DNA of 64,000 nt from Octopus vulgaris (Eukaryota): the NCBI GenBank assembly GCA_951406725.2, contig OX597836.1, positions 23,622,001 through 23,686,000 of the forward strand, given 5' to 3'. Shown piece by piece: positions 1 through 64,000 of this stretch. Positions within the stretch are counted from its first letter, which is position 1, and the number at the start of each line of letters is the position of its first letter. The notes under the pieces were generated by a model. The model was not told the origin of the DNA. It saw nothing but the letters and a program-made list of their open reading frames with translations, and did no database searches. Made by a program: the position numbers and the translations under genes.

Positions 1-52
1 TCTGAAAATCTGCACGATGCAAAAATATATTCTCAGATATTTGTTCTCAGGT

Positions 53-85
53 GTTTGTGTATGTGTGTGTGTGTGTGTGTGTGTA

Positions 86-117
<32 letters not shown>

Positions 118-184
118 CGTGTTTATGTATGTATGTATGTATGCATGTATGTATACGCGCACACACACACATACACATATATAC

Positions 185-247
<63 letters not shown>

Positions 248-263
248 AACACACATATATATG
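53..263. repeat. Compound microsatellite (TG)n/(TATG)n/(CA)n/(TA)n
   Basis: Directly visible; source of spurious VCVC/YIYI ORFs. Confidence 0.95.
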
Positions 264-1224
264 TTTATTGATAAATGTGTCCGTATATTAGTTTGTTGAG
301 TGCGTGTGTGAATGTGAGTTTACATACGTGTGTTTGTTTGTCTCTGTACAACATATGTATGTGTTTTGGGAAAGGAGTGATTGTTTACCCATGGTTCCCA
401 GCGAGAAGGGGGTCACTGAGAGGGGTTAGTAACAAAAAAAAAAATGGAACGAAGGGCTAGAAGCATATATAAAAAAGCCATGATAGCAACTGATGGCGTT
501 CTCAAAGAAATCCGAAGACATTTCTATCAAGAACAAAACCGATAACTTGATAGATCGATTGATTGATTTTAAGAGATTTTTTTCCCCAAATGTTTATTTA
601 TATGTTGCAAACCAAGTTGGACATGGTTGAGCGAAACCCATCATAAATTTATATGTTTTTGTGTTTGTATTTCTTTTTATATATTTAGCAATAATTATAA
701 TTTCATTTTACTGTTATTTATGCACCAAATGTAGGCCGTTGTAGAAAGGCACTCATAGTACATCCGTAAATTTAATCAGGGATTCACAACCATAGCTTGG
801 ACAGGCTAGCTAAATTGAAAAGACATTAGAGAACATCGATATGAAGCGGTATAATTCAGTGTTCAAACATGGGTCAGTAACTTTGGGGAAACCACGCATG
901 CGCATCGTGTCGTTTGCCTTTCGCTGCATATACATCTCTGTAGCCATTACTATAAGGGTTGGGGTGTATTGTCCGCCAGTGTTACCGCACCACCATGAAA
1001 GATTTATTCAGCAGTTAAGAAAGAAACATAACAAATATGTAAACACAATTACATGAATTACAATTGTATATATACTGTATCAAAACTATGTGCACCCACA
1101 TTTGTGAATTATGTTCTTCAATATACTTTTTAGACATAGAAGTGATATCTTGTCTAAAAGACTAAGACCTAGCGTCATATATATATATATATATATATAT
1201 ATACATGAATATATATATATATAT

Positions 1225-1430
1225 TTGTGTGTTTGTGTTTGTCCCCACCCCCATCACTTGACAACCGATGTTGGTGCGTTTACATCCCTGTAATTTAGCG
1301 GTTCGACAAAAGCCACCGACAGAATAAGTAGTAGGCTTACAAAGAAGTCCTTAAAAAGTCCTGGTTTCGATCTGTTCGACTAAAGGCGGTGCTTCAGCAT
1401 GGCCGCAGTCAAGTGACTGAAACAAATACG
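1225..1430 (+). mobile_element. 3' half of bipartite SINE family A
   Basis: cttgacaaccgatg...aataagta...ggcggtgcttcagcatggccgcagtc matches the 3' half of copies at 1636, 20712 and 27306. Confidence 0.85.
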
Positions 1431-1635
1431 TATATATATATATATATATATACGTATACATAAGTAAATGCGCGCGCGAAACGATTGGAAGCCGCCCGAG
1501 ACTTCGAAGTCACTGTCAACATTTTCTTGCGACAGTTTAATAAGCGCATTCTGCTAGTTTAATGTAAGATTAATTTTATATATAACTTGACATAAAAATA
1601 ATTTATATATATAAAAAAAAAAACATTTATATATC

Positions 1636-2012
1636 AGGAGTGGCTGTGTGGTAGGGATGAGTGCTTCCCAACCACATGGTTCCGGGTTCAGTTCCACTGT
1701 ATGGCACCTTGGGCAAGTGTCTTCTACTATAGCCTCGGGCCGACCAAAGCCTTGTGAGTGAATTTGGTAGACGGAAACTGAAAGAAGCCTGTCCTATATA
1801 TATGTGTGTGCGCTCGTGTGTGTGTATGTATTTTTATGTGTGTTTGTCCCCCACCATCGCTTGACAACTGATGTTAATGTGTTTACGTGCCTGTAACTTA
1901 GTAGTTCGGCAAAAGAGACCGATAGCATAAGTACTAGGTTTACAAAAAATAAGTCCTGGGTTCGATTCGCGGCGCTCCAGCATAGCCGCTGTCAAATGAC
2001 TGACACAAGTAA

Positions 2013-2017
<5 letters not shown>
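1636..2017 (+). mobile_element. tRNA-derived SINE family A, full length, with internal (TA)/(TG) tract
   Basis: Head aggagtggctgtgtggta...ggttcagttcc (Pol III A/B-box-like), body ggcaccttgggcaagtgtc; multiple copies in window. Confidence 0.9.
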
Positions 2018-2099
<82 letters not shown>

Positions 2100-2102
<3 letters not shown>

Positions 2103-2299
2103 TTTTACAATTGAGGATAAAATCTTTATAAGAAATTATCAGTAGTTAGCGTGAAGAACCTCGTAAGAGAAAAAATCCGTAAATTTTTCCACTTAGAAAA
2201 TATTTATTTATATTATATTGAGGGTACTACTATTCGTAGATACCACACGCTAAGAGGTGGTATCTTAGCGTGTGGTATCTACGAATAGTAGTACCCTCA

Positions 2300-2311
<12 letters not shown>
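2100..2311. mobile_element. Putative Penelope-like terminal fragment ending in a perfect hairpin
   Basis: About 47-bp perfect inverted arms (tatattatattgagggtactactattcgtagataccacacgctaaga) around a 7-nt loop, flanked by (TA)n. Confidence 0.55.
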
Positions 2312-2379
<68 letters not shown>

Positions 2380-2667
2380 GTCTATGTGTTTTTATATATA
2401 AATGATTTTTGTCTCACTTATAATACAACCTGACATCTTATGGTTTTTCTACGCCTCATGGGATCGGATTTTCTGGATAGCAGCTGTACAGACACACTGC
2501 ATTGCACTTCTCTGTATTGGATCACTATGTCGACTGTTAGCCGAGTCCGTAAGGAGAACTTTCTGTGGTAGCCACCCGATTCTCTAAATCCATAACCTAT
2601 TCAGCAAATTTAAATATATACATATATATATGCACATATACATGCATATACATACACTCACACTTGT

Positions 2668-3056
2668 GAGTGGAGGCGCAATGGCCCAGTGGTTAGGGCA
2701 GCGGACTCGCGGTCATAGGATCGCGGTTTCGATTCCCAGACCGGGCATTGTGAGTGTTTATTGAGCGAAAACACCTAAAGCTCCACGAGGCTCCGGCAGG
2801 GGATGGTGGTGATCCCTGCTGTGCTCTTTCACCACAACTTTCTCTCACTCTTACTTCCTGTTTCTGTTGTACCTGTATTTCAAAGGGCCGGCCTTGTCAC
2901 TCTCTGTGTCACGCTGAATATCCCCGAGAACTACGTTAAGGGTACACGTGTCTGTGGAGTGCTCAGCCACTTACACGTTAATTTCACGAGCAGGCTGTTC
3001 CGTTGATTCGGATCAACCGGAACCCTCATCGTCGTAACCGACGGAGTGCTTCCACC
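2668..3056 (+). mobile_element. tRNA-derived SINE family B (resembles octopus OR-type SINEs)
   Basis: A box tggcccagtgg, B box ggtttcgattcc; TSD acactcacacttgt at 2654-2667 and 3057-3070; near-identical copies elsewhere. Confidence 0.92.
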
Positions 3057-3302
3057 ACACTCACACTTGTATGTATGAGTGTGTGTGTGTGTGTGTGTGA
3101 GTGAGTGTACGTGTGATGTGGTATCTTCGAGAACTGCTTCTATTTCGCTTCTCTTATTAGTTAACTAACAGACTAATTAAACGATTGATTTGTTAATCGC
3201 TCGATCAATCACCATTTGGCTCATCAGAACCTTCTTGTCGCCATTCCCATTGCCTCAGCAATGATGTACTCTCTTTGTTGCTGCAGCTCTGTCACGTTGC
3301 AT

Positions 3303-3507
<205 letters not shown>

Positions 3508-4073
3508 TAAACATACCCACACACACGCGCAGATATGTTTACATGTATGTGCGTATATGTGTGTATGTGTGAGTATTTGTGAGTGTTTGTGCGTAATTGT
3601 GTGTGTGTATGTGTAAGTATTTGTGAGTATTTGTGCGTAATTGTGTGTGTGTGTATGTGTTTGTCAAGTTTATCGAATTTCATTTTTTCATTTCGATAAT
3701 AGTAGCAGCTTAGTATTTCATATTTAAATCTTGCAACTGTCGCGGTTAATTATTTACGTGGTCAGCTCTGTGAAGCGGCTCCTCTTGTTTATATACAAAC
3801 TCAGTGTCAGAGGCAAGACTGACAACGACGGGAGAAAATGTGGAGTTTACAGATGGGAGAACGTGTTCTTCGTCGTAATAGAAAAATGCTTCTTTTTAAC
3901 AGTGTTAGAAGCAGCAGAAAGCTGTCAAATCACGATTCCTACGCTGAGCTTAAATACTTCTGATCACATTTATCTCAACAAGTAGCTATATTTGCGTTTT
4001 TCATTAAATGAAAAGGAAAAGAGAAATACTGGCGTGTAAATAAGTTGGAATAGAATTCCAACTTAAAGGGATG

Positions 4074-4490
4074 CGTGGTCTTGATCAATAAGTATCCGGA
4101 CTGTTGCTATAGTGACGAAGCTAAAGCACGCAGAGTAAAGCCGCTCGGCACAGATTGATCTTGAACTCGGCTGTGTAAGCACATTTTAACGTTCTAGCTC
4201 GCTTCCTTCTAAGCACTGTTTACAACAATGCTTGGAAGGAAGGTGTGTAGCGTGTGATCATCGCATTCACCATGACAGAAAATTGAGCAAAGAATCTGCA
4301 TCAAATTTTGCCAAAAGCTTGGCGATACCTGCTCAGAGGCGTACGCAAAGCTTTGAAGTAGTTTTCATTGATCTCAACACAATCAAGGAGATTTTGTACA
4401 ACTGAAACCCGAGTGTCTGATTGGTCAGCTGAATGCAGTTTTAGCACAAACTTGGCAGGCACGCGCCTCATACCCAAAGCGTCAGTGTGT
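4074..4490. mobile_element. Decayed mariner transposon fragment with internal inversion
   Basis: + strand encodes EQRICIKFCQKLGDTCSEAYAKL (mariner N-terminal HTH); - strand 4355-4490 encodes RRVPAKFVLKLHSADQ (WVPHEL-linker region); TIR-like gatcaataagtatccggactg. Confidence 0.75.
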
Positions 4491-4539
4491 ATATATATTA
4501 AGAACAATCTTACTTAGAAATGGATGCGTGCGTTCCGTC

Positions 4540-4930
4540 ATATAATTAATTAATAAATAAAACATATGCATATATACATACATATATGTACGTACCTACC
4601 TCTACATGTATATATACATACATATATGGGTACAGGACACCAAAAAACGTCGACCACAATGAGAAACGAAAACATAAACACAAAACCAAGGAACTGGACA
4701 TTTTTCTTAAACAACAACAAAAAATAGAGTACAGGACATACAGAACAAGGAAAATTCCCCTTCTTCAGTTGCCTCTGTTTCAGCTACTCGTGGCGTAGAT
4801 GAAACAAAGGCGACTGTCGACGTTTTCTTGGTGTCCTGTACCCATATATGCATGTATATATACATGTAGAGGTAGGTACGTACATATATGTATGTATGTA
4901 TGCATATGTTTTATTTATTTATTAATTTAT
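4540..4930. mobile_element. Penelope-like pseudo-LTR fragment with inverted duplication
   Basis: Same family as 8010-8900 and 37215-37820; arms about 4543-4653 and 4816-4928 are reverse complements. Confidence 0.7.
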
Positions 4931-4953
4931 GTATATATATATATATACATAAG

Positions 4954-5300
4954 GGAGGCGCAATGGCCCAGTGGTTAGGGCAGCGGACTCGCGGTCATAG
5001 GATCGCGGTTTCGATTCCCAGACCGGGCGTTGTGAGTGTTTATTGAGCGAAAACACCTAAAAGCTCCACGAGGCTCCGGCAGGGGATGGTGGTGATCCCT
5101 GCTGTACTTTTTCACCACAACTTTCTCTCACTCTTACTTCCTGTTTCTGTTGTACCTGTATTTCAAAGGGCCGAGAACTACGTTAAGGGTGCACGTGTCT
5201 GTGGAGTGCTCAGCCACTTACACGTTAATTTCACGAGCAGGCTGTTCCGTTGATTCGGATCAACCGGAACTCTCATCATCGTAACCGACGGAGTGCTTCC
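4954..5300 (+). mobile_element. SINE family B copy with internal deletion
   Basis: Near-identical to 2668-3056 but lacks about 35 bp between aagggccg and agaactac. Confidence 0.92.
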
Positions 5301-5329
5301 AATATATATATATATATACGTTGCATATC

Positions 5330-5680
5330 TATTACCATTATTAATTGTTGTCTTCGTGTGACCCTAAGCCTTTATTCTGTTTATTGTTTTATCCCCTGTC
5401 TGTCCACTAATGGTCTCGTTTCGAGCCCGTTTCGTTTTGTTATGTTTACGTCCCATTCCCGACAAGTTTCTTGTCGGTGCCTCCAGAGTGGAAGCAGTAT
5501 TTTCGATAATGGCTGAAATTGCGTTTGACTCCTCTGTCCGATAACTAATGAAGAATTGGTGACCTATGTTTTCTGTCCCTCTGTGTATTTAGTACATGTT
5601 CGTTTGTTTATTTGCTACACGATTTTTTAATCATTTATGTAGGTACGTCATATTTTCCGTTTGTTGTCTTTTTATTTAAT
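5330..5680 (+). mobile_element. Penelope-like pseudo-LTR fragment
   Basis: T-rich pLTR-like composition; contains rearranged hammerhead motif; organisation like 44420-45065. Confidence 0.5.
5484..5555 (+). ncRNA. Rearranged hammerhead-like motif (core decayed to CUAAUGA)
   Basis: GCAGU-A / UUUUCG ... CU-GAA-AUUGC ... CGAUAA-CUAAUGA-AG; extra helix CAGAG/CUCUG. Confidence 0.55.
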
Positions 5681-5821
5681 CCTGAAAAAAAAAACAAAAA
5701 CAAAAACAAATATGTAGTCAATTACAAAAACAGAGAAAAAGGAAAAGAAAAAAAACAGACACATGAGGACGTAGCACAAGCAATGTATTAATAAGACGCT
5801 CAGAGAAGGAAAAGTGTAGTA

Positions 5822-5856
5822 GTTTTACATTTCGAGCATAGCTCTTCTTCGGAAAC
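5822..5856 (-). ncRNA. Minimal type I hammerhead motif (slightly decayed)
   Basis: rc: GUUU-CCGAAGA-AGAGC-uau-GCUC-GAAA-UG-UA-AAAC. Confidence 0.6.
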
Positions 5857-6444
5857 AGGAAAACAAGAAAGTCCAAGACGAAGGAGAAAAAAATCGACAA
5901 CGGTCACGAACGGTTACATTTCTGAAGTGACCGGAAGTAGCAGGAATGAAGAGAAAGTGCTTTCTGGGACAGGAGAGTGTGAAAATGGTGAGCATGTGTG
6001 TGTGCGTGTGTGTGTGCATGGTAGCGTGTGGTGCTGTGTATGCGTGTGGTGTGTGTGTGTGTGTGTGGCAACGTGTGTGTGTGGTATTAACTCTGTGTGT
6101 GTGTGATAGGATGTGTGTGTGATAGGATGTGTGCGTGTGTGCTAATGTTGCTCAGAGATGTCAGCAACTAGAGTAACAGTTGTATGAAAAGGTGGGTGTG
6201 GTAGTGCGTGTGTGTGTTTGCATGTGTGCGTAGATGGAAGGGTCACTAGTGAGTCAGAGGCAGTCTGGAGATGGTGTAAGAATGGTTGAGTGTGGCTATG
6301 TGAATGGGTGGGTGTGGTTCTGTGTGTGTGTGTATGTGTTGACATGTGTGCGTTGACGGAATGGGAATGTGTATATGTGTGTGTGTGTGTACATGTGTAT
6401 GGGTGTGTGCATGTGTGTCTCTCTCTGTCACTCTATCTCTCTCA

Positions 6445-6475
<31 letters not shown>

Positions 6476-7155
6476 CGTGTGTGTGTACGTGTGAGGATAT
6501 GTGTGTGTGTCTGTGTACGTGTGAGTGTGTGTGGAGTGTAAGTACGTACGTGTTTTTGTGTATGTGTGTGCGTGTGTATGTGTGTGTTGTATGTGTGAAG
6601 GGTTGTATGTGTGGAGTGTTGTGCGTAGAGGGTTGTGTGTGTGTGGAGGTATATGTTCGTGCGTAAGAGGGAGACAGAGGTGAGATGGAGTGTGTGTAGG
6701 TGCGCTGGTGTAGCCAGGGGTGTGGGTATTATGTAGGTGGACGTGTGTGTGTGTGTGTGTGTGAGCGTGTGTGTGTGTAGGGAGTGCGTGTGTGTGCGCG
6801 CGCGCCTGTGGTGTGTGTGTACGTGTGTGGATGTGCGTATAGTGTGTGCGGTGTGTGACATAGGAATATAAAATATAAAAAATAATACAAATAGATAGTG
6901 AAAATTAATGAAAAATAGTGAAAAATAATACAAATAAATGGTGAAAAGTAAAAATTTGTAGTAATAAAACAATAAATGTGAATAAATCAATAACAGAAGA
7001 AAAGAAAAACGTTAACAGAAATAGAATCTGTAAAAGAAAAAGAAAGAAAAAATTATTTAAAAAATAATTTATAAAAAAATTATAAAACATAAACGAATAA
7101 AAAAGATTGAGTAAAATGGTTTTTTTTTTTTTTTTTTAGGGCGTGTGGGGAAAAT

Positions 7156-7392
7156 CACAAAGAGGAGGGGGTTGTATTTAGTCCGAAAGGAGTTTGAGTA
7201 CGTAGAGTGAAAATGTACCGCTGTTCCACGCGAAGTCTAGAAATGGTGGATCCATAGTGTAGGGCAAGGCCGAAGACGGTGAGATCTGAGGTAGAGCTGT
7301 TGGTCAAGCGAAAATGACGGGCGACAGGGGTGTTCTTACATAGTCGAACGTCTCGTAGGTGTTCTGTGAACCGATCGGCCCGTCTGATGGTG
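7156..7392 (-). pseudogene. PLE GIY-YIG endonuclease C-terminal fragment
   Basis: Open frame ADRFTEHLRDVRLCKNTPVARHFRLTNSSTSDLTVFGLALHYGSTISRLRVEQRYIFTLRTQTPFGLN, typical of PLE endonuclease ends. Confidence 0.85.
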
Positions 7393-7700
7393 TAAACACT
7401 AACAGGACTTTAACCCACATGGATTTACGCAGGATTGCACCCAAGGACTTATGGATTTATTTCTACAAGATCGGAAGTTTGAACTGTGAGATTTTATGCT
7501 TATTTTTTTCTTCTGTTTCTTCATCTCCATATTCCTTACCCCTGTCCTCTATGCTGTCATTTCATTAATCTGTACCATTCTCATTTTCCCTATTTGTCTC
7601 CGATGACGGAACATCCCATACTTTGGGATATCCCAGAAACAGCTGTAAGATATATATATATATTTTTTCCAATAATAATAATGTATAAGACTTGAGATGT
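7393..7700 (+). mobile_element. Second PLE 3' fragment, back-to-back with the first
   Basis: Weak TL.PHG-like remnant followed by T-rich UTR and a hammerhead motif. Confidence 0.55.
7595..7652 (+). ncRNA. Minimal type I hammerhead ribozyme motif
   Basis: UGUCU-CCGAUGA-stem II (AUCCCA/UGGGAU)-GAAA-CAGCUG-UA-AGAUA; palindromic stem III ACAGCUGU, GUA site. Confidence 0.7.
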
Positions 7701-7961
7701 TTGCCTTGCCTTAACGTTTGTTGTCCTCATTAGCAATTATATATTCGCCATATCGGAAATCTGCAACGGTTCCATAACTCCTGTCTCGGCTATAACCTTG
7801 GAGCCCTAGTAATCCGTTACAGCACTTACCTAGCGTACCTAGTCGTTTAGATCACCTGTGAACTAAACCCCATATTTTGTGTGTCCATGTATGTATGTAT
7901 GTATGTATGTATGTATGTATGTATGTATGTATGTATGTATGTATGTATGTATGTATGTATG

Positions 7962-8011
<50 letters not shown>

Positions 8012-8230
8012 ATAAATTAATAAATAAATAAAACATATGCATATATACATACATATATGTACGTACCTACCTCTACATGTATATATACATGCATATATGG
8101 GTACAGGACACCAAAAAAAAAAACGTCGAACACAATGTGAAACGAAAACATAAACATGAAACCAAGGAAATGGACATTTTTTTAAAACAACGAAAAAATA
8201 GAGTACAGGATATACAAAACAAGGAAAATT

Positions 8231-8306
8231 CCCCTTCTTCAGTCGCCTTAATTTCATCTACTCCACGTTTCGAAGGTCAAGGCGATACATGACTTCAATG
8301 AAAATT
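8231..8306 (-). ncRNA. Rearranged (non-circularly permuted) hammerhead-like motif, core intact
   Basis: rc: UCAUGU-A-UCGCCUU-GA-CCUUC-GAA-ACGUGG-...-AAGGCGA-CUGAAGA-AGGGG. Confidence 0.7.
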
Positions 8307-8732
8307 TCCTTCCCTCGAAAATCAAATTAAATAAAATTTGAGATTTTTTTGCGGAGGGGTAAAAATGGTAACAAAAACAGGACAGTAACGACAGTACAAA
8401 TTATAAACAGTAAAAGACAGGATACGGAGAATAACAGTAACACAAACAAGAAGGGCTGTTAAGCCAAACGAGATAAACAATTTTACGAACGCTATTGTTT
8501 GAGAACGGCAGAGAGCAACAGATATTACCGTCTCTACTTGAAGGAAGCCAGGAGAAGAAAGACAGAAATAGCCATCTCATCACGTGACCGCGACGGGAAA
8601 TAGATGGAATGCCTGGTGTGTGTCTTGTAGCTACCCGCCTAAAAAAATATGAGGAATGGGCCTGGGAATATATATAAAAAAGAAAAGATATTTGATTAAT
8701 GAAAAAGATGGAAAATAGGAGAAAGTTTATTG

Positions 8733-8838
8733 ATCACTACAATTGTTTCGACTCATCTATCATCGATCCCTCATAGGTGGGATATTGTGCAACTGGTTTT
8801 GGAGTATCTGTCGGTGTATATGTGTCTCTTCAGGTGAT
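8733..8838 (-). ncRNA. Type I hammerhead motif with long loop II
   Basis: rc: AUCAC-CUGAAGA-GAC...GUC-GAAA-CAAUUG-UA-GUGAU; all core nucleotides present. Confidence 0.75.
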
Positions 8839-9660
8839 TACGAGATGTATCTCGTTAAATAACCTCTGTTCCGCAAGTTTTCTTCTCGGTATGCGTATAC
8901 AAAAGCAGCAAATTAAGTGATACAACTTCATTATTATAGAAGATCAATAAAAATCAGTTACAAAAAGATCTGATCTTTGCGTCGGATGCAAAAAGAAATA
9001 AAATACACACAACATCGGAAAAAGTATTAGATGTAATCGTTAGCAGATATAGATACAAAAACGCCCTCTCTTAGGTTGTATGACGCACATACACTCGCGA
9101 TGCAATTTCAGCTGGAGGAATAGGTCGATGTAATGGACTCCAGCACACAACTGGTATTTAGTTGACCGATTCCTAAAAGTATTTTGCCCGGAGTGCCAAC
9201 GATTTCACCGGCTCGCAGCCTTAAATGTGTATGCTAAATATTCACGAATAGAAAAGATGTCTTCATACTCCAAATATGCGCCACCCAAATTGCGTTTGAT
9301 ATTACTGTTTTCATTTACGATATAATTGCGGGAAAGAAAATTTCGATTATATTTAGTATTGAGAAAACTTCTTTTATATTTGAGACGTTTGTGATCGTGT
9401 AGACGAAAATTAAATGTTAGAGTAGCTATGAATGGTAAATCTGGAAAAGCAGGCGGACCTAAGACAATCCTACAGGATTGTAAAACTAATAGGAATGTAA
9501 CGAACATTAAAATACTTGTAGCAAAAGAGAAAAAGGGAAAACAAACAAGTAAATAAATAGATAAATAAATGAATAAAGAAATAAAGTGAATTTGGTGGAC
9601 GAAAAACCGTTGAACACGCAAACATATATACACACACATACAGCCATTACATACATACGT

Positions 9661-9863
9661 GTGTATGTATGTATGTATGTATGTATGTATGTATGTATGT
9701 ATGTATGTATGTATGTATGTATGTATGTATGTATGTATGTATGTATGTATGTATGTATGTATGTATGTATGTATGTATGTATGTATGTATGTATGTATGT
9801 ATGTATGTATGTATGTATGTATGTATGTATGTGTGTGTATGTATGTATGTGTGTGTGTATGTA

Positions 9864-9896
<33 letters not shown>

Positions 9897-9976
9897 ATAT
9901 ATGTATGTATGTAAGTATATATGTATGTATGTACATACGTATATACGTGCGTCAGTGTGTGTGTGTGTGTGTGTGT
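9661..9976. repeat. (TATG)n/(TG)n microsatellite
   Basis: Directly visible. Confidence 0.95.
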
Positions 9977-10516
9977 GCTTGTGTGTTTTGTGTGTGTCAC
10001 TTGACAGCGGTGTTTGTACCTTCATTGTAACTTCGTAACAGCGGTTCTGCATAAAGGGTGACTAAAGAATAAGCGCCAGACTTCAGAAGAGTAACAGAAA
10101 ATAGATAAATAACTTCTGCTTCTCATGCCAAACCTACCAATTATTGAGAAAAAACAAAAGAAAAACAATAACTAAGGGAGCTTATCGCTGCTTAATTTTA
10201 TCCAAGGGAGATAATTCATAGTAATCCAATTTCATTCCATCTCCGATTAAATAAATTTTTAGGGTGCTTCTCCGTGGGTGTTCAATCTACAAGAAATAGC
10301 AGCCAAATCAACCTATCTAGCTATGTATGTATGTATGTATGTATGTATGTATGTATGTATGTATGTATGTATGTATGTATGTATGTATGTATGTATGTAT
10401 GTATGTATGTATGCATGTATGTATGTATGCATGCATGCATGCATGTATGTATGTATGTATGTATGTATGTATGTATGTATGTATGTATGTATGTATGTAT
10501 GTATGATATAGAATAT

Positions 10517-10662
10517 CATATCACCGGTAAAGGTTTTAGTTGCCAATTCTGTACCAGACATTGTAGATCTTTAGTTGGGCTAAAAAGTCACAATCGATCA
10601 CAGCACTAGTAACAGTTAAGCTTCGTGCAATGGCCATACTCGATAACGAGGGGGCAGCCATC
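10517..10662 (+). mobile_element. 5'-truncated RTE-type LINE 3' end
   Basis: C-terminal zinc finger FSCQFCTRHCRSLVGLKSHNRSQH*; 3' stem-loop ctcgataacgag; TSD atatagaatat at 10506-10516 and 10663-10673. Confidence 0.8.
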
Positions 10663-10782
10663 ATATAGAATATTATAATATATCATATATATAATAGTAT
10701 CTTTCTCTCTCTCTGTCTCCGTCTGTCACAGTCTCTGTCTGTCTGCCTGTCTGTCTGTCTGCCTGTCTGTCTGCCTGCCTGC

Positions 10783-10855
<73 letters not shown>

Positions 10856-10993
10856 GTATGTATGTATAAATATGTATGTATGTATGTATGTATATATATA
10901 CGGGTGAGTGAACAAATGAAAGAAAAAGGCATTTAACACATTTAGTAGGAGTTACATGTATTATTTGACACAGTTTGATTGAAGCTGTTTTAA

Positions 10994-11041
<48 letters not shown>

Positions 11042-11042
11042 T

Positions 11043-11128
<86 letters not shown>

Positions 11129-11133
<5 letters not shown>

Positions 11134-11188
11134 AAGATTAATCAGCCGAAATTGCTACGATGATCCGGTTCTTGACTGAAGATTGAGG
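11129..11188 (+). ncRNA. 5'-truncated rearranged hammerhead-like motif in a PLE-type fragment
   Basis: AUC-UCAAGA...CC-GAAA-UUGC...UCUUGA-CUGAAGA; stem I perfect 6 bp. Confidence 0.55.
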
Positions 11189-11308
11189 GCTTCGAATGTC
11201 CCGTCCGTGTTTTTTGTGTCGTCTTCTAAGTGTTTTGCGTTCTTGTCCCAGTTTGTATTTTTCTACATATAATAATAATATATATATATGTATATGTATA
11301 CGTATACG

Positions 11309-11340
<32 letters not shown>

Positions 11341-12041
11341 TGTATGTATGTATGTATGTATGTATGTATGTACGTACGTATGTATGTATGTATGTATGTA
11401 TGTATGTATGTATGTGTGTATGTATGTATGTATGTGTGTATGTATGTATGTATGTATGTATGTATGTATGTATGTATGTATGTATGTATGTATGTATGTA
11501 TGTATGTATGTATGTATGTATGTATGCGCGTGTATGTGTAAAAGCAACGTATTTGCACAATTTCTCTCACAACTGATTTCGATTTCAAAATTTATATATT
11601 ATCGATGGGGATAAATCTGTCTTTTCTTCCACGATACTAGTATAAGAAAGCTTCTTCAATCAGCTACGTCTACCAATTTGTTATTTTGTAGATGTGGGTA
11701 AGTTACTGTGGCAATGGTAGCGTTCGTTATACCTTCCTCAAATTTCGGGTAACATCATCGAAATAAAGTCTAAAAGTCTTGACAAGGCACAATAAATTTG
11801 GACTTGTTTCAAGAAGTGAGGCCCCTAAAATACCAGCAGAAACAATCTTTCAGCAGTACAACAGGCGTTGCTCTTTTCTGTGTATTGTTAGTGGTGGCCA
11901 ACCAACATAATCTTTGGTGCCAGTGAGGCTGTTCTTGCTGTTGCTATTTCTGTACGTGTAAGGGTTTTATTTTTGTGTGGAGAGAAATGGTATTTTGTAG
12001 GTAGGAGCGATCTCGGGAGATTTCTATTTGGATGCGATTTG

Positions 12042-12404
12042 GATGACGAGGGTTCCGGTTGATCCGAATCAACGGAACAGCCTGCTCGTGAAATTAACGT
12101 GTAAGTGGCTGAGCACTCCACAGACACGTGCACCTTTAACGTAGTTCTCGGGGATATTCAGCGTGACACAGAGAGTGACAAGGCCGGCCCCTTGAAATAC
12201 AGGTACAACAGAAACAGGAAGTAAGAGTGAGAGAAAGTTGTGGTGAAAGAGTACATCAGGGATCACCACCATCCCCTGCCGGAGCCTCGTGGAGCTTTTA
12301 GGTGTTTTCGCTCAATAAACACTCACAACGCCCGGTCTGGGAATCGAAACCACGATCCTATGACCGAGAGTCCACTGTCCTAACCACTAGGCCATTGCGC
12401 CTCC
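12042..12404 (-). mobile_element. SINE family B copy
   Basis: Reverse complement of 2668-3056. Confidence 0.92.
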
Positions 12405-12759
12405 ACAATACTGAAGTAGCCTACTTATGAACCATCTAATGCATTTCTTGTTCTCCAATATTGTTGTTACCTTCTGCGGGTCAAATAACTTACCTGTGAA
12501 TGCTCGCAGTAGGATTGTGCATCATTTTGATTACGTTGCTGTCTCCTGTGATGCATTGTGACACTTTGTGGAGGAGCTGTATGTAACTTCCAATATTCCT
12601 TTCTTCTGTGTAAGAAATACATTTATGGTGTTGAATGTCACGGTTGGTTGTATTAAGTATTCTCTGGTAGTTCTGGTAATAAGGGAGGCGGTGGATTCGG
12701 TGGGTGGTACCTGAAGTCTGTTGTGAAGCCATGTCTAAAGGATTCTACTAGAATTGGAA

Positions 12760-12927
12760 TAGTCGTGTAACAATATCTGAAGATTGATTGGAAGATATGA
12801 TTAGTCGTGTAACAATATCTGAAGATTGATAGGAAGATATGATTAGTCGTGTAACAATATCTGAAGATTGATTGGAAGATATGATTAGTCGTGTAACAAT
12901 ATCTGAAGATTGATAGGAAGATATGAT
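12760..12927. repeat. 42-bp tandem repeat x4 (ABAB)
   Basis: Unit tagtcgtgtaacaatatctgaagattgat(t/a)ggaagatatgat. Confidence 0.95.
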
Positions 12928-13888
12928 TTTGCTGCCATCGTGGTATGAGACTGCCTGTATGTTTTGGGAAGTTGTGGGGTGGTTTGTTTATATATTTATA
13001 AGTTAAATAAAGTAGATGGGAGGACTGGTCAACCCTGCCAGCGTTATTTTTCTCCCCTTTTAAAATGGTGGTGAGTACTTTTTGTATTTGTGGAGAACAG
13101 GGAATGGAATCAAATGGTTTGTTGGTGTTGATGATGGTGACAATGATACATATGCAAGAATTTGGCCGTTGAGGCTATCGATTCCTTTTAGTTTCTTAAA
13201 TTGGGGAGAAATACGGTGGTTGAGTTTAATGGTTTGAATACAAACGGGGGTTTAGAGAGAAGATGCAGGGATTAGCGAGCTCAAGGATTAGCATTTCTCG
13301 AATGTTCGACGAGGCTAGGCTGAGGTAGTTGATGATTGTGTGATGTTACTTGAGGCTTTTCTTCTTTTTATTTTGGTGTCAGTGCGCTTTAGAATTGGTG
13401 TCATTTGGTTCAACTTCCGGATTCTAGGAATTTGACAGTGTTGCTATTATTGCAGACGAATGCAGTGAATACTTCAGATTCTCTACTTGTCGTGCAAGTT
13501 GCATACTTTGTTATCAGTGAATGTGCGTGCGCACGCGCGTGTTTATGATGAAAGGGACGGTTAAAATTCCTGGTCAAGGTTGAAGGTGCACAGTTTTCGT
13601 TTTGTGTTCCTATCTGATTTGAGTGGACTTTTGTGGCTGATTGTGGAGAAATGCGTCGTAAGGTGTTTGCTTGGTGTTATTGCTTGGAGACGTCATTTGA
13701 AATCGTTATTGTCACGTGACCTACGATGTAAGCAATGTTGTTAATGGAAGTCATTATACTCTTTCTGCTATATTAATTTTAGTATTGCCATTTACGTTAG
13801 ATACATGTTTTTATCCAAGTTATCTATCTCTGTTTGTCCCTGTCTGTCTGTATGGATGTCTTCCCCCCTTTCTCTCTCTCTCTCTCAA

Positions 13889-14020
<132 letters not shown>

Positions 14021-15225
14021 TCTAGGGTGAAAGATATCAGTTACCATAAATCTATCTTATATCAGATCGGTTGATTTGAAGTGCTTTTGGATATGGAAGG
14101 TATTAGACATGTGGTACATAATATTGGTTAGACTGGCCTGACGATCGAAAAGTGACAGTAGTAGTTTGGTTAAAGTTTGCTTTAGTTTGTTTTAGAAAGA
14201 GCTGAATGTTATTTGAAATGCTTATTTCTGTATGAAGTGTACGGATCGGCGATGTTATTAAATACCGAAGCGAGTTCGGACAGGTAAAAGATTCGACAGC
14301 AGATACATTCTGAGGAGCAAATGGCGGAAGTTATTTTGTTGCTATTATCCTGACGAGTGAGAAAAGTGATATGGAAAGTGAAGATTGCTCAGACACCACT
14401 TTTCACTTGTAATGTAGTATATCGCCTGGATGGACTTTAACAACTAAAGCTGGATAGCCATGTTAGTTGGTCCGGAGCTCATCTCTTATTGTCTTAGTTT
14501 TATGTTCATAAGTATTCAATATTTTTTCCAAAGTCAATTATCACTATGTAGATAGACAGTCGAATCTACACCAGTTGTCACTGTAGGATTTGAAGTTAAC
14601 TGATTCTACCCTAGTTGTTATTGTAGCGATTCACAGTTGATTCTGTTCCAGTTATCACCCTGCAAATGTATAGACTGTTGATTCTATGATAGACATTTTT
14701 AATTGGAGGATAGACATATTTAATTGCTGGAATCGACCTATATATATCATTGATATTTTATCAAGCTGGTTGTGGGGAGTAACCTGACATTTTCAAATCA
14801 AGAAGCAGAAGATTCTGCATAAAAGTGAAAAAATGAACTAAGCCGAGCTTACTATATTATTAATTACATATTTGACTCCAAGCTAAAAATTTACACGCAG
14901 CATTTACATTTATGAAATGTTGACACGCACTGCTAAATATGTAAAAAAGAAAGATAACTTGCCCTAAAGGGTAAAAATATATAAGTTACCTCCCTTACAC
15001 CTAGTTACTCTTACTACAAGCGTTCGTCATTTACAAGCTGTCATTGGTGGCGCCCTAATCTGATAGAGTTTGTGAGGAGATGAAACTTAGCAGCTTGGAA
15101 CCGTTTTATTTTGTTGGTATTTATTGCAACAATAGCAAATGTCACAAGTCGACAAAAGGAATCTATATAAAATTGTTGAACACACACACACAAGCATGCA
15201 CGCACTTACGCACACAAGCACGCGC

Positions 15226-15343
<118 letters not shown>

Positions 15344-15623
15344 CTAATTATTTATTGATATAACACTATAATGTCTGCTTACGTACAAGTATGCCATTTT
15401 TTCACTCTACCTACCAAACTATTTGCATTTCCAACCAGGTGAATTAAAGTATTTCAATATTATTGTTTAAAAATTTTCTGAATATACAAACACTTTCATT
15501 ATATTCTTTTCAAAAACGTCTCATTTTGCCTGATCGTCCCAAAATGGCCAACGAGAAACTACGAGTATAAATTTGTCATATTTCAGCATCAAGAACATTA
15601 TAGCACTCGATATTAGTCTTTAA

Positions 15624-15855
15624 AGGCGGTGAGCTGGCAGAAACGTTAGCGCGCCGGACGAAATGCTTAGCGGTATTTCGTCTGCCGTTACGTTCTGAGT
15701 TCAAATTCCGCCAAGGTCGACTTTGCCTTTCATCCTTTCGGGGTCGATTAAATAAGTACCAGTTACGCACTGGGGTCGATATAATCGACTTAATCCGTTT
15801 GTCTGTCCTTGTTTGTCCTCTCTGTGTTTAACCCCTTGTGGTTAGTAAAGAAATA
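15624..15855 (+). mobile_element. tRNA-derived SINE family C with Meta/MESC-like central domain
   Basis: Head ggcggtgagctggcaga...gagttcaaattcc; core gcctttcatcctttcggggtcgattaaataagtaccag; 15-bp TSD gatattagtctttaa. Confidence 0.9.
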
Positions 15856-15926
15856 GATATTAGTCTTTAATCAGTCTTGTTTCTACGTCATTATGTATGT
15901 ATGTATGTATGTATGTATGTACGTAC

Positions 15927-15995
<69 letters not shown>

Positions 15996-16669
15996 TGTGT
16001 TACCATCAAAACAGAACGGTCCGATGAATTCTTTTGATAATAATATTCCCTATACTTCAAAACCTGGTGAGTTAACATGATGTAAATCCGTGATATGCGG
16101 ATTCTCGGTCCCTCTGTACATGCTATTGTGGCGGTTAACTGAGCCATTCATTTAAATGTCCCCCTCCTCATTCCTAACAATCGTTGTTGGAATATGTGTA
16201 TGGTTTGCGCATCTTGCCAAAACCAATCGCAAACTATCACCCTTCGGTTCAGATCATCTTCGTTGACAGGTATGAACTATTCTCGGAATGTAATCATTCT
16301 AATGATAGCGCTTTAACATGCGTGGGACGCTTCATTTTTAAATTCCTATTTTACTTCTCGCTTGTCGCTCAGATTTCTTAAACACTGGCAAAAAGTTTCT
16401 AATAACCTTTTTGGGTTTGTAGCACACGTTGATGTCCGCAGTCTTCTGGAGCCTTTCTTGTGAACATTCTGAAAATTTCCATCCGCTTCTAATTTATCTC
16501 TAGTCCGAGTGATGGTTAGTCGCGTTTCAGCAACTCTTTAGTTACGCTTCCTTTGTTCACAGCTTATTCTATGTCCCTTCAATATTTCTAACAGGTTAAA
16601 TTTTTAAAATAAATGAAAATTAAGTGAGTCATTAGCTCTGGAAAGGTGTATACAAGTTTTGGGACCAAC

Positions 16670-18003
16670 CTGTATCTACCTATCTACCTCCTTCCCTCCC
16701 TACGTCCCACCCCTCCCTCCCTACGTCCCAACCCTTCACCCCTCCCTCCCCTACCTACCTACCTACCTACCTACATACCTACCTATCTACCTGCCTACCT
16801 GTCTGCCTACCTACCTGCCTACCTGCCTGCCTGCCTGCCTACCTACCTACCTACCTACCTACCTACCTACCTACCTACCTACCTACCTACCTACCTACCT
16901 ACCTACCTACCTACCTACCTATCTACCTGCCTACCTGTCTGCCTACCTACCTGCCTACCTGCCTGCCTGCCTGCCTACCTACCTACCTACCTGCCTGCCT
17001 ACCTACGTACCTGCCTACCTACCTACCTACCTACCTACCTACCTACCTACTTACCTACCTACCTACCTACCTACCTACCTACCTACCTGCCTGCCTACCT
17101 ACCTACCTACCTACCTACCTGGCTGCCTGCCTGCCTACCTACCTACCTACCAACCTACCTACCTACCTACCCACCTACCTACCTACCTACCTACCTACCT
17201 ACTACCTACCTACCTACCTACCTACCTACCTACCTACCTACCTACCAACCTACCTACCTATCCCTATAACTACCTACCTACCTACCTACCTACCAACCTA
17301 CCTACCAACCTACCTACATACCTACCTACCTACCTACCTACCTACCCACCTACCAACCTACCCACCTACCTACCTACCTACCTACCTACCTGCCTGCCTA
17401 CCTACCTACCTACCTACCAACCTACCTACCTACCTACCTACCCACCTACCCACCTACCTACCTACCTACCTACCTACCTACCTACCAACCTACCTACCAA
17501 CCTACCTACCTACCTACCTGCCTACCTACTTACCTACCTACCAACCTACCTACCTACCTACCTACCTACTTACCTACCTACCAACCTACCTACCTACCAA
17601 CCTACCTACCTACCTACCTACCTAACTACCTACCTCCCTCCCTATAACTACCAACCTACCTACCTACTTACCTACCTACCTACCTACCTACTTACCAACC
17701 TATCTACCTACCTACCTACCTACCTACCTACCTACCTACCTACCTACCTACCTACCTACCTACCTACCTACCTACCTACCTACCTACCTACCTACCTACC
17801 TACCTACCTACCTCCCTCCCTATAACTACCAATCTACCTACCTACCTACCTACCTACCTACCTACCTACCAACCTACCTACCTACCTACCTACCTACCTA
17901 CCTACCTACCTACCTACCTACCTACCCACCTACCTACCTACCTACCTACCTACCTACCTACCTACCTACCTACCTACCTACCTACCTACATACCTACCTA
18001 CTT
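16670..18003. repeat. About 1.3-kb (CCTA)n/(CCTG)n complex satellite
   Basis: Directly visible; source of LPTY ORFs. Confidence 0.95.
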
Positions 18004-18384
18004 ATCTATATATCTATGTTTACACTGTGTTGTTTCGGTATGTAGCATTTTGCCAAGAGGTATCTTCACTGGCAAGCGTCCTGGTATGTATTATACAGAC
18101 ATATGAGATCAACACAAGATCATGTTGAGGTCGTTGAACGAGGCTGGGTCATGAATATTTTGCAGAAGTTCTCTGAGATTTATTAAAACTTCTTCTTTAG
18201 ATACCATGTCTCCAAAAAGTTAGAGTTTTCAGATATCATGGAAAATAGAAAGATTTATTCTATCGTTTCCCCCCTCAAATATGGTTATACTTCAAAAATA
18301 ATAATGCTCTATGAATTTGGAATATATTAAAGCATTTTAGATTAAAACATAATATATTACAATATTATATAATACTTACGTTTA

Positions 18385-18695
18385 TATATTCGTTTTGCAA
18401 GATTCTTGATGTGAAACCGTGTGTCGAAACAGATATTGTTGAATTTGGGGATGGTCATGTTGCCAGTTTAGCCAAAGAAAACACAGGCACTATATATTTG
18501 GTGTTAATTTGTTTCAGTTTTATTTTATATTAATCGTATTTCAGCCACCGATAAGGTCACAGAAGTGTGACGAAGTAACTCTGGCCGAAATACGATTAAT
18601 ATAAAATGTAGCTGAAGCAAATTAACACCAAATATATAGTACGTGTGTTTTCATTGGCTAAACTGGCAACATGACCATCCCCAAATACAATATTA
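18385..18695. mobile_element. Putative PLE-type fragment forming a long fold-back
   Basis: Arms about 18443-18547 and 18582-18686 are reverse complements; related piece at 26810-26860. Confidence 0.6.
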
Positions 18696-18872
18696 TATAA
18701 TACGTTATTGGAATAAATTAAAACTGTATTATTTGGAATATTTAAAACATAATCTATTAAAATCTGATTGATTTAGCAATATGAACGCGAAACAATGAGA
18801 GACTAAATAATTTTCTGTCTTCTGTAGTAGCTGAAACGGGTTGTTAACTGTTTGAAGGTATGGCTTTTAAAT

Positions 18873-18974
18873 AAGTACCAGTTACGCACTGGGGTCGATA
18901 TACTCGACTTAATCCGTTTGTCTGTCCTTGTTTGTCCTCTCTGTGTTTAGCCCCTTGTGGGTAATAAAGAAATT
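18873..18974 (+). mobile_element. 5'-truncated SINE family C
   Basis: Matches 15751-15855; 24-bp TSD tgtttgaaggtatggcttttaaat at 18849-18872 and 18975-18998. Confidence 0.9.
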
Positions 18975-19059
18975 TGTTTGAAGGTATGGCTTTTAAATGT
19001 GAAATTTTAATGATGAGCGCATTTCAAATATCTACAATCTAGACGAATATTTTGTTGTG

Positions 19060-19380
19060 GTGGGTGTTCGCCTTTGTCTGAGGATTAGGATTCAGCTCTT
19101 CGATCAATTCGATTACCTGTTTCCAAATTAATATGCAAGTGGCTGATACGTTTATCCTTAACATAATTCTCAGGCAGATCAGCGTGACACAATGTGCTTT
19201 TTGGATTTTATCGAATCCTCAAGGTCATTTTTTTTTTACAGTGTTTGTTTATCAAACTTCAGATACAAGGTACAAGTCAACCCAGGGCTATATGAAACGA
19301 CATTTGCACTAAATGCGACGCAATGAAATCGAACCCGAAACTTCGTGGCTGCATAGCGGACTTAACCATTTGGCCTTACT
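19060..19380 (-). mobile_element. Old diverged SINE (family B-like tail)
   Basis: gcaagtggctga...cagcgtgacaca resembles the family B tail; decayed tRNA head near 19320-19378. Confidence 0.55.
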
Positions 19381-19402
19381 TCGCCCCCACCCACACGCAC
19401 GA

Positions 19403-19727
19403 ATACATACATACATACATACATACATACATACATACATACATACATACATACATACATACATACATACATGCATGCATACATACATACATACATACAT
19501 ACATACATACATACATACATACATACATAGCATACATACATACATGCATGCATGCATACATACATACATACATACATACATACATACATACATACATACA
19601 TACATACATACATACATACATACATACATACATACATACATACATACATACAAGCATGCATGCATACATGCATGCATACATACATACATACCTACATACA
19701 TACATACATACATACATACATACATAC
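19403..19727. repeat. (TACA)n microsatellite
   Basis: Directly visible; abuts apparent 5' end of the R4-type element. Confidence 0.95.
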
Positions 19728-20868
19728 CGTATAGACCTATACTAGTTGTATAGAAAGGCAAGGGAAGGTCCCACCAGTAAGCTACGTTTGTTGAAAAGAA
19801 ATATGCCACCTAACCGAACAAAATCGTTCAGCTAACATGTCCAAATGATAATATTCATATTGACTTTACTGTAAAGCATTCCGCGGAGAGACAACGAACG
19901 ACAAGACACACCACGACTCAGACGAACATTGCAATAACAAACCGCCGCCATTCCACGGACATGTGGCAATCGCTTATGATCTCACAAAAACGAGTGACAA
20001 AATGTAAAATGCTAAAACCAGAGCTTGCATCGGAGTTCGTGCAGAGCTTCACAATTTACATGCATAAGACTCTGTATAAGAGAACGGCACCGACACGAAT
20101 TGGGAACTCTCACAAACTAGATGTTATTCGTGTTCGATGAAATTGCGAGAGAACAACTAGCTGAAATCCGAACTTTCAGCTTTTGGACAATCAATGTAGT
20201 GCTCTGTTGTGCTGTAGTAACTGTACGCTAACTGGTGGGAGTAACAGAGGCCGATCCAAGGGATAATACCGAGTCATAATGGATTACTTCTCTCCAAACT
20301 AACATAAATGGACTCAAGAATAATTTGGGATGGTTTGACACATTCATCAGATGCAAGGCTAAAAACGAGTTTACGAATCACCAGCTACGATGGCATGATA
20401 AATTATCGAAATTATTTGGGAACTACCGCCGAGAAACACTCACAAGCAAATTGATCACCCTCAAACACAATCTACGGGCGAAAAGAGAAAAGCTTCGTTA
20501 TTGTAAAAAATCAAAGGAATGTAAAACGATAAACCGCAAGTTTGCCCGAAACCCAGAAGGTGTATTGTTGTAGTATGAAAGGCATTACAATCAAGGTAGG
20601 AAATACACCTCTCCAGGAAAACCTACAGTCGTTCCAGCGGGGAGTCTTGGATGTAAACAAAGAATACAATCGCGAAGGGAGAATTGTGTTAATGCCTCTC
20701 CTGAAACATATAGGAGTGGCTGTGTGGTAAGTAGCTTGCTTACCAGCCACATGGTTCCGGGTTCAGTCCCACTGCGTGGCACCTTGGGCAAGTATCTTCT
20801 ACTATAGCCACGGGCCAACCAAAGCCTTGTGAGTGGAATTGGTAGACTGAAACGGAAAGAAGTCTGTC

Positions 20869-20914
<46 letters not shown>

Positions 20915-23270
20915 GTGTGTGTGTGTGTGTGTGTGTATACGTTTGTGTGTCTGTCTTTGTCCCCCCAACATCGCTTGACAACCGATGCTGGTGTGTTTAC
21001 GTCCCCGTAACTTATCGGTTCGGCAAAAGAAAACGATAGAATAAGTACTAGGCTTACAAATAATAAGTCCTGGGGTCGATTTTCTCGACTAAAGGCGGTG
21101 CTCCAGCATGGCCGCAGTCAAATGACTGAAACAAGTAAAAGAGTAAGAGTAAAGAGTATATAACATCACCAGTGAAACACTCCTGACAAGTGTTATGAAA
21201 CTGCCGAGGTCACTGGTACAAAAAGCTAACGTTCTATGGGGAAATCTCACATCTCTGTTTTTAAAATGAACCCAAAAAGCAATAAACGCTCAGTTTAATA
21301 TATCAGATTGGCTGACAGTTGCACGGACAACTCTTATATCCAAGAACAAAGAGACCTGTGTGATGAAAAACTATAGGCCCATTAGCATGCTTGAATGTTA
21401 TGTAGAAACTGTATACGGGTTTTCGGAATATGTTTCTCCAATGACCTAAGCCAAACAAATGGTGTGATAACAGATGAACAGGCAGCACGAAAGAAATGGG
21501 TCTGGGGCTGTTCTGAACAGCTCCTCCTCAACAAAGCTGTTCTTTAGGAAGTCAAGCAACATCGCTGTAATCTCTTAACGATATGGCTAAACTACAAGAA
21601 GTCGTTCGACTTTGTGTCTCACTCATCGATGATAGAATCGCTACACGCTTCCAAAGTACCAGCTGCTATGGTGAATTCCATTGAAAAACTGACCACATCA
21701 TGGTCCCAACAATTAACTCTGAAACCTAGTAAAGCAACACCTATTGTTACAAACAGAATTACCTTATCAACAGGTATATTCTGGCTGATATTTTATCTGT
21801 AATGTTGTCTGTATTGTCAGTGTACCCCTTGCCAAAGCTAAATGCCGAAAGGAATAAAACTGATGTCACCCACACATTTTTTGTTGATGACCTAAAGTTA
21901 TATTCTGGTAATATGATCGACACCAAGAGACAATTGTAACTGGTCCCTAAAGGCTCACGAGATATAAGAATGGAGTTTGGGCAAGGTAAATGCTCATACA
22001 TGGTAATCAACCGAGGAAAGATTGTAAACCAGGCAGAGAACATGTATATCAAAGGCTTGTCTATCACCACTATCTCTAATGGTGAAAGCTACAGTTATCT
22101 CGGAATCTATGAGAATGTTTCATACGTTGGTGCTGTGACTAAAGCAAGAATAACAGAAGAGTACACCTTTAAACTCCGGAAAGTATTGTACTCAGAGCTG
22201 TCTGCACTTAAAAATACCATATCTCGATATTTTCGCAGTGCCGGTGCTAGTACCAACGTTTGGGATATTGCACTGGATACTCGATGAGATGATACGCAGC
22301 CTAGTCCTCAAAACCAGAAAGGTACTGGACACTACTGGCAGTTCCGTATTAACAGTGACAACGATAGAAGTTATATAAGACGATGTGATGGCGGTTGAAG
22401 CATAAGGTCTGTCCAAATAGCCTTTGAACGTCACAATGTGTCACTCAAACAACATCCGCTGAACAGTAAAGATAGAAATGAGTACATTCCATGCATACTC
22501 AAAAGTAAGAGCAATAGCATTTTCAGACTTGGAGAAGAACTATTGTGTAGTTAGGTACTCTGAGAATACAACTGTCTCATGTGACCCCCAAAAAGTCTAG
22601 ATTCGCCTACCTAAACAGAAAGTTGGAGAAGTAAGCATCATACCAGCAAAAAGCAATGTATTGGTACATATCCTGTAAACTGCATTGGCACGAAGAGTAG
22701 CCTCTTCTGGACCTGCGATAGATACATTACATCTCACCTAAAAGGAAATGCCTTCGCCATCCAGGAACAAGAAATAGCTACTAAATACCTGATATACAAG
22801 AGGGATAAAGATACCACTTAACTTCCACTTTCTGATAAAAAAAAAATGTCGGCTACACTTTACCAGTGTGAAAGACATCACTCACATCGTCAGCAGCTGC
22901 CCCAAAATGTCTACAAGATACTACCTGCCCCCGAAGCATGGCATAGTTGCAAAGACTATTTACAATGCTATCCACCGGAAGGACTGTCCTGGCGTATACC
23001 TCAAAGGCATGTCAGAACCGGCAGGTATTGACATCTTTAAGAGCAAGGAATAATGGTATTCACACCTTTAAAAACATCAATTCGGTGCAAACATAGCAAG
23101 CCTGATATTGTCCTGTAGAACAGGGAACAAAAGCCATGCACTGTTGCAGAGGTCAGCTGCCCAGTGGATGTGAATGTACCATTAAAAGTCCAGGAGAAAG
23201 CGGACATTTATGGTGTATTCATGAGTGACTTACACCTCTGGTACCCTGACTATAAACTCTCATATCTTAT
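19728..23270 (+). mobile_element. Decayed R4/Dong-type non-LTR retrotransposon (RT + CCHC + RLE), interrupted by SINE A
   Basis: Frameshifted motifs NYRP..CLN, WGCSEQLLLNKAV, WLNYKKSFDFVSH, FFVDDLKLY, MEFGQGKC, YSYLGI, DITHIVSSCPKM..RYYL..HGIVAK, SKPDIVL, EVSCP. Confidence 0.88.
20712..21157 (+). mobile_element. SINE family A, full length, nested in the R4-type element
   Basis: Head, body, internal (TA)n(TG)n and gagtaa-type tail. Confidence 0.93.
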
Positions 23271-23554
23271 TTTGAAGTCTTCGTCCAAATAATCCAGGAC
23301 CAAAAAGTTTCCTTCAAGCATCTAATACAGAAAACACAAAAATCATCAACTCCTAACAAATGTAGAAAACAAAAAGCCTCAAATGCATCGTTGCCAACCC
23401 TGACAGCATCGCAGTAGATATTACTTTTCAATGAGACATGATGCGGTCGACGGAACAATCTGGTATATAAAGGTGAATAGAATGAGACCGATGGATGAAA
23501 AGAATATTGATGCAACTTAAAAATAGAAATACTCAACGAATTTAGACACGTCCG

Positions 23555-23977
23555 GGATCTTTTCGGTTTGAACGGCAGTTTTTTCTAGCGGTGTCATATG
23601 AAATTGTCACCCATAATTATGACCCTAGAATCGATCTATTGCATTTCAATCTGTTTTAGGGTTAGGGTTAGGGTTAGGGGTGGGGGAAGGGTATCTTTTA
23701 TCTTTACAAATGTAAATAAACCCAATCTGTTTCTGAAACGAGGGACATATTCATGCGGCACAGAATGTTTTTTTTACCTCAATAGACATCACTGGTTGGT
23801 TGAAATTGCAGAAATTCAAGAAAAAAAACAACAAATATCTTACAAACTATAGAATTTTCTCAATAAAGCCAAGAGAAAAAGATGTTTTATAAACACATTC
23901 TACCAGTATAAGAAGTTTAACATTTTTTAGTTAGCTAGAAATTATGTTAAAAACTGCCGTTCAAACCGAAAAGATCC
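23555..23977. mobile_element. MITE with GG termini and 8-bp TSD (Merlin-like)
   Basis: Perfect TIR GGATCTTTTCGGTTTGAACGGCAGTTTTT; TSD cacgtccg at 23547-23554 and 23978-23985; internal (TTAGGG)3-4. Confidence 0.9.
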
Positions 23978-24094
23978 CACGTCCGATTTCATACTGTTGT
24001 TCGGAATAACAGAATAAAAACATGCCTTGTTGTAGAAGTCAGTTGCTTACTTGGTCTTGTATTATATTTATGAATCATTGAGGAGAAGAATTTG

Positions 24095-24352
24095 CAAAAG
24101 CCAAAACTTCCAAACCAAAACTACCACATTCACAACTCATTATTTGTGGAGCAACCCGGCTGAATATCTGCGCACAAACCTTCTTGATCAAAGAATAGCT
24201 GGAATAGGATTCTTGGAAAAAGAACGCAGCTCCATAATTCCTAGGCTACAAATAATCACGATATCCGGAACTTTAAAAATGTATATAATCGAAACATTTA
24301 AAAGACGAATGGTTACACAAAGGCTGACAAAAGAAAGAAAGAAAGAAAGAAA
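24095..24352 (+). mobile_element. Third R4-type fragment (extreme C-terminus)
   Basis: IGFLEKERSSIIPRLQIITISGTLK parallels LGFSEREIDRLTRTLQMHSMSGTVK at 47385-47460. Confidence 0.6.
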
Positions 24353-24720
24353 CTATACTTTAGAATCCTGCTTATAGAGTAAGTGGTCGGTTAAAATAAA
24401 CTCTAAAATTCCCATCAAGAGTACACACACACACACGCGCGCGCGCGCGCATGCACATTTGTGTGTCTGTGTGTATTTAGGCAGACAATGAAAACAGCTT
24501 ATTATGATCACTCTGGTATGGAGTCTTTTATATAGTAATAAATGGTTGATAACATTAAGCAGAGGATATAATGATATCCAGAGCATGTTTGAGGATCCAC
24601 TAATTTTCATAGCAATAAACGTTTGATATCAATAACATTATCCGTGATTATAATGTTTCCACTCTATACACACGCGCCGCGCGCGCGCGCACACACACAC
24701 ACACACGCACGCACACGCAT

Positions 24721-24774
<54 letters not shown>

Positions 24775-26309
24775 TAAAAAGAAATGAAAGAACAAAAGAA
24801 AAGAGAAAACGGAAACGATAGAAAACCAAGGAAACAAAAATTAAAAAAATCAACAAAAAAACCAACAAAAAAAACAAAGTTAGACAGTAATAAGATTAAC
24901 ATGTTTATTATAATTGTTTTTTTATTTTTACTCTTGTATTTTGTTATTTTAATAACAGTCTGTGTTTCGTATGAAGAAATGCTAATCAATAAAATATTTA
25001 ATAGTACAAATCTACATAATTTTGATTTATGGTAAAAATAATGTATCATTACATGCTAAATAATCGAAAATATAAAGCAAAAATACTTTGAGTAAATGAT
25101 GAAACCACGTCATGTGTGGTTTCATGGAAATATTCTTCAAAAGCAATTGGCTATTTTCTCGCTTCTGACAGTAGTCCTTTCCATGCCACATTTCTATTGT
25201 CCCTGGAGTTTCTAGATCAATAGATTCTCCTGTTTTGTATAGCGGATGCGTCAGAAGCTAATGAACCTTAAAATGTTTACGCTTTGTTTTTGCTCTCTGT
25301 TTATTCACGGCATAGCCATGTCACTTAGTGTAGCTATAAAATGAAAAGGAGTGTACAACTTCCGAATAGAATGACTCATATATCATCGAAATCTGCACTG
25401 AACGTCTTGTCTTTGAAGTCTGCCTCCCTATGACCACTTGAAGTATAATCCTTATAACACAAAGACTGAAGGCGTTTCGCATACTTCATAAGTATCTAGC
25501 CTACTATAAACTAAGATACCGATGATAAATGTGCTTCTTTCATGTGCACGCTAACATATCACTTTACCTCCATTTTAGGGTGTGTGCAAAAAGACAAAGT
25601 GGGCGCTATTTATTGTTGCCGCATCATTCAGTGACAAAGGTCGAGGGGGAAAAAATATCTGGAAACTGAATAGAAAAACAAAGTGACAGGAATTTTAAAT
25701 ATGAATTAAACGTTTGTTGCAAATATATTATAAACTTAAACATTTTAATCTAAAGAGACAATTATGTCTCGTGTATTCTACTGAGCAAAAGATTTCATAG
25801 AAAGAAGCAGACTAACAAAGAACACACACGCACATATATACACATAATTAAATTTCGTCTTTTAATTATTTGGAGAAATTGTGACAATTGATTTAAATCG
25901 ATTTGACAGCCAAATATTTTTGAATCGGTTGTAATCGATTGAACCAAACTACAGTATATAAGTGATATATTTTTGTCCAAGGGTATTGTCGACCTTGAAC
26001 GGATATGAACTCAAATCGTTGAATGATAAAACTATTATAAATACTTATTTAGTGCAGTGTGTTACTGTTTCCTATAATTTACTTTCCATATAATAGCAAT
26101 CTTATGTTATACAAATGTCATTACATTTGAAAATCTATCTTTCTTTTCAATATTTTCAGGACATTAATGAATCTGTTTAGTACTGATGTAATTCATATTC
26201 GGGTCATGAAAGGCATTCATGAAAAGCAAAAGGCCCGAAACGTTTGTTATTTAAATGACCTTGTAAACTGCATAATTGCCGCATTTTCCCGTTTCCCTTT
26301 TGCTCACTG

Positions 26310-26386
<77 letters not shown>

Positions 26387-26692
26387 CACACGCGCGCACG
26401 CACACAAACACACACACTCACGGACACACAGACACACACACTCACACAACTCATAGCTAACTAAAGATTGAAATACGACCCTACCCTCGCACCGTCAATT
26501 TCTTGCACCCTGGACGAGAACTACTTCTATTACTTAATGGAAATATCAGAACTAATTGATATAGCAATATGAACGATGTTGCCCACACGTGGCATTCTAC
26601 AATATTGTTCCATTCGTAGACATAATATTTCATCACGTCAATTAAATCCTTAGTTTTCCCGCCAGAATATATTTATATATACGCATGTCTTG

Positions 26693-26725
<33 letters not shown>

Positions 26726-27131
26726 ATGCTGGTATCAATGTATACGTATGTTATTGTACATACATATTCCTCACTGCGTGTCGTCAAACGCACAACAATT
26801 CATACCCATATATATGTTGTTGTATTTAAGAATGGTCATTTTGCCAGTTTAGCCAATAACGTAATATATATATATATATATATGCACCTACAACTGCGCA
26901 CTTACATGTATGTACTGAATGCACACACATACATACACACACACACACACACACAAACACACATACAGGGATGCTATAGCAATACAAGCAGCACACTCAT
27001 ATATCTCGTATACTCACATGCATACACTATTTCATAAATACAGGCATGTACATAAGTACATGCATTTACGTATGTATGTATGTATATACGTATGTATGTA
27101 TGTATGCATACATACATACATACATACATAC

Positions 27132-27179
<48 letters not shown>

Positions 27180-27248
27180 GTATGTATGTATGTATGCATA
27201 CACACATACATACATATATACATACATACATACGTAAATGCATGTACG

Positions 27249-27301
<53 letters not shown>

Positions 27302-27305
27302 ACGC

Positions 27306-27483
27306 AGGAATGGCTGTGTGGTAAGTAGCTTGCTTACCAACCACATGGTTCCGGATTCAGTCCCACTGCGTGACACCTTGGGCAAGTTTCTTCTACCATA
27401 GTGTCGGGCTGACCAAAGCCTTATGAGTGGATTTAGCAGACGGCAACTGAAAGAAGCCCGTCGTATATATATATATATGTGTG

Positions 27484-27554
<71 letters not shown>

Positions 27555-27771
27555 TGTGTGTGTGTGTGTGTGTGTCCACCATTGCTTGATAACCGATGTT
27601 AGTGCGTTTACGTATCCGTAATTTAGCGGTTCGGCAAAAGAGACCGATAGAATAAGTACTAGGCTTACAAAGAATAAGTCCTGGATTCGATTTGTTCGAC
27701 TATAGGGCGGTGCTCCAGCATGGCTGCAGTCAAATGACTGAAACAAGTAGAAGAATAGAAGACTAAAAGAA
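27306..27771 (+). mobile_element. SINE family A, full length
   Basis: Matches 20712-21157; internal (TG)n expanded. Confidence 0.92.
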
Positions 27772-28829
27772 ATACATACATACATATGCAGAGAGTGGCA
27801 AATCCATACGAGTATACAGGCGTTGATAGCGATTCAACGGAAATGTTGCCATGTTAAGTTGTCAGAAGCTGTTAAGGTACTTAGAAAAGTGACGGATTTA
27901 TGGGGTTAACAGCTGACAATATCAAACTTGAACCTCTCTCGATGCGTGTCACATACTTCGAAATATATTAATCATTATCACCGTTATCAGTATCATCGTC
28001 GTCGTCGTCATCATCATCATCATCATCATCATAATCATCACCATCATAATCATCATCATCATTAACATTACAACTACCATTACCTTTTACACTAATGCCG
28101 CCCTGTCGCCGCTGCCCCTGCTACCACCACTACTATCGCACACCTCCCCCGTTGCCGCCGCTGCCACCGCCGCCGTCACCACCACCACCACCACCACCAC
28201 CACCACCACCACCACCATAACCACCACTATCATTATCTTGCTCCTTCTCCTCCTCCCTCTCCTCAACCTCATCCTCAGCATCACCATCTTGCACCTCTTC
28301 CTCCTCCCTCTCCTCACCAGCATCATCATCATTCTAAACATGTATAGGAACCTATCTTTTTCTCAGTTACATGAACACATTGGTTAACTTGTTGAGTGTT
28401 ATGTCACAATAACAGCGTGTGACATTTGATCAGTTTAACAAGCAGCAATTCAGGAATTTACATGATAAATATATTGTTGGCAGCATTAGCAAGAAAACAA
28501 CAAGTCCGTCCACAATGCCTATTTAATAAATAAGAGACACATCAATATTTGCAGCTATTATTAGTAATAGTATTCATGTGCTATGTATATTGAACATAGA
28601 ACAATTAATGACAATAGATAAATGCTTCGAATATAGAAGCCACACAAAAGCAATGAGGAAAACAAGAGATTAAAGAAAAAAGAAATAAAGGCACAAAAAA
28701 ACAATGGAATAAATAGATGAAACTAAAGTTTAATGCTGTAGACTCTTTAGCACTTACCAACCTCGGCTGCCAGTTCGTGGCCGTTTGCTTCTCATTGAAG
28801 AGTTACTTTTGGTTCGTTTCAAAAACTGG

Positions 28830-29650
28830 CTTTGCTTTATGAGTCGAAAGAAACAGTTGCACACTGGCGTGGTTGATGTCGTTGATATTCAGTTTGTACA
28901 TCAACAGGACTAGTGTGGGTGGAGAGAGAATTTCAGAGAACTGAAAATGACTGTTTAGTAGAGAGAAAAAGCGAACACAATCGAGATGACAAGTGGAAGA
29001 AAGACAGCCGTGTCAGGTGGGACTCGGTTATACGAAGCGTTCATATTTATCAATTGAGGAAAATAAAAACTGTTCTAATAGCGATAGAAGAAATGGTATG
29101 TTTGCGATGCAGCATTGGTGAGTGAATCGTTGTGAATCATTCGGTTGACTATAGTTTGGGTATGGTCCAGGGTGCTCGCATGAGTAACTGCATCATCATG
29201 TTATATATATGAGCAGTAATCCAGTGCGGGTCTTGTTAGAGCTCTGTGGAGGGCCAACAGTTAATTATGTCTGAAGTAGTTTCTGTCTCTGTAGAGGAAG
29301 CCTAATTTCGAAGAAGCTATATAAACGATGTCGCTATGTAAAATCATCACAAATGTTTTGAAATAGCATTCATAGAAAATTTGAAGGTTTTAGTTGTATG
29401 TCGTCTATGAGTAGAAGGACTGTACTATAATGCTATTTTCTTTAAGTATGTAGTGCTTATGAATTTGTGCCGTTGAAAGAATGTTTTTGTATGTCTCTTC
29501 TCGTGGAGGCAGCGCTAGTCTAGGTTGTCTGTGGACGATGCTAGGGCGCCGAAGGCTAAGGTCGAGTGGAAAGGCTTTTCATCTGAAAATACACGTGTGC
29601 TGTTAAAAGAGGAATCAAAAATTAATTTGCTGAAGAACGTGTGAAATTGG
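28830..29650 (-). mobile_element. Decayed CR1/Jockey-like LINE 3' region
   Basis: rc LLALHRALTRPALDYCSYI...LDHTQ...FFYRY, the Y...RP.LEY/FYRYY pattern of LINE RT C-termini. Confidence 0.6.
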
Positions 29651-30242
29651 ACTATGCTCGCGGAGAGTTCTGGTATCAACTATTTCATTTTTATCCTTAG
29701 ATACAAAATTAAAATATATAAATAAATTATTATCGAAAGCTACTTAAATCTCTGGTATTTCTAATCTGCCTTATTTACTTTCTTTAGAAACGTAACAAGG
29801 AACATCAAATGTCCTCTGTCCGAAAAGATGACACACAATCAAATTTATCATCAGATATCAATCACAATGTCACAGTCAACTTGGCTGAAGGACATAATCG
29901 CCCCATCTTTATACAAACCGTAAGACTTCCTTTTCGGTTGCCTGAATAATCCAGCATTCATTACGCTCAGAATATTTCTACTCTTACCTTCAGTTGGAGT
30001 TTTTGCGGGATACAGTCATACATCACAAAAGCAATTGTCCAACTGAATATCAATTCAAATCAATGCTTCTCTCTGGAATGCCCCTTGATTAAAGTAGCAA
30101 GTTGCGAGAAAATGTGTCACCAAAGTACAGGTACAGCTTCCCCACCTGTACAACTTCACCACCAACCAGAAATTGTTAACAATGGTCGTTGTCTGTAATT
30201 ATCTTACAGGGCATCTCAACAAGTGACTCCTGCATGAATGCT

Positions 30243-30324
<82 letters not shown>
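30243..30324. repeat. (TAC)n trinucleotide microsatellite
   Basis: Directly visible. Confidence 0.97.
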
Positions 30325-30509
30325 GTCAGCCTGGCATCTCGTGACCAAGATTAACTCTTCACAGATGTCCTTGAATTTTCTTAGACAATACTGCTTCAAT
30401 ATGCTATAAAATGGACTGTATGTAATTGGTAGCAATACGTGACAAGGTGAGCGCAAAGTCAATATCCATAATCTCAGGATAAATTGATCATTTAACAAAT
30501 GATACTGAT

Positions 30510-32980
30510 TGCACATTGCCTCCCTTGCCGAGAGTGGCAGCAGGCCGTCGAGGTAGGCTCTGAAATCCATCCTGCTTTCCAGTGTATCATTCGTCCTGAA
30601 CACTAGACCGAAGTGCTGCTGGAAAGCCATATACAACGGCTTGGGATTTAGTAGCATGCGTCCATTATAGTCCACCGAAGAATGAATAATAGCATATTAC
30701 CACGTTGCATCTCTGCCATTTGGGCCAACTGAACGTCTTTCGTTCCTTCGAATCTTAGAATAGGCGTCCTAGCTCTGACAACGTAGCCTCCGAGATTCAC
30801 GTTGAAGAATTGAAGAAGCCAATCTCACTGAGATTGGTTGCGATGTCTTTCTTAAGAACATCTTCTAAGTTTCTAGTTTTCCCTGTAACATATTTCTGCT
30901 TCGCTACGAATTTACCAGACTTAATGGATTCTATCGCAAAGGACCTTTTCAGGACGAACCACTATTTGTTGTTGACGATTGTATCCTGTTATCCCTCGCT
31001 TAACTAATTTACTAATCCAATCTCTGTAAGCATGGCACGCCGGAAGAAATGCGTTCAGCTTCCGTAACCGGGTCCTTGCCTACGAAGCCAATGTAGGTCG
31101 TGGTTTATGTAGGTGATCACTTCAAATTTTGGACAACCTATGCTACCTCTGTCTATTGGCCTACAGCATACTCTATCAAAGTACGATCCGGATAACTCGA
31201 TGTGATTCACACTGGCGCATTTGGGAAATCCAGTCGGTACCTGTTAGGCATTTGGAAGCGTATGGGCAAGTTTGCAAGGCTTCCTCACACCTTCATGTAG
31301 GCTAGCCCTGTACAATCTCTGCATGCATTCAAGATGTCGTTCCAGTCACCCATTAGCACTTAGGCGTAGAACGTTTTTTTATCATTTTCATATGAGCTGG
31401 AGTCTTATGTGGGTATGTGATATATTCATGTTGAGCTATGTTTGTGTATTGATGAATATGTTTCGTTAAGCCCTTATTGTTTGCATCTATGGCTATAATT
31501 GATGATGCTTTTTGTTTGTTCGGTCTGGTAAGCTGTTCACTTAGTCTCGATTCGGATGACTTTTCGTTTGTTATGGTATTTGTAACTTTGGTGGTGTTTC
31601 TAGTGTTGGAAATGTTTGTGGTTGATCTGTTGTTGCAATGTGAGTCGTTTTCTCTGTCTCTTCCTCTAACCACATCACTTTTCGCTTCCAATTTTCCCCC
31701 TCTTTCTCTTCACAAGGATCCATTCTGATGATTTCTTTCAAACTGCAAAAACTCACCATTCTTCGTCAGATGATTATTTTGCAGCCGGAGACATTTGTGG
31801 CAATGGGGTGAGGAATGTCACTGCGGTCGCATATTTTTCTGTTCATTGTTTGTTTGACTGGAGTGGGTGAAGCCTCTTTGCTTTGTTGTGGTAGAGGTGG
31901 AATTTTTTTCTTCGCAGTTGCGGTATTGGTATTTGTTGCTGATGTTTTTGACTGTGTTTCTATTGTGGTTCCTTTTGGTGCTGTGGTTATTGTTTTTGAT
32001 GTCGCTGCTCGTGGTACTACTGCTGTTTTTATTGTAGATGTTGATGTGGTGAAGGTGTCGGCAGCAGAATGGAGAGGCTTTTTGTTATTTAAAATTTATT
32101 TTGCAGCAGGCAGAAAATATTTCACTGACTTCTATCTCCACATATAGAGCATCTCGGCCTTCTGTCCTCAACTGCTATAAAAAATCTATGAGCAATTTGA
32201 GAGGTTCATCAAGTCAGCTACAACCGACATACTTTTCCCGTCTGTCTGGGATAATAGTTCCACCCTGTGCCAGACCAATTTTCCCTTTCCCGGTTTGTCG
32301 ACTTGCAACATATTTGTTTTAATTTCTACGCATTTCATTTCTTCTTTTCCCCTCTTTCTTTTCACAAGTAGTTCCTTCAGTGATTTTTTTTTTCAAACTG
32401 ATTTCCTCACCGGGTGAGTTTTTGCAACTGGAGAAATCTTTACTACGGCTGCCGTGAACAAGGGAATGTACGCTGTTGGTGGTATCTCAGCCTCTTTTAT
32501 TTTCACTACCCTTCCATGAAGATATGTTGGAATAAACACACGATAATTTTCAGTGTTGTGGTCGAATTATCCTTCCTTGCTTTTTCAGTTGGAAACCTCA
32601 CCTCATCTCTGTCAAATTGTCTTTCTCAAGCGACATAGGTTGTTTATACCCCAGAATGGTTTTAAGGCACTTTTTAATCTGGGCCGCATTGTTCGCTTGA
32701 GTCACCTCGTTTTAAGTGCAGTACATTCATGTATAATGCTTGCCGTTGTTGTCATACATACATTATCTCTTAACAGTAGTAGGTAATGGCAGCAAACAAT
32801 TTTTATAATTGCTCCTTCATTAGCTATCCCCTGCCTTGATTTGGGAGGCCATGTCGGTTTTTTTCTTAAAAATTCAGAATTCGCCGCAAAGAGGCGAATA
32901 TTTAACAAAGCCATCGAGCTTCAGAGGATACTACGCCGCTTATCAACAAAATGGAACAACAAAAATAGAAACAACATTCT
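30510..32980 (-). mobile_element. Decayed Tx1/L1-like retrotransposon (ORF1 knuckle, APE end, ORF2 tower region)
   Basis: rc VEDRRPRCSICG (knuckle, about 32130), SYFDRV..YINHD (APE), RRQGPGY (GPGYWKLN-like), AFQQHFGLVF..FRAYLDGLLPLSAREA. Confidence 0.7.
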
Positions 32981-33084
32981 TTAAAACAACAAACAATAAA
33001 ATTGAACTCACGAGCTTCGTAAAGACTAACCTCCTCTTACAAGTACAGTGACGATGATAATGCTTTTGCTGCTGCTGCTGATAA

Positions 33085-33291
33085 TCCTTTCTACTATAGA
33101 CACAAGGTCTGGAATTCTGGGGAAGGGGGCCATTCGATAATATCGACCCCAGTGCGTAACTGGAACTTATTCCATCGAGCCCGAAAAGATAAAAGGCAAA
33201 GTTGACCTCGGCGGAATTTGAACTCAGAACGTAAGGACGGACGAAATGTTGCTAAGTATTTTGTTCAGCATGCTAACGGTTCTGCAGCTCG
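33085..33291 (-). mobile_element. SINE family C copy with a different tail
   Basis: Reverse complement of the 15624-15790 head and core. Confidence 0.85.
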
Positions 33292-33377
33292 AATAATATA
33301 ATTATGCGATAAATATGATGTTTAGCTCTGGATTAGTCCTAATTGATAAATAGTTTTAAAGAACGTTCTAGACATTA

Positions 33378-33435
<58 letters not shown>

Positions 33436-33835
33436 ACACAAACGCACACACGAACGAACACACACACAGACACAGAGACAGACAGATACACACACACGAA
33501 ATACACACACGTATAATTTACATTACACACAAACACTTATATACAATGTGTGTATGTGCTCAATATGTCCTATTTTAAACTGGAAGAAAGTGATGCAGAA
33601 GGTCTATTAGTAAAAATAAAGAATATGATGATAATGTCTATTCTTTTTAATCTTTTGTTTGTCCAGAAATCCTGTTAATTTATTTGCTAAACATCTAGAA
33701 AACAACAATTACACACGCAAGCAGACGCAAACCTGTGCACAGACAAACATCGCACGCACAGACACACAGAGGCTCACACGCGTTTTTACACTTCTGTATG
33801 AACCCATTTCTGAATGAGATTCTAAAAAAAAAAAA

Positions 33836-33909
<74 letters not shown>

Positions 33910-34570
33910 TGGTAAGGAGCAGAGAGACAAAGGGAAAGCAGGGCCTACACACTAACGCATATTTGTTGATTGTATGTGTGTGTGTGTGTGTGTGGATGCG
34001 AGTTATTTTTGCATAAATATATAAAAATACCTTATACATACAAATGCACGCACACATCCCTATACAGCGACCATTGTTATGTATGTTAATTAGATGAATG
34101 TGAGTACAGTGGAGTACAGGGTGTCAATGTGTGCACCACTGTATGTGTGTATGTATGTATGTATGTATGTATGTATGTATGTATGTATGTATGTATGTAT
34201 GTATGTATGTATGGGTATGTATGTATGGGTATGTATGTGTATGTATGTACGTATTTGTGTGTGTTTGTATGTATGTATGTATGTATGTCTTTATGTATGC
34301 ATGCATGTATGTATGTATGTATGTATGTATGTATGTTTGTGTGTATGTATGTATGTACGTATGTATGTACGTATGTATGTATGTATGTATGTATGTGTGC
34401 ATGTATGTATATGTGTGTATGTATGTATGTGTGTATGCATGTATGAGTGTATGCATATATGCATGTGTGTGTGTGTATATGTATGAATCTGTATCTTTTC
34501 ATCTTACTCTCCCCATCTATCTATCTCTCCATCTATCTATACAATACATATATACATATATGCATACACA

Positions 34571-34646
<76 letters not shown>

Positions 34647-34647
<1 letters not shown>

Positions 34648-34904
34648 TGGGTTGGTGCATAATTATTGCGGCATTTTTTTATTCAAATATTATTCAACAA
34701 AATCAATAACAATATTTCAATATTTAACAAAAAAACGTCTTTAAATGACGGTCTGACCGTCTGCCAACCAAATGGGAAGCAGTAATTGAAGTAGATGGTG
34801 AATATGCTCCGGAATAATCATTTAAAGATGTTTTGGTTACATGCTGTTATTGCTTTTGTCGAATAAAATTTGTTGAGAAAAAGCCGCAATAATTGTGCAC
34901 CAAC

Positions 34905-34908
<4 letters not shown>
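34647..34908 (+). mobile_element. Internally deleted mariner (MITE) inserted in (TA)n
   Basis: TIR ttgggttggtgca(t/c)aattattgcggc; TA flanks; internal DRLPTKWEAVIEVDGEY* (mariner C-terminus). Confidence 0.9.
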
Positions 34909-34954
<46 letters not shown>

Positions 34955-34955
<1 letters not shown>

Positions 34956-35139
34956 TCTCTTTTACTCTTTTACTTGTTTCAGTCATTTGACTGCGGCCAT
35001 ACTGGAGCACCGCCTTTAGTCGAGCAAATCGACCCCGGGACTATAGCAGAAGACACTTGCCCAAGATGCCACGCAGTGGGACTGAACCCGGAACCATGTG
35101 GTTGGTTAGCAAGCTACTTACAACACAGCCACTCCTGCG

Positions 35140-35141
<2 letters not shown>
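34955..35141 (-). mobile_element. SINE family A with central deletion
   Basis: Head joined directly to the last part of the tail at ctatagtcc. Confidence 0.88.
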
Positions 35142-35233
<92 letters not shown>

Positions 35234-35868
35234 TATATAAATATATATAGGCGCATGTATATATATATATATATATATATATACATAACACGCACGCACG
35301 CACACCCACCCACGCCCACACATACATCATCATCATCATCATGTCTACTTCTGTTTTATCTTAGATACTGTAAAGTTTTATATAAAAAAATAAAAAAATA
35401 GCGAACCACGTGTTAAATGTTTCGGAAAAATATTATTTATGAAACAATTGTAAGCAAATATGGAGAGAGAATTTCTAGCATTTGTCAATCATTCACAAAT
35501 CTGTGCACTAACGATATTCAGACAAACAGCTGTCGACGATATCAGAGCGTACCTCTGGGTGTCATGAAAAAGAGAACGAGCAGACAGAGAGTACACATAG
35601 AGTAGGTGTTTAAATGCGAAAAGGAAAAAACATAGTAAAGCAGGGCTTGGCACGGATGGGGTGGGGTGGGGGAGGGGAGGGCGGTGGCGGTGAGGGTGAG
35701 GGTGGGGTGGTGGTGGTGTAAGACGTTGAGAGCAAAGAAGAAAAAGAGAAGGGAGGAATAGAAAAGAAAAACCTTAGAAGAAAAAAAAGATTAGGATAAA
35801 AGGGAAAGAAAGAAAGAGCAACAGTGAAAAGAAGTCAAGGAAGAGAGAAAATATACTGTGAGGGATAT

Positions 35869-35912
<44 letters not shown>

Positions 35913-35986
35913 TATCGCGCGCGCGTTCTCTCTCTCTCTCTGACACACACACACACACATTGAAGACATGCTCGCACAATGCACTT

Positions 35987-36078
<92 letters not shown>

Positions 36079-36107
36079 AACATGTGGGTAGGTATGTACG
36101 TATGTGC

Positions 36108-37186
<1,079 letters not shown>

Positions 37187-37214
37187 GTATATATATATGT
37201 ATGTATGTATATAT

Positions 37215-37955
37215 AGTGTAATAAATAGAATATATGCATACATACATACATATATGTACGTACCTACATCTACATGTATATATACATGCATATATAAATA
37301 TATATACGTGAGTACAGGACACCACAATTAGACGCAGAACTCAACGAGACGAAAACATTAAAACAAGCATGGAACGAACCTTTTTTTTACAAAGAAAAAA
37401 CAGAGTACTACACAAGGAAAAATCCCCTTCATCAACTGTCCCTAGTTCAACTCCAGCGTGTTTCGAAGGTGAGGACAGAACACGACTCGTCGAACTAGCC
37501 CTTCCTGCGAAGAAATTAAAGGAAATTACTTCGCAGAGGGGTAAAACAAGAAAAGAACAAAATGTGACACAAACAGGACGTAAAAACGATACAAATAAAA
37601 TTACAAAATAAAATACAAAATAAAATGCAAAATAAAAATACAATTACAAAAAAATACAATACAAGAAATAAAAACACACAAGAAAACAACCAAAGAGGGC
37701 CTTTTTTGCCTAGACGAGGAGAGATTCAAGGCGCGCAAGAAAACCGTGTGTTTACAGTTAGAAGGCCGCATGCAAAAGGAAGTATTTGGCCGGCTATGAG
37801 AGAGATGAGGAGGAGTGAGAGAGAGATAGTATTTCTTGTATTGTATTTTTTTGTAATTGTATTTTTATTTTGTATTTTATTTTGTATTTTATTTTGTAAT
37901 TTTATTTGTATCGTTTTTACGTCCTGTTTGTGTCACATTTTGTTCTTTCCTTGGA
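37215..37955 (-). mobile_element. PLE pseudo-LTR (family of 8010-8900) with inverted duplication
   Basis: Homologous to 8020-8420; IR arms 37547-37669 and 37830-37952. Confidence 0.72.
37424..37498 (-). ncRNA. Rearranged hammerhead-like motif
   Basis: rc: CUAGUUCGAC-gagu-CGUGU-U-CUGUCCU-CA-CCUUC-GAA-ACACG-cugga-GUUGAACUAG-GGACAG-UUGAUGA-AGGGG. Confidence 0.68.
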
Positions 37956-38185
37956 AAGAGAGCAATTAAAATAGAAATAATAACAAAACATGTTTCCCCA
38001 TTTTACTTTATATTTCAATATTTCGGGTAAAATTCCCTTTGTAAAGGAAAATGAAAAATAGTGAAACGGTTGTATAGATTTGGAGTAAGCACGCTGCGAC
38101 ATGCACAGAATAGTTTTATGACTACACCAAATCAAGTTCGTGCATTTCGTATCTATTGGAAGATAGTTATTAAAGAGTATAACCC

Positions 38186-38492
38186 TATCTATCTATCCGC
38201 TCAGTCGAAGTCGACTCTCGGTTACTCGATGGATCAGTGTCCTCCAGTCAGTTCTATCCTGGGTCGCTTCTTTCAGATTGGCTATGTCCATTCCGGTATC
38301 ACTCTTGATGGTGTCAAGCCAGCGGGTTCTTGGCCGGCCTCTTCCTCTCTTGCCACTGACCATTCCGAGCATGATGTCCTTCTCCAGGGATTTTCTCCGC
38401 ATAATATGACCAAAATATGCCAATCTATGCTTGGTGATCCTAGCTTCTAGCGACATTTTCGGCCTGATCTGCTTAAGAACTTCTCCATTGGT
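38186..38492 (-). mobile_element. Young 5'-truncated RTE (BovB-like) LINE
   Basis: Uninterrupted RLAYFGHIMRRKSLEKDIMLGMVSGKRGRGRPRTRWLD..DRTDWR; (TAGA) tail; TSD gtataaccc at 38177-38185 and 38493-38501. Confidence 0.93.
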
Positions 38493-38999
38493 GTATAACC
38501 CATTAATCTTGAAATGCCGTAAAGGTAACCTTGATAGTGAGCACGACGATCTGGGTGTTTCATTGCTGCAAAGGAAGTGTTTGTGTGGACATGTTAATTA
38601 ACGTGTGGTTTGCAGACAATACTTCCAGATTTATAGTAAAGTATTCGGCTCATTGTAAAATATACGGCTCTCAAGTATACATCCGTATAGCTGAAGAGAC
38701 AGTTGTCAAATGTTTGCTCGACATGTCTCAAAGGGGAACTTTGTCAGAGAAGAACCAAAGTGTACCACTTGTATGCTCAATGTCGCTCTGCGGATCGTTT
38801 GACTGATTACAACAGCACTTCGATTATTACAATAGCAGTTTGACTGATTACAATAGCAGTTCGATTATTCGAGTTTGATCTTTTAGGGAGCACAAAACGT
38901 TTCTGGTGGTTTGAACATTTTTCAGGCAGTAATTTGGAATGCTGGTTTTTGGTGAAGGACACTGGCTATGCATTTATGTATGTATGCTACTTATTTTGT

Positions 39000-39275
39000 C
39001 GTTTTTCTTTTGCCGAACCACTACGTTACTGAGACGTAAACAAACCAGCACCGGTTGTCAAGCAGTGGTGAGAGAAAGCACAAAGACACACACACACACA
39101 CATGCAAATGCGAAGGGATTCTTTCAGTTTCTATTAATCAAGTCCACCAGATCTACTCACAAGGCTTTGGTTGGCAAGAGGCTATAGTAGAAGATATTTG
39201 GCACGATGCCGAACAGTGTGAGCGAACTCATGACTACATGGTTGGGAAGCAAGATTTTTAACCACACAACCAGCT
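39000..39275 (-). mobile_element. Diverged SINE family A copy
   Basis: ctcacaaggctttggttggc...ctatagtagaagat...aaccacacaacc is the reverse complement of family A. Confidence 0.75.
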
Positions 39276-40159
39276 CGCAGAAATAAAACAAAAAAATATA
39301 AGTTTGCTTCTGGCGTTTTGGCGGGAAGATAGCTGGGTGTATGTGGTGATGCTATCGTATTCGGGATATAATTTTATTAAATTAAAAACTTGTTTGATTG
39401 GATAAGTACATTTAATTGAGATTTAGATTATATAGAATATTTGAAAGAAACAGATTCTATGTCTTGCTGGAATACATTTATAAGAGGAATCCACAAGAGT
39501 GTTCCATAGAATAGGCTTAGAATGTCTTAACTGTATATATATCATGCAGAGCAACTGAATAAAAAGACAAATTCAAAACAAATATTAAACTAAATATGTA
39601 CTAGGGCAGAAGTGTGTTCCTGGAAACTGTTTTTTTTTTCCATACGGACACAACCGGAATAGTCGTCAACTGGAAAAAAAAATGTAAATTCTGATTTACC
39701 CATTTTAAGCAGATCTGAAACTTAACTGAATTCACATCTCCAAAACTTAGCATGATATCAAATAAAGCAGTAGTTTTACTTAGAATGAAGAATATGACAG
39801 CTTGTCAAAAATGCACCAGAAATCAGGAATCACTAGAATGATTCACAGAGCAAGTTTAGAGCAATGCGATTTGATGTGTGGTATAAAGAATTAAAAAGTA
39901 ATTCAAGGCATATTCATATCAAAATAAGCATATTTATTATGCCTCAATACAATTGTGTGTCTGGGAACTACTTGCACTCATAGAGACACAAACAGAACAA
40001 TCATTAGTTGGAAATAAATAAGTGAAATCTTTTGTAACCCAAATTACATATTCTTAGTTATATCACTCTGGATCTTGTTTCTAGAGGATCTTAGTGGATT
40101 CCTCTTTTATAATGCAGTCGTGATGTATTTTGAGAAATATTTATCGTAATAGTTTCGAT

Positions 40160-40960
40160 GTTTCACCAGGCTATTGATACCTGGGGCTTTATTGTCATGA
40201 GCGTGTATAACCACGAGTTATTGTTTGTTTTCGTCTAACGACGGATCTACTTCTATGAGTGCAACCAATGTCCAGCACTTACCTTTCTACATTCATTTTC
40301 TTCCCTAAGTAGGACTTGAAAAAGTTGATGAAAAGCTTCAGCTTTTTAACCGTGTCAACCAACTGAAGACTGTCCGCTCCTGCAAAAGAAAGGCAGAGGT
40401 TCGTACTTCACGATAGACTCGGTTAATAGCCGGGCCCACCTAGCATCTGACATTAGCCATTTGACATAACAACAAATTTCAACAGTATAAGCGCATCACG
40501 GACAGTTTCTGTTGCTCGCGATTCTGGCTTGACTTTACCGGTAGAACTTATCGAGAATAGGGAAAGCACTACAAAGTTTTCTTGTGAAAATTGCCTATAA
40601 TTCCCGATCTGAATGCCTTCCTGAAGACTTTCCTCGTCGACAAGTAGAAATCGTCCTAAACTATCCTCGCCTGTATCATTTTCTAACCTCTACACATGCA
40701 AAGTTTCGCTACCCATTGGCCAGATAGTTCACCTACTAGTGTGCATTAAGTGCCCGGTAATATTGCAGATGACAAAAGCCCAGCATCGGTCTGTGAAAGA
40801 CCCAGTGCCTGGTAATAGCAACAAAATGCAAATTTACATGTCGCAAACAGTGATCGTTCCTGCTTACTTACGTTGCCAAAGAATCTCTGTAAAAATGTAT
40901 CAGTCTCCGCAAGATGTTTTGCAATGGATCTTCTGAGCAGTGGAACCTGTATCAACCACA
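40160..40960 (-). mobile_element. Decayed Tx1/L1-like ORF2 3' end
   Basis: rc ETVRDAL, ESIVK, INFFKSYLGKKMNVER; short 3' UTR with hairpin ccagg/cctgg. Confidence 0.6.
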
Positions 40961-41012
40961 GATAACAAAAACTCACAAATGTTAAATGTAAGGGTCAGGC
41001 AGTAGAATACTA

Positions 41013-41659
41013 GGATCTTTTCTGTTTAGTTTTTACTTTTCAATTCCTTCAATTTTGTCCCAACTGATATCAAATTTAATGTATTGATGTAGTTTTCTAT
41101 GCTAATTATGGAAAGGAAATTAATTTTTTTTGCCATAAATTAATGAATAGCTTTTTAAGTTTGCACATTTTTGATAATTTTAGCCAATCGAAAGCCAGAT
41201 ATATCGGTGATTGTTTCCATATGAACAGGCCAAACTCTTGTTTTAGTCTGCTTAGCCGTCTGTTGCTGTCCTATCCCATCACGTGTAATTTGCGTTTTCC
41301 TGATTTCACCCGTCAGTTGAACTACAGCTTGTTTCTTCGTAATGCTTCTTCCAACAGTTCACATTACTTTATTCATTAAAACTTATTAAAACTTCCGTCG
41401 TTGCATGTTTTGTCGTCGCAATATTGTCATCAGTTGTCCTAAGTTGTCATCACGTACAAAATGCCAACTTCCAAATCCTGCTTTCTAATTGGGTAAAAAT
41501 TATCAAATTTTAAACCCGTGTAATATGTTGCTAAAAGTTTTCTAGAACAAGTGAATAACAATATCAGATTCGGTGTGAAAAATTACAACACTATACCAAA
41601 TTTGAAAATTTTCATTTAATTTTAAAATTTCAAGACGTGAAGCCGAACAGAAAAGATCC
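41013..41659. mobile_element. MITE with GGATCTTTTC termini
   Basis: ggatcttttctgtt ... aacagaaaagatcc; flanks gaatacta / gaatacag (imperfect 8-bp TSD). Confidence 0.75.
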
Positions 41660-41936
41660 GAATACAGTCGATATTGACTTTATTTAGATATGTCTCCCGA
41701 CTTCCTGTGAAAGCTTCCTCTTAGCAGCCCTATTTACCACGCAGTTTTTAACCATGTTGAGGCCTGTTTCGAAACAGATCTCAAACATCTTAACTGGGCC
41801 CTAGGTTCAGAATGCACTTGCCCCTCTTAATATCGAGTCCAAAGTTTTCTGGTGTCCGATTAATGCATGATTAATGCGCGCGCGTGTATACTCACATGCA
41901 GAAACATGTATGAATTTGAGAGAGAGAGATTAATTG

Positions 41937-41994
<58 letters not shown>

Positions 41995-42697
41995 GTAGAT
42001 AGGTAGGTAGGTAGGTTGGTAGAGAGAAGGCGAGGGAGCGAGAGACAGAGAGAGAGAGAAAGAGAGAAATTAGTAGATAAATAGATGGGAAGATAGGGAT
42101 AGAGGGAGAGGGAGCGAGAGAGAGAGAAAGAGAAAGAGAGGGAGTGAGAGGAGCGAGAGAAAGAGAAAGAGAGAGAGGGAGAGGGAGCGAGAGAGAAAGA
42201 AAGAGAGAGAGATTAATTGATATAGATACATAGACAGACAGGTAGGTAGACAGAGAGGGAGGGAGAGTGAGAGAGAGAAAAAGAACGAGTGAAGAAAGAG
42301 ACCAGAAAGAGAGAGGAAATGAGAGAATAAGGGAATAAGGAAATGTCTTAAAAGCAACACACCGAGTGTGTAGCGTGAACAGTTGGAGTTGTGTGAAGGG
42401 ATAGGTGGTGGTGGTGGTGGTGGTGGTGATGGTATGGCTCAGTGAAGAATGGACAGGTAAAGAGGGATGGTGACGACGAAGAGGCAGTTATAAAAGGGAA
42501 AGGTCTCGTGTGGATATCAATTCAAAGGAGAAAAAGGAAAAGGCGAGGATAGTAAAAAAGGAACGAGTTGCTAAATATATTTCTGACAAAACACTACCCA
42601 AGATATTTGTTCATGTCTGCATGTGTTTGAGAGATTGCTTATTTGTATATGTGTATGTATGCGGCGGCGCGCGTGTGTGTCTGTTTGTGCGTGCGTA

Positions 42698-42739
<42 letters not shown>

Positions 42740-42754
42740 CGTGTGTGTGTATGC

Positions 42755-42787
<33 letters not shown>

Positions 42788-43476
42788 TGTGTGTGTGTAT
42801 GTGTATGTGTGTGTGTGTGTGTGTGTGTGCTGCATGTCTGACTGTTTAATTCATTGTATGCGATTTTGCTTGATGTGTGTATCCTTTATGTGTTCGAGAG
42901 TTTGCAGAGAGACATGAGCGTGTCTTTCTTTATGTTCTTGTATGTGTGATGTATGTATATCTCTATTTGTGAGTGAGTGTATATATGTAGGTAGGCCCGT
43001 CTCCATTGGCAGTATGTGTCTGTGTATTGTATTTCTTTATAGCAACATCTGTGTTCATCGGAGCATGTCGGTGTTTATCTTTTGGCGTATGTATGTGTTT
43101 CGGCGAGTGTTTCTAAAGTTATATGTGTTTGATGTTTGTATCTGTCTGTATTTATTTGTAGTTTGTATATATTTCTGTGTAAATGCGGTTTTTTCAAAAA
43201 AAAAAACAAAAAAAAACTATATTGTGTTTGTACGCTCGTGCGTGTATTTGTGTTTATGTGTAAGGGATCGCATGTGTTTGTGTATATGCGTGCGTGTTTG
43301 TGTGTATGTATGTATGAGTGTCTGTAAAGTATTGAAAGCCGTATTTTAGAAGCGAGTGAACACATGGTGAAAAAGCATCAACTACGGCTGTATGGTTGAG
43401 ATATTAACTTCTCTGCCATATTAAGATCCAGATTCAATCCAACGGAGAGGTACTTGGGTGGAAAGTGTCTTACTAA

Positions 43477-43531
<55 letters not shown>

Positions 43532-44038
43532 CATACACACACACATACACAGACACACACACACACAGACACACACACACACACACGCATACACGCGCAT
43601 GCACACACACTCGCACATGCGCGTACATGTAGATATATAAATATGTGTGAATATGTGTACATTCTTCAGTTCGCGTTACCCATAGTGATCGAGGCCATGC
43701 TGGAGTACCATCTTTTTGTGTGCATATATCTCTCGTCGTTGTAAACATCGGCGAGAAAACCGAAAAACCGATACTTTCCGATTGGACTTTCTTGAGATAG
43801 TTGTTCTGCAGCGAATTACATAGACACTCCCTTCTCACTCTTGCAGCTGGATATGCAGTGATCCACTGGTTTAGTTCACTAGAAATTTGTGACAAACGAC
43901 GCTATTGTTGATCAGTTGCGATTTAAATGCAAACTTATATGAGTCTTTTGTATGGAAAAATTATAAACCCCGATTTCTTTCACACACACACACACACCCG
44001 AGCGTGCACGTGCCCAAAGTATAAGATAATGTAATATG

Positions 44039-44116
<78 letters not shown>

Positions 44117-44265
44117 CATGCATGTGTAAGTGTGTGTGTCTACGTGCGCGCGCGAGTGTCTGCGTTTGATAAGTGCTAACGCACGGATCTCTCGGGTACT
44201 TGAGTCACTCTACTGGTTCTGCTTAAGAATAATAGTAATGATAATAATAATAATAATAATAATAT

Positions 44266-44350
<85 letters not shown>

Positions 44351-44419
44351 TACTTGCATACACACACATACATCATATATAGGTCTGTATGTTTGTATGA
44401 ATGTATATATATATATAAT

Positions 44420-45064
44420 TCTACTCTTCGTTCTTTCGTTTCCCCCCTCTCACATTTCCCTGCCTTCTCTTCTTGCTCACTTTCCCTCCTCTTTTCACTT
44501 CACTGTCTCCCTGTCATTTTTTTCTCACCCCTCCTTAATTCTTCTGTCCCTCTGCCTCTACTTCTATCTCTTCTCTCCCCACGTGACCGGTGTTCGGCCA
44601 AGCCTGATCTTTCTTTCTTTGTTCGGCCGTCATCCGTGCAACATCTATATTCCTCCCTGTACCTGTGATACCATATATCCCTGCCGTAAGGCTTTATTTC
44701 CATATACGCCAGCTTAATTTAATTCGTCCTTAGTCGAAAGACACCTGTTGTTATGTCCTGTTATTTATATTTGTGTAACATTCTCTGTTTTTTTTCGGTC
44801 CGTGCTTTCGTATACTTCGCTGCTTTCTTCCAAGGAATCTAATGCTCTTAGCTTAGTTTTTCCTTGGGGCTGGCCAGATTGGAACAATCTCGAGTATAAA
44901 CAGCTGAAATTGTAAAGATAATCTGGAACTCTACTGAGGAAAGAAAACTCTGAATGACACGTCCTTGTTTTCTTTGTATCGTATATCTGGGTGTTTTGTT
45001 GTCCCCTTTTCCCCTTTTTGTATCACCTAGCAGTCTAGATATTTTGCGTTCTTGTTCCATTTTG

Positions 45065-45065
<1 letters not shown>
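44420..45065 (+). mobile_element. Penelope-like pseudo-LTR fragment
   Basis: Pyrimidine-rich pLTR-like sequence between (TA)/(CA) tracts; contains rearranged hammerhead. Confidence 0.55.
44874..44943 (+). ncRNA. Rearranged hammerhead-like motif
   Basis: CCAGAUU-gga-ACAAU-C-UCGAGU...CU-GAA-AUUGU...AAUCUGG-a-ACUCUA-CUGAGGA. Confidence 0.65.
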
Positions 45066-45133
<68 letters not shown>

Positions 45134-45404
45134 ATTTAATAGCAGTTTAATAACAGCTCTATGCACCTATCTCGTCAGACATCATGAGAAGCGTGAAGGA
45201 ATATGGGACAAATTCAAGATCGTTTCTAGATTGTAGGTCTCTTTTGGTCAACTATCAACATGGTATCATTGGCCGGGACTTTGACCTGCCGAAAGATTTT
45301 GCGGTTGGTAATGTGTCATCTCTACGCTCATTTATGGCTCAGAAACTTGGGCATCGTGCAGGAAGCAAGGCAAGCTGCTAAAACGCTAAAACGCTTCCAT
45401 CATA

Positions 45405-45507
<103 letters not shown>

Positions 45508-45708
45508 ATAATAAGATAATGAGATTCAAATGGTCGTGGTAAAAACAGTTTGTTTGCCACTAGCATAAACATTGCTGGTCTAGAAAACACAAATAACTAA
45601 CATCCCGTTTAGTATTATGACATTTCCACTATGGCGCCGTTTTCCAGCTTTATAACTGTATAGGGAAAACATTAATCACATACATACATACACACACACA
45701 TACGTACA

Positions 45709-47598
45709 TTGCTGCTATAGAGAAACGCACAAAGACATGGACAACAATTCTTAACCCTTACATATGAGAACAGAATAATTGTTTCTGATAGTATAGGCAT
45801 TTCAAAAGGAATATTCCAGGGAGATAGTCTTTCTGTACTTTTTAACATTTTGGCACTGAATCCATTATTATTCCAACTGCAGAAAACCAATGGCTACACG
45901 CTAGGATCTTCAACTGCTAGAAATATCAATGTAACTCATAATTTCTAAGTAGACGATCTCAAGATTTATGCTAAAAGTGTTAACAATGCCAAAAAACAAC
46001 TGGATTTAATAACATTTTCAGCTGATATAAGCATGGACTTTAGTCAAAAGAAATGTTCATATTTGGTTATAGAACGAGCAAAGTCAGTCCACCAAACTCA
46101 AAACCTGTGCATCAACGGTCTCTCTATCTCCCCCATTCCAGACAAAGAATGTTACAAATACCTTGGCATAGATGAAAATGTATAAAGTGAATAAAGATAG
46201 AGTGACCCGATAATGTTACACCATACTTAGGAAAATATGGCAGTCGGAACTCTCCTCTCACAACAAAACATTATCCCACAATGCATTTGCAGTACTAATG
46301 TTGATCCCAACATTTGGGATACTTATTGGTCTGTAGAGGAAATCCACTCCATAGATATCAAAACCCGCAAAATCCTGACAACTGGGAACTTCCACAGAAA
46401 CAGAGATGTTGACAGGCTCTACCTAAGAAGAAATGAAGGTGGTAGAGGTTTGAGATCGGGGCAGACGGTCTTCGAATGCCGTATGGTATCATTCAAGCTG
46501 CACCCAATGAACAACAGCAGCAAAAAGAAATATATTAATGCAGTACTGAAAAGTGAAGTGAGCAACATCGTAGGAGTAGGCAGTGAACTCCTCAAGAAAC
46601 ACTGCCTGATGATCTCTTATACAGCCCCAAAACAGCTGGACTCTCTTACCTCAGAGAAGACCTGGATGAAAAGCACTCAGCATACAAAAAAAAAAAAAAA
46701 AAAGACCATGCATAGGTATGTTGCTCGGAAGCTTGGAGAAGACAGTAGAATTGACACAAAGCGCAGCCTCTCTTGGACGCAAGACCACTACATCACATCA
46801 CACTTTGAAGGCTATGAGTTTGCAATCCAGGAATAGGGGATTGCCACAAAGTACCTGGTGAACAAGAGAGACAGTAACGCTCTTGCAATCCCAAGGTGCA
46901 ACCGCATATGTAGGCTATGTCATGTTTCTGTGGAAGACGTCACGCATGTGAATAACAGCTGTCCTAAAATGTCGTCACGGTACTACCACCTTATGCGGCC
47001 CGATGTTGTTGCTAAAACAATTTACAATGCCATCCGCAAAAAATACTGTCCTGAAATAAACTTAGAAAATCCCTCTGTTATGGAATACGTTCAAAAACGC
47101 CAACTCAAGGAATACTGGTGGAATATTCCCATCAAAACTTCTGTCAAAAGTAAACATAACAGGCGGGTTATTGTTGTTTGGGACAGAGGGGTATGTACCA
47201 TCTTAGTGGTTAGCTGCCCTGCAGATATAAATATCTCTTTGAAAATCAAAGAAAAAGAGGATATCTATGGACAACTGCTTCGAAACCTCCAGCTTCTATT
47301 TCCAGACCATGAATTCATATTCATACCAATAATAATTGGAGCACAAGGTTTTGTTAATAAATATTTAAAGGAGCATTTGGATTAACTGGGATTTTCAGAA
47401 AGAGAAATCGACCGGTTAACTCGTACATTACAAATGCATTCTATGAGTGGAACAGTAAAATATGCAAGACTTTTCTCAAGTTCCAAATGTGAATATGTCT
47501 GTGTTAACTACATCCCAAAGATGGAGCCTTGTATCTTTGTTTGAAAGCGACTCCCTCCTCAGTCGAAGATTTATGATAATTAAAAAATAGAAGAGACT
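45709..47598 (+). mobile_element. 5'-truncated R4/Dong-type non-LTR retrotransposon, decayed
   Basis: GIFQGDSLS, VDDLKIY, YKYLGI, RLYLRRNEGGRGL, CRLC..EDVTHV..SCPKM..R.DVVAK, KHNR.VIVVWD, VVSCP; both ends abut TACA/CA repeats. Confidence 0.92.
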
Positions 47599-48088
47599 AC
47601 ATAATACATACACACATACATACATGCATACATACACATACACATTTTCAAAGAAAAAACATCTTCGATCGAATTAGTTACATTTTTAAAAATGAAAGTG
47701 GTGTCGTGAGTTGTACGTCTATGCAGCATGAAAAGTTATGTTTTCAGCCGATCCGAGGAATTGCACAGCATACGGAACATACACGCACACAATATGGGGG
47801 GCCACCTTTCAGTTTGAAGACGGGGAACAGCGGAAGTTATCGATGATTATAGAATAGAAATCTACTATAATATATACCCAACAGAATGAAAGTGTAAATA
47901 AAAGTGAAGGCTTAAATAATATTATGAGTCAATATATAGCTAGATGAGTAAAAGAATAAACAATAACATGAAAATAAATTATTCAAAGAAACATCTTAAA
48001 TAGAGCGTTGGAATTATTCAGCAATCGTTTTCTCTCTTTAAGTTAGTACACGTGTATGAACATCTTTACAATATGAGAAAATCAAGTG

Positions 48089-48174
<86 letters not shown>

Positions 48175-49168
48175 CGAGAGGGAGAGAGAGAAAGAGTAAG
48201 TGAAAGTGAGGAAGAATAAATAAAATCGAATTTCAGCCTCCACAATTATTCTTTCTGGTAGCTTGCTACACGGTGACTAAAACTTTGCCTATGTGAAAGG
48301 TGGGGCAACAAACAGTCCTAAATAGAAGCAGATAAATAAAAAGCAATGTTTTAAGAATAAAATGTTATTGAGGAAGAAAAATACAAAAGTTTTTCTTCAA
48401 AATGGGTGGAATAAATGGTTTATTGCTTATTTATATTGCTTAATCTCTCTCTCTCACATACACACATAATCATCCAACCGTACATGCCCGTATACACACA
48501 TACAGCCCTTTGTAGGCATGCATGTAGGCACATATATGTGTACATACATACATGCATGCATACATACATACATATATACATACATACATACATACATACA
48601 TACATACATACATACATACATACATACATACATCTGCTCTCCATCAAGGAGAGCAGATAAAGCAGGACTAGATAGTCGAGCGATTGTTGTCCTGCAAGGA
48701 AGCCTTGGTGCCGACTACAGTAAGTTGCCTTGCCTTCTGCCCTTCCCTCAATGATAGTTGACCTCCCACTGACAATCTTATTCTAAACGTTCAAAAATAT
48801 AGAAATCTGGAGCAAAGAAGAAAACCGATCCTGCCCAGCAAGGAAGGGTAACTCTTTGTACATTGAGTCTGAATCACATTTTAACCGGATATTCTAAAGC
48901 ACTGAGGAAGGTCGATAATAGTGGAAGCCTGAGAAAGCTATTACAGAAATTACCAAATGGATGGACCTGCAGAGAGTTAAAATCTAGAAACAGCATCAAA
49001 ATTCACCACCCAAAGATGTCAATTTCATGAGGGAAGGTGATAAGTGCTTGTAGAAAGTCCAATTCCTATTCTGCAAAGAGCCTTTAACAGAAAATGAAAG
49101 TAGACCTGGAAGGAAGGCTTTTCTTTCCAGATGTGGTAGTAACATTGCTCCAGCCAGATATAATTCTT

Positions 49169-49940
49169 GGATCTTTTCTATTTGGTTGCAGCTGTGGAAA
49201 TTTCAGAGTTTATTGAAAATTTTAAAATTTGGTACATTAATGTAGCTTTCCAAGCTGAATCTCTGGAGATATTTCACTTTTTCCAGAAAATTTTTAGAGG
49301 TTTAAAGTTTGATCATTTTCATCCAGTCAGAAAACAAAATTTGGAAGCTGTCATTTTGTGCATAAGGTGTTTTAATATGAAACTGTAAATAAATCAACTT
49401 CTGCTTTACGCACGACGCCTCATCACTTTATTTTTTGAATTTTCAGAAAACTTTTGCAAATTTGCATTCTACACTCGAGAATTCATACAATTATGCAAAA
49501 AAAAAAAAAAAAAAAGAAATTGTGGGGTGCGTGATTTAAGCCCTATTTGGTTGTTATTTTTAGCATATCTCTCGACCAGGGTATAAGCACAGAACACAGC
49601 ATCGACGCTCATGGTTTCGCATAAAATATATTTGTCAACACGTGCTATCTTACAGGCAAAAGATTTGTAATTAATCGACCGGTTAATTCGTACATTACAA
49701 ATGCATTCTATGCTTGTTACTATGGAAACAGGCACCAATGTGTCTGTGGTTTACGATTAGCTAAAATTAACCAAAATTTACTAGCTTTAAAAGCTAATAA
49801 CTCTTTATTTATTGATTTATGGCGAAAATGAATTTCATGGCATTGATTAGCATATAAAACTACATCATTACACCGATTATGAAATCAATTCGAAAAGAAA
49901 TTGAAGAAATTGAAAATTGGCAACCAAATAGAAAAGGTTC
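49169..49940. mobile_element. Older MITE with GGATCTTTTC termini
   Basis: ggatcttttctatttggttg vs caaccaaatagaaaaggttc (18/20 inverted match); TSD not evident. Confidence 0.65.
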
Positions 49941-49952
49941 TTTTATCCAGGG

Positions 49953-49998
<46 letters not shown>

Positions 49999-51333
49999 CT
50001 GTTAGATTCCAATAAAATAGGCACGAAAGTGTTTCTATGAGAAAGTCTCACGGTATCCATCGCTGGAAATCGACTGCGAAATATTGCTGTTTCGTGCTTT
50101 TTAAAATATTCCATTACGATATTGTTAGAGGAAACTGAGGAGGCATTTTCAGAGACTATGATTGCACACAACCTCGATTCGTTAGCTTGGCTTTGAATAC
50201 AACTGCAGAGATACTGTTAACATCGATATTCTCTCCAAAAAGCTATCAATATGTAAGGGTTATTTTGTTTTTTTAAAGATATTTAAACGGTATCAGCAAT
50301 GAAGCTGGCAGTGCTATCAATACAATTAATAACACCACAAAAGTAATATAAACTGAAAATTATTACAAAATCTTCTGTGAAATTTGTAGAAGAAATAAAC
50401 GTATTGGGAGACGGACAGAGAGTAGCATACAACTTTGTCGAGGCACGTTGTTAAGAATCTATTCTTCTCAATCATTGTTTCAAGTTTCAATCCCAATGGA
50501 GATTTTTCAGTAGAGAATTTAATAGAGTAATCATTGTCTACATTTTCAGATTGTTGGAACATTGTTCACCCTTCCAGAAAAATACGTTCTATTGGTTGAA
50601 CAAACTGATATTCTATAATTCTTTACCAATTTAAGCATTAGGTAATATTTGTAAATATCTGCAGTTCAATATTTCATATTAAAAAAAAAAATGTTTATGC
50701 CTGTAATTATTACAAGTGAATATAGAGTAAATATAAAAAGTAACGTTTATTCAAAAGGAACCATCTGTTTGTAAAAGAAACATGTAGAAGACGTGTGTAA
50801 TGTATTATCAAGTATCAACGTTTAACATTAAGATACATCATTTGTTATAAAGATACTCCAGTCTTCTGATGAAATATTGTCTACTATTTAGTTGATTAAG
50901 TGAAGAAAAAGCTTTCATATAATAGATGAATCTCTAACTGCATCTATTAATAAGATGATCTCTGTGTAAATATTTTCTTTCACACCTGTTGGTTGTTGCG
51001 AGTATTTTCTTTCACACTAGTAAATATTTTCTGTCACCTAAGTCAATTGTTGAGTAAATATATCTTTCGAAGTAGTTGATTGTTGAATAAATATCATCGT
51101 ACGAATTCATTACGCAGTAATTTAGCGCTTTTGAAATTATATGATTGTTGGTAAATATTTACTATCAGATTTTCTGCTTAAATGTTGGTTCCCATTGTTT
51201 TATTGTCGGAAGAATATTTTCAGGTTTTCAAATTATAATGGAAACATCTAATAATAAATGGAATTTTTATGTATTCTCAAAGTTGTATTATTGTTTAAGA
51301 CAAAAAAACAACAGCTTTGTATTCTAATTGAGC

Positions 51334-51377
<44 letters not shown>

Positions 51378-52761
51378 AAGAGTGAGAAAGAGATAGAGAT
51401 AGATAGATAGGTAGATAGATAGATAGAGATAGAGATAGAAAGAGAGAGAGATGGAGAGAGAGAGAGAGAGAGAGATTTGCGACAAATTGTAAAATATCTT
51501 ATGAGTGATACCAGATATTTAACGGTTGGTAGAAAATATTCGGATTATATTTCTATAATATTTATTTAAATTTTTAGTTTTGATTAAATTTTAATTACAG
51601 CTTTATTGAATTTGATGTGATAAGTTATACTACAGATAATACGTTGCGAGTAATCGTCATCTATAACAGGAATAGCTAGAAAACACTCGCAGCTTAGAAC
51701 TTAGCTTAAGAGATCATGGCAATTAGAAGTCGGCAGGAATTATCTTGTATAAATTTCAAAGTTCTTCCTCTTTTTGAGATACATGTTAAAGAGTTCATAT
51801 AAATGAACATGACAAGGTTGAGTAGGTGTAAAGAAGCTAAAAGAATGGGCAAAATGTTGCAGTTGGAATACTTCCGGGGACATTTGATTTACTAGAAACA
51901 GATGATAAAATATATTTCTACAATATTCATTCAAAAATTAAATATCAACAACGTAGAAAAAACGTAATGAAGGGAACCACTTAAGAGGAACCCCCGAAGA
52001 CCGTGTGATCAATAGGAACAAATTGCGATGAAGGGACAGGAAACATTAAGAGCAAACGTTGTTGGTTAAAAGTCAAGAAAATATTTTAAAACTTTGATTT
52101 ACGACGTATGTGAAGATTTTAGAGCGATATCGTATTATTTATGATTATAATTTATTAAAAACTATCGACATGGTAAATGCTAAGATATTTTAAGCTGCAA
52201 ACTTAATACCAAGTTTTCTTTCGCTAACATATAGACTTTTCTTATTCTAGCAAATAGAGGAAATACATTTCTTTACACAAATTTTACCTGCAATATTAAA
52301 AAGACGAATTTGACAATTTAAGTTGTCGGAAACCACCTCCACTTTTAGAAATATAATTTTTCATATATACACGAGGTGCACCTGGCTTTATTTTTCCCGC
52401 CAAAACAAATGCCGCAAACTCCTTTTGGTAGAAGGTGACATCACCCTTCATGGGCACCGGTAGGCTGCATAACTTAGAGTACAGACATGGAGTACTGTTA
52501 CGCTTAGAGTACAGACAATGAGTGCGCTCACGTCGGATTTTCGTTTTCACCTAAGGCATCGAGTAGAGCTATTGCATCAAGTTTTGTGTGTGCGTGTGTG
52601 TGTGTTTGTGCGTGCGTGCACGCATGTATGTATGTATGTATGTATGTATGTATGTATGTATGTATGTATGTATGTATGTATGTATGTATGTATGTATGTA
52701 TGTATGTATGTATGCATGTATGTACGTGTGTGTGCATACACACACATGCACACATGCATAT

Positions 52762-52915
52762 AATGGTTTTCTGTAGCGCTCTGTCTGCCAAATTCAATCA
52801 CAAAGCTATGGTCAGCATAAAGTTATAGTGGAAGACACTAGGCCTAGGTGCCCCGTAGTGGTGTTGAAGAACACGGAACCATTCGGTTACAAGCCAAACT
52901 GCAAAACTACTCTGT
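52762..52915 (-). mobile_element. Diverged SINE family A 5' half
   Basis: ctgccaaattcaatcacaaagct...tatagtggaagacac...ggaacc. Confidence 0.6.
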
Positions 52916-52953
52916 CATTACACACACGTGGATACACACACACACATACACAC

Positions 52954-53023
<70 letters not shown>

Positions 53024-53091
53024 GGTCCTGGGTTGTGTCGGGGTTAACCACAGTTCTAGTCCTGTAGAAGCTCCTTCTATAAAATAAATAA

Positions 53092-53155
<64 letters not shown>

Positions 53156-53607
53156 CACACATACATTAATACCGTACTGTATTAAATGAATTACAAGTTT
53201 CTATACGAATTTCAAACATTATTTAATAAAAAAAACTGAGTACGCTGGGAAGATGGATAGATTTGTACATCATATTAAGATCGACAATTTAGTATTAAGA
53301 ATTAAGTGGCGCTTTGGGCTGTTTACGATGGGAAACATAGTTTGGATCCCATTCGACCTTCTACACTGTTTTATATCTGACGTTACAAGATTATTTATTT
53401 CAATTTTTTACTCATTAATTTGAAAAAAAAAAAATGGTTCGCAAGTGTTTTCATTCGATTTCGCTCTACTGAAATATTTGTTGCAGCAATTTTCTTATAA
53501 CGAGGCTCGTTCAATGGTATTTGTGTAAGATCATGAACTGTAGTTGAATAAATATTTAATTATGCAGAAGCCGCCTTTATACTGGTGTTCCTTATAAAAG
53601 AATTTTA

Positions 53608-53644
<37 letters not shown>

Positions 53645-53679
53645 ATGGAATACAGCAAGCCTTCTGATTGCGTCCGCAA

Positions 53680-54266
53680 ACCGGACTTTATCAAACAACT
53701 TCAGGAACAGGGTCTTTGGCTCAGTTCATACTGCACACTGCTATGTGAATCTACTGGAGACTATGTCAGATGCCCTGGCTAGAGATGGATGCTGCTGGAA
53801 GGCCATTTGTTGGACAGCAGAATTTGTTTCCTTCCTATAACTCCAGGAAAGGTCAGAAGTGGTTGGGTTGTCGGAGAATTTCTACTACTTCGCTAGCTCC
53901 AATTTCTAGCCTCCTAATTACCCGGCTTGTAATCCCATGGATTATTATGTGTGGGGCGCGGTTAAGAAAGACACTAACTGCTCTGCCTGCAGCACCAAGG
54001 CCAAGTTGTTGGTCAAAGAAGTGTTTGAAGCTCTTCCCGGGGACACAGAAACATTATATTGTGAGGGACACATGCGTCAAGTTCTGCAGCCGTCTTGAGG
54101 CCATGGCGGAAACTGAGTGCAGCTATTTGGAGCAAACTGTTACCTCTCAGCCATAATCTAGTTGACATTTTTTTGAATTTTAAAATTGCTTTTTATTTTT
54201 GGGACAGGGTACTGTCTTTTCTTTTCCTTTTATGCAAACTATCAAATTGAACCCGAACACCCTATG
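53680..54266 (+). mobile_element. Decayed Tc1/mariner-superfamily (maT/DD37D-like) transposase 3' part
   Basis: PWLE..AGRPFVGQQN, QKWL, *PPNYPACNPMDYYVWG (WPPNSPDLNPLDY-like); TIR-like acaccctat at the end. Confidence 0.75.
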
Positions 54267-54375
54267 GATACATACATTTATATATATGTGTGTGTATGTG
54301 TGTGTGTTGTGTGTGTGTGTATGTATGTGTGTGTGTGTATATATGTATATATATTCATATATATATATACATATA

Positions 54376-54406
<31 letters not shown>

Positions 54407-55027
54407 TTATGGGAAGAAAAAAGAGAATACACAAATGCTTTCAAAGAATCTCGGAATAGAGTAGACATTTATGGAAAGCTATCGGATTACAGGGAGAACC
54501 GCATGGTGTCCCTATGATAAATGGTTTTATTGGGCTTTTATACAATGCTAATGAATGCAGTGGATGGAGGTTAATCTACGTACATACATATACACAAATT
54601 TCCAGACACACACACACACATCCTAGCTTATATTCCTCCAGTGTAGCTTTAACTTTTCGAAGTTGATATATAAGTAACCGTTTCGTCCCTCTGCACATTT
54701 CTGATCGATTTATATATCATCCACCAACTAAATCGACAGCTAAACAACTACATATATATTGTGTAACTAAACGTGTTATTTCTTGAGTTTGACAGTAGCT
54801 GATAAGGTGATAATCTACCAAGATATATTAGTGTCCCGAAAAATAACTTGCAGTAAAGATTCCATGAGATCCATTCTTTCCGTTTCTTAAATACCCATAG
54901 ACGTTATCAGAGTACAGACACCCTGTCGGGTCGTTCTGCGTTCTCAGTGATTAAAGTCCAGCGTACGTTAATTAAAGTCGCACTACTTAGGTTCGTTGAA
55001 ATGCAGCTCTCTCTCTGCTCGTGTGTA

Positions 55028-55079
<52 letters not shown>

Positions 55080-56289
55080 TGTGTGTGTATGTGTGTGTGT
55101 GTGTATGTGTGTGTTTATTAGTCAGAACGCTTACGAAACCTTCGATCTACTGGCCTGTAACCAGTCCTAACATGTGTCAAATATATTTTGCGTAAGAGGT
55201 TTCAAACCCACAGGAGATTTTGTTGGATGTACTAGTAAAAAGGAAATCCGCCCCCCACCCCACATTTATATTAGATATAATTCTATAGACAAGAATTACA
55301 AGTCGTAACTTTTAATGTACCGCAACCAATCCCAAATCTTTCTCAAACATCTTTTTATTCTCATTTTTAGTCTATATACGTTGATATAATAATTAACCAG
55401 TCGCGGTTATATCTCGCTGCGGGATTAAGCTGGGCTTGTGAAAACTAGGCTAACAAACGTACGATAAATGCAAGTGTTAAATAGGATATCCATATGCGGA
55501 TGAAGCCTGCAGTCCCCTTCCTCTTTAGACTGAAATACGTTGTTCCCTTATTTTGATGGTTGACTGAACTCGGATATGTCTGATGTCTTTTGGAAAGTAT
55601 TCATTTTGTAGGTGGTCGCCAATCCCACTGAATAACCTTTCTTCAGAAGAGGAAAACTTATTTTTAAAATAACTTTGTGCTAAATGCCAACAGAAACATT
55701 AAGGAAGTTATGTAAGTAAGATTATGTAAACACACACCTATTACACATTGAAATATATTACATTTATTTGTCAACAATTAAAAAGGACTTCAAGTGCTGG
55801 AATGTTTCCTTAATTTTTAGCTTTCTGCTACTGGGATTGTTCTATGATGACTTGTTTGAGTCTTATGCTTTCAAAATAATTTTAGACCATATAGTTTGAT
55901 TACAACTTTTGAATATAATTCTATATATTAATGAAATTAAATTACAAAATGAGAATAGCGTTGTCTATTAAAAATTCACCACCAGAGACTAAAACTTGTG
56001 CTGAATTCTTGGAAACATTGCAAGTAAGAAGAGTGGACTTTCACAATGTAGTGACACAGTACTTGGCAGAGAAGTAGAATATATTTTATGATAGGTCATT
56101 AAACGCTGTTGCTTTAATATAACGAAATTATAGCTTTCATATTTTATGCATATCGAATAGTGTTAAAGATATAAATGAAATAGAAAATTTACGGCTAAAC
56201 GTCCAAAGAGAGGTGCAAACTGGAATGATTACAACACAGCAGTATATTATTCATCCATTAATGAGGATTCAGTTTCTCTCTCTCTCTCT

Positions 56290-56374
<85 letters not shown>

Positions 56375-56508
56375 TTTTAGGCAGAGACGCGAAGGCTGCC
56401 CGTTGGTCAGTTCGAAAACATCCAGTTCCAAAAAGGAATTATTTCACGTTTTCTTGAAAGTTTATAAATTCTTACGACGCTAAATACCACACACACACAC
56501 ACAGACAG

Positions 56509-56580
<72 letters not shown>

Positions 56581-59199
56581 AAACACACACGCAAATACAC
56601 ACACACACACACACACACATACACACACACACACATGCACGCTCGTACACTCACGTGGATGGTTATACGGTAGAACCCCGGTTTTCGAACATTACGAGTA
56701 AAGAACAGCCTTCAGGAACGAATTAAATTCCTAAACTGAGGTTCTTCTGTATATCTTTCCCCAAATCTGCATGACTGTATATCAAGTTGTAGACGAAAGC
56801 TGTAAGACTTTAGTGCTATGCTTCTTTTTCCATGTCGACAGCCATGCAGATTTGGAAAAAGAAGTAGAAAAACACAAAATACAAAAGAGTAAAAGGGGGG
56901 CGGAATAAAGATTGTAATGAGACAATGATAAAGAGAAAGTGAAAGAAGAGATAGAAGGATCGAATGGTGAAGGGGAAAACGAAGCAAAATGCGAAACGGA
57001 ATAAGTTGTAGGAGACGTGAGAATCGTTATATCGATTCCGTTACTAACTCAAAATATGAGAATGTCTTCAGTAATTTATACAACCACCTTAACACACAGT
57101 GAGACACCCTCCGTATGTATGTATGTATGTATGTATGTATGTATGTATGTATGTATGTATGTATGTATGTATGTATGTATGTATGTATGTATGTATGCAT
57201 GCATGCATGTTTGTGTATGTGTGTATGTATCTATGTTACTATATATATATGTGTATGTGTGTGTGTGTGTGTATAAGATATATCGTCAAAAAAGTACCTT
57301 GCACACATACATGCATACACATATACATACATATACACAAATGCAAGATATATGAACAAAAAGCGAACGAGTGAATGCAGTAAAGCGAAAGAGAGGGGTG
57401 AGCTAAATACCTTAATTCCTACGAGGCAAAGCGAAATGCTCTTATACATTTATACACAAGAGTTGAAGAAGGAAGAGGGGAACAGAAAGTCACTGTAGGA
57501 TAAAAAGGAAAAAAATGAAAAACGAAAGAAAGAGGAAATCCAAATATTAATACTTGAGGAATGTCAGCTTACCGGCACTTAAATAAAGTGTAATTTTGAA
57601 CGAAACTCAATAAACAAAAGGGATACAAGCTCTCCCTTCTATAATAGGGAAAGAAAAGTCTGTTAGGAAGGATCTACTGTTTTTATGAAAAGCTTTTGCT
57701 AAATATTCAGCTAAGAAGATTTTACACACACAGAAAAGACAACACTAAATATCTAAAGTATATCCACAGTACTTGAAGGAATTTCTTAAATCAATGGAAA
57801 ATTATCAGATAAATTCCACCTTTGATTTGAACAAGATTTCGTTGCTCTTTCGAACAGATTGTGTGATGGCTTAGACATCCCAGTTTTGTTCTCTAGAATT
57901 ACAATAAAAAGCTCAGATTGGTACAACATGCATGCTTCTTTAAATTTGTGAGGGTTAAGTGTCACTAGTCAACGCTTGGAAAACTTTACCTGCAGTAATG
58001 AGCGGGTATTTCATGAATAAGAGGAAAGATGCAAATGAGGAAGTTGGTAAGTGACGGTCTGAACTAATAAGATTCAGATACGAATGTTTGATAAAAAATA
58101 AAGAAATGTTTCTATGAAATATATTTCTGACTAATAATCCCGGATGATTTCTCATAGACATGTTTCTTTCTACGTTATATCAGATAAATGTTTCGTTTGT
58201 GCAGCTATAGCATTAAGGTGGGCGTCTTAATGCAGTGATGAGGTTTGGCAAATTGAATCAGCTACCTGATTCCATTTCCCGGGTGAAACTACTTCAGCTA
58301 TTTCGTTTAATCTTCAGGGACATATCAGACTGTAAATTTTCCGCAAAACTCAACTTCCACACGTAAGCAAAACATCCATTGTACACATCATATACATCAC
58401 TTAAAGTATAGAGTTTTGAGTTAATTGGACGCCATACTAGATGTCTCGCTCTGACCACTGATCTGGTCGTTTTCTGCAGGTATTCTTTTGTGTTATTTGG
58501 AAAGACACTTATTGTTTCGATAGAAACACAACAATGCACCATCAAAATCATCTGCCACAACGACTGTCACCTTTGAGTTGGCCACATCAAATATTAAAAT
58601 TATTAATAAATATAAAACGTTTCACATTGACAGTGCGTCACATTTAAAGTTAAATGTGAGACATGAGTCCTCTTGGATTCGTTTATGATATTTTTATCCG
58701 AAGAAAAGCTGAGCTTCTCTCCTGACAGTGTTCCCCCTATTTGTTTTGGTAAGGCTTCACTAACACATTTACCTTACAGCAACAACAACGAAATCGGACA
58801 ATTTGCCAACTCATTTAGATAGTAATAAAAATATTTGGTGGTTACAGTATCGATTCGGGTATGAGAATATCTTGTTTTATATTTCATCTTATTTTATACC
58901 TCATGCTGATTTATCTTTGTTATAAATGCTATATTTAGAGTAACAACGGTAGTTACCATTATTGCTGAAGCGATGCTTATTGTTTTTGTTACCTTTCCAA
59001 GTCAAACAAGCTTTTCATGGTAAGATCTGCTCTACATATTTCCCCGTCCGGTATTTTATTTTTAATTGTTGATGTTTTAACATGTTGCATAAGTTTGTTT
59101 GTTAAGGTACTCTGTACATTAGATTAGTGTTCATACAACAGGGACGATGACACGCACAAATCCTGCATGATAAATATAAATAAATTGAAAAAAGCAAAA

Positions 59200-60620
59200 A
59201 AAACAAATCTGATTGGCTCTCTTACCAGCACAACAACTAGTATCTCAAACATATAGTGTTTTTGCTTACTGCTGTTCTTTTACCTCTGCTACAACGAATT
59301 ATGTTGCTTTCAATTAACAAGCTACGTAGCAATAAGAAACCTTATGTACCAACTTCTCGTCCTCATTCCGTGTATCACGCTCGAAATACGGCATTGAACA
59401 TTGCATCCAATCTTTCCTGATCAGAATTACTAATCTCTAGAATTCTTTTATACAGATATCAATTTATACTAACTTGGGAGAGCTCGAAAATGTCAATGAT
59501 ACTACTCTTCATTATACATAAGTTAATGTTATTATACTGAAAGCTTCTTCGATGTTTCCTGTCGTAAAAGAGTTATTATTAACGATCTGAGCTGCGGTTT
59601 GATGGCTCAGTTTTTACTGATGTTCCCATTTACCTCAACCTGTGCACATCATCAGTTGATGGTTTGTATTTTACTCTTTTCATCATTCTTTCTGGATTTA
59701 CATCCAGTATTTCTACTTTAAATTTTCGTACAAGAAATTGGTTTTTAGAAGGAACCTAGATGTCTAGCACGGCGGGCGAAATGCGTAGCCGTGGTGAGGA
59801 GATTCTGCTATTGACAGGTGATATATGTAAAGAAGCACAAGCAATTATTAACATCTTATACTGTTTTCTATACACACACCGCACAATCTGATCGTGTGTT
59901 GCTTTCTTCACTGGAAACAAATTGTTCATAACGTAAATAATTGTAAATGACACTCTAAAATAAATAGATAAATAAAAATAAAGAAGAAAAACAAAAAAAA
60001 AAAGCATTCTTTCAATTTGGTGAACTAAGTAACCCCGGCCAAGAAGCAAAAGACTAAAACTGATTCTGTTGCTTATAATAACGAGTTAACAGATCAATGG
60101 ATGAAGCTATGCGTTGAAAGTGAGGCCAAATAGTTTTCATTTAATGGTTAATGTAGATTCCATGCAAAGGGGATTTGAGGTCTTCTATAAAGCCTCAAGT
60201 GTTATCTAATATCAAGCAGCCATCAGAATATACACTTGGGATTGGGAAAAAAGTGATACTAAGTGCTTTTTGATGAGCTTTACCGATGTTGCACTTTGAA
60301 TTCAACCTATATACCTCTGTATCTTCTGGAATGTTGTCAAGCACTCACAGCCCTCTAGCAGTCGGGCAATGTGGCCTGGGGAACATCTATATTAGCTTTC
60401 TCTAGAGAATTAGGACGGAGAATAGCGTCGACGCTCTCGGAGAAAACTTTGGATGTCATACAGAATCAACTGATTCGTCTATTCTGCAGGACTTTCAGCT
60501 TGAGGGTCATGGGTAGTTTCTAGAACTCTTTGGCATGTGAGTACACATCATTGACAAAGCTCATCGAGTCAGAAATGCATATGGATTTCTCGCTTGCAGC
60601 CTTTTTTTGTCTTCCTCTGA
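59200..60620 (-). mobile_element. Very decayed RTE-like LINE remnant
   Basis: Faint rc motifs resembling GIYL and LLYGSE; many stops. Confidence 0.3.
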
Positions 60621-60738
60621 TGATTATTGTTTCAAACACACACGTCCATAAGAGATTTTATCACCGAGGAAAACCGTAGTAATTTACCTGTCGACGGTGT
60701 ATATACATGAATTATAACCCATAGATGGCTACATATAT

Positions 60739-60800
<62 letters not shown>

Positions 60801-60899
60801 ATTTATGTGTGTATATATGATTATGTTTATATATATGTATTTGTGTGCATGTGTGTTTATAGACATATAGCTGTCAGCACTTAAAGAGAAACATATAGA

Positions 60900-60931
<32 letters not shown>

Positions 60932-61274
60932 TAGAGAGGGAGGGAGAGAGAGGGGGGAGAGAGAGAGGGAGGGAGAGAGAGATAGAGATAGAGAGAGAGT
61001 AAAGATATTGCCCAGCATTGAAATAAAAGAATTTCAAATATACCCGGATAATAAGCTGAAATTGGAAATTCTGTGGATATATTTACTACATAACCACTAA
61101 CATCTCAGCAACGACATACACACGCACATGCGCAAATCCACCATCAAGACAAGCACTTGCACAGCCAATGCACACATGTAGCAAATGCATACGCACGAGT
61201 ATTCACACACACACGCACACACGCACATATACATATAAATATACAATATGTCTATCTCTCTCTCTCTCTATCTA

Positions 61275-61363
<89 letters not shown>

Positions 61364-62224
61364 TTATCTACAGGTATAAGTTGGTTTATAGTGACGTAGG
61401 AATGGAGAAACAGAATACATAAAATAGTTCCATAGGAAAAGTTCTTCACTTGACACAAACCATTGGTGAGATGCTTCGAGCCAGGAAAAGAAACGGCTGA
61501 ACGCTGACCTTACCAGAAAACAGCAAGGAAGCACGTTCGAGCGAGGTGACTGAGTGTGCGTGCGTACGTGCGTGCGTGTGTGTGTGTGTGTGTGTGTATG
61601 TGTGTGTATCTTACCTTACAAATATGCGTATTTGTGTATACACACACACACATACACACAAATGGAAGACAACTTTTTATTAATAGATTTTATTTACCAT
61701 AATAAAAAAGCCCACATGGTTAGTTTGGGAAAATGTATATCCAAAATTGATAGCTATCAAAGTATCCAGTCTATATCAGCATCATCGTCAGAAAGCAAAT
61801 TGGTTTCGGTTTCTGTGCTTCTCTTTTTATAATCGATGGCTTATGTTTATACAGACTTTCTTTTTACAAATTAACAGTTTGCACGTCAGAGTCTCACGTC
61901 ATCAAAGGCCACTGTTCATAGCGATCGTGACGGGACTCAGTCCGTTACTGTTTCCAATATCAGGTGACATCGTTGCCAACGACTGCGTGGGTGGAGAATC
62001 CTCGCTTTGATGTGCGGTGGATGACCCCGATTCTGCGTCGATTTCTTGGGTGCCGGCATAACTTCTCCGCTCTTACCTTGCAACCCTTACCGGTCGGTCT
62101 TGTAGGTGTGGCGTCTGCAGTTTACTCCTTTGAGGTTAACTAATTTCATTACATTCACCTCGACTCTTCACGCCACCGATGTTATCCAAAGGATAAGCAA
62201 AGGTCGATATAGTTTGGCACCATT

Positions 62225-62305
62225 GACACCGCAACTCATTTCTACAGCTGAGTGAGCTGGAGCAACGCGAAATAAAGTGTCTTGCTCAAAAACACAACAA
62301 ATAGC
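62225..62305 (-). mobile_element. SINE central-domain fragment
   Basis: rc gtgtttttgagcaagacactttatttcgcgttgctccagctcactcagctgtagaaatgagt, resembling Deu/Nin-type SINE cores. Confidence 0.55.
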
Positions 62306-63100
62306 CCGTCACTAGAAAAACTCTTATATATTTGCAAAGCAGCCTTGTCTTTCATCGCGACCTGGTGGTTACCGCCCGTTGATAAGGGACAATAATCCAG
62401 AAACTAGACCGTGCGTATCACTCAGGCTTGCGAGAAAAGGATTGCCTCCCTTTGCAAACACTTCAAGGGCACTGAAATGGTGTCTAAAGCAAGCTAGAGA
62501 CGATGATCTCCTGGGGCTATAGAGCTACAGTAACACCCCTCCCCTTTGTGGTTAGCCATATTAAAATGGCTTCTATACTTTACATTATCGAGCGGTTACT
62601 GTTTATATCTCATTCTGAGATTTAATAAAGTATACAGATATTTCTGAAGAAACAAGAGAAAGGGTTAGGGGAACAATGAAAAGATTGGTTACTAAGATAA
62701 TATAAGCAATGAGATAATGTGGAAGCCAGAGAGAGAGAGAGAGAGGGAGGAAGAAAGAGAGAGAATTATGAAGTAGACGTAATAATAGAGGAAATTGAAA
62801 GAGGGAAAGTGAAAGGTTAAACGCAGAGAAATGAGGTGTGTGGGAGACAAGTTAGAAGATTTAAATGAGGAGGAAGGAGGGTGTTCTGTAAGAATAGAGG
62901 GGTATAAAGAAGAGAAGATACTGATACAGGAAGCAGGAACAGTCGCGAAGGATGGGCGAGAAGGAGGGGAACCTTCTCGTTTTTAACCAAGACATAATCG
63001 TGCCTTCTCTTCCTCTTTTCTCCATTCTATAAATCGCCAATTAAAACATTGGCCAATTTATAAGAAAATGAAGAATTACTATACGTATGTATGTATGTGT

Positions 63101-63418
63101 GGAGGCGCAATTGCCTAGTGGTTAGGGCAGCAGACTCGCGGTCGCAGGATCGCGGTTTCGATTCCCAGACCGGGCGTTGTGAGTGTTTATTGAGCGAAAA
63201 CACCTAAAAGCTCCACTGTTCTCCGGCAGGGGATGGTGATCCCTGCTGTACTCTTTCACCACTCTTTCTCCCACTCTTTCTTCTGTTGGCCTGCTCGCTT
63301 AGCCAGCGGGATGGCGTCATTCGAAGGCTAAAACAATGCGAACGCATTGTGACCAGCGATGTGTAATGACATCTGATGGTCTGGTCGGTCACGTGATAGA
63401 CATCACGTGATCACGTGA
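63101..63418 (+). mobile_element. SINE family B head with an alternative 3' tail
   Basis: Head matches 2672-2850, then unrelated tail ending in cacgtgat repeats. Confidence 0.88.
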
Positions 63419-63548
63419 TGTATGTATGTATGTACGTATGTATGTATGTAACGGGAAGCTTTATGAAAATAAACAAAAGACGAAGGCAGGTGGAAAACAA
63501 ACGAACAATTGTATTAGTATGGCGCTCAGGAAATATAAATAAAACAAG

Positions 63549-63586
63549 TCTTTAACGTTTCGAGCCTACGCTCTTCAACAGAAAGA
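63549..63586 (-). ncRNA. Minimal hammerhead-like motif with variant core CUGUUGA
   Basis: rc UCUUU-CUGUUGA-AGAGC-guag-GCUC-GAAACGUU-AAAGA. Confidence 0.45.
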
Positions 63587-63768
63587 TACACAGAGAGAGA
63601 AAAACACAGAAAGAAGGAGAGAAAAAAAATGCGTGCAGTAGCTAACGAATCAACATGGCGATCTGATTTCGGCCAGAGGTCAAAGATCAAACATGAGACG
63701 CGAGAGCGAAATAAGGGGAGAATATAAGAGAAAATAAAAATACAACAAACGGGACAGTTTATGCGAAC

Positions 63769-63821
63769 AAGTTCAAGGTTGAAAGTTCAAGGTTGAAAGT
63801 TCAAGGTTGAAAGTTCAAGGT
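63769..63821. repeat. 14-bp tandem repeat aagttcaaggttga x about 3.8
   Basis: Directly visible. Confidence 0.9.
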
Positions 63822-64000
63822 GAGAAATGTGTAGACGTCGTGGTATATTTTTTAAGGATTTCACATCAATGCAAAGTCACTTTGATCCGCGAAAGAGAGG
63901 TGCAGCCGATGGTAAGTATCCAAGAGGTAAAGAAAATCCAAGGTAGAGGTAAGTGTTGATAGTGGTATTGGTAGAATATAGGATGAAAGTGAGACCACGT

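Follow-up and report, generated by a model that had tools for sequence, protein, structure and literature searches.

Rearranged hammerhead ribozymes of the types SGC and CSG come from assembled metatranscriptomes, and only two CSG sequences figure in the parts of Eckert et al. (2023; PMC10085705) on which we draw. The published ribozymes of both types are slow, as far as these accounts go. Among mobile elements, Naiads, a group of Penelope-like elements (PLEs), are described in the corresponding parts of Craig et al. (2021; PMC8557442) as lacking canonical hammerheads, and cores that fitted no descriptor were flagged there; cephalopod Naiads are held to have been inactivated long ago. For non-LTR retrozymes, a derivation from PLEs has been proposed in the available portion of a recent preprint (bioRxiv 10.64898/2026.07.22.740005).

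The site described here lies in a stretch of 64,000 nucleotides of the Octopus vulgaris genome (contig OX597836.1, positions 23,622,001 to 23,686,000), referred to below as the window. It shares with type-SGC the order S, G, CUGANGA and lacks a block C that is continuous with stem II. In the reading we favour, with a probability of roughly 0.8, the site belongs to a short non-coding repeat, of which it is a copy with point mutations. Its predicted non-circularly permuted hammerhead, with two helices between A9 and G10.1, likely cuts the transcript, and it is probably a Naiad-type Penelope-like reverse transcriptase (RT) that copies the repeat into (TA)n DNA. This reading is supported by the sequence, the copy number, the pairing and covariation of six helices, the layout of Naiad ends and a pile-up of insertion ends, all of which were observed.

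Layout and pairing of the six helices

The predicted ribozyme, its parts and two related copies occupy the following positions of the window.

37424..37541, minus strand: whole predicted ribozyme with six helices, block order leader-S-G-C
37537..37541, minus strand: helix IV, 5' strand CCCCU, partner at 37424-37428
37505..37536, minus strand: hairpin P0, predicted to stack between stem II and helix IV, pair probability 0.98
37500..37504, minus strand: leader GAAGG, which supplies stem II with its 10.x strand, G10.1 at 37504
37498-37489, minus strand: extra helix P4, 5' strand CUAGUUCGAC
37472..37484, minus strand: block S, comprising the stem III 3' strand, U17 and the stem I 1.x strand
37484-37480, minus strand: stem III, 3' strand CGUGU
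37479, minus strand: U17, with the predicted cut between 37479 and 37478
37478-37472, minus strand: stem I, 1.x strand CUGUCCU
37457..37469, minus strand: block G, comprising CCUUC (11.x), G12-A13-A14, A15.1 and the stem III 5' strand
37461-37457, minus strand: stem III, 5' strand ACACG
37451-37442, minus strand: extra helix P4, 3' strand GUUGAACUAG
37442-37436, minus strand: stem I, 2.x strand (G)GGACAG, of which 37441-37436 are 2.x proper and 37442 is the G in brackets
37435-37429, minus strand: core UUGAUGA, with U3 at 37435
37424-37428, minus strand: helix IV, 3' strand AGGGG, directly after A9
8231..8359, minus strand: copy of subfamily A with the same six helices, an intact CUGAAGA and the triplet GUA, A17 at 8286
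4611..4851, minus strand: third copy, A-like, 5'-truncated and inverted, holding the 3' half of the ribozyme only

Along the RNA, the 5' strand of helix IV is followed by P0, the 10.x strand of stem II, the 5' strand of P4 and the run of stem III, position 17 and stem I; then come CCUUC, GAAA and stem III, the 3' strand of P4, stem I with CUGANGA and finally the 3' strand of helix IV. The cleavage triplet of the window copy is GUU. A descriptor of all six helices found only two sites in the window, 37424-37541 and the copy at 8231, and gave one match in 30 shuffled windows.

An initial annotation of this DNA had proposed a hammerhead with a rearranged, non-circular order of its blocks, which agrees with the order S-G-C found here. 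Every string it quoted, including CCUUC-GAAAC, is present on the minus strand where it was placed, although the G at 37442 had been counted twice, in the extra helix and in stem I. The extent given for the feature, 37424..37498, was too short: it reaches 37541, and two helices and the partner of stem II lie further upstream. Homology with the site at 8231 was borne out by 70.6% identity over 201 nt; the sequence quoted for the extra helix of that copy needs amendment, as the window has AAUUUUCAU there and many siblings have AAAUUUCAU.

For the analysis of covariation, the six-helix model was applied to 31 copies spanning the subfamilies. Altogether 92.8% of 980 cells were paired, compared with 38-48% in slid controls, kinship among the copies inflating the shuffle control, and 19 of 32 pairs were changed on both sides. 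This supports the compensatory changes reported earlier for the extra helix and for both stem I and stem III, as well as the selection on structure in the source elements that had been deduced from them. In P4 all seven counted pairs change on both sides, and P0 shows U-A/C-G and G-C/A-U changes. Helix IV is paired to 90%, with one change from U-A to G-C and a G-C first pair in locus L124. Four candidate copies stayed unaligned, the pattern having failed to locate their helix IV; L123 entered the set through another copy.

The leader GAAGG pairs with CCUUC and gives the canonical G10.1-C11.1 in 31/31 copies, while AGGGG pairs with the upstream CCCCU. Within the family this stem II is almost invariant and shows no two-sided change, and the decisive test was for this reason taken from other families. 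Over 15 families, Watson-Crick pairs were counted in 57/60 positions for stem I, 72/75 for the leader stem II, 58/60 for stem III, 43/60 for P0 and 52/60 for helix IV; locus L284 was not counted, since L282 carries the same ribozyme. None of 2000 partner shuffles reached the total of any of these five helices, though the totals for I, III, P0 and IV are partly circular since the descriptor selects paired helices. G10.1-C11.1 and A15.1-U16.1 were each present in 15/15 families. A scan of the core that required only stems I, III and P4, and not II, P0 or IV, returned the same 13 metagenomic loci (see below). All 13 hold a perfect 5-bp upstream partner for the 11.x strand and none holds one directly after A9. 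We therefore predict from the pairing model that two helices, P0 and IV, are inserted at A9|G10.1 and that a four-way junction results.

In a nested energy model P0, P4 and III form, helix IV reaches 0.05, stems I and II stay at 0.0, and a competing 3' hairpin is favoured. No match to the region 37380-37580 was obtained in Rfam at E values up to 10, and for the whole window only microsatellite-driven miRNA matches appeared among the 150 of 245 matches that were listed.

Two further candidates were rejected. Pairing of the leader with the 3' tail UUCCUU as a fifth helix fails, since several subfamilies have UUCGUU with the leader unchanged; a 3' splice site at CAG|GAAGG was dismissed, changes at CAG/CGG being matched in the opposite arm of P0. 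A subfamily present in loci L091 and L121-L123 carries UU in place of the A that follows A9, which would form a U-U pair or a bulge on top of helix IV. A similar UU after A9 was seen in a third family, described below, and in a ctenophore consensus.

The host repeat and the 5' ends of its copies

The ribozyme belongs to a non-coding repeat with a monomer length of about 800 bp. Two pieces of it make up the insertion in the window.

37213..37829, minus strand: 5'-truncated non-coding monomer copy of subfamily B, ending in (TA)n-rich DNA, 3' boundary approximate
37833..37953, plus strand: piece of this element in inverted orientation, located at the 5' junction, a Penelope-type inverted 5' end

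An ORF for an RT or endonuclease belonging to the element (N-terminal GIY-YIG and C-terminal RT) was found neither in it nor beside it. In the genome (2.80 Gb in 227 contigs) the core pattern has 2127 + 2052 = 4,179 exact matches and the backward control none, which places the motif beyond chance; a downstream anchor has 6,419 exact matches, again with none for its backward control. Copies are 91-99% alike. Most are 5'-truncated singles, and partial tandems occur occasionally, with spacings mostly of 711-848 bp. (TA)5 or longer follows the 3' end in 78/100 copies, compared with 43/533 background windows.

At 37245-37300 on the minus strand, shortly before the usual 3' end and at the same place in all subfamilies, the element has a conserved near-palindromic stretch rich in TA and GTAC, which is a candidate site for recognition or priming by the RT. 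A 3' fragment (38193-38597, minus strand) lies about 240 bp from the inverted 5' piece, and we take it to resemble the end of an RTE-type LINE ORF. The window also contains two other families of interspersed repeats (about 200-380 bp), one at 2670-3054, 4954-5301, 12042-12411 and 63093-63287 and one at 1225-2014, 20708-21162, 27303-27787, 34934-35139 and 38987-39272; they are 80-96% alike and stand amid dense microsatellites.

The CUGANGA core is kept in 28/29 siblings of subfamily B and in 28/30 copies of subfamily A. C3, in the form CUGAUGA, is found in 28 of the 29 closest siblings, the remaining one having GUGAUGA, and U3 is thus private to the window copy, which is moreover about 9 bp shorter than its siblings just 3' of the ribozyme. 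GUU is the triplet in 29 of 30 copies of subfamily B, with one unparsed, and also in 3/15 families. The subfamily consensus proposed earlier as a check therefore restores CUGAUGA and does not restore GUC or GUA. Likewise, the suggestion that this copy may be inactive holds as regards U3, which likely impairs it, and falls as regards GUU, which is the state of the subfamily and not decay. A U3 facing G8 without compensation is strongly impairing. Natural hammerheads with U3 are compensated by A8 in place of the G8 that pairs with C3 (PMC3088659, in part). Because its U3 faces an uncompensated G8, the window copy is likely weak or dead, in an otherwise ordinary insertion.

The 5' ends were mapped for the first 100 anchored copies on contig C1, relative to the predicted scissile bond. 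Eighteen of the 100 ends fall at -2..+12 and eight at +13..+26, compared with none at -17..-3 and four at -70..-3. Per nucleotide the end hazard is 2.16% at -2..+12, 0.82% at +13..+26 and 0.22% at +27..+150; upstream it is 0 at -17..-3 (720 nt of exposure) and 0.13% at -70..-3. In a scan test with constant hazard a window this full arose in 3/20,000 simulations. Most of the ends in the pile-up lie 5-12 nt 3' of the predicted cut and not exactly on it. Genome-wide, the GUU subfamily has 41 distinct loci at which (AT)3 stands 5' of CCUUC, no more than 12 nt away, compared with 3 loci for a control window 20 nt upstream. These are counts without normalisation; in 95 loci, the two 20-mers were met 5 and 2 times. 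As far as insertion ends can tell, the pile-up suggests cleavage in vivo. As many as 48 of the 100 copies extend past the predicted cut, which indicates that many templates are uncut.

Carriers among Naiad-type elements

The published consensus 3' ends of Naiad_Obim and Naiad_Ovul have the same layout with different stems (PMC8557442 supplement, in part). This version of the ribozyme has 192 exact matches in the octopus genome, and in 6/19 loci it lies 1.0-1.7 kb downstream of a decayed Naiad RT on the same strand. Other carriers of the fold, in the genome and in metagenomic loci, match GIY-YIG/RT proteins of the Naiad type. Two protein queries of the genome, with the best candidates scored, yielded decayed Naiad ORFs and no intact one. 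By blastn at E 1e-3, the monomer gave only inserted copies and one low-complexity match against Naiad 3' UTRs.

The metagenomic loci were retrieved with an alignment of Naiad-type proteins, and the best 80 of 456 confirmed loci were searched. The form opened at helix IV was present on the sense strand in 13/80 loci, on the antisense strand in 0/80 and in 0/240 shuffles. It lies downstream of the ORF match in 12 cases and about 800 nt upstream in one (L284). Plain type-CSG occurs in 2/80 loci, L248 and L250, downstream of the ORF. In one locus, L291, the order is C-S-G and A9 is followed immediately by the two inserts, each closed into a hairpin, which places the insertion at A9 independently; in L290 this form is cut off. 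The remaining 64/80 loci are without any of these forms. Some of them stop shortly behind the ORF or contain part of the motif (L217), and among them is a large clade with long 3' regions in which CUGANGA is absent downstream of the ORF. A scan of the 80 loci with a relaxed core gave no further full motif, and viral contigs contained neither a Naiad relative nor the motif. In a quick RT tree the carriers are scattered.

Parsing by eye of a part of the supplement to PMC8557442 revealed the opened form in eight Naiad consensi (a ctenophore entry, three from Acropora, two from octopus and two without name) and type-CSG near the 3' ends of seven consensi in the nematode part of the file; names were deduced from the file order, and the look at the 54 Naiad consensi was a partial one. 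On balance we favour the view that Naiads have kept a hammerhead that is non-circularly permuted throughout: plain CSG in nematodes, CSG with a closed insert of two hairpins, and, in ctenophores, corals and octopus, the form opened at helix IV. This last form would be active; a Holliday-like four-way junction of RNA would split its core strand at A9|G10.1 and is perhaps a folding switch or one controlled by protein.

The large clade of the RT tree, L235-L283, consists of PLEs with an N-terminal endonuclease whose loci continue several hundred bases past the ORF, many of them without CUGANGA. Twenty motif-less metagenomic loci gave no match in Rfam at the gathering score, and a self-cleaving motif of another kind may be hidden in the motif-less clade. 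A third family with the six-helix fold, met by chance in flanking DNA, occurs at L063:1844-1973, L064:2546-2672, L085:2009-2153, L124:129-232 and in L188, all on the minus strand. Its stems are unrelated, its triplet is AUC, and its helix IV is longer and follows a UU insert; it is a short repeat of this genome and ends in (TA)n or TACA repeats. Naiad-type ORFs that run past the RT were noted in L231, L244 and L246 and in proteins P0027-P0040, and several database homologues of such extended ORFs match PF00443 (ubiquitin hydrolase).

Competing readings, mechanism and known systems

The initial annotation had implied a stem II of CCUUC and AGGGG, that is, a plain type-SGC hammerhead in which the bases after A9 would form that stem and the helices upstream would be accessory. 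The block order agrees with this, as does the linker of 1-6 nt between stems I and II (PMC10085705), and GGGG/CUUC could form four pairs (two of them G-U) with one extra base, comparable to the extra U that published SGC hammerheads carry in the portions at hand. Nevertheless, a standard 10.1-11.1 pair is absent from all 31 copies and no position covaries. Across the 15 families this stem II stays at chance level with no inserted base (20/75 Watson-Crick, shuffle mean 17.8, reached by 557/2000 shuffles) and equally with one (16/75), the latter variant having been rejected on this count. Its duplex is worth -2.8 kcal/mol as opposed to -4.6 for the leader and -7.4 for helix IV, and we regard a type-SGC hammerhead here as very improbable. 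Alternatively, the fold may be real and its catalysis lost, the structure serving to bind protein or guide the RT and the ends stemming from RT stalling or a protein nuclease. The offset of most ends from the predicted cut would suit such a structure, and an interrupted A9-G10.1 link is absent among the variants in section 8 of PMC3088659, the part that bears on this point. What speaks against it is that the full core, A15.1-U16.1, G10.1-C11.1 and the NUH triplet persist despite unrelated stems, and that the edge of the pile-up is sharp at the scissile bond. As for stalling, an RT that has arrived at this bond would already have displaced the 3' strands of I, II, III, P4 and IV, so that no helix would be left until P0, 27 nt further on. 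Loss of catalysis thus appears improbable.

A different question is which machinery moves the repeat. Even if the ribozyme reading holds, the element may owe its mobility to a Penelope-like lineage other than the Naiads considered here, or may replicate as a retrozyme-like circle. The lack of an intact Naiad ORF among the best candidates scored and of DNA homology to Naiad 3' UTRs would fit such an origin, as would the youth of the copies compared with the early inactivation of cephalopod Naiads (PMC8557442, in part). On the other hand, the element resembles Naiads in its fold, in its (TA)n target and in its insertions, which are tandem or inverted, and a consensus from the Hydra section showed the canonical C-G order instead. 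We consider mobilisation from outside the Naiads unlikely, yet worth keeping in view. In our analysis the driver is most likely a Naiad-type RT; because only decayed ORFs and no similarity to Naiad 3' UTRs were found, this link rests on the fold, the target and the style of insertion.

Taking a catalytic, six-helix hammerhead as the preferred reading, the core, stem II, P0 and helix IV would meet as a four-helix junction, for which the absence of an unpaired base at helix IV in 10/15 families is the basis. In such a junction stem II would be kept stacked under A9-G12, and P4 would hold stem I close to stem II. Cutting in an upstream repeat would release the 5' terminus of the template from read-through RNA, and cutting in the last repeat would lead to short insertions of about 200-300 bp. 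In the simplest reading of the pile-up, the RT would run off the ribozyme-made 5' end and join the target, a few bases being lost. The reaction is probably slow or assisted by protein, since the fold is heavily pseudoknotted and nested folding proceeds without I, II and IV, and most templates may be copied uncut. The hammerhead of a Poseidon element needed its protein, and its cleavage was dispensable for insertion in vitro (PMC11167929, in part).

Compared with canonical hammerheads of types I-III and the minimal hammerheads of PLEs, the site's predicted fold keeps C3-U4-G5-A6-N7-G8-A9, G12-A13-A14, A15.1-U16.1, G10.1-C11.1 and NUH. It differs from the canonical ones in being pseudoknotted, in having no direct link (0-2 nt) from A9 to the 10.x strand and in the missing three-way junction. 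With the SGC and CSG types, as presented in the relevant parts of PMC10085705, it has the core, the cyclic block order C to S to G, the short linker between stems I and II and an extra helix near stem I in common. In those types block C is assumed to be uninterrupted and to include the 10.x strand, whereas here the 10.x strand comes as a leader of its own further upstream, and A9 is followed by two inserted helices. A further difference concerns the fourth helix, P4 joining the 5' leader to the G-C linker and its type-SGC counterpart joining the G-C linker to the 3' tail. Judged by its sequence, the site is hammerhead-like, with every core feature except the direct A9-G10.1 link, and is not a member of type-SGC. 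The examples of both types from metatranscriptomes contrast with thousands of copies in an animal genome, so that non-circular permutations extend from a few hundred metatranscriptome sequences to animal genomes.

With the non-LTR retrozymes of the above preprint, in its accessible portion, the element shares non-coding tandem monomers with one hammerhead each. Those hammerheads are of type I and the present one is permuted, and the retrozyme monomers stand in tandem whereas most copies here are 5'-truncated singles. With Naiads (PMC8557442, in part) it shares the (TA)n target, partial tandems and inverted 5' ends, and Naiad 3' ends labelled 'HHR_core' or 'HHR_half_core' in that source contain this fold or type-CSG; unlike Naiads, the window element lacks an ORF, and it shows no DNA-level homology to their 3' UTRs. 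The fold is not given in the portions of PMC8557442 on which we rely, and the mainly open-access literature, as far as it was covered, yielded no description of it or of permuted hammerheads in Naiads. The arrangement breaks the three-block rule by which hammerhead permutations are enumerated. It explains why standard hammerheads were reported to be absent from a clade that is dominant in many invertebrate genomes, and also why descriptors and Rfam miss Naiad hammerheads. As insertion ends mark the predicted cut, the role of hammerheads in Penelope-like elements becomes testable, and the two free helices beside the core are an obvious scaffold for structural work and switch design. Set against these known systems, the predicted ribozyme represents a structural variant that is new and that is linked to a major clade of transposons.

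Follow-up and report, generated by a model that had tools for sequence, protein, structure and literature searches.

A stretch of 64,000 nt of Octopus vulgaris DNA (contig OX597836.1; hereafter the window) probably contains, at positions 44824-44946, a rearranged hammerhead ribozyme: hammerhead core motifs in the order S-G-C, a stem II completed by a strand lying upstream, and a three-way junction between A9 and G10.1, set in what is likely the 3' end of a Naiad-type Penelope-like element (PLE), intact copies of which would cut after 44889. The RNA would run 5' to 3' in the order of the parts below, from one strand of P4 to the other, with the stem I strand and CUGANGA ahead of the second.

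44824-44946 (+): whole predicted split-core, reverse-order hammerhead; 36 of 38 modelled pairs form
44824-44829 (+): P4 5' strand, pairing with 44941-44946, directly after A9; 6/6, A-U rich
44830-44867 (+): P5 hairpin (44830-44837 with 44860-44867), 8/8; ends directly before G10.1
44868-44873 (+): stem II 5' strand (10.1-10.6), displaced upstream; 5/6 with 44900-44905, 6/6 with majority letters
44874-44880 (+): interaction helix 5' strand, pairing with 44920-44926; 7/7, probability 0.99-1.0
44884-44895 (+): block S, comprising the stem III 16-strand, H17 (C44889) and the stem I 1-strand; from the motif descriptor and helix table
44900-44913 (+): block G, comprising the stem II 11-strand, GAAA and the stem III 15-strand; from the descriptor, majority letters and helix table
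44920-44926 (+): interaction helix 3' strand; from the helix table
44928-44940 (+): shortened block C, comprising the stem I 2-strand and CUGAGGA and lacking a stem II strand downstream
44941-44946 (+): P4 3' strand; from the helix table

Folding is predicted to start with the nested helices (P4, P5, the interaction helix and stem III); the pseudoknotted stems I and II would then dock the apical loop on the basal junction.

An abundant repeat and its hammerhead motifs

The core of this copy consists of UH (44888-44889), GAAA (44906-44909) and CUGAGGA (44934-44940), which gives the block order S-G-C (cut site, GAAA, CUGANGA) and, by analogy with other hammerheads, a predicted cut between 44889 and 44890. 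Stem III (44884-44888 with 44909-44913) forms 5/5 pairs and stem I (44890-44895 with 44928-44933) 5/6, or 6/6 with majority letters, while the interaction helix directly follows the 10-strand and has its 3' strand 1 nt before the stem I strand. The initial annotation had described a rearranged hammerhead with an AUC triplet at 44874-44943, and stem III, stem I with 5/6 pairs, CUGAGGA and an extra helix of 7/7 pairs were all found where it put them. Its reading of a rearranged hammerhead in a pLTR family is supported: the RNA resembles a hammerhead in S-G-C order and sits close to the 3' end of a probable Penelope-like repeat. Its interval encloses these motifs and misses 50 nt of the 5' part (44824-44873); the AUC triplet is not distinctive, since it also occurs in the published Naiad-2_Movir end.

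A descriptor as loose as the finding matched 2 sites in the window and none in 100 dinucleotide shuffles, and a looser one matched 3 (this copy, and 8242 and 37435 on the minus strand) against a mean of 0.04 in 100 shuffles. Rfam hammerhead models had no match at E≤10 in 44700-45065 or 8100-8950, as expected from the permuted block order; for the whole window, microsatellite matches were what appeared among the 150 of 372 Rfam matches listed.

The motifs lie in a repeat, family A, which has a diverged relative in the window:

44420-45068 (+): family A copy; 5'-truncated, high-copy repeat, putatively the 3' end or pLTR of a Naiad-like PLE, judged by its architecture
11130-11262 (+): family A relative; 5'-truncated, 70% identical; stem I 6/6, covarying at two pairs through double-sided changes

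Family A is a repeat of very high abundance, truncated at its 5' end: from three DNA runs bearing different organism codes, 13,270, 13,736 and 9,958 contigs matched the copy, mostly 90-99% alike, and loose contig ends continue upstream of it. Contig depth summed over the copy, which is not a measure of copy number, peaks at 44816-44990. The copy is flanked by (TA)n on one side and (CA)n(TA)n on the other. Insertion into a (TA)n microsatellite and 5' truncation are as in Naiad PLEs, and because some other PLEs share both they are not diagnostic. No ORF was seen within 44420-45068, so the assignment to Naiad is one of layout and target; by eye, the layout is identical to that of published Naiad 3' ends. 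No PLE domain was found by Pfam among the 150 of 189 filtered window frames scanned, which gave two weak, unrelated matches, and the three short motifs tried against the published Naiad consensus sequences returned no Naiad match.

The relative at 11130 emerges from (TA)n at 11127-11135, 1-3 nt upstream of the predicted cut, with C17 retained. As a single case, this start point would fit cleavage in vivo without demonstrating it.

A predicted upstream stem II and three-way junction, and a second family

Stem II had been noted as barely supported. Our comparison indicates that it had been misplaced rather than weak, and that 44868-44873 is a better 5' strand than the local one after CUGAGGA. 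In majority letters, the six bases before GAAA exactly complement 44868-44873, a strand that starts with G and directly precedes the interaction helix. The local stem II was rejected, having at most 2 pairs in this copy and at most 1 with the family majority letter; the majority C at 44905 breaks one local pair. The fold then predicted inserts two new helices, P4 and P5, at the A9/G10.1 step, which becomes a three-way junction. A9 and G10.1 are apart in sequence, but in the modelled fold they meet at the junction with no unpaired bases.

The majority letters come from the DNA-run contigs. Their best-supported 40 variant rows (299 others lie beyond these) include five in 44806-44950; all five differences sit in modelled helices, all improve the fold and none harms a helix. 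Those at 44884 and 44913 turn a stem III A-U pair into G-C by a double-sided change, that at 44932 restores stem I to 6/6, and those at 44900 and 44905 make stem II 6/6 with G10.1-C11.1. Stems I, II and III then enclose the core with 6/6, 6/6 and 5/5 complementary pairs. The window copy itself has a C-U mismatch at 1.2/2.2 and G-U at 10.1/11.1, and it is therefore likely decayed, and slowed or dead.

In thermodynamic folding, P5, the interaction helix and stem III had pairing probabilities of 0.84-1.0. P4 in the modelled register is 6/6, yet its pairing probability was about 0.1, and the minimum free energy (MFE) structure forms it in a shifted register; stems I and II are absent from the output because they are pseudoknots, which the program cannot form. 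The fold also describes a second sequence family in the window, family B:

8231-8359 (-): family B split fold; 35/37 pairs, P5 6/8; intact CUGAAGA core, GUA triplet
37424-37541 (-): family B split fold, second copy; 39/39 pairs; U at core position 3, GUU triplet

The two families had been described as unlike in primary sequence and alike in topology. Both parts held: no BLAST similarity between them was found among the matches listed, and the family B copies form nearly all or all of the pairs of the split fold. The MFE structure of the 37424 copy shows P4, P5, the interaction helix and stem III, and the 8231 copy, with its intact core, is the best natural candidate for a test within the window. 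MFE z-scores were -1.0 (unremarkable) for the initially annotated interval with flanks, -2.3 for the longer interval of the family A copy (5 of 200 shuffles as good), -2.4 for the 37424 copy and -0.95 for the 8231 copy. A MAFFT alignment of four copies did not register the blocks.

Shuffling the upstream 65 nt regained stem II, P4 and P5 together in 36 of 5000 trials for the family A copy and 52 of 5000 for the 37424 copy; the 8231 copy failed this test owing to its P5 of 6/8. A strict four-block scan matched 3 times in the window, with the 8231 copy in a different register; the controls were 200 shuffles, which had 19 matches, and 242 loci taken from pattern scans of metagenome and viral contigs, which had 1. 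None of these loci resembled family A or B by BLAST and the single one that passed (L054) did so weakly, with a score of 26 against 34-37, so the set served only as a control.

Several further features accompany family B. At 8733-8838 (-), 590 nt upstream of the split form at 8231 and on the same strand, lies a type-I PLE-like minimal hammerhead with a stem I of 5 pairs, CUGAAGA, a palindromic helix III, a GUA triplet and a 3-pair stem II enclosing a loop of roughly 70 nt; it has no Rfam match. At 4629-4950, a family B fold-back joins the minus-strand core and 3' end to an inverted piece; the breakpoint lies just past the stem III 15-strand, and the 3' end also occurs there in an inverted copy. 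On its 5' side, the 37424 copy shows by eye an inverted duplication (37560-37700 and 37840-37960), an arrangement typical of PLE insertions.

Published Naiad 3' ends and known hammerhead classes

Craig et al. 2021 (PMC8557442) describe Naiad PLEs as lacking canonical hammerheads and preferring (TA)n, record in some of them a whole or half core matching no descriptor ('HHR_core/half_core' notes), and list the Hydra and Penelope rows of the supplement as type I. We located the four CTGAnGA words, as exact matches, in the Craig consensus file (54 sequences) and judged the flanking sequence by eye; this search misses words broken across lines and variant cores, and names follow the next header and the order of the table, two sources that disagree in places. 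Twenty-five places, in at most 25 of the 54 sequences, were judged to be 3' non-coding ends: 11 had the split layout, 6 were type-CSG and 8 had cores that were not parsed. More than half of the 54 sequences, bivalves included, had no core by exact-word search. The split ends, all read by eye, were:

Beroe: stem I of only 2 pairs; upstream stem II GGCCCA/UGGGCC
Clytia Naiad-3: upstream stem II GGCC/GGCC
Acropora (three nearly identical ends): upstream stem II GGCUCC/GGAGCC
Morbakka Naiad-2: upstream stem II GGGGA/UCCCC
Pomphorhynchus: upstream stem II GGCCCC/GGGGCC
Crustacean record before Naiad_Ppla: upstream stem II GACGCC/GGCGUC
Octopus (two nearly identical ends): upstream stem II GACACC/GGUGUC
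Euprymna: degenerate

The corresponding pairs in the O. vulgaris window families are GGCUGG/CCAGCC and GAAGG/CCUUC. The 11 ends thus span a ctenophore, cnidarians, an acanthocephalan, a crustacean and cephalopods, and their letters differ throughout. In all of them, as read by eye, P4 lies 0-2 nt after A9 and P5 stops at G10.1 or close to it; except in the degenerate case, 4-6 Watson-Crick pairs make up stem II, which G10.1-C11.1 closes. The six nematode ends (PMC8557442 File S5) appeared by eye to be type-CSG with the same interaction helix and covarying stems, and the eight unparsed ones include two spider ends with a clear S-G-C order and an ambiguous stem II. Ends in the ostracod region of the same file also showed, by eye, an S-G-C-like order and an ambiguous stem II.

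Because the same layout is visible in published Naiads, elements reported to lack hammerheads likely cut their own RNA after all. A broader reading, which we favor slightly less firmly than the assignment of the window copy, is that active hammerheads of reversed cyclic order occur in Naiads across animals and derive from a single ancestral fold by several circular permutations, with type-CSG in nematodes and a split core, the seventh topology, in ctenophores, cnidarians, acanthocephalans, crustaceans and cephalopods; in the latter a three-way junction between A9 and G10.1 would interrupt the catalytic strand. The initial annotation had proposed that the architecture is old and common to PLE lineages. 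Its age agrees with the unrelated window families and, by eye, with Naiads from ctenophores to cephalopods, but its reach seems to be the Naiad clade, Hydra and Penelope elements being type I.

Eckert et al. 2023 (PMC10085705) found type-SGC (HRIMA-1) in metatranscriptomes only and type-CSG as two metagenomic sequences, measured cleavage of SGC and CSG RNAs in vitro at 0.004-0.19 per minute, and reported no such RNAs in the genomes of known organisms except one bacterial GCS candidate. Non-circular hammerheads had come almost exclusively from environmental sequences. The window form shares with type-SGC the S-G-C order, a short S-to-G linker, a full core and an interaction helix that links stems I and II at their distal ends. 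It differs in that block C is split, the stem II 10-strand and interaction strand stand at the 5' end, P4 and P5 are new at A9/G10.1, and its setting is a retroelement of an animal genome. Type-SGC has an intact block C, with a stem II strand 1-2 nt after CUGANGA; the family A copy lacks that strand, and we therefore do not file it as type-SGC. Eckert et al. assumed block C to be indivisible (PMC10085705), and the patterns given there required CUGAUGA(U)G followed directly by stem II, so they could not find the split form; a preprint (bioRxiv 10.64898/2026.07.22.740005) used type-I descriptors.

With type-CSG the window form has its cyclic strand order in common, but it is opened elsewhere on the cycle and has P4 and P5. 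The fold would be the SGC/CSG cycle in circularly permuted form, with its opening between A9 and G10.1 and P4 closing it. The opening would fall where PLE hammerheads already tolerate an extra base; a base between 9 and 10.1 is usual in them (PMC4209133). Type-I PLE hammerheads are likewise found near the PLE 3' end or pLTR and have G10.1-C11.1, but their insertion at 9/10.1 is one base rather than a two-helix junction, and they have the order C-G-S, a short palindromic helix III and no pseudoknotted core, none of which describes the window form. With Naiad PLEs (PMC8557442) the window form shares (TA)n targets, 5' truncation, inverted copies, the lack of a canonical hammerhead and the layout of 3'-end motifs; family A differs in having no ORF and letters that match no published consensus by the motifs tried. 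The literature searched, which left out most subscription papers, held no report of permuted hammerheads in PLEs or of a natural hammerhead whose A9 and G10.1 are separated by a helix junction, so that activity of the split core is an extrapolation.

If correct, this interpretation explains why Naiads seemed the sole large animal PLE clade without hammerheads, breaks the rule of an indivisible block C, adds one topology to Eckert's six and gives type-CSG the covariation it has lacked so far. Non-circularly permuted ribozymes would move from a few hundred environmental sequences to high-copy animal genomes, as abundant elements with thousands of copies. The SGC, CSG and split forms would be related by moving the ends around one cycle, something that tandem pLTRs or circular RNA can do, which offers a route by which permutations interconvert.

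Cleavage, alternative readings and remaining features of the window

If they behave as SGC and CSG RNAs do, intact copies would be cut after H17, a site some 180 nt short of the element's 3' end. A cut in the upstream pLTR of a partial tandem may set the 5' end of the RNA, or may release units from read-through or tandem transcripts.

The same pairings could instead be made with stems I and II in trans between two copies, the ribozyme working only as a dimer or with the element's protein; we regard this as possible, though clearly the less probable course. Docking in trans or with protein help is a serious variant: the nested interaction helix and stem III are connected through both strands, which forces a monomer to bend back, and in the Acropora ends these helices can make 10 and 12 pairs with one strand lacking any linker. 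A distance problem of this kind had been noted by Eckert for one strand (PMC10085705); metazoan PLE hammerheads act as dimers (PMC4209133) or, as in the Anolis case, need the PLE protein (PMC11167929). Against this, the three copies of families A and B in the window leave 3-6 unpaired nt per strand between the two helices, and single-unit SGC and CSG transcripts cleaved in vitro (PMC10085705). Docking in trans is a variant of the best explanation and not a rival to the fold.

It is unlikely, in our judgment, that the split fold is a conserved, hammerhead-derived structure that no longer cleaves and serves as a binding or priming signal for the Naiad RT/EN or as a 3'-end stabilizer. Mutants of the Anolis PLE hammerhead were unaffected in insertion in vitro, with no read ends at the site (PMC11167929), and many Naiads thrive with no visible core. 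RNA run X24 likewise showed no read-end pile-up and no depth dip at the predicted cut site (1,326 reads, both directions); this run appears unstranded, bears another organism label, was sampled to 6% and represents mostly decayed copies, and is uninformative on cleavage. The fold without cleavage accounts poorly for CUGANGA, GAAA, UH and G10.1-C11.1 all being kept from ctenophores to cephalopods while helix letters vary, which is the pattern that selection for catalysis gives.

A plain type-SGC ribozyme with a local stem II after CUGANGA, in which the upstream complementarity is incidental or an off-switch, is improbable: it is favored by the S-G-C order and interaction helix, which match HRIMA-1 (PMC10085705), and by a possible local stem II of 4 pairs in family B (two of them G-U), but the relative at 11130 has at most 1 contiguous local pair, family A does no better with its majority letter, and in the Naiad ends, read by eye, the bases after A9 pair in P4 and those before GAAA pair upstream. 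That short motifs came together by chance in a decayed repeat is very improbable, even though descriptor matches do arise by chance at about 0.04-0.1 per window: a single window has three full sites and one partial site, the majority letters improve the fold, and the 11 published 3' ends (by eye) keep the same order.

The split-core hammerhead aside, the window holds several other features. At 46231-47385 (+), with a related piece at 22684-22805, are two frames of 201 and 182 aa, the second without a Pfam match; we take them to resemble the end of a non-LTR element that carries the zinc knuckle and the restriction-like endonuclease. A 134-aa frame at 38193-38597 (-), also without a Pfam match, presumably resembles the C-terminus of a LINE ORF2. 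At 12757-12928 (+), a 42-nt unit is repeated in tandem four times with CTGAAGA in each, and no hammerhead fold was found there. Two dispersed SINE-like families, one at 2670-3054, 4954-5301, 12042-12406 and 63093-63287 and the other at 1225-1428, 20943-21153 and 27555-27767, have copies that are 80-96% identical.
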